DNA of 64,000 bases. Origin: Podarcis melisellensis. Taxonomy: Eukaryota. The stretch is from assembly GCA_964234715.1 (NCBI GenBank), contig OZ174291.1. One strand, written 5' to 3'. The notes under the pieces were generated by a model that saw only the letters and a program-made list of their open reading frames with translations, did not search any database and was not told the DNA's origin. The position numbers and the translations under genes are program-made. Shown here in pieces: positions 1 to 64,000 of the stretch (its first letter is position 1; each line of letters begins with the position of its first letter).

Positions 1-722
1 CCAGGGATCCTCAGATTGCCAGGGAAGGACCCAGGGGAGGAGCAGCCTTAGAGCAGTAGGAAGGCAATTGCCTCACTGGGGCAAGACCTACTAGACAGAA
101 AGAGTTGCTGCGATCACTAGGCCTGCACTGTTTTGGTTTCTTTGAACAACCCTCTGACACAGGGTGTTTCATTGCTGACCTGCTCCTGACTCCAGCTCCT
201 GGCACAACGGTGGGAAACAAACAAGAGTGTGAAGGGCAAAGGGGCAAAAAAGGCAGAGGGATAATAGCACAGAGGTAGAGCACCCGCTTTGCACACAGAA
301 GGTTCCTGGTTCAGTTCTAGATGTCCAATTAAAACGATCACAAGAAGTAGGGGATCAGAGAGACTTTTCCCTATCTGAGACCTTGGAGAGTTGCTATCAG
401 AAGACATAACAGTGGATAGTTGGACAAATAATCTAACTCCACAGCAGGCAGTTCCCTATGTTCCTATTTAAATCAGCCCTTTATTCAGGACCACGATGAC
501 TGGAATCTTACTGGGAAGGGATGTAACTCAGTGGAAGAGAACCTGCTATGCATGCAAAAGGGCAAATAATGCAGCATTGATATGGGGTTTCCTGGTGCAG
601 AACTAGGATCACTTGGGTGCCCTGTTCACCCTCCAGCCACCTCAGTGAAGGAGGTATAGAGATCTGGAGGGGTGCTTCCTGCCTCTGGGTATGTTAGGAT
701 CCCTTGGGAGGGGGAGACCCAC

Positions 723-927
723 CGTGACATGTTCGTAGTCCTGTCCAAGCTCATGAGAAGCAGCCACCACCTCGCGCTCCGAGATCCACTGCTCGAGGTC
801 GTCCACTTCCCTCTTCAGCTGGCAGAGGCGGAGCTGTTCCTGCAGCTTGGCCCGGCGCTCCTCAGCCAAGTCCTTCAGGCTGGCATAGAGCTTGTCCACT
901 TGGCCCTGCCGGAGATTGATCCGTTCA
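723..927 (-). CDS. SPTBN2: coding exon 24 ([17 protein letters not shown]...GQDYEHVT)
   Basis: tgcag|TGA, ACG|GTGGGT, 205 nt. Confidence 0.96.
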
Positions 928-1258
928 CTGCAGGAAAGGGAAAGAGAGAGGGACAGACATCATCCACGGATGCCATGGAATTCAGGTCTCCAAAGCCCTG
1001 ACCAGTGCTGGCTGCCCACCAGCTGTCATCATTTTGCATGGAATCCCAGGATCCCTGATTGGCTTCTCCCCCCACAAAAGAGTGGTGTAATAAGCTGGTA
1101 AACTGATTCACACAACAGGTGTGTGCCCTGAGATCTCCAGGAGAAAGAGGGGTATAATGACATCCAAAACAGGACTTGGGCCACAGCAGGGAACTTGATT
1201 GGGCATGTGGGGAGAGGCTCCCCAACTGTCTTGGTAGGAGAATGGTGGGCTTCCTTAC

Positions 1259-1389
1259 CTCTCGGGATGCCCGTTGTTTACCATATCACGGCTCTGGATG
1301 GAGAGCTGGTGGATGGTCTGGGCATAGTCTTCCAGAGCCTGCTCCATCACCAGATGTTTTTTCACCATGGCCTGAGCAATCAGTTCATC
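1259..1389 (-). CDS. SPTBN2: coding exon 23 (DELIAQAMVKKHLVMEQALEDYAQTIHQL...GHPES)
   Basis: accag|GAT, GAG|GTAAGG, 131 nt. Confidence 0.96.
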
Positions 1390-1548
1390 CTGGTGAAAAG
1401 AAAGAAGTGTGTTCCTGTTTGTTTGCTTCCCCCCACCCCTTCGGAAACAGAAGCAGGGGTAAAGAGGATGGGGTAGGCGACATTAAAATTTGAACTAGGA
1501 TTGAGACCTGTTATTCCACATCAGGATTCAGTCCCAAAATGTTTATTT

Positions 1549-1686
1549 CAGCCTTTCTCAACCTGTGGGTCCCCAGATGTTGTTGAACTACAACTCCCAT
1601 CACTCCTAGCTAGCAAGGCCAGAGCTCAGGGATGATGGGAGTTGTAGTCCAACAACATCTGGGGACCCACAGGTTGAGAACCGCTG
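1549..1686. mobile_element. fold-back hAT MITE (actacaactcccatc family; decayed copies near 8410, 19600, 25660, 29460, 30405, 32520, 50915)
   Basis: long inverted arms; 8-bp TSD gtttattt/gtttatgt. Confidence 0.8.
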
Positions 1687-2347
1687 GTTTATGTGAAAGA
1701 GGGGTTCATCTGGGACTGTGCAGAGTGCCTTTCTCCCCACTGCTGAACAACTACAACCAGCCTGTGTATAACTGGGGTTGAAAGGGGACAGAACTTTCAA
1801 TCAAGAGAGAAATGTGACTTCTGGCAAGTCCTAGAACTATTCTTACTAATCATAAAGGACAACCCCAGAGCAGATTTGTCTCTAGTGGGAGAGGAGTTAA
1901 GCACAGTTCTCAGGCTTTCCGCTCCCCCACTCACTCGTTTTCAGCATGCAACCTTGGAATGTGTGATGCGATAAAGAAGAGATTTGCAGAGTGCATTTTT
2001 GAATGCTACCAAATGAATTCTCACACATCTAGGATTAGCGAGAAGGGCACTGCTCTTCTGAAATGCTAGGCCCAGGAAAGAATGCTAGAGAAATTAAGTA
2101 TTTTGCGAATTCCAGTATGAGCCAGCATGATCTGCACTTTCCCCAGCTAATATGTGTATTAGAATTTTGCAATGCAGTTTTTGGCTCTAAATTTTTTTTT
2201 TTAAGTTTCTTAGTTAAAATACATCCAGAAATGCTCCTTTAAATGAATGAGTATTTTTGCATGTTTTGGTTTGTTTGTGTTTTTTTAAATGCAGAACTAG
2301 GACAGAATGGGTTTATGAATTAACACAGGCAAAAAAATAACACAGAC

Positions 2348-2620
2348 CTTGGCCTTCTCCTCTAATATCATGTGCAGCTCTTGTTCACCCATCCAGGCCT
2401 CAGCCTCCGCAATATCGAAGTAGAACTGTTGGGCCATCTGCGCTTGCTCCAGGCGCCCGTGCCGCTGCTCCACCTGGCTCTGCAGCTCCTGCCACATCTC
2501 CTGCAAAGCCTCCACACGCCCCTGCAGCTCCGCTTCCAGGCCGCTGCATGCCAGCCCCTGCCACCTCCCTAGGATGTCATTGATTCGTGGCTGGTGGCCC
2601 TGGATCTCCTTCTGCAGGGT
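2348..2620 (-). CDS. SPTBN2: coding exon 22 (TLQKEIQGHQPRINDI...LEEKAK)
   Basis: tccag|ACC, AAG|GTCTGT, 273 nt. Confidence 0.95.
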
Positions 2621-2654
2621 CTGGAAGTGTCAGGAAGAGGGAAGAAGAAAAGTG

Positions 2655-2940
2655 CACGGTTAAAACTCTGGAATTCGCTCCCCCAAAGAGGTAGCGATGG
2701 CCACCGACTCGGATAGCTTTAGGAAAGGATTAGTCAAATTCCTGGAGCAGTGAAGGCTATCAGTGGCCACTGGCCTTGACGGCTATGTTCTCCCTCCACT
2801 GCTGGACACAGTGTGCCCTGAATGCCAGTTGTTGGGCTTGCAAGCTTCTCATGATGGGTATCTGGTTGACCATTGTGAGAACAGGAAGTTGGGCTAGTTG
2901 GGTGTTCGGCCTGATCCAGCAGGGCTCATCTTGGTGTTCT
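2655..2940 (+). mobile_element. CR1 LINE 3' end
   Basis: tggaattcgctccc...gatagctttaggaaaggattag...ggcctgatccagcagggct pattern recurring in the window. Confidence 0.65.
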
Positions 2941-3348
2941 TTTGAGCAAGGGTGTGTGTGACATGACAAAGGCATGTAAAATTCAGTATGGTGATGTGCA
3001 GAGAAAGTGGAAAGAGATGTTTGTCTCCCTTTCTTATTTCACTTTTATTTTATTAGATTTACATACCACGCTTTATCGTAAGATCTCGGGGGGGGGGGGC
3101 GTTTCGCAGAATAAAGCACAAGATGAAAACAAGGAAATGGGCTAAACAAAACAGCAAAACAATAACCCCCCACTTCCCACAGGCACATTTAAAAGGCTGT
3201 AGAATATTCATCAGCCAAAGGCCTGGTGGAAGAGGAACATTTCTGCCTCCTGCCTAAAAATATACAGTGAAGGCACCCGGCCCTGGGGAGAGCATTCCAC
3301 AAAGGGGGAGCCTCTGCAGAGAAACCACCACACCCAACTAAGCCTTAC

Positions 3349-3438
3349 CTGGTTTTTCTTGATCAGTAGTTGGACAGTGGGAAGATCTTTGCCATGGTCA
3401 GTGGAGACTGCCATGGGCATCCGCTCCTTCACCCACAA
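3349..3438 (-). CDS. SPTBN2: coding exon 21 (LWVKERMPMAVSTDHGKDLPTVQLLIKKNQ)
   Basis: tgcag|TTG, CAG|GTAAGG, 90 nt. Confidence 0.96.
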
Positions 3439-4571
3439 CTGCAGGACACAAGGCGAGAAAAAGGTTAAGAAATGCCAAGAGGCTCCATAGCAGAAAAACT
3501 CAGCGGGGCAAGAGTCATGTTACTGCTCATTTGAGGGGGGGCGGGACGAGGGTTGTTATTTAAAATAAATAAATCACACACACAATATCCCACCAGTTAA
3601 ATTTAAAATATATATATTCCAGAGTGGTATACAATATATGAAGGTAAAGGACGCAACAACATAAAATATACATATAAAACCAGAAAATTTGTTAAGCAAT
3701 TCAAAGGCTATGGAGAAGTGAAAACTATTGACTGCACATGAAGATCGCACAGGTGTAAATAAATTCACCACCCTGCATTTGTGAGGGAATGCTTATAAGC
3801 AGGTTTTTTAAACAACAATTTTAAAAAAATGGCAATGTTTTCTGCATATACTTATGTTGATGCTTATTTTGGCTCTGTGAAATGCATATTACAGGCAACT
3901 TCCCATTTGCACTGGGGTTGCATTCCAGGTCATCATGAGAATAAACCTGCCCCATCCCTTTCCAGGACATAAAACGGCACATGCGCCAGCCATCCTGGAA
4001 CAATCAAACATGCACAAAATGGTAACTGTCTGTAGCATGAGTGTGTTTATGCATTAGGCCTGGTTGGCCAAAGAGCAATAAACTATTCAGATATCCTGAA
4101 AATATACATTTTATAAAAATTACATAAAAGCAGCATAAAGTCTCTGGCATCCTAAGACATTCCGGTGCCTGCAATGGAGCCCAAATGGGCCCCCCTCTTC
4201 CACTAGCTCCAATCCTTTATAAAGTCTGGCTGTGCCATTCAGGTGCAGTCATCTATCTGATAGCGCTGCCTGAAACAGGTTGCTTCTCCCTACTCAGTAG
4301 TTCGGCCTGATCCAGCAGGGCTCATCTTGGCGTTCTTTTGAGCAAGGGTGTGTGTGACACACCCTTTACAAAGGCATGTAAAATTCAGTATGGTGATGTG
4401 CAGAGAAAGTGGAAAGATGTTTGTCTCCCTTTCTTATTTCACTTACTTATTTATTTTATTAGATTTACATACCACGCTTTATCGTAAGATCTCGGGGGGG
4501 GGGGCGTTCCCTGAAACCCTGGCTCCCTGCACAGTGGCTCTCCCTCTCCTCTGATCCCTCCCCTGACTCAC

Positions 4572-4796
4572 AATTTCATCCTCCAGGTCGCGGTTGAACT
4601 GGTGCTCCTCCTTGGAGGCCAGCAGCTTCTCGCAGCGCTCCCTGAGTGGTGCCCGCAGCTCTGCAAACCTGTCTTCCACTGCCTGCAGTTTGCCATCCAC
4701 CTCCACGGTGTTGGAGTCCTCCGGGCTGAGGGCCAGCGCTTGGGCTTTGAGGCCCTCCACCTCCTTCTCCCGCACATCCATCTGGTTTTCCAGCAT
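4572..4796 (-). CDS. SPTBN2: coding exon 20 (MLENQMDVREKEV...NRDLEDEI)
   Basis: cccag|ATG, ATT|GTGAGT, 225 nt. Confidence 0.96.
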
Positions 4797-5004
4797 CTGG
4801 GATTGGAGAAAGAAGGTGTTGGGAATGCAGAAGGATCGTGGGGTGTTGCAGCTCTGCAAATTCCTGCGGCATCATTACCACTTCATCCCAGCAGCCTCCC
4901 TCTGCTTCTGCAGATTTTGGCCCTTTCCTCCAAAGAGGAATTTGGTGCAGGTGGAAATTCATCACAGCCAAACCCTTCACCCCTGCCGCACAGCACGCAC
5001 TCAC

Positions 5005-5268
5005 CTGCTGTTTCTTGAGCAAAATGTTGACGCTGGTTAAGTCCTTCCCGTAGTCATCAGAGTGCAGCTGGGCCTGGAGGCCGCTCAGCCAGGCCTCCAT
5101 GGCGGAACAGCTCTGAGTGAAGAGCTCGGCGCGGTTGGCGTCAAAGAGGCACTGAGCTTTGCTCTGGGTGCTGGATTCCAGCTCCTCCCAGAGCTTCTGC
5201 AGGTTGTCCAGCTTGGCTCTCACCACGGGCTCCAGCTCTGGCTTCTCGGCCACCAGCTGCTCTCCCTC
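5005..5268 (-). CDS. SPTBN2: coding exon 19 (EGEQLVAEKPEL...VNILLKKQQ)
   Basis: ggcag|GAG, CAG|GTGAGT, 264 nt. Confidence 0.96.
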
Positions 5269-5733
5269 CTGCCGAAAGGAGGACACAGATGCTGACGGAA
5301 ATGTTGCAGGGGGCGGAATGGAATAGTGTGAGTGGAGGTGGAATGGGGTATCCTGGAACAGGTCACAGCTGATTAACTGGACCCCTGAGCAGCAGGAAAA
5401 CTCCACCCTGCAACATTTTGTTACAGGTCCCCCATCATCATCATCTGCTATAATTCAGCCTGCTTACATGAAGAAGGGAGTGCTTTAACTTACCACCGAA
5501 GAAACCACAGCCACCCATTGAATTAACAGAGATTGCTTCCAAGCTTTAAGGCAGGCTCAAGGCCCCAGCAACTCTCCGATAAAGAAGCCGGGGCATGAAA
5601 ACCAAGGGGTCCCCTGAGCATGTGCAAAACACATGCACAGCTACTTCTGTTATTAATTAGTGGGCTTCCAGGAGTGATAATGCCACTGCAAGGAGGTTTC
5701 AGCACCAGCTCAGGGCTTTGTAAGAAGACCCAC

Positions 5734-5880
5734 CTTCTGGATCTTCTCCAGCCAGCCCTTGTTGGAGGCCAGCTCGGCCATGAAGGCCTGGTGCTTCTGC
5801 CACTTGGTGTGGAGGTTCCGGGCTTCATCATATGACATGTCCTGAGCTGACAGCATCTTCTCATTGATCCACAGGGTGAG
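5734..5880 (-). CDS. SPTBN2: coding exon 18 ([27 protein letters not shown]...EKIQK)
   Basis: tccag|CTC, AAG|GTGGGT, 147 nt. Confidence 0.96.
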
Positions 5881-6443
5881 CTGGAGGAAAGACAGGAAGA
5901 GAGCATCATCGGGTGAGAGTCCCCTAAGGAGAACCAGCAATCTAAGAACACCTAATGCTAAAAAACTTTCCCCTAAATAGATCTCAGTTTTCAATGTAGG
6001 TGGGCAGGAGAGCCAGCCATAAGATGATGCAATTGAAGACTTGCCTAGCATGGCATCCTGTTTCCCACCACTGGCCCACTAGGTGTCCCTGGGAGGTCAA
6101 CAAGAAGGAAATGAAGGCCATTAGCCCCCTCCCACTCATGTTCCCCAGCAACTGGCATTCAGGGACTTGCTGCCTCTGATCCCAGAGAAAGGATACAGCT
6201 GTCCTGAGCTCTGCCTTTTTAAAATGGCGGTGGGGGAATATGACTCTGGCTGGGGGACCCATGCTGACCCCAAGCTCACTATGGCCACAATCACACACCG
6301 TACATTTGAAGCACGATGATACCATTTTAAACTACCATGGCTGTCATATATTATGTTTATAAATCAACACAGAAATAAATGTAACTTGTATCAAATTCAC
6401 ATTGGCTGGGCATTCATAATCTGTCAAAGGCGATCCTGCTCAC

Positions 6444-6534
6444 CTCTTGACAGTCTTGCAGAAAATGCTGCAGTTCCCGATTGTCACGGAGGCGGGCCAG
6501 AAGGTCCTGAGCTGCCTGCTGGTTTTTCCTATGC
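6444..6534 (-). CDS. SPTBN2: coding exon 17 (HRKNQQAAQDLLARLRDNRELQHFLQDCQE)
   Basis: tccag|GCA, GAG|GTGAGC, 91 nt. Confidence 0.96.
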
Positions 6535-7182
6535 CTGGAAGAGAGAGGGAAGACAAGGCGTAAAGTAACCAGAAGGAGCTGCTTGGTAATACTGCCCACA
6601 GCCGTTTTCCTGGGAGAGGAAGCAAGGAGAGTGCCACAATTATTTTACAAATTTATATAGCCCACCCTTCAACACTAGTGTTACTAGAAAGGCCCACAAA
6701 ACAACAGCTATAACGAAATGGAACAATGCAGGATAAAACAGAGGATTACAGCATTTAAAAAACTGAGCAGAAAGTAAATGATCAACAGGGGGACGGGGAC
6801 GGAAAGGGTGATGAGCAAATGGAAGGGGGAATCCTGGAAAATGGGGTGACTGGAAGGCTGGAACCCTGAACACTACAATATTTTGCTGCAGGTCTCACAT
6901 GCTGTTTTACTTGCAACTTTGAGGAACAGAAAGCGGTGCCAGCACTCTTCCAAGTCCCATTTTACAGCTGGTGATCACTGAGGCTCAAAGCCTTAGCTTA
7001 TGGATAGGACTGCAGTCTGTCTGTCAGGAATAGGAAACTCTTCCCTATATCTACTGCAAATAACCCAAAGATCTTCCTCGTCGACCTTCTGCCCATTACC
7101 TGCTCCAAGTTGCTAGATCGTGCTCCCTTTTCCAAACCAGATTACCGCTACCAGCGTTTCTGCACAGAGTAATCCCCCTCAC

Positions 7183-7385
7183 CTGCTGTCAATGGAATTG
7201 ACCTTCTCCTGGATCTTGTCAGAGTGGAGCCCGTCCTCCATGATAAGCTTCCGGCCAGAGTCCACCAGCCCCTTGATCTTCTCCCCGTTGGCCTCCATGG
7301 TGGTCATGAAATCCTCATGTTTTTTAATGGCAGCCTCAGCAGCTTGGAGGGAGCTGGGCATGCTTGTGTGAGTCAGCATATATTC
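7183..7385 (-). CDS. SPTBN2: coding exon 16 (EYMLTHTSMPSSLQAAEAAIKKHEDF...SIDSR)
   Basis: gacag|GAA, CAG|GTGAGG, 203 nt. Confidence 0.96.
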
Positions 7386-8674
7386 CTGTCAAAAAAGAAA
7401 AAAAAAGTGTGTGTGTGTGTGTGTTGATCATCCCAAGAAAGCACCATCAGAGAACACCCTGGACAAGGAGAGGCGAAAAATGGAGACTGCATAAGCCCTG
7501 GAGTCAAAGTGGGTAATTTCTAGGCTGTGAGACTAATTGTTTATTTCATTATTTCATAAAATTTATATACAGCTTGACTGTAGGAGGCGGGAAACCTCAA
7601 AGTGGTTTACAAAAAGAATTTTTAAAATATCAGTAAAAAACAGTTGTTTAAAACATTCAAAAAATAATGAAAATCAACAATCAGAGATCATTTAAACATG
7701 TGTCAATATTCTACATGCCTAAATAAAAAAGGTCTTCAACAGAAATAAAAAAAGATACACTGAAGGAGCCTGCCTGATGTCAATAGGCAGGGAGTTGCAA
7801 AGTGTGGCTGTTGCCACACTAAAAGAACAATTTCTTACAAATGCAGAACGAGTGTTACACAGCACCTGGAACAGCACTGGTTCTGCCAATCAAAGTGGTT
7901 CACTTAAAAATGCGGATGAAGCAACATCTTCCTCCAATCTCTCTTCTTCTCAAATCCGCAGAATGCAAGGTAGCCACTTGCATTTTCTCCTTTGGGGAAA
8001 TAACTGCAGTGCTATTTTTCTTTATAAAAAAGGTTCCAGGAATCACCATGAACACCTCCCTCGCTCTCTTAGAATGGCAATGGCACCCCCACCTGAAAGG
8101 TGATGGAATGGAGTTCTGGCAAGTTCCGGCTGAAAAAAAGCCCTGCCTACTCAACCACTGTTCACGTCCCAAGTTGGTCCCAATCTCCTGGCACTGCAAG
8201 GTTATGGGTCAATGCTGGCACCATCGTTGTTCCTACAACCCTTTACACCTCAGGGGTGGGGAAGGCTTTACCAGCCCTAGAGCCTCATTTCCTTCTAGGG
8301 GGACCGCGTGCCAGCGGTAGGCAGGGCCAGAGGCAAAAGTGGGCAGAGCAACAAAGGTAAAATTTGTAGTTTCTACACACACTCACACACCCTCTCCCTG
8401 TTCCATCCAGGCCAACGTTTCCCAAACTTGAATGTCCAGCTGTTTTTGGACTAAAAACGCCACCACCCCTGACCACTGGTCCTGCTAGCTAGGGATGATG
8501 GGAGTTGTAGTCCAAAAACAGCTGGAGACCCAAGTTTGGGAAACACTGATCCAGGCAAAGAGGAGGCATCATCAGAGTTCCAAGACACATTCCAGTCAAC
8601 CAAAAAAAAGCCATAAAGGGTAAAAAACTGGCCACTGAGGGGTGTGACCTGGGGAGAGAGGTGGCGGCTTAGAG

Positions 8675-8924
8675 CAGGGGTCAGCAAACCTTTTCAGCAG
8701 GGGGGCGGTCCACTGTCCCTCAGACCTTGTCGGGGGCCAAATTATATTTTGAGGGGAAAAAATGAACCAATTCCTATGGCCCACAAATAACCCAGAGATG
8801 CATTTTAAATAAAAGGGCACATTCTACTCATGTAAAACACACTGATTTCCGGACCGTCTACGGGCCAGATTTAGAAGGCGATTGGGCCAGATCCAGCCCC
8901 CGGGCCTTAGTTTGTTTACCCATG
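8675..8924 (+). mobile_element. non-autonomous hAT MITE
   Basis: CAGGGG termini; 8-bp TSD gcttagag/gcttaaag. Confidence 0.85.
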
Positions 8925-8988
8925 GCTTAAAGGGATTCTGGAGGGCCACATCTGGTCCCCGAGGCTGTGGGCCCCAACTGTGCCTTAC

Positions 8989-9745
8989 CTGGTTGCTGAG
9001 CACCCCTTCCACCTGCTTGGTGTCTCTCAGGAAGATCTGGAAGCTGTAGGCTTGGGAGAGCAGCTGGTGCCGGTTCTCCCACATCTGGTCCAGCTCATTC
9101 CAGCCAGTGTCAAGGGCCTGGAGGCGCTGCTGAAGGAACATGTGCTGGGCATCGGTGTGGCCTTGCGTCACCTCCTCCCCCATGGCCCGCAAGCGCCGGT
9201 AGTCGCCCCTGTAGTGCTCCACCTCGTTCCGGATGGTTTCATGCTGGTTCAGCAAACGCTCTGCCTCCGGCAGGGTGGCCGGCACGTCTTCCGAAGCGAT
9301 GGCCGTCTGGGTGCGCAGAAGCCACGCCTGGAAGTCATCCAAGTCCCGCAAGAAGCCCTGAAGCTTGCTGGCTTCTCCCAGGGACTCCTCGCGTCGGCGC
9401 ATGGTCCCCCGTAGCTCGTCCCAGGTCCCGTCGACTTCGGACAAGCGGTCCAAAATGGCAGGAGCCTGCTCTGGGTGCTGGTCTGCCAGGCGGGTGGCCT
9501 CCTCCCGCAAGTCCCGCACTTTGCCCTGGATGGCCTCCAAGTCCCGCTCCATGCCCGCCAGCTTGCGCTGCAGGGCCATGACCCCTGCCAGGTCGTTGCC
9601 CAAGCCTTGGGTGGACTCGATCACTTTGGTTTTCTCCCGCATCCAAGCCTTGGTCTCATTGCACTCCAAGTAGTAATTCTGGATGCTGAGAGCCGAGGTC
9701 AATGCATCCTTCTTGCGGCTGGCCAAGGCTTGGAACTGCTGCCAC
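8989..9745 (-). CDS. SPTBN2: coding exon 15 (WQQFQALASRKKDAL...EGVLSNQ)
   Basis: ctcag|GTG, CAG|GTAAGG, 757 nt. Confidence 0.97.
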
Positions 9746-10622
9746 CTGAGAGAAGGGGGAAGGAGGGGAGATCCAATTCAATGCTGCCATGGCCGCCACC
9801 TCCATTTTTAATGTGAAACTCGTATATTGAAAGATAAAATTTCATCTTCATTTCCCACTCAGGTCCAGGGCCCAGTGGTGGGGAACCTCTGCAGCCACTT
9901 CAACCCAAAAAAACCTTTTGGGAGGGGGGTTGGTCAGGAACCCTCTAGGAAAATGTGAGATGATAGGGCACAGGTGGAGGAGGATAACCTTTCCTTTGAC
10001 AAACTTCCTTAAATTGACTTTAGGATCTAAGGCTGAGGTTGGGCGATTCCCCTTTACAGCCAGCAGCCGCCCCAACCACGTTGTTCAGGTTCCCACCCAA
10101 CCCACCACAGAGGCATTTTGGGGGCACAGGAGGCTAAAAAGAGGAGGCCAATTTTGTGCATCTCCTTAAGTCAACTTGTTTTTGGGAGAGGCACCTGTCA
10201 GATTTTCCACCCCAAGTTTGCCAAAATAACTTTGATTCTCTCCACCTTGATGTGTGGGAAGCTCAAGGGCTATTCCACATAAGGCAGAAAAATAATACGG
10301 CAGCAAATTATTATTATTGTTGTTGTTGTTGTTCCCTATTTTCTCATGCATGATAAATTGTTAATTTATATTCCCGATAGGAATTTTATGTGTCTAATAT
10401 TTAAAATTATTGATATATCAACGATTACTTATTGTTTAATAAAATGAAATAATCTAATGTCAGCTACTTTCTACAAAACAATGTTGTTGTTGTTGTTGTT
10501 GCTTAGATCTCTTACCCACCTTTCAATAGGCAGGTCACAATATTATTAATATATAATATTAGAATCAGTCAAAACTTTTTACAAATGAAAGAATAAGGTT
10601 GTCCTAAAAACATATCTCAGGT

Positions 10623-10919
10623 TTTTTTAAAAAGGTAAAAAGGTCCAGACAAAGACGACTATGGGGTGCAGCACTCATCTTGCTTTCAGACTGATGGAGC
10701 TGGAGCTTGTCCACAGACAGTTTTCCGGGTCATGTGGCCAGCATGAATAAACCGCTTCTGGCGCAACAGAACACAGTGACGGAAGCCAGAGCGCAAGGAA
10801 ACGTTATTTACCTTCCTGCCACAGTGGTACCTATTTAACTACTTGCACTGGCGCACTTTCCAACTGCTAAGTTGGCAGAAGCTGGGACAGAGCAACGGGA
10901 TCTCACCCGCGTCCCTACA
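10623..10919 (-). mobile_element. Sauria SINE-like element (5' truncated)
   Basis: ACCTTT-type tail (aaaaggtaaaaagg on +), ggtcatgtggccagcatg core; 11-bp TSD atatctcaggt (10612, 10920). Confidence 0.8.
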
Positions 10920-11150
10920 ATATCTCAGGTAAGGAGCATATGACAAGAACTACGGTATAAAATGAAGGTGCCAGATACAGCTCTGCAGGAAAAGAATTCT
11001 AGTTTGGGGGCCGTCACACACACAAGCCACACTTCTAAGGGCCGCCTCTGCCAATCTTAACACTTGAGAAGGTCTGTAGGGAAGGAGGTGATCTTTCAGA
11101 TATCTTGGGTCAGGTTTGTCAATCACTCAAACCATTGCACCATCTCCCTG

Positions 11151-11152
<2 letters not shown>

Positions 11153-11195
<43 letters not shown>
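11153..11195. repeat. (CA)n microsatellite 15 nt from the exon 14 donor
   Basis: direct read. Confidence 0.95.
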
Positions 11196-11197
<2 letters not shown>

Positions 11198-11209
11198 CTA
11201 GATCCCCAC

Positions 11210-11347
11210 CTGGAATTGAGCTGTTCCTGAGTGGCCTGGATGCTGTCCTTGTTCCTGTGGTCAGTTCCCAGAAGTCGGCTCGCAATCTCATTCACTGCTG
11301 CAATGCGGGAGGCCAGGTTATTCATCTCTGGCTCCAGAGTCTCAAAC
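11210..11347 (-). CDS. SPTBN2: coding exon 14 (FETLEPEMNNLASRI...QLNSR)
   Basis: ctcag|GTT, CAG|GTGGGG, 138 nt. Confidence 0.95.
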
Positions 11348-12068
11348 CTGAGACAACAAGGACCAAATGAGAAGTGGGAGAGAGATTGAATTAATTTATT
11401 AATTAACTGCATTTACATTTCATCATCTCCCCCCCAGCTCCGCCCAAGGAAGGTCAAAGCAGAGTACATGGCGACCACACCCATTTTATCCTGACAACAA
11501 CCCTTCGAGGTGGGTTAGTCCAAGAGATAAGAGCAACCTGGCGCAAGGTCACCCAATAAGATTCAGGGACAAGTAAGGCTCTGAACATAGGTCTCCTCTC
11601 TCTCACGACCACACAATATGTTTAAAGCACTACTTTTATAATTTTAACCGTCATGGGGGAATCCTGGGAACTGTAGTCAGTTAAGGATGCTGGGAACTCT
11701 GTGAGATCAGCACCCTGAACTAACTACGGTCCTCAGGATTCTCAATGTCTGCTAAAATGGTGTAACAGTGCTTAAAACGAATGGAGTCACATATGACACA
11801 ATACGTAATGCTGTGATGTCATATAGTACTGTGATGTCATGTATGATGTCAGGTGTCAGACAGGTGGCTGTGATTTGGGGAATGGGCCTCATGGGCTAAA
11901 CGAGGACTCGTGCTGGGTCTACTTAAATCCATGGACTGGATGTTCCCTAGGCCTGCCAGAAATTAACTGCAAACAATATGAAGTATTTACTTTGAAGAAC
12001 CCACAAACCGGCCCTCCACTCCTGGGCTAGAAGGGGGAACAAGGTGGCTGCTGGTTGAACCTACTCAC

Positions 12069-12939
12069 CTTTGCTGAACCACTTCAAGATCTTCCAACTT
12101 CTCAGGGACATCCATCGTTTCGATCCAGTACTCCCTCTCCCCAATCCAGAGCCCACACGCATCTGCCTCGCTGAACATCTTGTAAAGGTTGAGAGCGTCC
12201 TGCAGGGCTTGCTTGCGATGCTCGGCGAGTGCAACCAGTTCCTCGTAGCGCTGCTCCAGTGCAGGGAGCCGCCCGTCCACCTCAGGGGCATGGGCAAAGG
12301 CAGGGGGCAGGCTCCGGGCCTGCTCGTGGAGGGCGTCGAGGGCAGGGCGGTGGTTGTGGATCTCCTCCTCCACATCCTTGTGCTTCTTCACCAGGCTCTG
12401 GGTGGAGTACTCATCATGGCCCACCTCAGAGCTGGACACCAAGCGCAGCGCATCCAGCAACCAGGCCTCCATGTCGTTGGCGTCCGCCTGGAACTGGTAG
12501 AGATTGGAGGCCTGGAGAAGGCGCTGCTCCCGCTCTCGGGACAGCGCCTCCAGCTGATCCCACTGCTCCTCGATTTCCCGGATCCGTTCGGCCACCTCGG
12601 CAGCCCCAAAGTGGCCCTCAGCAACCAGCTGGCGCCCTTCGGCTATGCTCTGCTGCAGCGGGCCAGCACGGCCGCTCATCTCGTCGCGGAAGGCGTTATG
12701 CTTGCTGGTCAGGCGCAACACACTCGTCAGGTCCTTGCCGAAGTCGCCCGACGACAGGATCTGGCTCTGCTCCCGGATCCAGGCCTCCTCCTCGCCCATG
12801 TCCCAGAAGAACTTCCAAAGGCGGCGCGACTCTTCCAGTTTGGCACGCCGTTGCGCTGCCAATGCCACTAGCTCCCGATAGCACCGGTCCAGTGTTGCCA
12901 CACGCTCTTGGACAAGGTGGGGGTCACAGGGCTTGTAAG
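12069..12939 (-). CDS. SPTBN2: coding exon 13 (YKPCDPHLVQERV...LEVVQQR), large spectrin-repeat exon
   Basis: tgcag|CTT, AAG|GTGAGT, 871 nt. Confidence 0.97.
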
Positions 12940-13291
12940 CTGCAGGCAGGAAAACCGAAGTGAGGAGCCGCATTCCTGTCAACTTTCGCAAAATCTGCAG
13001 CAGAAATTGACGCTCCCTACTTGGGCCTCAACCTGCTCCCTACACCTACCATTTTACCCACAATAAAGGAATGATAATTGGCAGTGGAGTCACACTGATC
13101 ATCTTAGCAAATCCCATGTTGCACAGAGAGTCCTACAACTGCTGTGGAAGTCTCAGGGAACAGCAAGAAGGATAGGAAAGAGGGGAAAGTTGCGAGATAA
13201 GGTTTTGAAATGGGGAGCCAAGGGCACTCCCACTCTGTTCCCCCTCCCTCCCTTCATCCATACTTCCTCTTCAAGCTCCCGAGGCTCTTAC

Positions 13292-13445
13292 CTTCCCCAG
13301 GGGTGGCAAAGCGCTGGGCAGCGGCACTGATGGCTTTCACCCGTTCGGCCTGGACGGAGATGTCGGCCTCCACCAGAGCGTGGATCTGCAGCAGGTCCTC
13401 CACGCCATGCAGGTGTTTCCCGAAGTCCTGAGACTGAAGGCGGCC
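13292..13445 (-). CDS. SPTBN2: coding exon 12 (GRLQSQDFGKHLHGVEDLLQ...FATPGE)
   Basis: cacag|GGC, AAG|GTAAGA, 154 nt. Confidence 0.96.
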
Positions 13446-14116
13446 CTGTGAGGAAAGGCAGCACGGGATGAGGGGGACCTGACGCCTGGCCTCATCTCAA
13501 CCACCCTGCTTGGGGACCCAATAAAAAAGATGAAGGGGGTTCCTAGGCAAAGCTGCCCTTCCCTCTCCCCACTAGGGTCTTCCAGGGCAGGTGAGTCCCT
13601 AAATATGAAGCTCCCTCACTTCTCTTTCTCGGCCAGTAGAAATAAATAATAACCTGTGAATTCATAATATCAGAATTGGAAAGGACCTCAGCAGTCATTG
13701 ACTCCAGGACAATTTATTTTGCTGCCCTGGACAGGGCCCAAAGGCAACACTCCTGTTGGCTTCAGAGGTTTCTGCATCTGGTAGCAATAGGAACCCTGGA
13801 AACTGCTTCACACCAAGTCAGACCCATTGGTCCATCTAGCTATGTGTTGTATACACTGACTGGCAGCAACTCTCCAAGGTTTCAGGCAGGGTTCTCTCCT
13901 AGCCCTACCTGGAGATGCTGGGGGTTGAAGCTGGGATCCTCTGTGTACAGGGCAGGTGGTCTCCCATGGAGCTATGGCCTCATCCCCTATTCAGATGCAA
14001 TCCATAGCACTGGACACGACCTCAAAGGTGGCTTAGTCCAACACATACACCCCTCCAATACAGGAAATGCACTCTCAAGCATCACCCCTCTTGCACACCA
14101 CAGCCTCGCCAGCTAC

Positions 14117-14419
14117 CTTCATCTCTTCCAGCCAATCCATGAGGTAGGCCAAGTCCTGGAACATCTTCTGCAGCTCGAAATGGAGCATCAGGCGCTCCCG
14201 GCGAGCAGCCACCAGCTCGCGCAAGTAGTCCCAGAGCCTCGCCACGTTGTTCTTGCGCGCCAACACCCGCTTGATATCATGGTAGCCCTCCGCCTCCAGC
14301 TCGGCTGCCACCGCATTCACGGCTGCCACACGCTCACTGTATGCCACGATGTCCGTCTCGATGGCTTCATGTTTCCGCACCGCGGCCTCTACCGCCGAAA
14401 TGTCCAAGCCAAAGTTATC
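14117..14419 (-). CDS. SPTBN2: coding exon 11 (DNFGLDISAVEAAVRKHEAIETDI...WLEEMK)
   Basis: tgcag|GAT, AAG|GTAGCT, 303 nt. Confidence 0.96.
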
Positions 14420-14689
14420 CTGCAGATTGCAGAGCAAGAGAGAAAGAATCTCATTCTTCAGGGTTCTGGGGTAAAGTTGTCCGTCCCTCCCACTCTCACA
14501 GATCAGACAGAGAGACAGACACTTCAGGTTCAGAAAAGTGCCACCAAAATGATCAAGGGAATGGAGCGATTCTCCTCAATACATGGCATGGGGAAAGTGA
14601 ATAGAGCAAGTTTTCCCTCTAATTATTATTGTTATTAGTAAATAAAATCAAATACAATACACACTAAAACATCAGACATTTTAAACTTC

Positions 14690-15075
14690 CCTGTACAGGT
14701 CTGCCTTCAGATGTCTTCAGAAAGTCAGAAGATAGTTGTTTATCTCCTTAACATCTGATGGGAGGGCATTCCACATGGCAGGTGCAACTACAAAGAAGGC
14801 CCTCTGCCTGGTTCCCTGTAGCTTCACTTCTCACAGTGAAGGAACTGCCAGAAGGCCCTTAGAGGCCGGGCTGAACAATGGGGTTGGAGACACTCCTTCA
14901 GGTATGCAGAACCAAAGGGCTTTAAAGGTCAACACCAACACTTTGAATTGTGCTCGGAATCTACTGGGAGCCAATGTAAGATCCTTTAGCTGGGTCTAGG
15001 AAGCCGCTCCCAGTCACCAGTCTGGCAGCCATATTCTGGATTAACTGTAGTTTCCAAGTCACCTTCAAAGGTCCC
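14690..15075 (-). mobile_element. L2-clade LINE 3' fragment
   Basis: LKVTWKLQLIQNMAARLVTG motif. Confidence 0.75.
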
Positions 15076-15211
15076 AATGAAGCTGAATGCAGTCCCAAGA
15101 TTCTTTGGGGGACGTCATATGCTTTAAATGTGCATTGGATGTGCTTTAAATGCATGGTGTGGATCTGCCCCTAGACACAACCTAAATGCTCCTCCTCCTC
15201 CTTTCACTGAC

Positions 15212-15370
15212 CTGGGAGACGAGGCGCTGGTTCTCACTCAGCCAGGTCTCACGCATGGCTGCCTTGCGGTCGAAGCGTGCTGCCAGCTGCTCCAGCTTCT
15301 CCTGCCGAATCAGCTCATTGCGCAGCGCCAGCTCTCTCTCATGCTCCGCTTTCTCCAGCCGCTCCCAGCC
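15212..15370 (-). CDS. SPTBN2: coding exon 10 ([17 protein letters not shown]...QRLVSQ)
   Basis: tacag|GGC, CAG|GTCAGT, 159 nt. Confidence 0.96.
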
Positions 15371-16294
15371 CTGTAGAGGAGGAAGGAAATCATGGAGACA
15401 AACATTTCCAAAACAAGTGTTTTAATTTCTTTAAAAGGAGAAGTGATTCAGTTTGCTTTGAAGCTTTGGCTGCAGAATTTTCAAGGCATTCTGCACATGC
15501 TCAGAGGTAATGCCCCCATTATTATTCTAATTATTATTGCAGTGCTCAACTGGAAATGAGTTCATGAGCTGATTCTTGATTAAAATTAAATCCAGATTCC
15601 AGGAAATTGCCCAAATGAATGGACTTGCCTATTAATCATTAATCATTGTTGGCTGACGGCTTCTATTTGGAATCGACAAATACCAGCTGAACCTGGACAT
15701 AACTATTTGTTTGCTTCATCGTATAATGTGTTTCCAGCCTGCATTTCTTTAAAATCAAGGTGGTTCTAGTAGATTGAGACACTGCTCCAAATACAACACA
15801 CATATTTAACATCTGTAGATTGGTAAGCACTAGGCCTCAGCTACCCAGGAACACCAACAAAATATACTCTCAAGTGTGCTTCCTTGGGCAAATGGACAGG
15901 TCCTAAGTACACCACCCTTCCACCCCACAGTTCTGCAGAGCAAGTTCAGCAGTGGAGCCCAGTGTCAATAATCCTGGCAACATGAACAAGTTGCCAGACT
16001 CAGTCTAAGGCAGTGTGCTAAGTTCCAGTGGTGGGGGCACAACTTAGAGCACATGCTATGCATGCAGAATGTCCCAGGCCCAACCCCCGACCAGTCAGCA
16101 CAGGGACCCAGAAAGTTGCCTTGTACCCTAACAGCCCAGTTGGGCCATCAAGTTCAGTAGTATCAGTTGCTCTCTGACCCCCAGTGTTCCACCACCAATC
16201 CCTTGGCTCTGAGCCTTCCTCCTCTAGGGTTTCTCTTGGGGGTTCCCTGGCTGGAGCCTCCCACCTCTTCGTCCAGCCAGTCCATGGCACTCAC

Positions 16295-16412
16295 CTTGTT
16301 GATGTCAGAGATGAGCCTCCCCTCTCGTGGCGTGTAAACCTTTTGGTTATTGGCTCTCATCTTGCTCTGGATGGTGAAAAGCAGAACTTCAAGATTGCCT
16401 TTCTCTGTGAAC
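16295..16412 (-). CDS. SPTBN2: coding exon 9 ([24 protein letters not shown]...SDINK)
   Basis: cccag|GTT, AAG|GTGAGT, 118 nt. Confidence 0.96.
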
Positions 16413-17947
16413 CTGGGAGTAGGATAATGCGTGCAGAGGAGGTGGGCGGAGGGAGAAAGGAGAACAGCAAGCCAGGTTTAGGAGCAAGAATGCACATTTC
16501 AAAACTACTTTGCATGAGGCCCCTTTTTCACTGTTAAGAGCATGCAGGAAATTTCAGGAGACTTTGTAAGTCAGAGAATTCCACTGGAAATTGGAGCAGA
16601 AATTTCAACAATTTATATGGAAATCACACACAAATGGCACTTACTATGATTGTTTTCTTAGTCTGCAAATGTTACATTACACTATTTTCTGCATTGTTTT
16701 TGACGTTTCTCTTCCCCCGAAATTAATCATGCAATCAATTATGTTAGCTTCGGCCTTGGCAAATAGTGAGATGAACAGTGTAGGTTTTAACAGAAGCCGA
16801 ACTGCAACAGAACAGCAACAGCACTGATTGCAGTGAACACGTGATGGAAATCACTGCCTCCCAACATCCCTACAGAAGACGGACACACATTCTTCCAGCA
16901 GCCACAACAATAGTGCATGTTTTCCAGCACTGTGGTGGAGGGGCTATGCAGGGCAAGCAGCTCTGGGACTTTATTTAGAGCTGAAGTGATGCCACCATCT
17001 GCTGGAGCACCACAGTAATTGATGGAACTTCCTTCTTCAGGCAAGTGCCTGGGTCTTTCAAGTTTGTTTGTGATAGTACAGAGCAACAACAGGGAACCTC
17101 CAACCCATGGTCCAATTTAGGCCCACCAGATCACCCCATCTGGCCCATGAGACCATTCTTGGCCAGCCACACATCACCTGTCACTCACCTGATGCCATAG
17201 GGCACTTGATGAGAGACAGGTAAAGCTGGGGTTGCCCAGGAGCAACTGGGAGTTCATGGTTTAAGAGTGCGCCCTGTTCCTTTGCATTTAATTTAAATTT
17301 GGCACCAAATGTAAGGCCCGCAGCTTTAGGGTGAGATCAATTATCTCCTGTGAAATGCAAAGGATTGGCTGGCTTCTGATGTGACCCACTGGTCCCCCAC
17401 CCCTGGCATAGATAAAGGGAGAGAATGAGGAAATATAATCAAGCAGAGGCAGGATATTGTATTTCCCCCCCCCCCCTTTTGATGGCGTTGCTATTTCAGG
17501 CTAGCAGTTGAAAAGGCGGTAACGCTTTTTTGAAAGATTGTTTGCTTTCCTAATTAGAAGCTAAAGGTAGTATTTCACCTGGCTAAAAATCTTTTGTTAA
17601 TGTTCAATGATTTTTACTTCTTCTGTTCTATGACTGCCAGCTAATTCTAACAAATTGGGCACTGTGCTGTAAATTGCAGCTCTTGCGGGATGGAAGCTTG
17701 TGTGTGTGTGTGTGTGTCTGCCTGCACTTTGGGCTCTTCTTGTGGGCATGGCTAGGGTGGCTGCCATGATGAGCTCTTGCACTTCAATCATTAGCCACAG
17801 GAGCCTTTTGCAGCCCCAAGGGCCACCTTCCCTCCTTGGCAGGCTTCCAGGGCCCACATGCCAGTGGAAGGTGGGGCCATGGGTGGAGCAGCAGGTGCGA
17901 CTTCTGCCTTTGTAAAGTTTGCAAAGCCACAGACAAGTCACAGGTTC

Positions 17948-17983
<36 letters not shown>

Positions 17984-18496
17984 CCTTCCCCCATTAAGAC
18001 AAGCAAGTAATATTACCCCAACTCAAGGACATATTGCACCCAGGCAAAATGCACTTGAGAAGGATGCAGGTCAGCAAGGAAGAAGCAATTTGTCAGAGAA
18101 GTTAACTCTTTATCCAAAGAAACAGCATTCAACTCAGCTACACTACCCAGCAAGTCTTGCCCCTATACAGCAGTTGCCAAGACTGACGGCCCCCTGCCTT
18201 CAACCCCCTCTAAGAATCCTCCTCTGCTGGATGTTTCCCAAGCAGTCTCAAACTGCATCGGGAACCTGTAATCTCTGTTCTGCCGTATGCATCATCCTGC
18301 ATGTCCTTGGAGATTGGGGGGGGGGGGGAGATTGTTGCAGTCAGAGAGACAGACTCCTGGGATTCTTCTGCAGCCCCTTGTTTCACACCCCTCCTCTACT
18401 TCAGCCTCTGAGTCTGAACTACACCTTGTCACAGGCTCTCCTTGCTCACTAAATCCCGTTGCCTCTTCAGCATCCAACAACTCCCCCTACCGGGGT

Positions 18497-18671
18497 TCTA
18501 GATTCAGGTAGGTAGCCATGTTGGTTTGACAGTCAAAATTGTCCAGTAGCACTTTAGAGACCAACTAAGTTTGTTCTTGGTATAAGCTGTTGAGTGCATG
18601 CACACTTATACCAAGCTAATAAGCTTATACCAAGAACAAACTTAGTTGGTATCTAAGGTGCTACTGGACAG
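18497..18671. mobile_element. Penelope-like fold-back element, same family as 59051, opposite orientation
   Basis: gtagcactttagagaccaactaagtttgttcttggtat ... ataccaagaacaaacttagttggtatctaaggtgctac. Confidence 0.68.
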
Positions 18672-18850
18672 TTTTTTTTTAATTTTTATATATATTCCCC
18701 CTACTGGGGTGTGACCTGGGAAGAGTTCTGAGAGCCTGGAGGACCACGTCTGTCCCCCTGTGCCTGAGGCTCCCTACATGTGATTTACCATGACCCCACT
18801 GAATATCTTCCTCCTCGCTCACTGCCAGGTCCACAAAGGCCAGAACTTAC

Positions 18851-19038
18851 TTGGGGGGTTTCTCCACAGTGCGGTAGGTGTTGAAGGCCTGCAGCTGGTT
18901 CTGCACTCCACTCAGACAGTTGGCCAGCTTCCGGTCATTCAGTGTCAAGATGGTCTGCTCAATCCATTGCAGAAGGTCAGAGGCCAGCGTCTCGTACTTC
19001 TCTATCAGCTTGTCGGCCTCGATGGCATGGTCCAGGAC
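18851..19038 (-). CDS. SPTBN2: coding exon 8 ([16 protein letters not shown]...VEKPPK), spectrin repeat 1
   Basis: aacag|GTC, CAA|GTAAGT, 188 nt. Confidence 0.96.
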
Positions 19039-19869
19039 CTGTTGCGGGAACCTGCATCACTCAGACACCCTGGGAAGGGGCTGGTGGCCAAAAGACCCGC
19101 ACCCCTTCCTCGAAGCATGTTGGTCTAGACTTGCCTCACCTGCAATGGCTGCCTAATGTGCATCCTGGCCCAATCTGACGTGCTGGCAGTTTTTGGTTAC
19201 GTCACCTCTGGGTGCTACAAGCACCTTTAGGAAACAGTGACTAATGCTGCCTTCTCTTACCCTGCCTTTCTTGAGGGAGAATATGGGCAAGGGTGAATGT
19301 TTGAGCATGCCCAGACCTGGTGCTGTTTGGCTTTCCGATTTGTTTCATTCTTTTTAAATTTTATAATCCACTTTGGGAGTCTTCGGGCCAGATAAATGGG
19401 ATTAAATAATCCAATCTGATCTAAACCAAGCTCTCTTGCAGACCAGCTGATCCAAACAGTCCCAAAATGGATAAAACAATCTAATCTTGCTTATAACTCG
19501 GCTCCTTATATATCTCAGCTGTGGTCCAGTCCTGCCCTGGATAGATGGCAGAGCTGAGTCTAGAGACAGAGCAAACCACATGGCAGGGTAGGGAAGGGAA
19601 CCAGAGATATGGGACTGTGTGTCCCTCTAGATGTTGCTAGACTACACGTCCACCATCCCTGACCATTGGCTGCAGGTCCAACAACATCTGGAAGGACAGA
19701 GAATAGACATTCCTGGTGTAAGATCTGGAGTTGTACTTTTAAAAGCACCCAAAATATCCTTTTAATGTTCTGCATTGTTTGCCACCCACTCACCCCACCC
19801 TGAGAACGAGTTTGGTGAAGACTGAAAGCTTTTTCTGCACTTAAGAATAATAGAATTTTAGAATTGGAA

Positions 19870-20015
19870 GAATAATAGAATATTAGAGTTGGAAGGGAAC
19901 CTGAGGACTATCAAATTCAATCCCCTGCAATGCAGGAATATGAAGCTGTACCGTATAGGTATCGAACCTGCAACCTTGGGGTTATCAGCACCACGCCCTA
20001 ACCAACTGAGCTACC
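19870..20015 (-). mobile_element. tRNA-derived SINE with CR1-like tail
   Basis: reverse strand AGCTCAGTTGGTTAG...GGTTCGATACC A/B boxes. Confidence 0.7.
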
Positions 20016-20161
20016 TCCTGCACACAGGTTGTCCCAGCAAAATATATCACCCATCTCCTCAAATGCCTGCCCTTCTTCCTTCAACCCCGGTGGCATTGGA
20101 ATCCAAGTGCATTTCGGCTCCCAGCGCTCCCCAGCTCCCACCACAGCCCTCTTCATGGTAC

Positions 20162-20274
20162 CTTCCCAATCCGTTTCCCTTCCACGGCTAAGGCTTTCAT
20201 CTTGGAGAAGTAGTGGTAGTAAGTGGCCACATAGGTGATGATGGACTTCTCATCAGGCTGGTCCACATTCACAT
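20162..20274 (-). CDS. SPTBN2: coding exon 7 ([38 protein letters not shown])
   Basis: cctag|ATG, AAG|GTACCA, 113 nt. Confidence 0.96.
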
Positions 20275-20429
20275 CTAGGGAGAAGTGGAAGAATAAAGAG
20301 GAGCAAGAGAAACCGGGCAAAGAACGGCTCTTTTTCCAGATGGTCACCACCATCATTTTAGTTTGTTCAGTGTCACTGGAGGCCCAGGGAGCCTTGGAGG
20401 CTAGAGGTGCCTTTTACAATGGTTGGCTG

Positions 20430-20835
20430 TCATGGCAGCTGCGACTAATTCCTGGACCAGGAAAGCTTGACCGCAGTAGTGCAGACACTGATAACTTCGA
20501 TACTGGATTACTGCAATGTTTTCTCTGTAGGGCTTCCTCTGCGCTTTGCCTGAAAACTAAAGTTAGCGCAGAATGCTACAGTGTTGACAGGCATGATATC
20601 CAGTCAGCATATAACACCACAGCTCAGAAATCTATACTCACTGCTGATTTTTTGCTGGTCCAAGTTCAAGGTGCAACTGTTAGTATATAAAGCCCTTCGG
20701 ACCAATTTACCTTGTATGCACCCACTCATCCACTTTCCTCTGCAAAACTAGCACTTCTACAAGTTCATTTTGCACTAATGAGGAACCAATTTTAGACTGT
20801 GGCAGTTCCTACACTCTGGAACTCCTTGCCCATTG
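20430..20835 (+). mobile_element. degraded L2-clade LINE fragment
   Basis: ctggattactgcaatg (LDYCN) followed by QNA- and YKAL-like motifs. Confidence 0.7.
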
Positions 20836-21097
20836 ACATGTACAAGCTGACATGTGTTTTAAGCTATTTAAACTGCTGGTTTAAATTCCATTTTTACTGT
20901 TTTAAAATCTGCTTTTAATTTTCACTTTTACTGATAACTTTAAGGTAAATTCTTTTTTTTCCTTTTTCTTTTCTTTTTTGCAAACGACTTAGGAGGTTTG
21001 ATTTTTGTGTGTGGTTTTTTAAAGCAAACAAATATGTGGCCAAGCCAACAGAGACAAACAGGAACAGAGATCCAGGTGCCCTCCCTGCTGAGCTCAC

Positions 21098-21213
21098 CTT
21101 CAGGGTCTAAAAGCTTGGTGAGGCCCAGTTCCTTTTCGGCAATGTTGAAGGCATTCTGGAGGTTGTAGTGTGCGTTGCATTTCTTCAGGGTGTCAATGTC
21201 TATCAGGTCTGGC
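21098..21213 (-). CDS. SPTBN2: coding exon 6 ([38 protein letters not shown]), CH2
   Basis: atcag|GCC, AAG|GTGAGC, 116 nt. Confidence 0.96.
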
Positions 21214-21432
21214 CTGATGAAGACACCAAAGTAAGCATAAGAACATAAGAGCAGCCTGACAGATCAGCGATATTTGCTCGCAGAATCACTACTTCATGAC
21301 AAGGCCAGTGGCCCATCTAGTGCAAGACACTGTTCTCACAGTGGCAACTGATAGCCTTACCCTCCCCCAAAGCATACAAGGTGGAGCGAGCTGCTACAAA
21401 GCCATGACAGGCCCCAACCAACCTCCACTGAC

Positions 21433-21513
21433 CTGTGTTTGTGGACAATTGCGTTGAAAGCCAGGCCATCCCTCCAGCTGGTGGTGAAGTTGTGGACATT
21501 CACATTCGGGTAC
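21433..21513 (-). CDS. SPTBN2: coding exon 5 ([27 protein letters not shown]), CH2
   Basis: tacag|GTA, CAG|GTCAGT, 81 nt. Confidence 0.96.
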
Positions 21514-21795
21514 CTGTAAACACACAGCGGGGGGCAGGGAATAGGCTTATTTATTTTGCTTTGCTTTGCATTCTTGAACCCATCCCTCCCTTGAACATTC
21601 GAGACAGGTCACAACAACTGAAATGCATATTTCCACTTCTGGCTTCTTGAAACATCCAAGTGTAGTAATATTAAACCTTCGTTGTGTCACATCTAGCTGA
21701 GCTGGATTTAGCCTCAGAGGCAGCCAGCTCCTAACCTCAAGCCCAAACAGGGAAGGGGAAACCCCTGGCTCACAGTCCCCCACTTATTCCCTTAC

Positions 21796-21887
21796 CCGGC
21801 TGTTTTCATCTGACACCAAAGCAGCAAGGCATCCTTGGCGGATTTCTTCTCCTTGTTATCTTCTGTCTCCACACTGATATCCTGGAT
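21796..21887 (-). CDS. SPTBN2: coding exon 4 ([31 protein letters not shown])
   Basis: tgtag|ATC, CGG|GTAAGG, 92 nt. Confidence 0.96.
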
Positions 21888-21971
21888 CTACAAAAGAAGA
21901 CAGAATAACAATATCTCAGTTCTCCTTTCACTATTGGAGACAGAATGCGTATTGGAGACAGAATGCGTATA

Positions 21972-22207
21972 CAGTGTTATCTCGGGCTACAAACACCTCA
22001 GGTTACAAACACTTCGGGTTACAGACTCCGCTAACCCAGAAGTAGTACCTCAGGTTAAGAACTTTACCTCAGGATGAGAACAGAAATTGCACACCGGCGG
22101 CGCAGCGGGAGGCCCCATTAGCTAAAGTGGCACCTCAGGTTAAGAATAGTTTCAGGTTAAGAACGGACCTCCGGAATGAATTAAGTTTGTAACCAGAGCT
22201 ACCACTG
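21972..22207 (+). mobile_element. pogo/Tigger-like MITE (CAGTGGTACCTC TIR, TA TSD)
   Basis: TA|cagtg...accactg|TA. Confidence 0.85.
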
Positions 22208-23271
22208 TAAATATCATTTGCTGGGAGTCACCAATGGGAAGAGTGTGCTTGTATGTGGGCTTCCCATTAGGGCTTATGATTGGCTACTATGAGAACAGGA
22301 CGTTGGACTAAAAGGGCCTTTGGCCTGATCCACCAGGGCTTTTCCTATGATTAATCAGAGCTGAGGATGAACAGAGCTGCATTTATACATGCTACATATA
22401 TTCAAACTCTGATTTTTTTAAAAATAAAAAATAAAACCTGCCACAAACCAATCCAAATTCTGCACCGAAAGGTAATTCTGCAAACTGTGTGACTTATACA
22501 AATTAAGGAACGCTGTACATGTCTCTTACTCTGCACAGTAGGCCTGAAACGTATGTGCAATTCACTTACAAGATTGCATCCTTGCACGCTTCATAAATAA
22601 ATAAATAAATATGAAGGGAGCAGGAGAGCAAAGGAAAACGGTCAAAAGCCGCTGTGCAAGATCTCACAAGAGACTCCAGAGCAAGGCAAAGGCAAGGCAA
22701 AAGGGCTTTAACAATTCTTTCCACGCTGGGTTTTCCTGCTTCAGGAAGGAAAGCCCTCTGCCTTGCTTACCGTGTTCTGTAAGGTCCTATGAGGCTCTTG
22801 CCACTCAGCAAGCCAGTTTGGACAGACCCCCAGAACATAACCCCTGTATAAGTTTCAGGCCTATTGCAGAATTTGGCTTTTTTGCTAGCTGCTAGACAGA
22901 ACGGGAGAACAAGACTGATGCCCCTTCTGCTGCCTGCCAACTGCTGAAATTATTATTTAGCTGTTTTTCTGCACGCATGCTTCTAAGATAGTATTTGCAG
23001 CCATGAGGGCTAGAAACCTGCTCCCCATCCCCTTTTGAGAGGAAGGTGGAGGAGCTGAAGAAGTGGAATTCTGCATCTCTACTACAACAACCTGCTCTTT
23101 TTCTGCACTTCCATGGAAATGCAGTATATGTATCACTCTAGTTGCAGGGAATGGACAGCAGGAGAGAGGGGTCCTTCTTGAGGCTGGCATTTCGGGGAGC
23201 CAGTCAAGGGGAAATCAAGGCAAGTTCCTTAAGGGGGAGGGAAAGGGGAAAAGGCATGGCTCAGGTTGTAC

Positions 23272-23445
23272 CTGGAAGCGGAGAATGATGGTCCATATGA
23301 GGCCCAGGGTCAATCGGTGGTTGCCATCAACAATATCGTGTGAGCCCATGTTCTCCAGGTGGACGCGCTGCTCCTTTAAGAACTGGAGGGCCTTGTCCAC
23401 GTTCTCCAGGCAGTGTATGCGCATCCGGCCCTTAGTCGGCTTCGG
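23272..23445 (-). CDS. SPTBN2: coding exon 3 ([16 protein letters not shown]...IILRFQ), CH1
   Basis: gttag|CCG, CAG|GTACAA, 174 nt. Confidence 0.97.
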
Positions 23446-24376
23446 CTAACAAAAGCAGGGTGAGAGGAGAAAGAGAGAGAGAGAGAGAGGCCTTAATTTT
23501 AACCAGTAACTCTGCCAGGGGATGAGTGTAGTTTCCATGAGCTGGTGCAGAGTGCTTTTCCTCTGCCACCAAGCACACCTATCATTTCTAATTCCATTTA
23601 CTGTACACCAAACATTTAAAGCAGCACACCATCACTTTAAAAGAGTCGTGGCTTCCCCCGCAGGATTCTGGTAGATGTAGTTTGTTAAAGGTACAGAGAG
23701 TTGCCAGGAGACCCCTATTCCCAGCACAGAGCTACAATTCCCTAAGTTCCCTGGAATGAGGGATTGATTGTTAAACCACTCTGGCAATTGTAGGTCTGTG
23801 AGGAAGGGCTGCCAGAGAACCCAGGAGAGCTGCTGCCAGTCAGTGTGGACAATGCTAAGCTAGAAAGATCACCAGTCAGACTGAGTATTATAAGGCAGCT
23901 TCCTATGTTCCTAAAGTCTTTCCCAGCCCTACCTGGAGATGCCAGGGATGGAGCCAAGGAGCTTTTGCATGCAGCTTTTGCATGCAGAGCAGGTGCTCAG
24001 CCAGTGGTGGTGTCGGAGGTTAGAATGTTGGGCTATGGTTTAGGAGAGTAGGGAACAAATCCATGCTCAGCCACGGAACTCATTTGGTGACCTTGTGACA
24101 ATCATTGCCTCTCATCCTCAACTACATTTCAGGGTTGGTGTGGGGATGAAATGAGGAGAGCCACACACATTGCCTTGAGCTCCCTGGAGCAGAAGGCGGA
24201 ATATAAATGCAGCGGATAAAATAAATAAGGCCAGGGCCACCCAGTCAGTCATAGAGACATGTCTTTCTTTCATGTTCATTAGCTCATGCCAGCTGGGATA
24301 ACTCGTGTCAAGGTTACAGGTTCAATCCCTGTATAGGACAGCTTCGTATTCCTGCATTGAGAGGGTTGGACTAGAT

Positions 24377-24707
24377 CAGGGGTAGGCAAGCTAAGGCCTG
24401 GGGGCTGGATCCGGCCCAGTAGCCTTCTAAATCCGGCCCGTGGACAGTCCGGGAATCAGTATGTTTTTACATGAGTAGAATGTGTCCTTTTATTTAAAAT
24501 GCATCTCTGGGTTATTTGTGGGGCCTGCCTGGTGTTTTTACATGAGTAGAATGTGTCCTTTTATTTAAAATGCATCTCTGAGTTATTTGTGGGGCATAGG
24601 AATTTGTTCATTCCCCCCCCCAAAAAAAATATATATATAGTCCGGCCCACCACAAGGTCTGAGGGACGGTGGATTGGCCAATGGCTGAAAAAGGTTGCTG
24701 ACCCCTG
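24377..24707 (-). mobile_element. non-autonomous hAT MITE (same family as 8675, opposite orientation, internal ~60 bp duplication), inserted into a tRNA SINE
   Basis: perfect 8-bp TSD gactagat (24369, 24708). Confidence 0.9.
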
Positions 24708-25885
24708 GACTAGATGATCCGCTGGGTCCCTTCCAGCTCTACAGTTCTATGATTCATTAGGCACCAAATGTGAGATGTTTTAGATGCCAGTTTGTTTGTT
24801 TTTTTAACTTACTGCTTCATTAAAAAAGAAGAAAAAACCAACCAACTTTTAGTAGCTCACTTATTATTTGATCTGCCACTGTTATCTATTTGATTGTTTT
24901 CATTCTACTTTACTCTTTACCACATATTTTGCAATCCTGTAATGGAAGATGGGGCAAAAAGGATACTTTAAAATAGTTAGCTAGCGACTGTGTGTGCAAG
25001 AGAAGGTGCACCTCCCTTAACCAGGATGCTGCTGGCATGTACCAACCCACCACCACCGCCTCCTCTTGGAAAGTCCTAATTGTTCCTTGCAACCCAGTCA
25101 GGTGCTTCCACCACCACCCCTCCCAGCATGCTCTGCCGCCTGCTTCTGAGTATACCTGGCGCGAAGACACCAGGGTTGCACCTGCCAGGGAGCCGGTTGG
25201 ACTGGCACCGGAGCTGCCTTCCTACACGACATTCCCAGACAAGAGTTGCCCGAGGAGTCGCTGAGGTTCAAAACCCCTGAAGGAGGGGCAGAGAAAGTGC
25301 CCTGCCTATGAGAAGAATGTCCTCTCCTTTTGCAAAGCAAACCTCCTGCCCTTAAACAGGCTGCTGCTTGGGCGGGTGGAGTTTGAGGGGAGAAAATGAC
25401 AGCGCAGGCCTTGAGGATGGGAAGAGGAGCGGAGGTTGGGACATGAAAGGGAGGCTCTTAAGTCACCCACTGATGCCATTTAAGAACTCTGCTTTTCATC
25501 TCGCGCCCCTTCTATTTCTCCCTTCCCCAAGGGTCATTTGTGGATGCAATGCACTGCTGATTTCTTTCTGATTAGATCAGGATTATGCCTTTCATGGACT
25601 AAAATGCATTCATTGGTCTTCTACTGATGTTGAAATCTTTCCAAACACGATTGGTGCCAAGGGATGGGGAACCCACTGGGCCCTACGGAGGTTACTTACT
25701 GGACTACAACTCCCTGACCACTGGCCAAAGTGCTGACAGCTGGGGCTGATGGGAATTGGGAGTCCCAACACCTTCTCATCTCTCCTGTAGCCTCTCAGGT
25801 ATCGTTAGGTCACCGTCCTCTCACCCGCTGCAGCAAACTAAGCATTTCACTTCCACTATACTCAGTGCCACCACTATCCTTTCAG

Positions 25886-26075
25886 AGTGGTGTAGTGGTT
25901 AGAGCGCCGGACTAGGACCTGGGAGAGAGCAAGGTTCAAATCCCTACTCAGCCATGAAGCTCACTGGTTGACCTTGGGCCAGTCACAGTCTCTTAGCCTA
26001 ACCCAGCTCACAGGGTTGTTGTGAGGATAAAATGGGGAAGAAGAGAACCATGTACACCACCGTGAGCTCCTTGGA
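25886..26075 (+). mobile_element. CORE/MIR-like squamate SINE (related copies near 24003, 33130, 34040, 37100, 38740, 11400)
   Basis: tggtgtagtggttagag...ggttcaaatcc...tgaccttgggccagtcac...gggttgttgtgagg. Confidence 0.75.
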
Positions 26076-27439
26076 GGGTCTAGTGCTGGCAGCAGACTCC
26101 CCAAGTCCTTTCTAGCCATACCTGGAGATTCAGGGAACTGAACCAGGGCCTATTTGCTTAGAAAGCAGGTGCTCTACCACTGAGCTGTGGCCCTTCAAAA
26201 CCTTGGTAAACCTGCTCAGTTCCCATAATCCCTCAGATCTCCAGCATCTTCTAGCATGCTTCAGTGTCTCTCTGCTAATACTACCCAGGGAATTCAGCAG
26301 CCATAACAGAAGCACCTGCCAAGCTGCCAAGCAGAGACAGTCTAGCTGCCAGGCTGCTTGGAAACCGGAAAAACTGCCTCACTTAGGCTGTGAATGAGCC
26401 GTTTTCCTTTTGGCTGCGAGGGAGGCGAAGCATGGAATTCTGGGAACAGGTGCTTGGCTCTCTATTCAGGGGTGGGTGGGGGCTGGGGTTGGCCTAGCCT
26501 GGAGAGGTTTAAGGAGACGTGGCAGAGGCATGGGAACCAGTCATCACTAGGCTTTATCCCAACAGTCTGGCGAGATTTGTTCCCATACAGCAAGCCATTC
26601 AAAGGGTCCCCTATTAATTCAACAAAATAATACATTTCTCTGAGGACGGTGCAGCACAAATAATTTGCCACACCTGTGGGCATGCACAGTCACAACCACT
26701 GGGTGATGTCATTGTAGTTCACCACTTTGTGTGTGTGCATTGTAGACACATGGTTTAAGGTCTTCGTCAGTAATGGGTGTCTTGAGCAAAGCATTTCCAT
26801 GAGTCGGCATTTAGGAAATGAAAGTTTTTGCGGGCTATGAATCTGTATAATACACCTGAACTGAGTTTTCCAATAATTAACTGTATTTGAGGAAACGCCA
26901 AGGCATTCTGCAAAATTATTTATCCAGTTTGTTTGATGCATACCAGCACAGCTGGAGGCTGCTATATTCATTTCTATTAAAGCATAAATCTTCTCTCAGC
27001 TAGATTTGTACACACAAACACAAAATTATAGTTGAGGCCTCAGAATAGGAGGAGCCTCTAAGTACAAAATGATGACCCCATGTCAAGTTTTACACAATTA
27101 AAAAAATAATGGGGAAAACAGACTCAAAAACAGACGTTCTCATACTGGTAGGAATAATAATGGTGACAATAATTTTTCATATTGTGTTGATGAATAACTA
27201 ATTTATATCAACATTTCATTAGGCTGGGTGCCCATAAGATGTCAGACAGCATCAGTAGCAAGTGAGGTGTATTTTAGGAAAAGTACAGACCACACTAGCC
27301 TTCTTGCAAGATAAGATAGTTAGGCCCCATTCACACTATACCTTTAAAGCATTGTGATACCACTTTAAACAGCCATGGCTTCTGGGAGTTAGTTTGTTAA
27401 GGGTGCTGAGAGTTGTTAAGAAAAACCCTTTTCCATCCC

Positions 27440-27830
27440 CTCCCATCCTTCCACAGTGGGGACATAAGTTTCCGGACAGGATTTGCTCATGGTGAGAGTT
27501 TGCCAAACGTGCCTTCTTAGCATGTTTCTCCCTTTCGTCTTGAGCGTCTTCAAAGCCCATGGAACCTTTGGTAAAGGCTATTCTCCAACTGGAGCGCTCG
27601 CAGGCCTGTGTTTCCCAATTGTCAGTGTTTATACTACATTTTCTTTTCAGATTTGCCTTGAGGGAGTCTTTAAACCTCTTTTGTTGACCACCAAGCATTA
27701 CTTTCCATTTTTAAGTTTGGAATAGAGTTGTTGCTTTGGAAGATGAAAATCAGGCATCCAAACAACATGATAATACCAGCAAAATGGCTGCTGTGAGAAT
27801 GAGGAGCATCAACACTTTGCATTCTTACTG
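27440..27830 (-). mobile_element. RTE-clade LINE ORF C-terminal fragment
   Basis: GGQQKRFKDSLKANLK...WETQACERSSWR...CPHCGR is typical of RTE ORF ends. Confidence 0.8.
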
Positions 27831-28376
27831 CCAACTCACACAAAAAATCACTGTCAGTGAAGGACAGGCAATCCCCTGGGGAGATGACACATTTTCAAGC
27901 CTATTGTTCTAGCGTAAAATGTGCTTGCAAAAGTGTTGATATTCTCCTGGTTAAGTCATTAAATTTCATGAATGTTTCATGAAGAAGCCTTTCCTTAAAA
28001 TAAAATAAAAAACCAACCCTAATTTTATTTTTTAACCAATACTGAATTTATTGCCTATCATCTTTCCTAGGAGGAAGCCAGCAAATAGATGAGTGGATAG
28101 AAAGTTTAGGAAACGAAGGGGAGGGACAAATGTAAAGTATTGGATTTGGCATGTTACTGCTTTGTACTACTGCTTAATTTTTGTTCTTTGAAAATATATC
28201 AATAAGCCCTTGAGAGGCACCATCTTTAAAAAGAACCCTGCCAAATAATTTTTTTTAAATGAATACATTGACACTTAATTTTTCTTACTACAAATTTGAG
28301 GTTTTGGTGCACTGTGTTGCTCCAGTTCTAGGAAGCTGGCCCCCAGCCCCATGATGCTACTGCTCTGACCACTCAC

Positions 28377-28528
28377 CAATTGCTCCCCTGAGAGCACCTC
28401 CAGCAGGCGCAGCAACATCCGCCCATCTCTCAAGTCGCTGTACAAATCACTGATCCGGCACGTGACCCGAGCCAGGTGAGAGTTGACCCATTTGGTGAAG
28501 GTTTTCTTCTGCACGGCCTCTCGCTCAT
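28377..28528 (-). CDS. SPTBN2: coding exon 2 ([19 protein letters not shown]...SGEQL), CH1
   Basis: ttgcag|AT acceptor, TTG|GTGAGT donor, 152 nt; actinin-type ABD motif QKKTFTKW. Confidence 0.97.
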
Positions 28529-31500
28529 CTGCAAAGATAAAGACAAAGATGCTCAGAGTAGGAGAGACTTCACTGCAGCCTTCATGAGAACCAGCTGCCT
28601 CAGGGCTCCTCACAACAGGCTGCTTCCAGAGTCTTCCTTCTCTACAATACAAACCCCTTCCCAGTAAGGAAGCTCATAACTTCTGTGGCCCTCTCAAAAT
28701 CTGCCTTTTGCCTGCAAGCCCCCAGCAGCCATTGGCTGAGCTGCTTCTGATGTCACAGAACGTCTGCAAAACATTCCATCGGCCCAAGAGGAAACTCACA
28801 GCAGCAGAATATGGAAAAATAGAACCAAGAGAGCATCTTGAATGGAAGACCCAACAACCCGGGATACATGGTGGAGGATCAGTGGAATGCATGTTGCTAT
28901 TTTAAATGACAATGTTGGGCTGAAACTCCCCACAGATGTACCTAATTCTATTTGCAGGAGGGGACTGTAGCCTTTACATGCTGAAGGTCCCCGTTTCAAT
29001 CCCCGACACCTCCAATTAAAACAGTTGGGTTGGAGGTGAAATACCTTTCTCAGCCTGAGACCTTGGACAGATACTGCCAGTCAGAGTAGACAATACTGGT
29101 AAAAAAAAGTCAGCTCTGGCAAGTGGCAGTTTCCTATGTGCTCTGTTGGCTAATATCAGGGATGCAGACCTTGTGGCCCTTCAGATGAAGTAAACCATGG
29201 AGTTCAATGCAGCTTAGACTCAGATAATGTGTAATCAGAAAGACCAATAAATCCCTTAATCCCCAAGCTCTGTAAGTGGTGCACGTAACTATTGATCAAA
29301 ACAAAGCTGAAATGTGCAAAACAGTTTTAAAAAAACAATTATACATGAAATGAGTATCAATAAAAACACGGATAAAATCAGTAAAGCTTTTAAGAACAAA
29401 TATAGATAATGAAACTGTATGTCTAGGTAGGCCTGCAAGAATAAAAGAATAAAAGTATGACAGCAATGGGGAACCTGTAGCCCTCCAGATGTTGAACTAC
29501 AACTCCAATCAGCCCCCACCAACGCAGGGTAATAGGAGCGATAGTACAGCAACATTTGGAGGACTGCAGGTTCCCTACCCTTGGGTTAAGTTTACCTGAT
29601 TGAAGCTTTTGACATCATTTTGCACTATGCAAGGAAGAAGATCAATCCATCAACTTGTATTTATTTCTGTTTGTGTATAGGCACCCTGTGATGGTCAAAT
29701 CCTAGTAGCATGCACATCAAGCTGTGTCCTCCATTTTTAAAAAGGAGATTCCCTGCTCACAGTTGACCTCCCTTGGGCTCTGTTTGCACTGAACTGCTCC
29801 TGGTGTCATAGCAGTTTCTCTAGAGCAAGCTCCCAGGCCACGCAGTGTGGTTCACATTTAAATAAAAGTAGGCAGGGGGCAATCAAATGTTCCCTTCCCT
29901 TCCCTCCCACTTCTTGACATCCCTGGGGATATGGGCATTTCAGAAAGAACAACACACTTGAGTCCACTCACTTGGTCCCTGTATTTGGATACTTACAGCA
30001 GTGACAGAATATCTGCTTTACATTCAACCTGTGGCTAAGGATTGGGCCCAGGAGGGGGAGCATAGAAATGGAAAGCAGTGGTGGCGGCAAGGAGGAGAGG
30101 GCCCACTAAAGGAGCCCTTCAAGCCACCCCACCCCCCAATAAACCTGGAGCTGGCACTGGTAATTTCCATACTGTTTGCAGACTATCTGAACAAGGACTT
30201 AGTGTGACCCAGAACAAGAGATAAAAGTCCTGCAAGGATTTATTCTGCTGAACCAACCACATGTGACCATCGCTGTGTATATTTTAAAAATGCCCTGTAT
30301 CTGCACGATAGCACAGAATGAACCTACATTATGGAAAGTTTTCTGTAGAAAGAAAATGGGGGTGGGGGGGATGGGGGTGGCCTGAGAGAAGCTGCCTTTT
30401 CCAGAGCAGGGATGGAGAACCTGGTACCTTCTCGACGTTGTTGGGTTATAATTCCCATCAGCCTCATCCAGCATGGTCAACAGACAGGGATGATGGGAGC
30501 TGTAGTCCAGCAACATCCTGGAGGGTGTGAGGTTACCCATCCCTGCTCTGGAGGAAAGCCCCAACATTGTAGAAAGCAGGTGATAAAAAAATACAAGAGC
30601 CAAGCTATCAATAACGCACAACTCGTAAGAACCAGTTCCTAAATGGATTTAAAAGCTTAATTTCATTCTCTGAATTAAAAATAATCACTTTTTGGGGGGA
30701 GAAACATGGCATTGAGGACATATTTTTTAAAGAAAAGGAATGACACACAAACATGCACACAATGATAATTTAAGAAAAGGTTTTGAACTGCAATTCTATG
30801 CACATTATCTGGATGCAAGTTGTGCTGGAAATAGAGCTTACATCTGAGTAGGCATTTATAACATTGCACTATGAAAAACAAAGTACAACCGCAGGCTTTT
30901 CCATTGGTTAAACCAGCAGGTTAGCTATAAAAGCTTTTCTTGATTAATGGAGGGGGCAGTTTAATTGCTACATGAATTTTAATCTGTGTGTCTGGAGAAG
31001 GGTACACTTTTTGAAGCTATTTTGGTTCTGGTACATCACAAGCCAAAGAAAAAAAGGGGGGGTTAATTGTGGTATTTCCTTCTAGCAGAGGCCATGTACA
31101 CATTTCTGTTGATTGTGAACTCGCAGCATTTCCAGTGCTGGGTTTTTAATCTGGGTTCACATGATGTTATCCAAAATGCATATGTATCTTGTACAGTACT
31201 ATAAGATACTACTGTTTGAGGAGATGTTTCTAAAACCTGCTTCACACACAGTCTGTAAACTGTTCTGTCTCTAGCCAAGGTGTGAACACCTTTGCATAAG
31301 GTAAATAAATCCTCACTCCCTGATGTGTACACAAACAGAAAAGGAATTGAGGCCAGTCTGAGCTGATGTGAACAGCTGGGGAAGGAAGAACTATGAAATG
31401 TGGGGGGGGGGGGGAATGTGTCTCTCACACACAACTTCTTCACTATGCTCTATGGCAGTAATGTGAACATATTCATAGTGTGGCCATTTAGTTTGATAAA

Positions 31501-32060
31501 CCAAGTAACTTCTTGCACAGTTCCTTCAATATCTCCATAAGGAATCTGTTGATGATTTTGTAATACACAGGTTTACTTTATCTGCCTTTTAAGCAATTCA
31601 TTGATTATCAGATCAACTAGAAAAACAAGTTAATTGGTTGGCAGCCCACGTTGCTAACATCTCTTGGCCTGCAATCTTAGCATTCCCAGTAATCGTTAAC
31701 TAACTTATCTGGAAGGGCTTTGGTGCTAACTTTTAGGAGCCACTAAAGGATATATTCTTCAAGTCTTTATACACCAGACAATCCCCCTCCCCAACCCCCT
31801 ACTTCTTTTGAGCAAGCTAGGCCTCGTTCTGCTGTTCTACTTTGTTTTGCTGTTCAGAACTGGTTCAAATCTTGCTCCTTGCCTTAAGCTAAGAAGGGAA
31901 CCTTAGGTAATGTACTCTTTCTCAGCCTCTTCTCTCCCCAACCCTCAATAATATCAATTTACTTTGCTGAAGCCCTACAGATATTTTGGGCTAAACCTCC
32001 CATCATGTTTGCCCTGCTACCAAAAAACACAAGCAGCTCCTGCCTGTTTCTACTCCACCC

Positions 32061-32091
<31 letters not shown>

Positions 32092-35000
32092 ACACACACA
32101 CACACAAAATATTTGTAGAAGTTCACAAGCAATTATACTAGTACACAGGAGAGAGATAGTTAGGAAGAGAAATTAAGTGGTAGCCCGGACACCTGGGTCC
32201 TCTATAGTATTCTCATTTTTCACAATAATAATACCAACTAAATGTACTACCAGTGTTTTGTCAGAAGGTCCCATGGCAGGTTACAGTGATTTAAAGTTTA
32301 AGAATAAAAACAGTTAAAGCAAATAGCATTCACGTGAATGGAAGAGGAAGGGCCTCTGAAAAACACACATCTTGGGTGTCAAATGGCAGGGTAAAGAGAT
32401 GTCTTCTGCATTTCTTGAAAGCTGCATAGGGGATAAGCCAGAGATACCTCTGCAGGGAGAGAGTTCCACAGCTTAGGGGCTACCACAGAGAAGGCCCTGT
32501 CCCGGGCCATGCCCTAATCCAGGCACCCCCAAATTCAGCCCTCCAGCTGTTTTGGGACTACAGTTCCCATCATCCTTGACTACTGATCCCGTTAGCTAGG
32601 GATGATGGGAGTTGTAGTCCCAAAACAGCTGGGGGGGTCGAGTTTGGGGATGCCTACCCTAAACTTATGTGGGAAAAGGAACTACCAAGAGGGCCCCTTC
32701 TGTTGATCTTGACACCTGGGAGGGTGTGTAAGGAGAGGTGCTCTTTCAGGTATTTGGGGCCTAAGTCATTTGGGGCTTTAAACACTAATGTGAGCCCCTT
32801 GAAGTAGCAGCTGATGCAGACCTGTAAAGTTCAAGTGCAAGAGGGCTGTAGCAACTAGAAAAGGAGGTGCATTTTTAACCCTATAAAAAGGAGAAAGAGC
32901 TTTTGCTTCTGCCTGCACATCACCTTTCTGGACCGTACGCCTTGGACATAGAGACGCCAGCAGTGCTGCTTCCAGCTCCTCTTGCCCGTCCACCTTGTTT
33001 GCATGCAATGCAAAGCAACCCCAGCAAGTGTTTGGCTCCAGGGTAAGAAAAGCGAAGCCGAAAGGAAAGGACACTGGCAGGCCTCAGTCACTCCACCCCT
33101 CCTTGGCCTATCCTTTATTTTAGAGGGTAATTTATTTATTACATTTACATCTCTCCTTTGCTCCAAAGAGCTCAGGGTGGCACACACGGCTCTCCATCTC
33201 CCCACTGTATACTCACAACAACTCTGTGAGGTAGGTTAGACTGAGTGATAGTGAGCTTCATGGCTGAGGGTCTCAGTCCTACACTCTAACCACTATACCA
33301 CACTGCCACTGGTACATTCTCTCCAGCGCTCTTCTCTCACATCCTCAAGGGCCAAAACCTCCTGGCCACTGCAGAAGGAAGTACCCTGAGTCCTGGCTCA
33401 GATTAGGGCCACACCAGCCTTTGCCAACCAGGTGCACTTTTGGCCAAGATGCGCCTTGGCCAAAAAGTCCTATCAATCCCATTCAGCACAGGATGATGGG
33501 AGCTGTAGTCCCATGGCCTGCACAGTCGTCCTGCATTTGGGGTTTGTTGCTGTTGTGGGCATGTGCTGTTGGGTTGTTGTTTTTAACGATCTTCTCTGCA
33601 GCTGGCATTTGCCCTGCAGCCCAGGCAGGTGCTGCTCCTGTGCTTCGACCCAACAGACATTATGCATGCATGCACGGTGCATGCAGAGGCAACGGAGGGC
33701 TCAGCCTGCCCTTCTGCCTGAGTCACCGGGACGTGTCAGAGCAGGGCTTGTTTGCTAACCCTGAGCCGAACAGCATTTCAATAAGCCTCAGCTGTCTGCA
33801 AGCTGCTGCACACTCCCCCAATCACCCCCCTCACCCTAGAGACTGATAAAGGACCCCCTCCAGCTGTTAAGACAGAAGTATATTTTGTGATCTAAGCATC
33901 CTGGACAATGATCCTTGTCTCTCCCCAGTGAAAAAAGGTGGGGAGCGGACGTAGGAACATTCCTTACAGAAGTCAGATCACTGGTCCATCTGGCTCTGTG
34001 ATTTCTACACTGACTAGGAGTAGCAGTCAAGAATGAGAGCCAGTGAGATGTGTGGGTTAGAGCACTGGGAGACCAGGGTCACATTCCCACTCGGCCAGGA
34101 AGCTCACTGGCTGACCTTGGGCCAGTCACTTGCTCCCAGCCTACTGCACAGGATTGTTGTGGAGATTGACTGAGGAGGGGAGAAAATCACACATGCCACC
34201 TTGAGCTCCTTGGACAAAAAGGAGGGATATAAGTGCAACAAATAAATAAATTCCAGGCTGTGATCTCCCTCAGCCTAACCTGCAGATGCTGGGGACTGCA
34301 CCTGGAACATTGAGCAGGCAAAGCTATGACCTTTCCCCAAAACGAAACAAATGCAAGACTCCAGTCGTCAAAGTTCAGGAAAATGGCCAATTTAAACAGG
34401 AACATTAGAAGCTGCCTTTTAATGAGTCAGACCAGTAGTTCATCTAGTTTTGTATTTGACAGCAACTCCCCAGGATCGCAGGCAGGGAGCCTCTCCCAGC
34501 CCTACTTGAAGATGCTGGGGACTGAACCAGAGACCTTCGGCATCCCCTTAATCTAAAACATCTTTCCACCAGCAATTCAGTCACTAGATGCTACAGCAAT
34601 CCTTGACACCAGTTCTGTCCCCCATTTCCAATCAGGCAACACTATTGCAGGCTCTAATAAAACTAGCCATATACCGTCAGCGACTTGTACACCAGGTCAT
34701 CCTCCAGCATGATATAAGCCACCACTTCAATATGGGCCCATATTAGACACTGAAAACGGCAACATTCAGAAACCAGTGGGAGACAACTTCCCTCTCCCAG
34801 GATACTCTGCTGATGACCTCAGTCAGCCACCAGGCTTCAGCATAAAAGACTTCCAAAGGGAGGCTGCGAGGGGAAAGTGCTGAATGAGAATTGATCAGCA
34901 AATCTGATTCTATTCAATCTGGGCTTAATCAGAACTCCGGTTTTCTTTCCTACCGCAGGTGTTGAATTAGCACAGTATATAGCTGGTAACGTGGTATTAC

Positions 35001-36067
35001 TGTCAGTAACCGCTGCTGCAAAAAGGACCCTTAAGTTTGTCTAATTTTGCGACAAAGTTCACAAGAGCACATCTTTGTACTCTGCGATAACAAAGCAGTG
35101 AGTGAAAATAACACTGACCTGTTTTGCTCACATAGAATGAAGGAGGGTGGATGACATTTCAGGGGAATCCAACACCAAAAAAAGAGTTTGGGCCCAGATC
35201 ATACGGTGGTAGTGGATGCTGCCCCAGAAATTTGGGGGTGAAACCTTGGCAAGGTAAATAGGCTGAGGGTGACAGGGGGATGGGACGACTGCACAATGTG
35301 GGACAACAGCCCTATTCGGTGGGCTATAACTTTTTCAGTTATGTGGACTACTCTCCCCGGAGACACACAGCTGGCACTTACTTTGCTTGCTTTTTTGGTG
35401 TCGAAAGGAGGTCATTTTATGGCTCCCCCAAGGAGGATTTATTGCTGTTTTTACTGCAGTTTCATTTTTAGGAGATTTTTTAAAATTACAATTTAATGCA
35501 ACGTAAGTTTTTGAATTATTCTGTTTTTTTTATTATGGGTAGCTGACTTGGTACCTTTGACTGAAAGCAGGGTGCAAAGCTTTTAAAAATAAGTACAGTA
35601 AATGAAAGAAATTGTGACTGTCTGTGTTGAGGGGGAGGGAGAGTTGGGGTCAAGGTGAGCATTCCTAGAACAGTACTTCCCACCAAAGAGGGGCAGGGTG
35701 TAAAACAGAGAAGTCTTTGGAGTCACAGAGGCTGTATCTGTCAGTGCCTGTCAAGGCTCCTCTCTCTCTTGACAAGGTCTCCTGCCCTCCAGGAAAATGG
35801 GGAAGAAGGGTAGCTTTGGCAGGGGGCAGCTGGGCACAGCCCCAAAGAATCTCAACCACGTCGCTGTGTTTGCCCCATGCAAATCCAGCGTGCGTTCAGC
35901 TAATTCCTGGCATCACTGTGCGGATTAGGGTCCCTGCCGCCACCGCTTAAGTCAGGCCAGAGAGATCTTGCAGGTTGGGGTGGTGGGGGGAAGACTCCTG
36001 GCTGAGAGCTTGCCCCCCCAAATCTCTACTGATCACCCCCCTCCCCGCAATTCTCCAGAGTGCCTAC

Positions 36068-36200
36068 CTTGAAGTTGCTTGAACCTGCCCTCCAACACGT
36101 TGGCATACTGGACTGCGTTGATAAATGCGGCCGGGGAGAGCTCAGGAGGGGGAGAAGGACCCTGGATCACCTCCAGCAGTTCTGGATCAGGTTCATACAT
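36068..36200 (-). CDS. SPTBN2: alternative first coding exon (MYEPDPELLEVIQGPSPPPELSPAAFINAVQYANVLEGRFKQLQ), 133 nt, ends phase 1
   Basis: ATG with A at -3; donor CAAG|GTAGGC in phase 1, same phase as the canonical exon; LSPA...Y-N-LEGRFKQLQ matches the known alternative N-terminus of short beta-II spectrin. Confidence 0.88.
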
Positions 36201-36896
36201 CCTTGCGGCTGGGGTACCTCCACTTGGACCACCACAGCAGCCCCCTGCCCACCCACCCACCCCGGAAAAAAACCAACCGCAGTTGGGCCCAGGTAGCAGG
36301 AAGGGAAGCTCCAGCACCTTGGTGTGAGTTGAGCGTTTCAAGAGAGTTTTGCTGCCCCCTTCCAGGCGAGGGCGGCAACCCTGGGAAATTTACATAAAAA
36401 CAGGTTGGGTTGCTCTGAATGGTGTGTGTGTGTGTGTGTGTGTAGAGTACACTCACTGAGCCCAGGCAGACATGGAAAGGGGAGGGGAATGGGTTGGGCA
36501 GTCTGCCCACACACACACAATTCGATAGTCTGAAAAACTAGCAAATCTCAGCATTGGGGGTTAGCCAAAGCTCTTATTGAATAGGGCTCAGGGCTCTACC
36601 CTCAGCTCCAGACCAGGATGGGTGAAAGGGGACTGGGGCTCAGGACTACTGGATCCTTTCTCTCTTCCCCCTCCTCACCTTTCTAAGAGGGGACTAATGA
36701 TTCTGGAGCTTGCTGAGGTAAGTTTATAAAAAAGATAAGACAGGGTTGTATCCAACTAAAGTTGACTCCGAACCAAATTTAGCCATGCCTGTTCATGTCA
36801 ATGGGTCTACTAAGAGTATGAATAACATTGGAAACAGCCCATAGTGGGGGGCTGAGGTCTCTTCTTCTCTTGCTTGACTTATCCTTGACCTCCAGC

Positions 36897-37059
36897 CAGT
36901 GGCGTAGCGTGGGTTGTCAGCATCCGGGGCAAGGCAAGTAATTTGCACCCCCTAACCCGTAGATTTGCGCCCCCTGACCCGTGGATTTGCGCCCCCTAAC
37001 CCCCAGATGTTGCGCCTGGTGCGGCCGGCCCCCCCTGCACCCCCCACGCTACGCTACTG
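36897..37059. mobile_element. hAT-type MITE with CAGTGGCGTAGCGTGGG TIRs and 3 internal ~23-bp repeats
   Basis: perfect 8-bp TSD cctccagc (36889, 37060). Confidence 0.88.
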
Positions 37060-40000
37060 CCTCCAGCCTCAGGTGTGCAGTTTCTTTTTATTTTTAAGAT
37101 ATCACTATGACATTTACATCCCTCTTTTCCTCCAAGGGGCTCACCCTACCCTACCCCAAACATTTGATCCTCACAACAATCCTGTGAGGTAGGTTAGGCT
37201 GACAGAAAGGGAGTAGTGACGCAAAATTACCCTGTGAGTATGTTGGCTGAGTGGGCGGGATTTGAACTCTGGGCCCCCCAGGTCCTAGTCTGACATCTCT
37301 AACCACTACATCACACCGGCTCTTATGCATTACTTTGTAAAAGAGCAGGTAATAATCTCTAGTCCTGTTTTTGTCTCCTGTATTCTCCTGTATTTGGGAG
37401 ACCTGGGTTTAAAGACGCCTAGAACTATCCCATGGCCTTAGAGAAGCCCCTCTCTCCCTCTTTGCCTGTTCCTCTTCCCCAATCTGTAAAATGGGGATGG
37501 TTAGCTGGCCACCATAGTTTAGTCCCTAGAACTGTTTTATCTGCAGAACCCACAGGTGAAACAACAATAATGCAAAACCTTTTGAGCATGTGCAAACTAC
37601 TTTCTTCTAAGACGTGAGGTAGGATTTGTGGATCTGGGACTGTGGGTTTCTGGCCTTCATAGCAAGAAGCAGGTGATCTTGTGGGCACACAAGCGGGGGA
37701 AGATAGCAAGCAGGGTAGGGAAGGAACAGGACAGCTGGTTTCCTAGCTATTCCAAAAAGGGGGCGGGGTGCTGGACAGGGACAGATGAGCTCAGCCAGCC
37801 GCCAGGGTCAAACAATGCAGGATTTGCATCCCATTGTCTGTTTTGTGTGGCTGTCAGGCTGGGCCGTGAATCCTCCAGGCCTGCCAGTACCCTTGTGGGG
37901 CCAGCAAAGTGACTCTTTGGCCCTATACTTGCCTCCCTGTTCCCCCCTCAGAAAGCTGTTTCTCCCAGTCATCCAAACAGGGACAAGCTGAAAAGGTCTA
38001 ACGTGGATTCACAGTTTTGTTGTGTAAACTTCTGGAGTTACACAGGACTCTTCTTCAGGTCAGATGTGGAAATTCGACAGTTAGAAGGCATGGCCATCCG
38101 CTGAGCTTCACCTGTCATTAGTTGGGGCCTTATTCATCTGAACCAACCCTGCACTCCAGAATGGGCTTTTCAAATGCAAGACCCAGCTTTTGAGCCCTTC
38201 ACATAATCAGCAAGAAGAGAACATCTCTGACCAAATGCAGACTGTCTACTCTCCACACCCAGCAAGCACAGGAAGCTTTTACAGGGTCTTAGTAGGACAG
38301 ACATTCCAGGCCAGGCTACTGAGAGCAATGAGTGGTTGAAGCCTGCCAGTCCCCCCCACCCTTGATTATGATCTCCAAACTCTCCACAACAACCCTGGTT
38401 CATCTGTTTTATGTTTTCTTGCATGATAGTTCCCCACCACTACTTTGAAGATCTCTGCTTGCAAAAGAGCTCTGTGGAACTCAAAGAACGGCAGGCCACA
38501 TTCACACTGTACATTTTAAGTGCTATGAGCCACAATTCCCAGAATCCCCTGTGAAGAGCCATTGTTGGTGAAACCACTCAGAACATTGTAGCTCTGTGAG
38601 GGGAATAGAGATCACCTCACAACTCTCAGCACCCTTAACAAGCGACATTTCCCAGAATCCTTTGCGGGGGCCCTGAAAGCCATAACAGTTTATGAAAGGG
38701 AATCATAGTGCTTTAAGTGTACAGTGCGCATGTGGTCCAGGGTTTCAATCTCTGCTCAGCCACCAAGTGACCTTGAGCCGGTCACTGCCTCTCAGCCTAA
38801 CCTACCTCACCGGGTGGTTCTGAGGGAAAATGGGGGAGGGGCGGCAGCCATGTAAACCACCTTGAGCTCTTTGGAGGGGAAAGTGAGATACGGATGTTGT
38901 TAAACGATTAAGAACAAAAACAACAATAAATTCCTCCTCCGGCAACCCAAAGCAATTTGACAGAGAAACAACTGCCTTGCCCTTGATCTTCAGCAATGAC
39001 TGGAACTCCCCACACGCATAAAACACACACCCAGGGTGCCCCCCACCCGCCGCCGCCACCACTGGCTTCCAGTATTTCCTGCCTGCCTGGCCGCCCCACC
39101 CTGCTTGGTATCATCCCAGACTGTCATTAAGTGACTGTTTACTGACTCTCCCAGGCCGCCTTTCCCTCACAATCCTCCCCCAGCCGTTAACAGGGCTGGA
39201 GACGCTGAGGTAGCGGCAGAGTTTAGCAACTGCAGGAAGCTGCTGGATACGAAATCAGGCTCTTGGTCCATCACCCAGCAGCTCAAGATGTGGGCTGGCA
39301 GAGGCTCTCGGGTTGCGGGGGGTGTTTCAGATGGGGAGACAGGCCCACCTGGAGATGCCATGCCATTGGGGATTGAACCCAGGACCTTCTGCAGATGCTC
39401 TGTTACTGAACTATGGCCCTTCCCCCCTGATGCTCATTTTGGGATTACTCAAGGCCACACTTGCTAGCGCTATCGGAGCCCAGGCCCAAGGCCGGCCTGC
39501 TGAGTCCTTGGCTTCTGCCTCCATCTGGCTATCTCGTGTTTGCTGGCACTTTCCCCTTGCGGGTTGTGATAAATAATGATCCCAGTCCCTCATAAAGCCA
39601 ATCTACCCTTCGCAAAAAAGGGAGGCGGGGTGGGGGAATCCCAGCGTCTAAATACAAATACACAAGGCAGCACCATGGGCAAAACACTACAAGTTGGGGG
39701 TCTGAGAAAGGGGCAGGACCAAAGGGGGGGGGAGAGTACCCCTACCCCAGCAAAGTTTGGGGTTGCTTTTAAAAGCTAAGGCAGAAATACGATTTTCATC
39801 AAAATCAAGCTGTAATGCTAAGCATGCTTACTTGACAGCGAATTAGGTTGAGATTTAATCCAGAGAAAATAAATTTAGGATGGGAGCATTCATTTTAAAT
39901 CTTCGATTACTTCTCATTCAGAAATTTGGGGGCACCTCTGCCCCAAAATGCCCTGTTTCCTCTCCACAGTCTCCCCCCCCAAAAAAACAGGGAACATTTT

Positions 40001-40867
40001 ACATATTGCATCTTTGCTGTTATTATTTTGAGTGCTCATAATGATTATAAACAATTTATTTTAAGTGTTGGGAGCAGTTTTGTTCCATTGTATTCCTATG
40101 TTTTGCTAGTTGAACTTCTCTTGTATTGTTGGATAAAAATGCATTGTTATATTTTATTGTAATTGACTTTAACTGTTTTGCAACTGTACTTTTCATCGTG
40201 AATTTTCCCCACCAAATCCAACTGTTATACCACAGGGTCACAAATGTTGCGCCCATAGAGGCCTTCTCTGGTACCTACGGGGCGCAACGCCCCCCCCCCC
40301 AAAAAAAAACCTGGCTTGAAGCAAATTTTCCATTGCAACCAAGAGAACAGGATACACTGTGTGCATGGCAACAATTTATAGTTTGCAAATGTCCCCGTGG
40401 GCCCAAGAACATTGGTAACCCCTATTTTACATGATTTTCCATTGTATAATGTTGTTGTTTATGTGCCCTAGAAAAGTAGTATACAAATGAAAAGGCAGGC
40501 AGGCCAGTCTTACATAGTTTCTGTTCACTTCAGTAGGGCTTGTGCAAGGAGGTAGAGGACCACCCTGGGGCATTCTGCCCTTAGGGAAGGGCTTTAGCTC
40601 AGTGGTAGAGCATACATTCCGGAGGTCCGTTCGTGAGTCGATCCAGGTTGCTGGGAGAAGCACCGTTCTGCACATGTGCAGACGGCAGTAGCAGCTTCTG
40701 TGCATGTTTAGTCAACAGAAGCCACTTCTGTGCTTGCACGAATCACAGCAAACCCAATATTTACTTCTGGGTTTGCCGCGGTCACAAGTCGGATTGTTCG
40801 TGAGTAGGGGCGGTGGTGAGTCGAGGTTGTACTGTACACCAATTCATAGAAAGGACAAAACAATATA

Positions 40868-41085
40868 CAGTCATACCTCGGGTTGAATATGCTTCATGTT
40901 GAGCACGTTACTTCTGGGTTTCGTTGCTCACACATGCGCAGATGCTCAAAATGACGTCACACGCATGCGCAGAAGCGGCGAAAAGCAACGTGCGTGTGCA
41001 CAGACATGCTGTCACTAGTTACGTTTGCTTCTGGATGTGAACGGGGCTCCGGAACGGATCCCGTTCACATCCCGAGGTACCACTG
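40868..41085. mobile_element. pogo/Tigger-like MITE, related subfamily
   Basis: TA|cagtcatacctcggg...cccgaggtaccactg|TA. Confidence 0.8.
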
Positions 41086-41367
41086 TACACAGATCAGCAA
41101 GCAAAGTATCAGAATTAATTAGACAAAACCACTACCAACAATTACAATCAATCATTTAAATCAGGGGTTTCCAAACTTTGGACCACAGGCCATTCAGGAG
41201 GTCCATCGTGTGTCTGTGGATTTGTGATTAAAGAGTCGGCACATCCATCACATTAAAAATTGCTTTTTAACTGTATTATTATGGCTTTTGAATAGTGTAT
41301 ACAATTTGAATATTGTATTACAATTTGCATTATAGGGAATTCAAACTGTAATCCAAGATATAATAAA

Positions 41368-41447
41368 TGTTGTTGTTGTTTAGTCATGTCCGACTCTTTG
41401 TGACCCCATGGACCAGAGCACGCCAAGCACTCCTGTCTTCCACTGCC
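41368..41447 (-). mobile_element. BovB/RTE-type 3' terminus with (CAA)n tail, nested in a hAT-like element (41162-41576)
   Basis: reverse strand gtccatggggtcacaaagagtcggacatgact matches the BovB 3' end motif. Confidence 0.8.
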
Positions 41448-42513
41448 TGCAATTAAAAATCATCCAGCACCTAGCACAGCACATTATAATCACTACAACA
41501 GGCAGAAAAATCATTAAGTGTCCTCCAAGACCCTCAGCAAGTAGTCCATGGGGAGGGGGGAGTTTGGGAACCACTGATTAATAACTGGGAACCACAGATA
41601 AATAATTATAAGCAGCTAATGCAATAATGGCAAAAACATGATATATGAAATGGTTCCACCCCAAGTTAGTGGTTGAACACCCACACACCCACACCCAAAT
41701 AGCAAGAGCAGGTGAAGAACTGGAGTAAACACACTGCAATTAGGAGTTAACAAAGGAAAGCTGTAACAAAATGCTACAGTGGGGAATGCTCCTGTTTAGC
41801 ATTTCTGCCAGTGTGGGTGGTGTGGTTTTGGCCATGTAGTGGCACTCATCCCTGAACATCACCAATAAATGGAATGCCCTGCTGATATTCCTGTGGGCCG
41901 ATGTCCCTGTCTTCCTTGAGGAAAGTACCCCCAAGCTGAGACTTAGACTGGATTCATGCATGTAGGAGGTGCCTCATTCTTTGGAGCTGGTCTAAGCACA
42001 GCAGCCACCCACCCACCCAGCCAGGTAAACAGAAAAGCAAGGCCGTTTGCACTGGGAGCAAAGTGCAACAGGCAACCAAGAGTGACAGACAAGAGAAGGG
42101 AGAGAAGGAACACAGCTTGGGGCTCTTGGAGCCAGAAACCATCTGGATTCAACTGCTGCGTGTTTCAGTTTCCCCCAAGACAGAACAGTACAATCCTGCA
42201 GACAGAGCTCTGGGATTGGATCTGGAGAACCTCCCTTCCACATCTCCAAAGTCTCTGCCGCAGAAATTTTGGCAAGCCAGCCTCACTTTCCCTATCGGAC
42301 AAATGTGAGGAAGAGAAACCTGACTTTCTGGTGCTAGGTGAAAGAACAGAGCCAAGCGTGCTAGAAAACCTTTTCAATTAAAAGGAAGGAAAAGCACTAC
42401 TGATATAAGTGATCAAAAACATTTTAGCAGTGCCAAAGAAGCTGTATGAAATATGAGAGCCATGATCCATTGAATGGTGCACTGGAGCATGAGCTGAGTG
42501 CCTCTCCACAATA

Positions 42514-42739
42514 CAGTGGTACCTCGGGTTACAAATGCTTCAGGTTACAAACTACGCTAACCCAAAAGTAGTTGCTCTGGGTTGCGAAATTTGCCCTAGG
42601 GTGAGAATGGAAATCGCGCAGTGGCGACGTGGCGGCAGTGGGAGGCGCCATTAGCGAAAGCGCTCCTCAGGATAAGAACAGTTTTGGGTTAAGAACGGAC
42701 CTCCAGAATGAATTAAGTTCATAACCCAAAGTACCACTG
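42514..42739 (+). mobile_element. pogo/Tigger-like MITE
   Basis: TA|cagtggtacctcgggttac...gtaccactg|TA. Confidence 0.88.
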
Positions 42740-43641
42740 TATAAGCCTAGGAAGACTCTCTACCTAAACACCACTTTGCAAGCCCCTGCAAAGGTGGAGA
42801 ATATACCCATAGCTCTGTCTAAGGAGTTCCTTCCCAGGAACACGTGGCAGACTTAACATTCAAATCATCCTGTACAATGGTGTTACTCTGCTGTTCCAAA
42901 GGCTGCCAACAACTCTCATCATACTTTGGGGCACAGTGTGCTTGTTGCAAGGCTTCCCCTTGCAGCAGCTGTCAAGACTATTCTGTTCCTGTGCTGCTAC
43001 CACTATGACTCAATAACTTTATTTGTGTGTTTTGGAGAGAAGAGGACAGAATGGCATGAAAGTTCAAGAGCACATGGGTCGAAATTTATTTTACTCCTTG
43101 GATACTTTCCAGTAAAACTGGACAGAAATATCTCCCCCGCCTCTCCCCTTTTCAGTGACCCTGACTATTAGAGATGCTAGGATTTTTCGACCTACTTTTC
43201 TAAAGTTGTCCTGCAAGTATTCCCTACTTTTCCTGGTTAGCGTGAAGTCTCAACTCAGTTGCAGGATTTTATATTGTGTATCTGTTTGCCACCCTGGGCA
43301 ACCTGAGGAGGAAGGATGGATATCAATTCAGTAAATAAAATCATCCTCATCCATTCTTACCCTTCTCCTGCCCCAACCTACACTTCAGCCTTCAAATGAG
43401 TGAACACAGTTGAGTTGTTAGCCTGGCTTGCACCTGCAAAGTATTGAGGGAGGACTCTCAAGCAACTTTTAAAAATGGTTTCTAACTTTGCTTAATTTTC
43501 CCACCATAAGAACCTAAGAGGACCCCTGAAGCTGGATCAGACCAAAGGGGTTTCATCTAGTCCAGCATCCTGTTTCTCACAGTGGCCAAATAGGTGCCTG
43601 CAGGAAGCCTGCAAGCGGAACGTAAGGGCAATAGCACTCTC

Positions 43642-43842
43642 ATTTTTATATATAGTGTTATTTTTCATTTTCAGCTTTTACAAATATTTTGACAAGAAAA
43701 ACCAAATCTTTACAAATCTACTTTACCTTCCCCTTGACTTCCCTCCCCTCCTTTCTGCCATTATTTATTTTATGCCTTTTTCTTACTGCATCTCCAATTC
43801 AAACGTATTTACAAAAATTTCCCTTATTTCCCCTTAATTGCT
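43642..43842 (-). mobile_element. short LINE-like 3' fragment inserted into an older CR1/SINE end
   Basis: flanking 14-bp repeat gcaa(t/g)agcactctc at 43628 and 43843; base composition like the L1 3'UTRs elsewhere in the window. Confidence 0.55.
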
Positions 43843-44203
43843 GCAAGAGCACTCTCCTGACCAGGTACTCCAATGACTGGTATTCGGAGTCATGGCGCCT
43901 CCGATCCTAGAAGTCATATAGTCATACAGCCAGTATGACTAGTAGTCTTTGACAGCCCCGTCCCCCATGTATTTTGGGGAAGTGCCATGTACAAATTTAA
44001 TAAATAAAATAAAAGTACATCAGCCCGCCCACTTGCCTCCATTTTATCTTCACAGCCACCCTGTGATGTAGATTTGGCAAGTAAAAGTTACGTTCTGCAC
44101 ATGCTCATTACTTCCTTTGTCACAAGGCCAAACTGTCGCAATGCAAACAATGCCAGGGAAGCTCAGCCTTGGCAAAACGACAAGCTCCCTGGCACCCCTT
44201 TAC

Positions 44204-44360
44204 CTGCCAGCGCCTTGATGCGAGAGCGCTCGAAAAGCCGGGCCGAGCTGTTCTCATTGTCCCAGTCTTCGTCGGCCACTTCCCAGCGGTTGTTGATGTC
44301 GTTGTACTGCTGCTGGATCTCCAGGCTGTCATAGTCGGTAGGGGAGAGGGTGCTGCTCAT
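44204..44360 (-). CDS. SPTBN2: coding exon 1 (canonical N-terminus MSSTLSPTDY...SRIKALA), 157 nt, ends phase 1
   Basis: ATG at 44360 in GCCATG context; donor GCAG|GTAAAG at 44204; acceptor ctcaag|GCG at 44390 gives a 30 nt leader. Confidence 0.96.
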
Positions 44361-44487
44361 GGCGATTTCGGCAACAGGGCCAACGTCCGCCTTGAGGTGA
44401 AAGAGGGAACAGTGAGAGCCTTCAGGCACAAGGCCAACTCATACCTAACCAAGTATTCTTTTACGTCCATTCTAAAAAATGTATATA

Positions 44488-44971
44488 CAGTGGTACCTCA
44501 GGTTACATACGCTTCAGGTTACACACGCTTCAGGTTACAGACTCCGCTAACCCAGAAATAGTGCTTCAGGTTAATAACTTTGCTTCAGGATGAGAACAGA
44601 AATCGTGATCCAGCGGCGTGGCGGCAGCAGGAGGCCCCATTAGCTAAAGTGGTGCTTCAGGTTAAGAACAGTTTCAGGTTAAGAACGGATCTCCAGAACG
44701 AATTAAGTACTTAACCCGAGGTACCACTGTACAATGGTACCTCGGTTGTTGAAAGTAATCCGTTCTTGGAAAACCATTCAGCTTCCAAAACGTTCAACAA
44801 CCGAGGCGCAGCTTCCAATTGGTTGCAAGAGCTTTTTGCACTCAGAGGAAGCCATGTCAGATGTTCAAGTTCTGAGGAACGTTTGAAAACGGAAGCATTT
44901 ACTTCTGGGTTTTCACTGTTCGAGAACTGAAACGTTCAACAAGGAGGCGTTTGGAAACCAAGGTACCACTG
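44488..44971. mobile_element. two adjacent pogo/Tigger-like MITEs (44488-44729, 44732-44971) sharing one TA
   Basis: ...ggtaccactg|TA|caatggtacctc... Confidence 0.85.
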
Positions 44972-45450
44972 CACGTTTTTCTCTAACCGTTTAGGAGCCA
45001 CAGATCCTCAGCTTTCTTAGGTGACGTACACGCTATCCCGTTAAAGTACATTCAAACCACGTTCCTTTTCTCTAAAAGAATTCTGGGCATTTTAGTTTAC
45101 CCCTCACATACTTAAAATTCCCAGCAACCCTGAACAAACTAAGTGCCCAATAAGATACCTATCCACAGGTCACTGACGCAAAAGCTCTGCTCACATACTA
45201 TGTAAAAGAATGAAAGTTCACTGTTCCCCTCCCTTCTTTCCATTTCCTCCCCTCTTTCTCCCCACTTCTCTTCCCCCCTCAACAAACTGAATGCCACTGA
45301 CCTGTAAGGAGGACTCTGCGATTTGAAAACAGAGACACTGAATGTACTTTGGTTACTCATGAAAAATAAAATATACTAAATCACAAAGCTCAGAGTGAGT
45401 GGGAGTGAGGAGTACTTTGAATGTGCTTTAAAAGTGTAGAGTGTACGCAG

Positions 45451-46219
45451 GTGGTACATGACCCCAGTTAAGCTTGCAAAAATCTATCATTTGCCCGATA
45501 ATAAATGTTGGAAATGTAAAGAAAATGAAGGCACATTCTTTCACCTCTGGTGGACGTGCCCAAGGATTAAGGCTTTCTGGGAAATGATATATAATGAAAT
45601 GAAAAAGGTATTTAAATGTACCTTCCTGAAGAAACCAGAGGCCTTTCTCCTGGGCATAGTCGGCCAATTGGTGCCAAAGAAGGACAGAACATTCTTTATG
45701 TATGCTACAACAGCAGCAAGAATACTCATCGCAAAGTATTGGAAGACACAAGATTTACCCACTTTGGAAGAATGGCAGATGAAGGTGATAGACTATATGG
45801 GACTGGCAGAAATGACTGGCAGAATCCGAGACCAGGGAAGAGAGACAGCGGAAGAAGATTGGAAGAAATTTAAGGACTATCTTGGGAAATATTGCAAAAT
45901 TATTGAATGTTAGAATGATGCTGGATTAGAAATTAAGTTTCAGCTGTAATGATTAAGTAAAAAGAAAAGAAAGGTTGAAAATTAATTGAAAACTAAGGGT
46001 AAGGATTTGCTGAATCAATAATTAGAACTGGAATACAAAAAGGGGAGGTATGAGGAGGTCTGGGAAGTAAGTTATAAGAAAACGAAGGAATGAAATTTTA
46101 CTTGTTTTTAAACTGTTTTTAGTTTTGTATTTTTCTATTTTTTGTGTTAGTGTTTTGTTTTTGTTATTGGTTTTTTTTGTATAACCTTTGAAACTTTAAT
46201 AAATATCTTTTTAAAAAAA
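45451..46219 (+). mobile_element. 5'-truncated L1/Tx1-like LINE (ORF2 C-terminal CCHC zinc knuckle + 3'UTR)
   Basis: CWKC-x7-H-x4-C motif in the 45458-45913 ORF; AATAAA and A tail; 21-bp TSD aaaagtgtagagtgtacgcag (45430-45450, 46221-46241) at a TTT/AAAA site. Confidence 0.9.
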
Positions 46220-46419
46220 TAAAAGTGTAGAGTGTACGCAGCCTTATAGGGAGTCACCTTATACCTGGTTCCTGTAGCGCAATTACACCCACACTAATAG
46301 CAGCAGCAGCAGCAGCTCTCGGGGGGGGGGGGCGGCTTCTGACTGCAACACAGATGCTCTACCACCAAGCCACAGCCCTTCTTCCCCTGGCGTAGTATTT
46401 TCTACACCGACTCTATCCT

Positions 46420-46560
46420 GAGGACAGCTCAGTTGGTAGAGACTGTCAAATCTCAGGGTCATGGGTTTGAGCCCCACATTGGGCAAAGAATTCCTGCACT
46501 GTGTGGGGTTGGACTAGATGGCCCCCAAGGTCCCTTCCAACTCTACAATCCCATGATTCT
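46420..46560 (+). mobile_element. tRNA-Lys-derived SINE, same family as 50715
   Basis: agctcagttggtagag...gggtttgagccccacattgggc...gggttggactagatg. Confidence 0.75.
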
Positions 46561-48746
46561 TCAGGAGAGAAAAAGGAAAGGGAGCCTGAAAAGCTGCCTG
46601 CTAAGATTTTGGGGGGTAAGGGGCAGGAGAGTAACAGTCATAGCCTCACCCAAAGAATCCTGGGAAGTGTAGTTCATTAAGGGTGCTGAGAATTGTTAGG
46701 AGACCCCCATTCCACCCACAGAACTAGAATTCCTAGAGTCCAGGGTGCGAACTTGAATAAAATATTGGGTGGGGTCCAGTAAGCCCCGCTCCACATACTC
46801 AGTTACATGATGTGGTGCACACACACCATTTGAATGGCAATGCCCATTATTGGTGGAGGGGGGCCTTACTTCTATGGGCCAGATCCTTGAAAGGGTCCCT
46901 ATAGGCATCACATCACATAGGTGTTAAGATCCATAGGAATCTTATCTGTGACCAACAGTAGGGAGAAAAAGGGCAGAGGAAGCCTGCCTTACACCACGTC
47001 AAGACTATTTGTCTGCCTTGCTCAATTCTGGCATCAGCTCTCCAGGGTCCCAGCAGAGATCCTTCCCACCACCAGATTCACTAATGGAACGGAGAACCTT
47101 CAACATGCAAAACAGGTGCTCTGCTAATGAGCTGCAGTTGCTCTCTCCAAAGGCCCTTTGTGCAGTTTTATTATTAATAGTAATTGGATTTGTTAATTGC
47201 TTGTTGCTCAAAGGTCTCCAAGCAACTTACATTTGAAAACATAAGCATAAATATGTTCGGTGGTTCTACTTGGGATAGCGTCAGTGAAGGTGCCAGGTGG
47301 ATCTTACTCTTTCCAATCTCTCTCTCTCTCTCTCTCTGCCCCCCGCCCCGCAGTTAGGAAAAATGACTAAGGTTTCCTGAAACACCTTCCAGATGAACAG
47401 ATTCATCACGTCATGCACCGCCATTTATCAGAAGCATCAGATGAAATGAACTCTATAGCACAAAAGCTTATTGTGCCATATAAAATGTTTGCTCGTCTTC
47501 AAGGTACTAAGGGATTCTCAGTTGCTTTTGCTGCAGCAGAGAAACACAGCTAGTCTTCTGGAAGCCTTTTAGAATGTGCACAGTTTTTTTTAAAAAAAAG
47601 TTGTAAAATCAGCTTTTGGCGAAGAGAGTGAGTGAGTGAGAAAGAGAAAATAGAGCTTGCAGTGATGCGGAAAATGTTTAAATCCTGCTCACAGCAGCCA
47701 CAGCCAGCATGCAAAGGGATTTTTGTGGCGCTGCCACAAGCCCGCAAAGTTAGAATATTATCAGACGGACACACACAAACACAGAATACTCAGTGAAACT
47801 TTTAAAGGAAAATTCTCAAAATGCAACATAACCTCTGTGTGTGCATTCACAAATCCAAACGTGCTTCAATTCTATCTGCACTTATTACTTTACAAAATGC
47901 TTTCCATAGGCCTCAGTGCATTGCCAGTAATTCTTTAAGCCAGGGTGGAGAATCTCTGGTCCGGGGGCCAAATGTATCCCTCCAGACCACTCTACTTAGC
48001 CCACTGGGCCACATCCCCTCCTCAGCCACATCCCTCTGTCTCCAGGCTGCTCCCTTAATCAGCTATTAACCACCCCCTGGACCAATCCAACTGGTCTGCT
48101 CCTACTAATTTCATCAGCCATGATGTGCAGGAATCAAGAGGGCATGATGTCAGCCTCACTGCCAAAAACATTCTGCTCACATCCTCCAGCTGCAGCAACT
48201 GAAACTGATCCCATAATAAATTATTTGATGGTACACCAGCGACCTCCAATGGACCAGGGCCAATTGTGGCATCCAATTCAGAATGAATAAAAGTGATCTC
48301 GCCTTCAAAATGGCAAGCAAATCTCACACACAAGACTGCTTTCCTTGTCCGAACCAGCTAGTTGACTACTCTAAACAGCTCTGCTGGGCAATTCCCCAAG
48401 AATGCAGTTGACACCATGTAGCAGGACCGGCTGTGTGTTCATACCTGTTCGGTCAGACTGACTGCACTCTAGCCAACGCCCAGTCCAATTTATTGCCTGG
48501 AGTTCCTCAGAAAACCAAGCAGCATCCTGGACTCCATGTGGCTGGAGCGAGTCCTACTGTGCAGTCCTGTGTGTCTGTCTCCAGGCCACACACCCAACCA
48601 GTCTTCCTCTGCACCATCTTCAAGTGTTTTTGCCTGGCTGGAATATGTCCCTCAATAGCCACTGGCAATGTATCAATACATTGCCTGAAACCAGATTAGA
48701 GATAAAATCATGGGACTAATTTCAGAAATTTCCCATCAGGCAATGT

Positions 48747-48955
48747 AAGTAGTACCTTGGGTTACAGACGCTTCAGGTTACAGAGTCCGCTAACCCAGAA
48801 ATAATACCTCAGGTTAAGAACTTTGCTTCAGGATGAGAACAGAAATCATGCTCTGGTGGTGCGGCAGCAGCAGGAGGTCCCATCAGCTAAAGTGGTGCTT
48901 CAGGTTAAGAACGGACCTCCGGAACGAATTAAGTACTTAACCCGAGGTACCACTG
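48747..48955 (+). mobile_element. pogo/Tigger-like MITE
   Basis: same internal sequence as 44488; ends gaggtaccactg|TA. Confidence 0.82.
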
Positions 48956-50714
48956 TATTGCAAATCCCTGGCCCTGCTTGCTGCCAGCATCACACAGTTC
49001 AATAAGGCCACCCAATGCTCGTCCACTTCCTCTGTGGCCAAGCTGCTGGCCTCAGGAGTGGGGATGACCTGCCTGCCTGCCTGCCAGCCAGAGCCTTAGT
49101 TTCCTTCTCTGGCCACACAAGCATTAACAGGCTGCTTCCTTCCTCCATTCCTCCTCACACCGAGCAGAACAATGGCTCCTGGTAGCAGCCGCTTGCGCAG
49201 CCACAGATCATTGGGGCAAGCTGCGGCTGGTGGGTCTGGGGAGGATGGCAGCTCTGCGGTGTTGTGCCATGTGGCACATCGACTGATGTGCTCTGCCTGG
49301 GGCAGCGCAACCCGCCCAGTCTCAACAGGAAGAGGCAGAAGCTGCACACGGTGAGGCTAATTGTCTCCATGGCCAGCAACGGCCTTCTTCCTTCCCGACA
49401 TCGTAATATACCACCATATCATGAAGTTTTGCTGGCAATGCATTACAATGCTGAAAAGCAGGTATTGCCCAACCCTGCCCTTGAACTCTATTAACACCCC
49501 TTGCTCGTTTGGAGCTAGCCTGCTGTACAGATGTAAAAATCTACATTTGTCACTCTGCCGCCACTCACCATGGGCTCACGAACTCCGGAAGGTTGCCCAG
49601 CCTTAAGGGAATGCAGAGCTCAGGCTGAAAATGGCTCCTCAATCCTGCCTTGGAGGAACCTCTCCTAAACCTCACCACCTTCCCCAGCTCTGCTTTGCAT
49701 CTGTGGCTCTCATCCGCTCCCTTCAGACAGGCCTCGTTTGTCACGGCTCCTCTGCTGAAACAGACAGCTTTTCTATTTACACTTTCACAGGGTGGCGGGG
49801 GGTGGGGGGACAGGACACCGTGGCCATCTGGCCTCCTGTCTGTCTGGTCTTCTTCAAAATGATGGATTGTGACGCTGCATCCCAAGTCCACCCAGGAATT
49901 CTCCAGCAGAATGACTTTTGCTTTGCTTCTATTCAAGCTCACTAACCTGCTCAGATGTTGGCAGGGAATTTAAGATTTATCCGGGGGGGGGGGGGGCATT
50001 TCAGCACTCTTTGTTAAATGAGTATTATCAGTTCACAGAAGTTAAATTCGGTCACTCTTGTCTTGCAAATTGTTACCATGAAATGGAAGGGCTTCATTAC
50101 AAATCTTGTACAGGCAACCCCCACCGCACACTGGTTTACGCATGTTCAATATGTGTGCAATTGTGAACACACGCATTGCGCCGAACCAGGAAGTGACCCA
50201 AAAATGTCACAAAAAGGAGTGGAAGGGGGTGGGGTAGGGGGCAGAACAGACTGTTTGCAAAGCTCTTCCAAGGGTGTTTCCAATATACGCCTTTCCCTTT
50301 AGCGGAACAAATCCCAAGAAAGGTTCTCTTATGATAACCTCTGGCTCGGATATCTCAGTATCTGATGGTTTGATTACATCAACCTAACGTACAATCAAAG
50401 TCATTTGTTCAATATTGCTATCAGTGCAGAATAATTTTATACCAATCTGTATAAAACTGTTCCCCCCTGAGGTCTGCACCCTTGGTGGTTGCCTAGCTGG
50501 CCTAAGGATAGCACTGGCCCTGGCTGCAGTTGAATCCTGCACTGAGCAGGGTATTGGGCTTGGTGACCTCCCAGGTCCCTTTCAACTCGTAGAATTCTTC
50601 TGCCATGTTTTTTACAGATAGATGGCCCTTCTATGGAGGTGTAGTGGCTGCGGGGAGGGTGGGGAAGAGAAACTTCAACAGCCAAATTTCTCTGCATTGC
50701 AACTCTTATAAATT

Positions 50715-50850
50715 CTCTGAATAGCTCAGTCAGTACAGCATTAGACTTGTAATCTCGGGGTTGTGGGTTCGAGCCCCACATTGGGCAAAAGATCCCTGCA
50801 TTGCAGGGGGTTGGACTAGATGACCCTTGTGGTCCCTTCTACGAGCCTCT
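50715..50850 (+). mobile_element. tRNA-Lys-derived SINE with CR1-like tail
   Basis: tagctcagtcagtacagca...ggttcgagccccacattgggc (A/B boxes, tRNA-Lys like) followed by gggttggactagatgacc. Confidence 0.8.
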
Positions 50851-51263
50851 GTCATAGTAACTCAAGCAAAGTGGAGGAACAGCAACGGCAGAGGCCAGCA
50901 CCATCTGCACAGCAGACGGGGGAGCCTTTGGTCTTCCTGATGTGGCTGAACTACAACTCCCATGATCCCTGGCCATTGGGGATGCTTGCTGGGGCTGTTG
51001 GGAACTGTAATTTGGCAATGTCTGGAGAGTCAAATGTGCCCCACTCTTAAGGTAAAATGGTCAGGAGCCACTTATGTACCTGGGCAGCTGACATCATTTG
51101 TTCCCAGGGACCGTTCCCACTAAATCAGGGTTGGGAAACCTTTTATTTACTGGGGGTTGCATTCCCTTCTGCACAAACTTGGGGGGGGGAGTGCATACCA
51201 GCAGAGGGTGTGGCCAGATTCCAAAGTGGGTGGAGCCACAGGTGGAACTCTTACCTTTGAATA

Positions 51264-51490
51264 CAGTGGTACCTCGCAAGACGAATGCCTCGTAAGACGA
51301 AAAACTCGCAAGACGAAAGAGTTTTTTCATTTTTTGAGTTGCTTCGCAAGACGAATTTCCCTATGGGCTTGCTTCGCAAGACAAAAACGTCTTGCAAGTT
51401 TGATTTTCAATGCATTCCAATGGGAATCCGTGCTTCGCAAGACGAAAAAACTCGCAGAATGAATTAATTTCGTCTTGCGAGGTACCACTG
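51264..51490. mobile_element. pogo/Tigger-like MITE with internal cgcaagacgaa repeats
   Basis: TIR cagtggtacctcgcaagacgaa / ttcgtcttgcgaggtaccactg, TA TSD. Confidence 0.9.
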
Positions 51491-52719
51491 TAGTAGGCTA
51501 CATTCCAACCATGAAAAGTCAGAGGTATCCATACACAATTAGACAAACACAAACCATCTTTCTTCCAAAGAAGCAAGTGACATTGTCACAAAAGCACTAG
51601 TGGAAGATGTGGCCTGGGAGAGTATTGAGAGACCTGTAGGGTAGCATTAGGCCACCTGGGCTTCAAATTCCCCACTCCTGCCTTATTTGTTTTTTCATTT
51701 ATGGAATACAAGGTGTGAATTTAACAAAATATACCCGGCATCAAGTCTTTGGGCTGTTCTGCTTGCCAAGATGCAGCCGTGGGATGGTGCCCACAAATCT
51801 GCAGCCCTGCACTAAGGAGATGTATCCATCAACGGCAGCTGTTTCCCCTAGGACAGGTAGAACCCATTAAGGCTGGCACCAGGAGCAAGTGAGCGGATCT
51901 CAGGTTGTGGTGTGTGAGTTGGCAGGTGGCCTTCAGCACCGAACGCCGCTCACCCTGGGAGAAAATTACTTCTCTTCTCTGTGCTAAGTGGTTTTCCAAG
52001 GAGAGAAAAATCTAAAAGCAGCCCATCAGTTTCCCAAAGGACCAATAAGAAAGCATCGCACAAGTTTATGCGGACTTCATTCCTTACCTCCCAAAAAAGA
52101 ATGAACCAAACAACTGAAGTTTTGTTTTCTTTAACAGCACCTCTGAATCTGTGGCACTTGCTCTCCAGCTCAGAGACAGGCAACCAGTCCCCCCCTCCAC
52201 AAAGCAGATATTAAAGGGACTACTGTATTTTTTAATCCAAGGTGTGGCCACAATCTTGCAGTTATATTTGCAAGCAAAGGACCAAGTTTTCAAGTACAGT
52301 ACAACCTTTTAGTTCCTGAAATTCATTCCGATTGTGCAGATCACGGATAGAACTCCAAAGGGTGTGTTGTTAGTGTGTGAAAATAGGCAAGACCCAAAGA
52401 CCCCAGGCATGCACCTCCAGATGGTGATGTTAAACGCCATCCTGATGCCTGGGCATCTTCACTTGGTCGCAGGTGGCTGATAGCCAGGTGCAAAATGCGC
52501 CTGGCGAATTTTGAAAGCTGCTGCAGAACACTGTGGTGGTTAGATACTCTAACCACTACACCACATTTTCCGACACCTTAGGAATAAGAGAAGCTGCCTT
52601 GCCCAGAGCCAGATGACTGGTCCACCAAGCTCAGCACTGTCTACACCATGGGGAGGGAGGGAAACCTTGGGGCTGGGAGGCAAATGCGGACCTCAAGGCC
52701 TTTCTATCTGGCCCTCAGG

Positions 52720-52767
<48 letters not shown>
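52720..52767. repeat. (AAT)n microsatellite
   Basis: direct read. Confidence 0.95.
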
Positions 52768-52770
<3 letters not shown>

Positions 52771-53049
52771 TATTTATTATTTATTATTTATTATTTATAC
52801 CCCACCCATCTGGCTGGGCTTCCCCAGCCACTCTGGGCAGCTTCCAAAAAAAATACTGTAATACATCAAACATGCTCCCTCCTCAGCCATATATCTTTCA
52901 CTCACAGAATATCTATAAGCATTCCAAGGCTCTACAGGTTAAACTCTCAAGTGGTCCTGTTTTGCACCTTCCTTGAGTGTTTTGACCTGGCTGGGATCCG
53001 CCCTTGGACTCTGATAAGGCTTCTTGCTTGTCTGAATGGAGGACTGAGG

Positions 53050-53480
53050 GGCGTACAATTCAAAGTGCTGGGTTTGACCTATAAAGCCTTAAACGGCTCA
53101 GGACCGCAATACCTCAAGGACCGCCACTTTCCATATGAACCTACCCGGACCCTGGGATCATCTTCTGAGGCCCTCCTTCATGTGCCCCCTCCTTGAGAGG
53201 TTCAGAGGGTGTCAACACGAGAACGGGCCTTCTCTGCAGTGGCTCCTCCCCAGGGAAGTTCACCTGGTGCCTCCATTATACACCTTTAGGTGCAAGGCAA
53301 AAAGTTCCTTTGTCATCAGGCCTTTGGTTGAATTACCTCCTATGCCCTTTTAAAATGTGTTTTTTTGGGGGGGCAGGAGCTATTGGGTTGTTGTTTTTAT
53401 TTTTATTATGTATTTTGTGGTTTTATATCTTGATTTTGTGGTTTTATATCTTGATTTTGTGGTTTTATATCTTGATTTAT
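53050..53480 (+). mobile_element. L2-clade LINE 3' end
   Basis: FKVLGLTYKALNGSGPQYLKD...RTLGSS. Confidence 0.8.
53412..53474. repeat. 21-bp minisatellite x3 (attttgtggttttatatcttg)
   Basis: direct read. Confidence 0.9.
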
Positions 53481-53936
53481 AGGGCGGTATATAAATTCAA
53501 ATAATAATAATAATAATAGTGTGTAGAAACTAGCCAATGGAACCAAGGAAAAAATAACACTGCCTCTATCCCCTCCCACCACCGGCATGTGAGCCCCAGA
53601 AAGTTGTCCAGAAGGGAATGTAGTCTACACTGCCTGGCAATGCAGATTTCGAATAGACTACTTCCTACTCCTGCCAAGAGTTGGCAGGAATTGAACCAGG
53701 GAACTTCTGTATGCCAAGCAAGGCGTCTATCACCATGCTATGGCCCTTCCACTTCTTGCAAAAACCCTCTGCCCCGCCAACAGGAAACCCCCACCTGGAG
53801 CCAGCACTGTTCATTTGACTCTACACTGACTGGTAAGGATTGAACCCCTCTGAAAGCAAAGCAGCTCCTCCCATGAGTTTCAGGATGGAAGGGTGGAAAT
53901 CTTGAACTAACCGGACAAATCCATGCATAACATGTA

Positions 53937-54151
53937 CAGTGGTACCTCGGGTTACAAACACTTCAGGTTACAAACTCTGCTAACCCAGAAGTAGTTGCTC
54001 CGGGTTGCGAACTTTGCCCCAGGATGAGAACGGAAATTGAGCAGTGGTGGCGGGAGGCTCCATTAGTGAAGGCGCGCCTCAGGATAAGAACGGTTCCGGG
54101 TTAAGAACGGATCTCTGGAGCGAATTTAGTTCGTAACCTGAGGTACCACTG
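53937..54151 (+). mobile_element. pogo/Tigger-like MITE
   Basis: TA|cagtggtacctcggg...gaggtaccactg|TA. Confidence 0.88.
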
Positions 54152-54909
54152 TACTCTAGCATTGTGCTATGACCCTGCCCAGCCACACACGCAGCAATGA
54201 TGAGTGAGCCATTCTCGCTCCTGGCCTGCCCCACTCTGCAGGGCTGTTGTAATAATTCTTTAATAAAAGGAAAGCATTGTTTTGTATCCACCTCATCCAA
54301 GTTTAAGGCACAGCTGCCAGACCCCCACTTACACAGAAAGTCAGCCTGGTTCTGCCAATCTGAATGCCACGCTGTCCGAGTATTCAGCTCCCCACGGCTG
54401 CGTGTCTGTTCGAGAGCTTGTTCTTTATACAAGGACCTGTAACACACAAACACAGAGAAGAGAAATGTTTAGCCTCTTTACTTGATTATTAACCTGCACC
54501 ATTCTCAAGGCCCGGAAATAGGCAACAACGCACTTTAAACACAATGTGTACAATGCTCAAATTCGTTTGCTTCACAACAGTTGTTGTCTGCAAGCCCCTT
54601 CCTTCACTCACTGAACGGTGGATGTCACAGAACATCCACAAACATTGTAAGTCTTCATGGGGAAGATGTCAGCAAAAGAATGTTAACAAACAGTATTGCT
54701 TCTGTGTGGCCAAGTGAAAGGTCAGCTGCCCACAAAAGGATTTGTTTTGGGGCAGGAAAAGAGAAGTCAGGCCTGTCTACTCAGAAGTAAGTCCTACTGA
54801 GTTCAATAGAACTTACTCCCATGTATAGCACTGCAACCTTGGAGCTTAAGAGAATGGAGGTCAGGAAACCAAGGAGATAATGTTGCTGTGTAAGAAAGTA
54901 AATTTCATA

Positions 54910-55130
54910 TTGGAGTACTGTGTCCAGTTCTGGTTAGCAAATCTGAAGGAGGACCACCACAAACTAGATTGTGTCCAGAGGATGATGACATGGATGGCAA
55001 GGAGTCTGAAAATATGGCCCTAATAGTTAAAATGTATTGGTACGTTTAGCCTGGGGAAGAGAAGATTAGGCCTAGGGGTAGGCGATAGCTGTCATCAAAT
55101 ATCTGAAGGGCTGTCACACAAATGGTGGAG
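54910..55130 (+). mobile_element. CR1 LINE ORF2 fragment
   Basis: ttggagtactgtgtccagttctgg (LEYCVQFW) then VQR and FSLGKRR-like motifs. Confidence 0.8.
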
Positions 55131-57250
55131 CAAACAGTGCCCTTCCTGCTCTAAAATTCACCCGTCCTGAACTGATCCAACCAAATATTTAGCTGCAGAT
55201 TTGCAGAATATATTGATTATAAACAGAGACAAATAGGCTGTGTAGACATTGTGAGCTTAAACGCAGCTAGGTTCCTTTTCTCAGTTTGGATCTAATCTCA
55301 TTTGGGGTGGAAATGCATCAAACTGCAAGTATTCCATTAAAAAACAGCAGGATAAATATGGATTGTCGCTAACCCCCTGGGTCCGCTGCTTCCCAAACCA
55401 GCAGTGGAAGCACACTGGGAGCAGAGAAAACAAAGAGTCTGTACACACATGCCAGGAAGGCAGCCGTTATATACCGGTACACAAGAGCCATGTAAGAGGA
55501 AGAGAGCCATTAAAATATTACAAGTGGATTAAGCAGCATCATAACTTGCATTGTATGAGGAGTAACTTCCTCCCTGCGGCTGGGCAGGGCCCACAGGTAA
55601 GCAAGGCTGCAAGCAAGACAGGGCAGGGTGCCTTTTTTACATAAATGATGGGAGGAGGGCTCAGCTACACTTACAGTTGTCCCATGCCTAGAAAGCCCAG
55701 TCAGAATGATTTTATGCTTTCTAGGCAAGCGTCTGAGCAGTTTTTCCCTTTGACCTGCTGTTTCACCCCCAGAAAACCCGCTCTTTCGTGATAAATTGGA
55801 ACAAACAGCAGTCCATGGAAAACCCAGCATTAAACTGCGGGTTTCCCCGGAAGAAAGTGGCTGGGCAAATGGAAGTTTGAGTGAGCCCAGAGTATGATCT
55901 GGGTTCAGCTGTTCTGGGAAGCTGCTTCTGGGAAGCAATCACAAGACAAATAGATCCCCCTGATTCTGCTTTCGCTGTCTGAAGTATCACAGATAATCCG
56001 GCAGTGCCAATAGCTGATGCTGTTGTTGCTGCAGCTCAGAGGGAGAGAGCATCCCAATGGGAAATTGCAGGTGGTCTCTCCACAGAGAGGTGGCGGGACA
56101 TGGCTTGATATCAGAGAAACCAACACGGCACAGTACAGTTGTACACGGCTGGCTCTTCCACGACAAAATTGATTCTGTTTGGTATCTTCTGCATTTAAAA
56201 TGCCAACAGATCTTTACCCTCACCCCAAACCCTGACTCAAATCTGCTTTGGCAAAGCTCAGCAATAGACCTGGGATAACTCGGTTGGTAAAGCACGAGAC
56301 TCTTAATCTCAATCTTAATCTCCCAAAAAACAATAAAATGTAGATAGGAATAAAATACCCAGAGGGCAGGGCAGGGCAGAGAGCATGGATTTATCAGATC
56401 TTTTTATTTGAGTCCCAAGATCTACCAACCACTCTTCCTTCCTTCTTATAGCTACTACAAACTGCAGACCAGGGTTTCCATCAGCCCCATAATTTTTTCA
56501 TTCTCCTGCTGCCTCTTCCAGGTTTGGTTTCATTGCTCAACCAACCAACTTGAAGATGAGTTCCAATTAATCAAAACCTTGCATACATCCTTTGCAACTG
56601 CCTAATGAAATAACCGTGTTGCCTAAAAAACAAAAGACCCATTGCCACCCCAACAAAGCCAGCGCCTTCCTTCCCCAGAAATATCTGACAATCAGAAGGT
56701 TTGGCTGCAAAGGATACACTGGGGCTGCCAGTCAGCAAACCAACAAGCAGTGTCCACCCCTCTGGAAAATGGAGATCTGGGTCACAGCCCCGATGACTCA
56801 GACTCCCTGTGGCAGTTGTGGTGCCAAATCCAGGTCAAGCAGCCAAACCAGGTCACTTGGCTTGCCCTGCCTTCTTATCTTCTGGGGGCTCATGTGCCCG
56901 CCACCTCTGCTCCAGGCAAGAAAGAAATCAACACAGAACAGACGGCAGATGCAGCCTTTTGGAAAAGTGACAGGCGGCAAATGTACAGCTGAGGCCCGAA
57001 ACTGCCGCCGGGGAGTCCGGAGGAAAGTTTTAAGCTGCGATGAAAATGCAACCTTTGCACAAAGGCCTGGTACGAAAACGCAGGCGTGCCCACAAGTATT
57101 TACAAAACCATTTGCTATCTTCCCATTTTGCATGTAGACAGAACCCTGCCCTGTTGCAGAGAACATTTACTGAATTCATCGCAATACTAGAATTTGGGGA
57201 CATCCCATGAAGCTAAATAGCGAAAGATTCGGAACAGACAACAGAAGGTA

Positions 57251-57499
57251 CCGTATTTTTGGTCTATAAGACTCACTTTTTCCCTCCTAAAAAGTAAGGG
57301 GAAATCTGTGTGCATCTTATGGAGTGAATGCAGGCTGCGCAGCTATCCCAGAAGCCAGAACAGCAAGAGGGATCGCTGCGCAGCGATCCCTCTTGTTGTT
57401 CTGGCTTCTGAGATTCAGAATATTTTTTTTCTTGTTTTCCTCCTCCAAGAACTAGGTGCGCCTTATGGTCTGGTGCGTCTTATAGAGTGAAAAATACGG
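57251..57499. mobile_element. Tc1/mariner-superfamily MITE (CCGTATTTTT TIR, TA TSD) inserted into a CR1 fragment
   Basis: TA|ccgtattttt...aaaaatacgg|TA. Confidence 0.85.
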
Positions 57500-59050
57500 T
57501 AGTTCTTCACACACAGAGTTTAAACTGCAGCATTCCCTCCCCTAAGACACAGTGACGGTCAAAACTATCCTGCAAAAACAGGATGATGTTTAGGGTTCAA
57601 GGGTGCCTAAAAGTAAGCTCTTTGCCTGCAAGATGACCCCAGGTTCTATCCCTGGTATCTCCAGGTAGGGCAGAGGAAGAAACCACCTGGGGTTGTGGCC
57701 AATAAGTTCTACTCAGAGTAGACCCACTGAAATCAATAGGCCTAAATTAGTCAAATAGAACTATCATTGGCTACAGCCCCTCACCTCAAGCTCTAGGGAG
57801 ATGCTGGGCTAGAAAGACCAATGAGCTGACTTATTAGAAATCTTAAAACAGTGCAGCCGATGACCAAGACTCAAAATCGCCACATTTTTAAAATCCATTT
57901 GTTCCAAGGCCTCAACTAGGGTCCAAGTCCCTGGAGTCTTGTTATCAGTAGCTAGGCTAAATCCTGGAGTATGAATAACATCTTAGGAACTGTACTGATG
58001 AAGGGCAGTTTAAAAATATTTTTTTTAATTAATAAATAAGAAAGCTACCTCTGAGCATGGGCAGAATTTCTTTCCTCCACCCCCCGTCAACCCCAAGCAG
58101 TCCCTTCCCTCAGCACACATTTTTGAGTTCAGGGGCAGCCTGCTTCAGATAACACGCTTAGGCAGGCTTTTCAGTTTAAGGATTAAGTCCACGATCCATT
58201 ACCTAAACACACATGCACAAATCTGATTTCCTCCTTCCCACTTCACTTGTTCCAGCTAATTCACAAAGTAGATTTTTTTAAAATAAATAAATAAATGCTT
58301 AAAAAAAAAAAAAGCGCACCGGCACATTTTTAGCATGTTCACCTTGAGATTTTATCACTAAGGGCTTTAAAAAAGGAGGTGAGGACTTCCCTTTTCCAAA
58401 CTGTTCCCATCCTCTAGACTCCAACTGCAGGTCCAGTTTGGCTGCTCGCTCCCCACCCACCCCACCAAAAAAAAAAAAAAGAAACCTTCAGAGGGCAAGA
58501 GAGAAAGCTAGTCAACAGTCAAAGCATCCAATTTTGCATTTTACACTGAGAATTTGGGGAGGAAAATTCAGAGTGGGAGAAGCAGAGGCAGGAAATCAAC
58601 AAATGTGTTCAAAAGTTTAAATACTAATTTCTTTGCTTTATGTTACCCGATCAACAATTACTCTTTCCAGAATTACCAGAAAGCAATTGGTTTGTGATGC
58701 CTTCCCTGGATTTCAGGTTTAGCTAGCTGCCTTATTGGGAGGGGGGAGGGGGGAGGAAAACATTAATGTAACCTTCCACACCTCTGGCAATAAGAAATGA
58801 GATTTCCCGATACCAGCCGCTATTGTGCCCTGGCTATCAGTACCATCCCAACACCAAACCTAGGAGCATCAGAGTGGCTAATCCGCAGATTACGTGGGCC
58901 AATTGACTAGTTTATTCTTAGCTTTGGACTGCCAAAGGGAGCTTATACTCTTAAGGACTCCAGCTATGGACCTGTACACTGCCTGTGTTTTTTCAACAAC
59001 AACGAAAAGGACTCCTCCCCACCCAACAACAATGAGGACTAGAATTCTTT

Positions 59051-59220
59051 CTTCTAGTAGCACCTTAAAGACCAACTAAGTTAGTTCTTGGTATGAGCTT
59101 TCGTGTGCATGCACACGAAAGCTCATACCAAGAACTAACTTAGTTGGTCTTTAAGGTGCTACTAGAAGGAAAATGTTTTTTGTTTTGACTATGGCAGACC
59201 AACACGGCTACCTATCTGTA
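59051..59220. mobile_element. Penelope-like element terminus in inverted (fold-back) arrangement
   Basis: 118-bp palindrome plus agaccaacacggctac tail; 14-bp flanking direct repeat actagaattctttc (59038, 59221). Confidence 0.7.
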
Positions 59221-60382
59221 ACTAGAATTCTTTCGTTTGTTAAAACAAATAAAAAATAGGGATTTTGATTTCACAGGCAGTCAGATTCTATATAGAATGG
59301 AAAACCTTTATTTAACTTAGGGCTCGCAATGCACACCTTGCTTTTAAAATGTGGGGGGTTCTTCTCACACCAACACCTGCCCCCCCCTCCAAAGTAGGCT
59401 TTTTTAAAAAAAATCTGGGGGCAGGCTCCTGAGTGCCAGCCCAGAGCTTCTTTTTCAAGGTCTGGAACACAGCAGGGGAGAGAGTCTCCTGAACATGTGC
59501 AGAGTGTCCACCATCAACACTTAAGTGAGCATTTTAGGGGGAGTAAAGTTACCAGGCCAAAGCGTACGGCTTTCAAAGGAAGGCTTAAGTTCCAGCACTC
59601 CTTTTTGCATAAAATGTGCACTAATTGAAGCCTCATTTGATATTTTGCATAAAAGCTAAAAGCAGCACATATGTCGCCACCCCAGCAGAGCGGGATTTAT
59701 TAGCTGTGTCCAAACAAATATGGGGATTTCTGCCAATATTCTTCATTGCTGCCCCCCCCCCATCACCCTGAAAAACCCTTCTCCTTGCACTGCTAATACC
59801 ATGAAGACTTAATCCAGACACTGATTGGATTGAGAGCCAACAGCAGAAGGGGCCTAAACAGGCACATGAGCCAAGAAAGCAGGACATGTTTGCACCGCAA
59901 GCGTGAACTCTGAACTCTGCAATCGTTTGCGCTCCCCACTCCAGCAACCTCCAAAAACAAACCCAATTTGAACGGTGCTGCTGGCGTATATAAAATGAAA
60001 TTCTTCCCCACAACGTCATATATACAACCTTTAATGCAAAAGAGAACATCAAATCAAAGTGTCAACCTTTGTCAGGAGTATCCAGCTCTCCATTGCCAAA
60101 AATTCCCTGAATATTACCCCCCAAAAGAGGGGAAATAGCACTCAGCCTCAGAACACCTGGAAAGGCGAAGATTCAAACCCTCACTTGAGGTAAGGGGAAA
60201 TGGGTAACAGCCTAGTTTGTGCCATAGAAACACAACACTACAAATCTAGGCCTGAAGGAATACTAAGATGGGCTCGCCGTGCCACGTGTCAGCCCATATT
60301 CCCCAAAAAGACATGGCGCAAATGTCTGAACGACTGTGGCAGTTCAAAAAAGCCTTTAGGGAAGAATGGCCGGCTATAGATA

Positions 60383-62040
60383 CGAGGAGCATTGATTAAA
60401 GATTCCCCCTGACATACTTCCCCATGCACTGAGACAAACGAAACTGGGCACAGTTATTAGTCCATCTCTACATAGCTACCGGCAAGAGTCACACACTTCT
60501 CCCATCGCTTTATGCAGCTGTGGAGACCTCATCTGTAGAAGTCGGCAGGTTGCCTCAGAAGCCACAACTTGACATCAGAAATCAGCATTTCATTGTATGG
60601 AAAAAGCTTGCCCTTCAAAAATAACTTCATGGTTGGAAAGAGGTGGAAGTCCAATGATGTGAGGTCAGGAGAATAAGGAGGATGAGGAAGGATTTCATAG
60701 TCACAGGACCATGCTTCCATCGGTGCAACGTGCAAGTTGTGAATCAAGGCATTATCTTTCTTTTTTTAAAAGATTTTTATTGAAGTTTCAAAGATTTATA
60801 TAAAAACAAAACAAAAGTACAAACAAACAAAAATAACAAAAAACAAGTATAATTTCAATCCCTTATTTTCTTATAACTTACTTCCCCGACTTCCTCATAC
60901 CTCCCCTTTCTGTATTCCAATTTCTAATTTATTAATTCAGCAAATCCTTTCCCTTGTTTTTCATTTAGTTTTTAACCTTTCTTTTCATTTTACTTATCCA
61001 TTACAGCTGGAAACCACGTAATTTCTAAACCAACGTCATTCTAACATTCATTAATTTTGCAATGTTTCTTAAGATAGTCCTTAAATTTCTTCCAATCTTC
61101 TTCCGCTGTCTCTCTCCCCTGTGAATCAAGGCATTATCCTGCAGGAGCATTATCCTTTGGTCAGCATACCACGCCTCTCGATTTTGATGGTCTTCTGAAA
61201 TTTCAACAGCAGTGAAGCGTAGTATGGCCCAGTAATTGTGGTACCCTTTGCCAGGAAATCCATCACCACTACTCCATGCTGGTCCCAAAAGACCGTGAGC
61301 ATGACCTTGCCCACTGACGGTTGGACACATGCCTTCTTTGGAGGTGCTGAGGCAGAGTGCTTCCATTGTTTGGACTGGGATTTATAATGATGGACCCATG
61401 TTTCGTCCTGAGTAATTAGTCTGGCGAAGAAGTCATCATGGTTTTGTGACACATGGCCAAAGGAGCCTGTGAGCATGTGACTCGTTCCTGCTTCTGGAAA
61501 GGCATCAGCAGCTGGGGAACCCACCGTGCAGACACCTTTCCCAAATGGTCATGGGTGATTTTTTCTACAGAGCCCATACTGATCTTGACATCTGCAGCTA
61601 GTTGGCGAATGCTTACATAGCGATCCTCCAAAATGGCGGCCTCCACTTGCCAGATGGTGTCATTCATCAATGACCAACTGTGGTTGCCCAGGAATGGCAG
61701 CCGTTCCACTGAAGTCTGACCACACTTGAACTGACGATGCCAGTGCTTGACGTCATACGATGGGGCATCTTCCCCATAAGTCCCTTTCATCTCACTGAAC
61801 GTCTCCCGTGGTGTGTGCCCTTTCAAGTACAGGAACCTGATGACCACTCTGCTTCAACTGGTTCCATTATCAGACATTACTCCACATTAGCACCAGTAAC
61901 AGATAAACTGTTAGGAGTTCAGAGCTACAAATTACCACATTACCTATGGAGAGTTGTATCATTGCTGTGATGGGACGATGAGCTGCTTGTGCGTAAAATG
62001 CAAGTCCCTCAGAGTTTGATCAGGTTTTCAAACCTCTGCC
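60383..62040 (-). mobile_element. decayed mariner (D,D34D) DNA transposon, frameshifted transposase pseudogene
   Basis: HTH N-terminus (VIRFLYLKG...), WVPQLL, TQDETW, QDNA, HPPYSPDLTSLD; 34 residues between 2nd and 3rd Asp once the L1 insert is removed; TA|CGAGG terminus at 60383. Confidence 0.9.
60757..61119 (-). mobile_element. 5'-truncated L1/Tx1-like LINE 3' end inserted in the mariner
   Basis: 19-bp TSD tgtgaatcaaggcattatc (60738-60756 and 61120-61138); encodes ETAEEDWKKFKDYL like the 45451 copy; A-rich tail. Confidence 0.88.
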
Positions 62041-62373
62041 TGTGACGGAGCCCCTCCAGCATGGCTGCGTCAATCACTAGTAGAATCCGAAAGTGGCTGC
62101 TTTCGGAATCTTTTCCAACATAAAAGCTCTTTAACGGAAACACGTCGTCTGGCCTCTCGGCGTGACAGTTTCCGGCGAGGTGTGGGTGTCCCTATAGGAG
62201 GTCCTGAGACCTCCCCACTGTTTTCGCTGGAAGCGTCTCTGAGCCATCCCTCCGACTCACTTTCCCTTGGAGTTCTTGCTCGCCCTCTACTGGTTCCCTC
62301 TTCCGCTGCTACTCCTCTCTCAACCTCAGTGAGCCTTTGCGCCCCCGGCGCTTTAGATGGCAGTTCCCTGACA
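62041..62373 (-). repeat. putative 3' LTR (~333 bp)
   Basis: starts TGTCAGGGAAC right after purine tract GGAGGGGAGGTGGA, ends GCTCCGTCACA (imperfect terminal inverted repeat, TG...CA); 5' LTR not in window. Confidence 0.75.
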
Positions 62374-63998
62374 TCCACCTCCCCTCCAGGGCCCCCTTCA
62401 CCCCCTCCCGTCTCCTCCCCTACTGGCGGTGAGGAGGTAAAACCCCTGAAAGAACCTCCCTCATCTTCCGACGTCGCGAACACTTCCCTCCACTTGTTGC
62501 TGTTCCTACTCTCTCGGTAATCTTCGTCATCGGAGTCCACTCCCTCTTCCAACTCCGACTCCGCGAACCCTTCCATTTCCTCTTCCTCATCGGTGGTGCC
62601 GAAATACTCCCTCCTAAACCTTGCTATCGGCTGAGGTTTCCTCGGGAACCTTTGGTGGAACGTTTCTGTTAAAACCTCGTCATTGACTTCCTCTGCACTT
62701 ACCCAGGTGTTTTCTGACTCCGGTTCCCCTTCCCACGCCACCAAATACTCCACCTGATTTCCCTTCCACCTGGAATCGAGGATTTCCGCTACATGGTTGC
62801 GGCGTTCCCTCTCTTCCAAGGCTGGTCCCCTGACGTACTCCCCTTCACGTCCCCCCCTGTATGGTGACAGTAACGACCTGTGGAACACTGGGTGCAATTT
62901 CATGTGGTTGGGTAATCGGAGTTTGAAAGCTACCGGGTTGACCTGCTGAATGACCTCAAAGGGTCCCAATCTTCTGGGCCTCAATTTCTTACAACCCCCT
63001 TTGAACGGCAACCCTTGGGTTGACAACCACACTTGATCCCCCACCCTTATGGTTTCACCTTCCCTTCTGTTCTTGTCTGCCTGCTTCTTATATTGTGCCT
63101 TAGCCCTTTCTAAGTTGAGCTGGAGCTGATGATGGATCGCTTCCATCTCTTCTACAAAATGTTCAGCCGCTGGGACGCTCCATCTCTCCCCTCCTTCCCC
63201 TGGAAATGCCCTGGGGTGACACCCGTAATTAGCCAAAAAGGGACTCATCCCTGTGGACACATTCTCCGCATTATTGTAGGCAAATTCTGCCAACGCCAAC
63301 TTTTCGACCCAATCGTTCTCTCTGTCAATGACATAACACCTCAGATATTGTTGAAGAATGCCATTTGCTCTTTCCGCCTGCCCGTTGGTTTCAGGGTGCC
63401 GGGCAGTTGAAAAATTGACTTCCACGTGCAGCAAGCTCATGAGCTTCCTCCAGAACCTGGAAGTAAATTGTTTGCCGCGATCTGAGATCACCCTCAAGGG
63501 AGCCCCGTGCAACCTAAAGATGTGTTCTACAAACAACTTCGCTGTTTCTTCCGCTGTGACTGCATGTGAGCATGCTACAAAGTGGCACATCTTAGTTAAC
63601 AGGTCTACTACTACCATGATGGCTGTTTTCCCCTTGGACTTTGGCAGATCCGTCATAAAATCTATTGATATCGCTTCCCAAGGCCGTTCTGGTGTGGGTA
63701 ATGGTTCTAATAACCCTGCCGGCGCCCTTCTTTCCCCTTTGGCTCGCTGACATTGGTCACACCCTCTTACATACTCCCTTACATCTTCCCTCACCTTAGG
63801 CCACCAAAATTCCCTGGTAACCAACCACATGGTCTTGTGTTGTCCAAAATGTCCCGCCGTGGGGCTATCATGCAACTGCTTGAGTACTCTCCCCCTCAAT
63901 TCACCTTCGGGTATATACAGTGCCCCTTTGTAATACAATGCCCCATTTCTTTCCTCAAAACCTCCGGGACTCTCGCCCTCCCCCCTGAGACCTCTGAG
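62070..63998 (-). CDS. Gypsy pol C-terminus: integrase (HHCC, DDE, GPF module) + chromodomain + acidic/basic tail; open to window edge
   Basis: HDSPTAGH...CDQC zinc finger, ISIDF / ISDRG / ETNGQAER catalytic motifs, RLGPFEV, YLVAWEG...NTW; no stops from 63998 to 62070. Confidence 0.93.
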   Translation of the reverse strand, partial: LRGLRGEGESPGGFEERNGALYYKGALYIPEGELRGRVLKQLHDSPTAGHFGQHKTMWLVTREFWWPKVREDVREYVRGCDQCQRAKGERRAPAGLLEPLPTPERPWEAISIDFMTDLPKSKGKTAIMVVVDLLTKMCHFVACSHAVTAEETAKLFVEHIFRLHGAPLRVISDRGKQFTSRFWRKLMSLLHVEVNFSTARHPETNGQAERANGILQQYLRCYVIDRENDWVEKLALAEFAYNNAENVSTGMSPFLANYGCHPRAFPGEGGERWSVPAAEHFVEEMEAIHHQLQLNLERAKAQYKKQADKNRREGETIRVGDQVWLSTQGLPFKGGCKKLRPRRLGPFEVIQQVNPVAFKLRLPNHMKLHPVFHRSLLSPYRGGREGEYVRGPALEERERRNHVAEILDSRWKGNQVEYLVAWEGEPESENTWVSAEEVNDEVLTETFHQRFPRKPQPIARFRREYFGTTDEEEEMEGFAESELEEGVDSDDEDYRESRNSNKWREVFATSEDEGGSFRGFTSSPPVGEETGGGEGGPGGEVDVRELPSKAPGAQRLTEVERGVAAEEGTSRGRARTPRESESEGWLRDASSENSGEVSGPPIGTPTPRRKLSRREARRRVSVKELLCWKRFRKQPLSDSTSD

Positions 63999-64000
63999 CT

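Follow-up and report, generated by a model that had tools for sequence, protein, structure and literature searches.

Background

The closest described counterpart of the exon studied here is the alternative N-terminus of short beta-II spectrin, which we take to be that of SPTBN1 RefSeq isoform 2, or 'Elf3'-type protein. The beta-II paralogue has its own first exon in RefSeq. Its alternative coding exon lies just before the exon that begins with DEREAVQKK, is joined to it at a phase-1 junction and replaces the whole N-terminus preceding the CH1 domain. For beta-III spectrin, the N-terminus has been defined as comprising residues 1-52, CH1 starting at D53; its helix S37-A52 contacts actin in the structure 6ANU, and without the N-terminus, actin binding is lost and the toxicity of the SCA5 mutation L253P is rescued (PMC8810934). 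The Kd given there for the wild type with the canonical N-terminus is ~74 uM.

In this work, comparative sequence analysis was applied to a stretch of 64,000 nucleotides from the lizard Podarcis melisellensis (assembly GCA_964234715.1, contig OZ174291.1; hereafter the window), in which a preliminary description had proposed a hidden alternative first coding exon of the beta-III spectrin gene, with a second N-terminus resembling that of short beta-II spectrin. Here, we compare this exon with its counterparts in other vertebrates, in the beta-II gene and in amphioxus, and weigh the ways in which it may be transcribed, spliced and translated.

Results and discussion

Structure of the beta-spectrin gene

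The minus strand of the window carries a beta-spectrin gene, which can be identified as SPTBN2 (beta-III spectrin). Its canonical first coding exon (44204..44390, minus strand) has an ATG at 44360, from which 52 codons extend to 44205 (MSSTLSPTDYDSLEIQQQYNDINNRWEVADEDWDNENSSARLFERSRIKALA); an acceptor AG is located just upstream of the exon at 44392-44391, and the split-codon G at 44204 is followed by a phase-1 GT donor. The encoded 52-residue peptide matches residues 1-52 of beta-III spectrin in 6ANU with an E value of 6e-24, as against 7e-10 for beta-I spectrin, and exon 2 of the window reads ARVTCRI.., the same as in a gar protein named 'non-erythrocytic 2-like' by NCBI. The shared next exon (28377..28528, minus strand), at which CH1 starts, begins with (D)EREAVQKK, reads on to ...GEQL and ends at a GTGAGT donor; its acceptor has a strong polypyrimidine tract and reads ...ctttatctttgcag/AT GAG CGA, the slash marking here and below the splice boundary, with the exon start at 28528.

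Along the minus strand, the putative alternative first coding exon (36068..36200) stands between the two, in the order 44360 (canonical), 36200 (alternative) and 28528 (shared DEREAVQKK exon). It comprises an ORF of 44 codons (MYEPDPELLEVIQGPSPPPELSPAAFINAVQYANVLEGRFKQLQ), with the ATG at 36200-36198 and the last codon ending at 36069, and the split-codon G at 36068 (phase 1), which ends the exon. The splice donor GTAGGC occupies 36062..36067 on the same strand, with the GT at 36067-36066, and reads G/GTAGGC. Since the G at 36068 and the AT at the start of the exon at 28528 together encode D, the junction FKQLQ-D(G/AT)EREAVQKK is in frame. The ORF, donor and acceptor as re-read here agree with the coordinates, the phase and the in-frame junction of the preliminary description. 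The Kozak context, which had been called good, should be downgraded to adequate, as caaggATGt has an A at -3 but a T at +4.

Other features of the window include a 22-bp tandem repeat at 36941-37016 (3.4 copies, consensus ATTTGCGCCCCCTAACCCGTAG) and, on the minus strand at 60532-61853, stop-free stretches (..DETWVHHY.., ..PYSPDL..DFHLF..) that adjoin a Gypsy pol ORF at 62073-63998 and resemble a transposase of the mariner/Tc1 type.

Orthologous exons in other vertebrates

Approximately 38 sequences carry the signature ...LSPAAF[IV]N..QY..[VI]LEGRFKQLQ followed by G/GTRAG, and the window exon likewise combines the C-terminal motif LSPA-x11-LEGRFKQLQ with a phase-1 GT donor. The lizard comparison set consists of the window and three unspliced ORFs (P0001-P0003), located on short contigs of genomic DNA from related species (L001-L003) and obtained by a word search and by a search of 1.8 billion representative sequences. 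The latter search gave 30 matches, all of them short ORFs ending in ..LEGRFKQLQ, because the library collapses isoforms into 50% clusters. These matches and their cluster members, among which one (P0121) is named Homo sapiens, continue either with G[KRE], corresponding to the unspliced donor G/GTRAG, or with DEREAVQKK in spliced models. In every unspliced homologue, FKQLQ is followed by G[KRE], and the donor of the relatives is G/GTAGG or G/GTAAG. The word search covers proteins of 0.55-1.75 times the query length, and full-length isoforms fall outside this range; protein searches within it returned no spliced lizard fragment, and when only the gar alternative exon (region 1-42) served as the query of a word search, it matched nothing but itself.

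The spliced form is represented by a spotted gar fragment (UniRef100_W5M2Y8, P0004), in which MYEPSHADLQRR... is spliced onto DEREAVQKK. It is like the lizard exon in its MYEP.. start, its core and its DEREAVQKK splice, and is orthologous to it. A second gar protein (P0040), named 'spectrin beta chain, non-erythrocytic 2-like' by NCBI, has the canonical N-terminus and has an intron-2 read-through tail in common with W5M2Y8, so that both N-termini are annotated for one gar gene. In the teleost Pampus punctatissimus (L004, chromosome CM137667.1), the canonical exon is found at ~4.8 kb, the alternative exon at ~10.0 kb and the DEREAVQKK exon at ~20.4 kb; the alternative exon, part of the protein model KAM7374241.1, matches the lizard exon in its core and in the exon order, and is orthologous as well. 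The gar and Pampus versions differ from the lizard exon in being known from automated annotation only. A 5.5-kb Logan contig (L005) was found, by a motif scan and one local BLAST, to contain a mammal-type canonical exon and, ~2.3 kb downstream, an exon reading MNGNG...LLSPAAFINPAQYASVLEGRFKQLQ/GE; as its protein cluster is confined to one contig, we do not regard it as human. As judged from these sequences, SPTBN2 of teleost, gar and mammal type carries an orthologue of the lizard exon at the corresponding place.

Selection on the reading frame

In the 15.7-kb interval from the canonical exon to exon 2, 29 ORFs on the sense strand start with ATG and are no shorter than 44 codons, and the ORF by itself is thus within chance expectation; it is its conservation that raises it above chance and marks it as a real exon. 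Across the four lizard sequences, the 25-codon core ELSPAAFINAVQYANVLEGRFKQLQ is identical at 24 of 25 residues, and 15 of its 75 nucleotide columns are variable. Thirteen of these variable columns are third codon positions, two are first positions and none is a second position (P = 3e-5), and ~77% of the non-coding columns adjoining the exon are variable. By the Nei-Gojobori method, codons 21-45 of the window differ from those of L001 by 11 synonymous and 1 non-synonymous substitutions, and from those of L002 by 9 synonymous and 0 non-synonymous ones. The core dN/dS is ~0.01, and the two other frames show the opposite pattern. Evolution has been much faster in the first 20 codons (dN/dS ~0.6), as expected of a disordered head.

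The ORF could also have arisen by chance inside a conserved non-coding element, for instance an intronic enhancer, with no exon at all. The 29 ORFs of similar size in the interval would be consistent with such an origin, and conserved blocks are also present in the flanking intron among lizards. However, the substitutions in the ORF follow a codon periodicity, the amino acids are kept from teleosts to mammal-type sequences despite nucleotide divergence, the conservation ends exactly at the conserved GT donor, and annotated spliced proteins exist. Selection on the frame and the presence of homologues effectively refute the chance origin, which we consider hardly credible. A coding exon in the proposed frame was a central claim of the preliminary description, and is borne out by purifying selection, by the positional orthologues and by the annotated splice in gar.

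One of the conserved intronic blocks, CTAATCCGCA..GTG.TGCCAGGAATTAGCT, is located on the minus strand at 35890..35930, ~140-180 nt downstream of the donor. It is nearly invariant in the four lizard sequences, and its TAATCC and AATTAG resemble homeodomain-type sites; the block may act as an enhancer or in splicing.

Upstream region and expression

The region 36201..36420 (minus strand) was delineated as the putative 5'UTR and proximal promoter. It contains blocks conserved among the lizards, which together span ~200 nt before the start codon. A single further ATG is present there, at -195, inside the conserved block TTTTTATGTAAATT. Neither a CpG island nor a clear core promoter was found upstream of the exon (CpG o/e 0.19). 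The non-coding flanks gave no alignment beyond lizards, and they are therefore uninformative on a deeply conserved promoter. The upstream block CAGAGCA.CCCAACCTGTTTTTATGTAAATT at 36380-36420 (minus strand), which has the -195 ATG, is followed by an indel-rich, G/T-rich stretch, and a (CA)n microsatellite is found just upstream at ~36420-36447.

Hints of expression were sought in sequencing runs. Thirteen small contig runs, for which the RNA status is a guess, come from 4 studies with a single species label; they contain 0.29-0.53 of the words of 36040-36400, which is about what the exon alone would give, and six DNA-sized runs contain 0.79-1.0. These word shares are no more than suggestive of expression of the exon in this lizard. 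A splice of the exon to DEREAVQKK is present in the gar annotation and, for the beta-II paralogue, in the Logan contig P0035; all spliced forms used in the comparisons are natural database proteins.

Translation start and splicing of the exon

Translation very probably starts at the ATG at 36200. This assignment follows from the M conserved in every lineage among the homologous exons compared, from in-frame stops upstream of the ATG (4-11 codons away in L001-L003 and 14 codons away in Pampus), from a leader that is devoid of ATG for 178-195 nt before the start codon, and from the loss of a cassette frame in L003. The last point concerns cassette use, in which the exon would be spliced in frame between the canonical exon and exon 2 and would insert ~47 residues, not replace the N-terminus. 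An AG at 36210-36209 in the window would indeed delimit an exon of 141 nt whose frame is compatible with the phase-1 donor of the canonical exon, the alternative exon follows the canonical one in frame in models from goby (P0034, beta-III) and Goodea (P0038, beta-II), and seven runs with an identical word share of 0.35 fit an exon of ~140-150 nt with fixed ends. Yet this AG is preceded by G-rich sequence, with the polypyrimidine tract absent in all four lizards, and in L003 it lies 9 nt from the ATG instead of 8, so that the cassette frame is lost, with an in-frame TAG just upstream. Moreover, the fish cassette models are automated predictions, and a start of translation is in keeping with the conservation of the ATG, with the variability of the head and with a gar model that begins at M. 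We regard cassette use as quite improbable.

Even with translation from the ATG at 36200, transcripts could begin elsewhere: without any internal promoter, the canonical and alternative exons would be mutually exclusive, and transcripts from an upstream non-coding exon would skip the canonical coding exon to reach the alternative one. Such a non-coding exon exists, as implied by the acceptor that precedes the canonical coding exon; an AG is also present 8 nt before the alternative ATG, and the upstream sequence offers no CpG island or recognisable core promoter. On the other hand, the acceptor context before the ATG is weak, and the ~200 nt upstream are free of ATG and conserved among lizards, as a contiguous 5'UTR and promoter would be. 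Two runs contain 0.53 of the words, above what an exon starting at 36208 could give, and the beta-II paralogue has a first exon of its own in RefSeq. Mutually exclusive splicing without an internal promoter is thus an unlikely arrangement. Between transcription from a CpG-poor promoter just upstream of the exon and use of an upstream non-coding exon, we lean slightly towards the promoter.

Proposed exchange of the actin-binding N-terminus

Translation from the ATG at 36200 would give 44 residues (MYEPDPELL...) in place of the canonical 52, the alternative exon being spliced via the phase-1 donor (36068/36067) to the shared exon at 28528. As the canonical exon encodes exactly residues 1-52, the alternative exon would swap the whole module, and would remove precisely the published actin-binding N-terminus before CH1. 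The replacement would consist of a disordered, variable head and a strictly conserved core of ~24 residues, LSPAAFINAVQYANVLEGRFKQLQ, which is predicted to be helical and continuous with CH1 helix A. In this scheme, we infer both the transcription from the CpG-poor promoter directly upstream and the altered actin binding.

The alternative N-terminus and the canonical one seen in 6ANU (PMC8810934) are of a similar length class, and both are placed directly before D53 of CH1, whereas the alternative N-terminus is without the canonical acidic segment DWDNENSS. No significant similarity between the two was detected by BLASTP. By HMMER, the alternative core AQYANVLE-GRFKQLQ aligns weakly, over 16 residues, with residues 37-52 of 6ANU (SSSARLFERSRIKALA). 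An origin of the alternative exon as a duplicate of the canonical exon was considered and rejected, given the missing BLASTP alignment and the weak 16-residue HMMER alignment. None of the solved structures searched contains the alternative N-terminus. An AlphaFold2 model of the gar fragment has residues 1-20 disordered and a helix running from residue 21 into CH1 (pLDDT 87-95 from residue 31); it carries little weight, because CH1 was truncated and the input was a six-sequence alignment (A2) of natural spliced forms. The comparisons and the model suggest that the isoform may keep a pre-CH1 helix but present another actin-facing surface, with no acidic segment, which would change its affinity for actin or the regulation of binding. 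The isoform may bind actin differently, since exactly those 52 residues are replaced on which actin binding and L253P toxicity depend. A conserved isoform differing in precisely this segment would amount to a naturally occurring variant of the module that binds actin.

Paralogy with beta-II spectrin and age of the two-exon design

The sequence P0035, from a 926-nt Logan contig, has an exon 2 of the beta-II type behind the short-isoform N-terminus. A BLASTP comparison of the window peptide with residues 1-36 of P0035 gave 16/25 identities at an E value of 2e-6. Both sequences contain LSPA, 11 residues and LEGRFKQLQ at identical spacing, and the exon of the short beta-II isoform has the same position, junction phase and mode of replacement as the window exon. 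The two belong to separate genes, exon 2 of beta-II reading ARVSCRITDLY and that of the window gene ARVTCRI... They also differ in the middle of the core (AYTGQVPYNYNQ in the beta-II exon against AAFINAVQYANV in the beta-III exon), and across vertebrates the beta-III version varies much less than the beta-II one. Teleost beta-II models from Gymnodraco, Xenoophorus and Ilyodon were matched as well. The paralogy proposed in the preliminary description is thus supported by the identity with P0035, and the SPTBN1 N-terminus quoted there is confirmed by a database sequence.

A comparable arrangement is found in amphioxus. On a contig of Branchiostoma belcheri (L007, KV411719.1), the canonical exon is located at ~10.0-10.1 kb, the alternative exon at 15.8-16.0 kb and the shared exon at 18.9 kb, and two amphioxus RefSeq models (P0045, P0091) represent isoform X1 with the alternative N-terminus (MASRNSS...HKYKALQ-DEREMVQKK) and isoform X2 with the canonical one. 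The exon order, the phase-1 state of both donors and the ..KALQ ending of the alternative exon are like those of vertebrate SPTBN1 and SPTBN2, but the amphioxus alternative exon is more divergent and, apart from its ending, hardly alignable with the vertebrate exon. The amphioxus and vertebrate alternative exons are plausibly homologous, and the similar layout indicates that the design with two N-termini is probably older than the vertebrate spectrin duplications. That it predates the split of beta-II and beta-III, as had been suggested, is well supported by the beta-II paralogy and by the amphioxus exon order.

Previous annotation of the exon

Among the ~8.4 million papers searched, none was found that mentions the motif or describes an N-terminal isoform, alternative first exon or alternative promoter of SPTBN2, and a review of beta-II spectrin covers C-terminal variants only. 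The exon, called hidden in the preliminary description, is not so everywhere, since Ensembl/UniProt and GenBank models from fish contain it. Automated annotation already includes the exon in the gar UniProt fragment, in the goby model and in the Pampus 'hypothetical protein'. The last of these (KAM7374241.1, at 10001-17146 of L004) fuses the alternative exon with unrelated sequence, and near this exon the models P0034 (goby) and P0038 (Goodea) also seem to be erroneous. The present analysis thus draws attention to fish annotations with such a faulty join or with the exon as a cassette.

Conclusions

The observations are together best explained if SPTBN2 has a true alternative first coding exon, orthologous among vertebrates, paralogous to the beta-II exon and derived from an old design, and we consider this joint explanation probable. 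As a broader and tentative proposal, possible but short of likely, beta-III spectrin would have a second N-terminus throughout bony vertebrates, apparently including mammals, which was inherited from a two-first-exon design of the chordate ancestor, binds actin differently and may define a separate pool of the protein. If this is true, a tissue- or compartment-specific pool of beta-III spectrin would exist that could bear on the biology of ataxia.

With this exon, SPTBN2 joins those beta-spectrin genes in which either of two coding exons can supply the N-terminus, an arrangement known for SPTBN1. The pattern observed in teleosts, gar, lizards, mammal-type sequences and amphioxus indicates that beta-spectrin genes have long shared the trait of paired first coding exons, which is not a peculiarity of SPTBN1.
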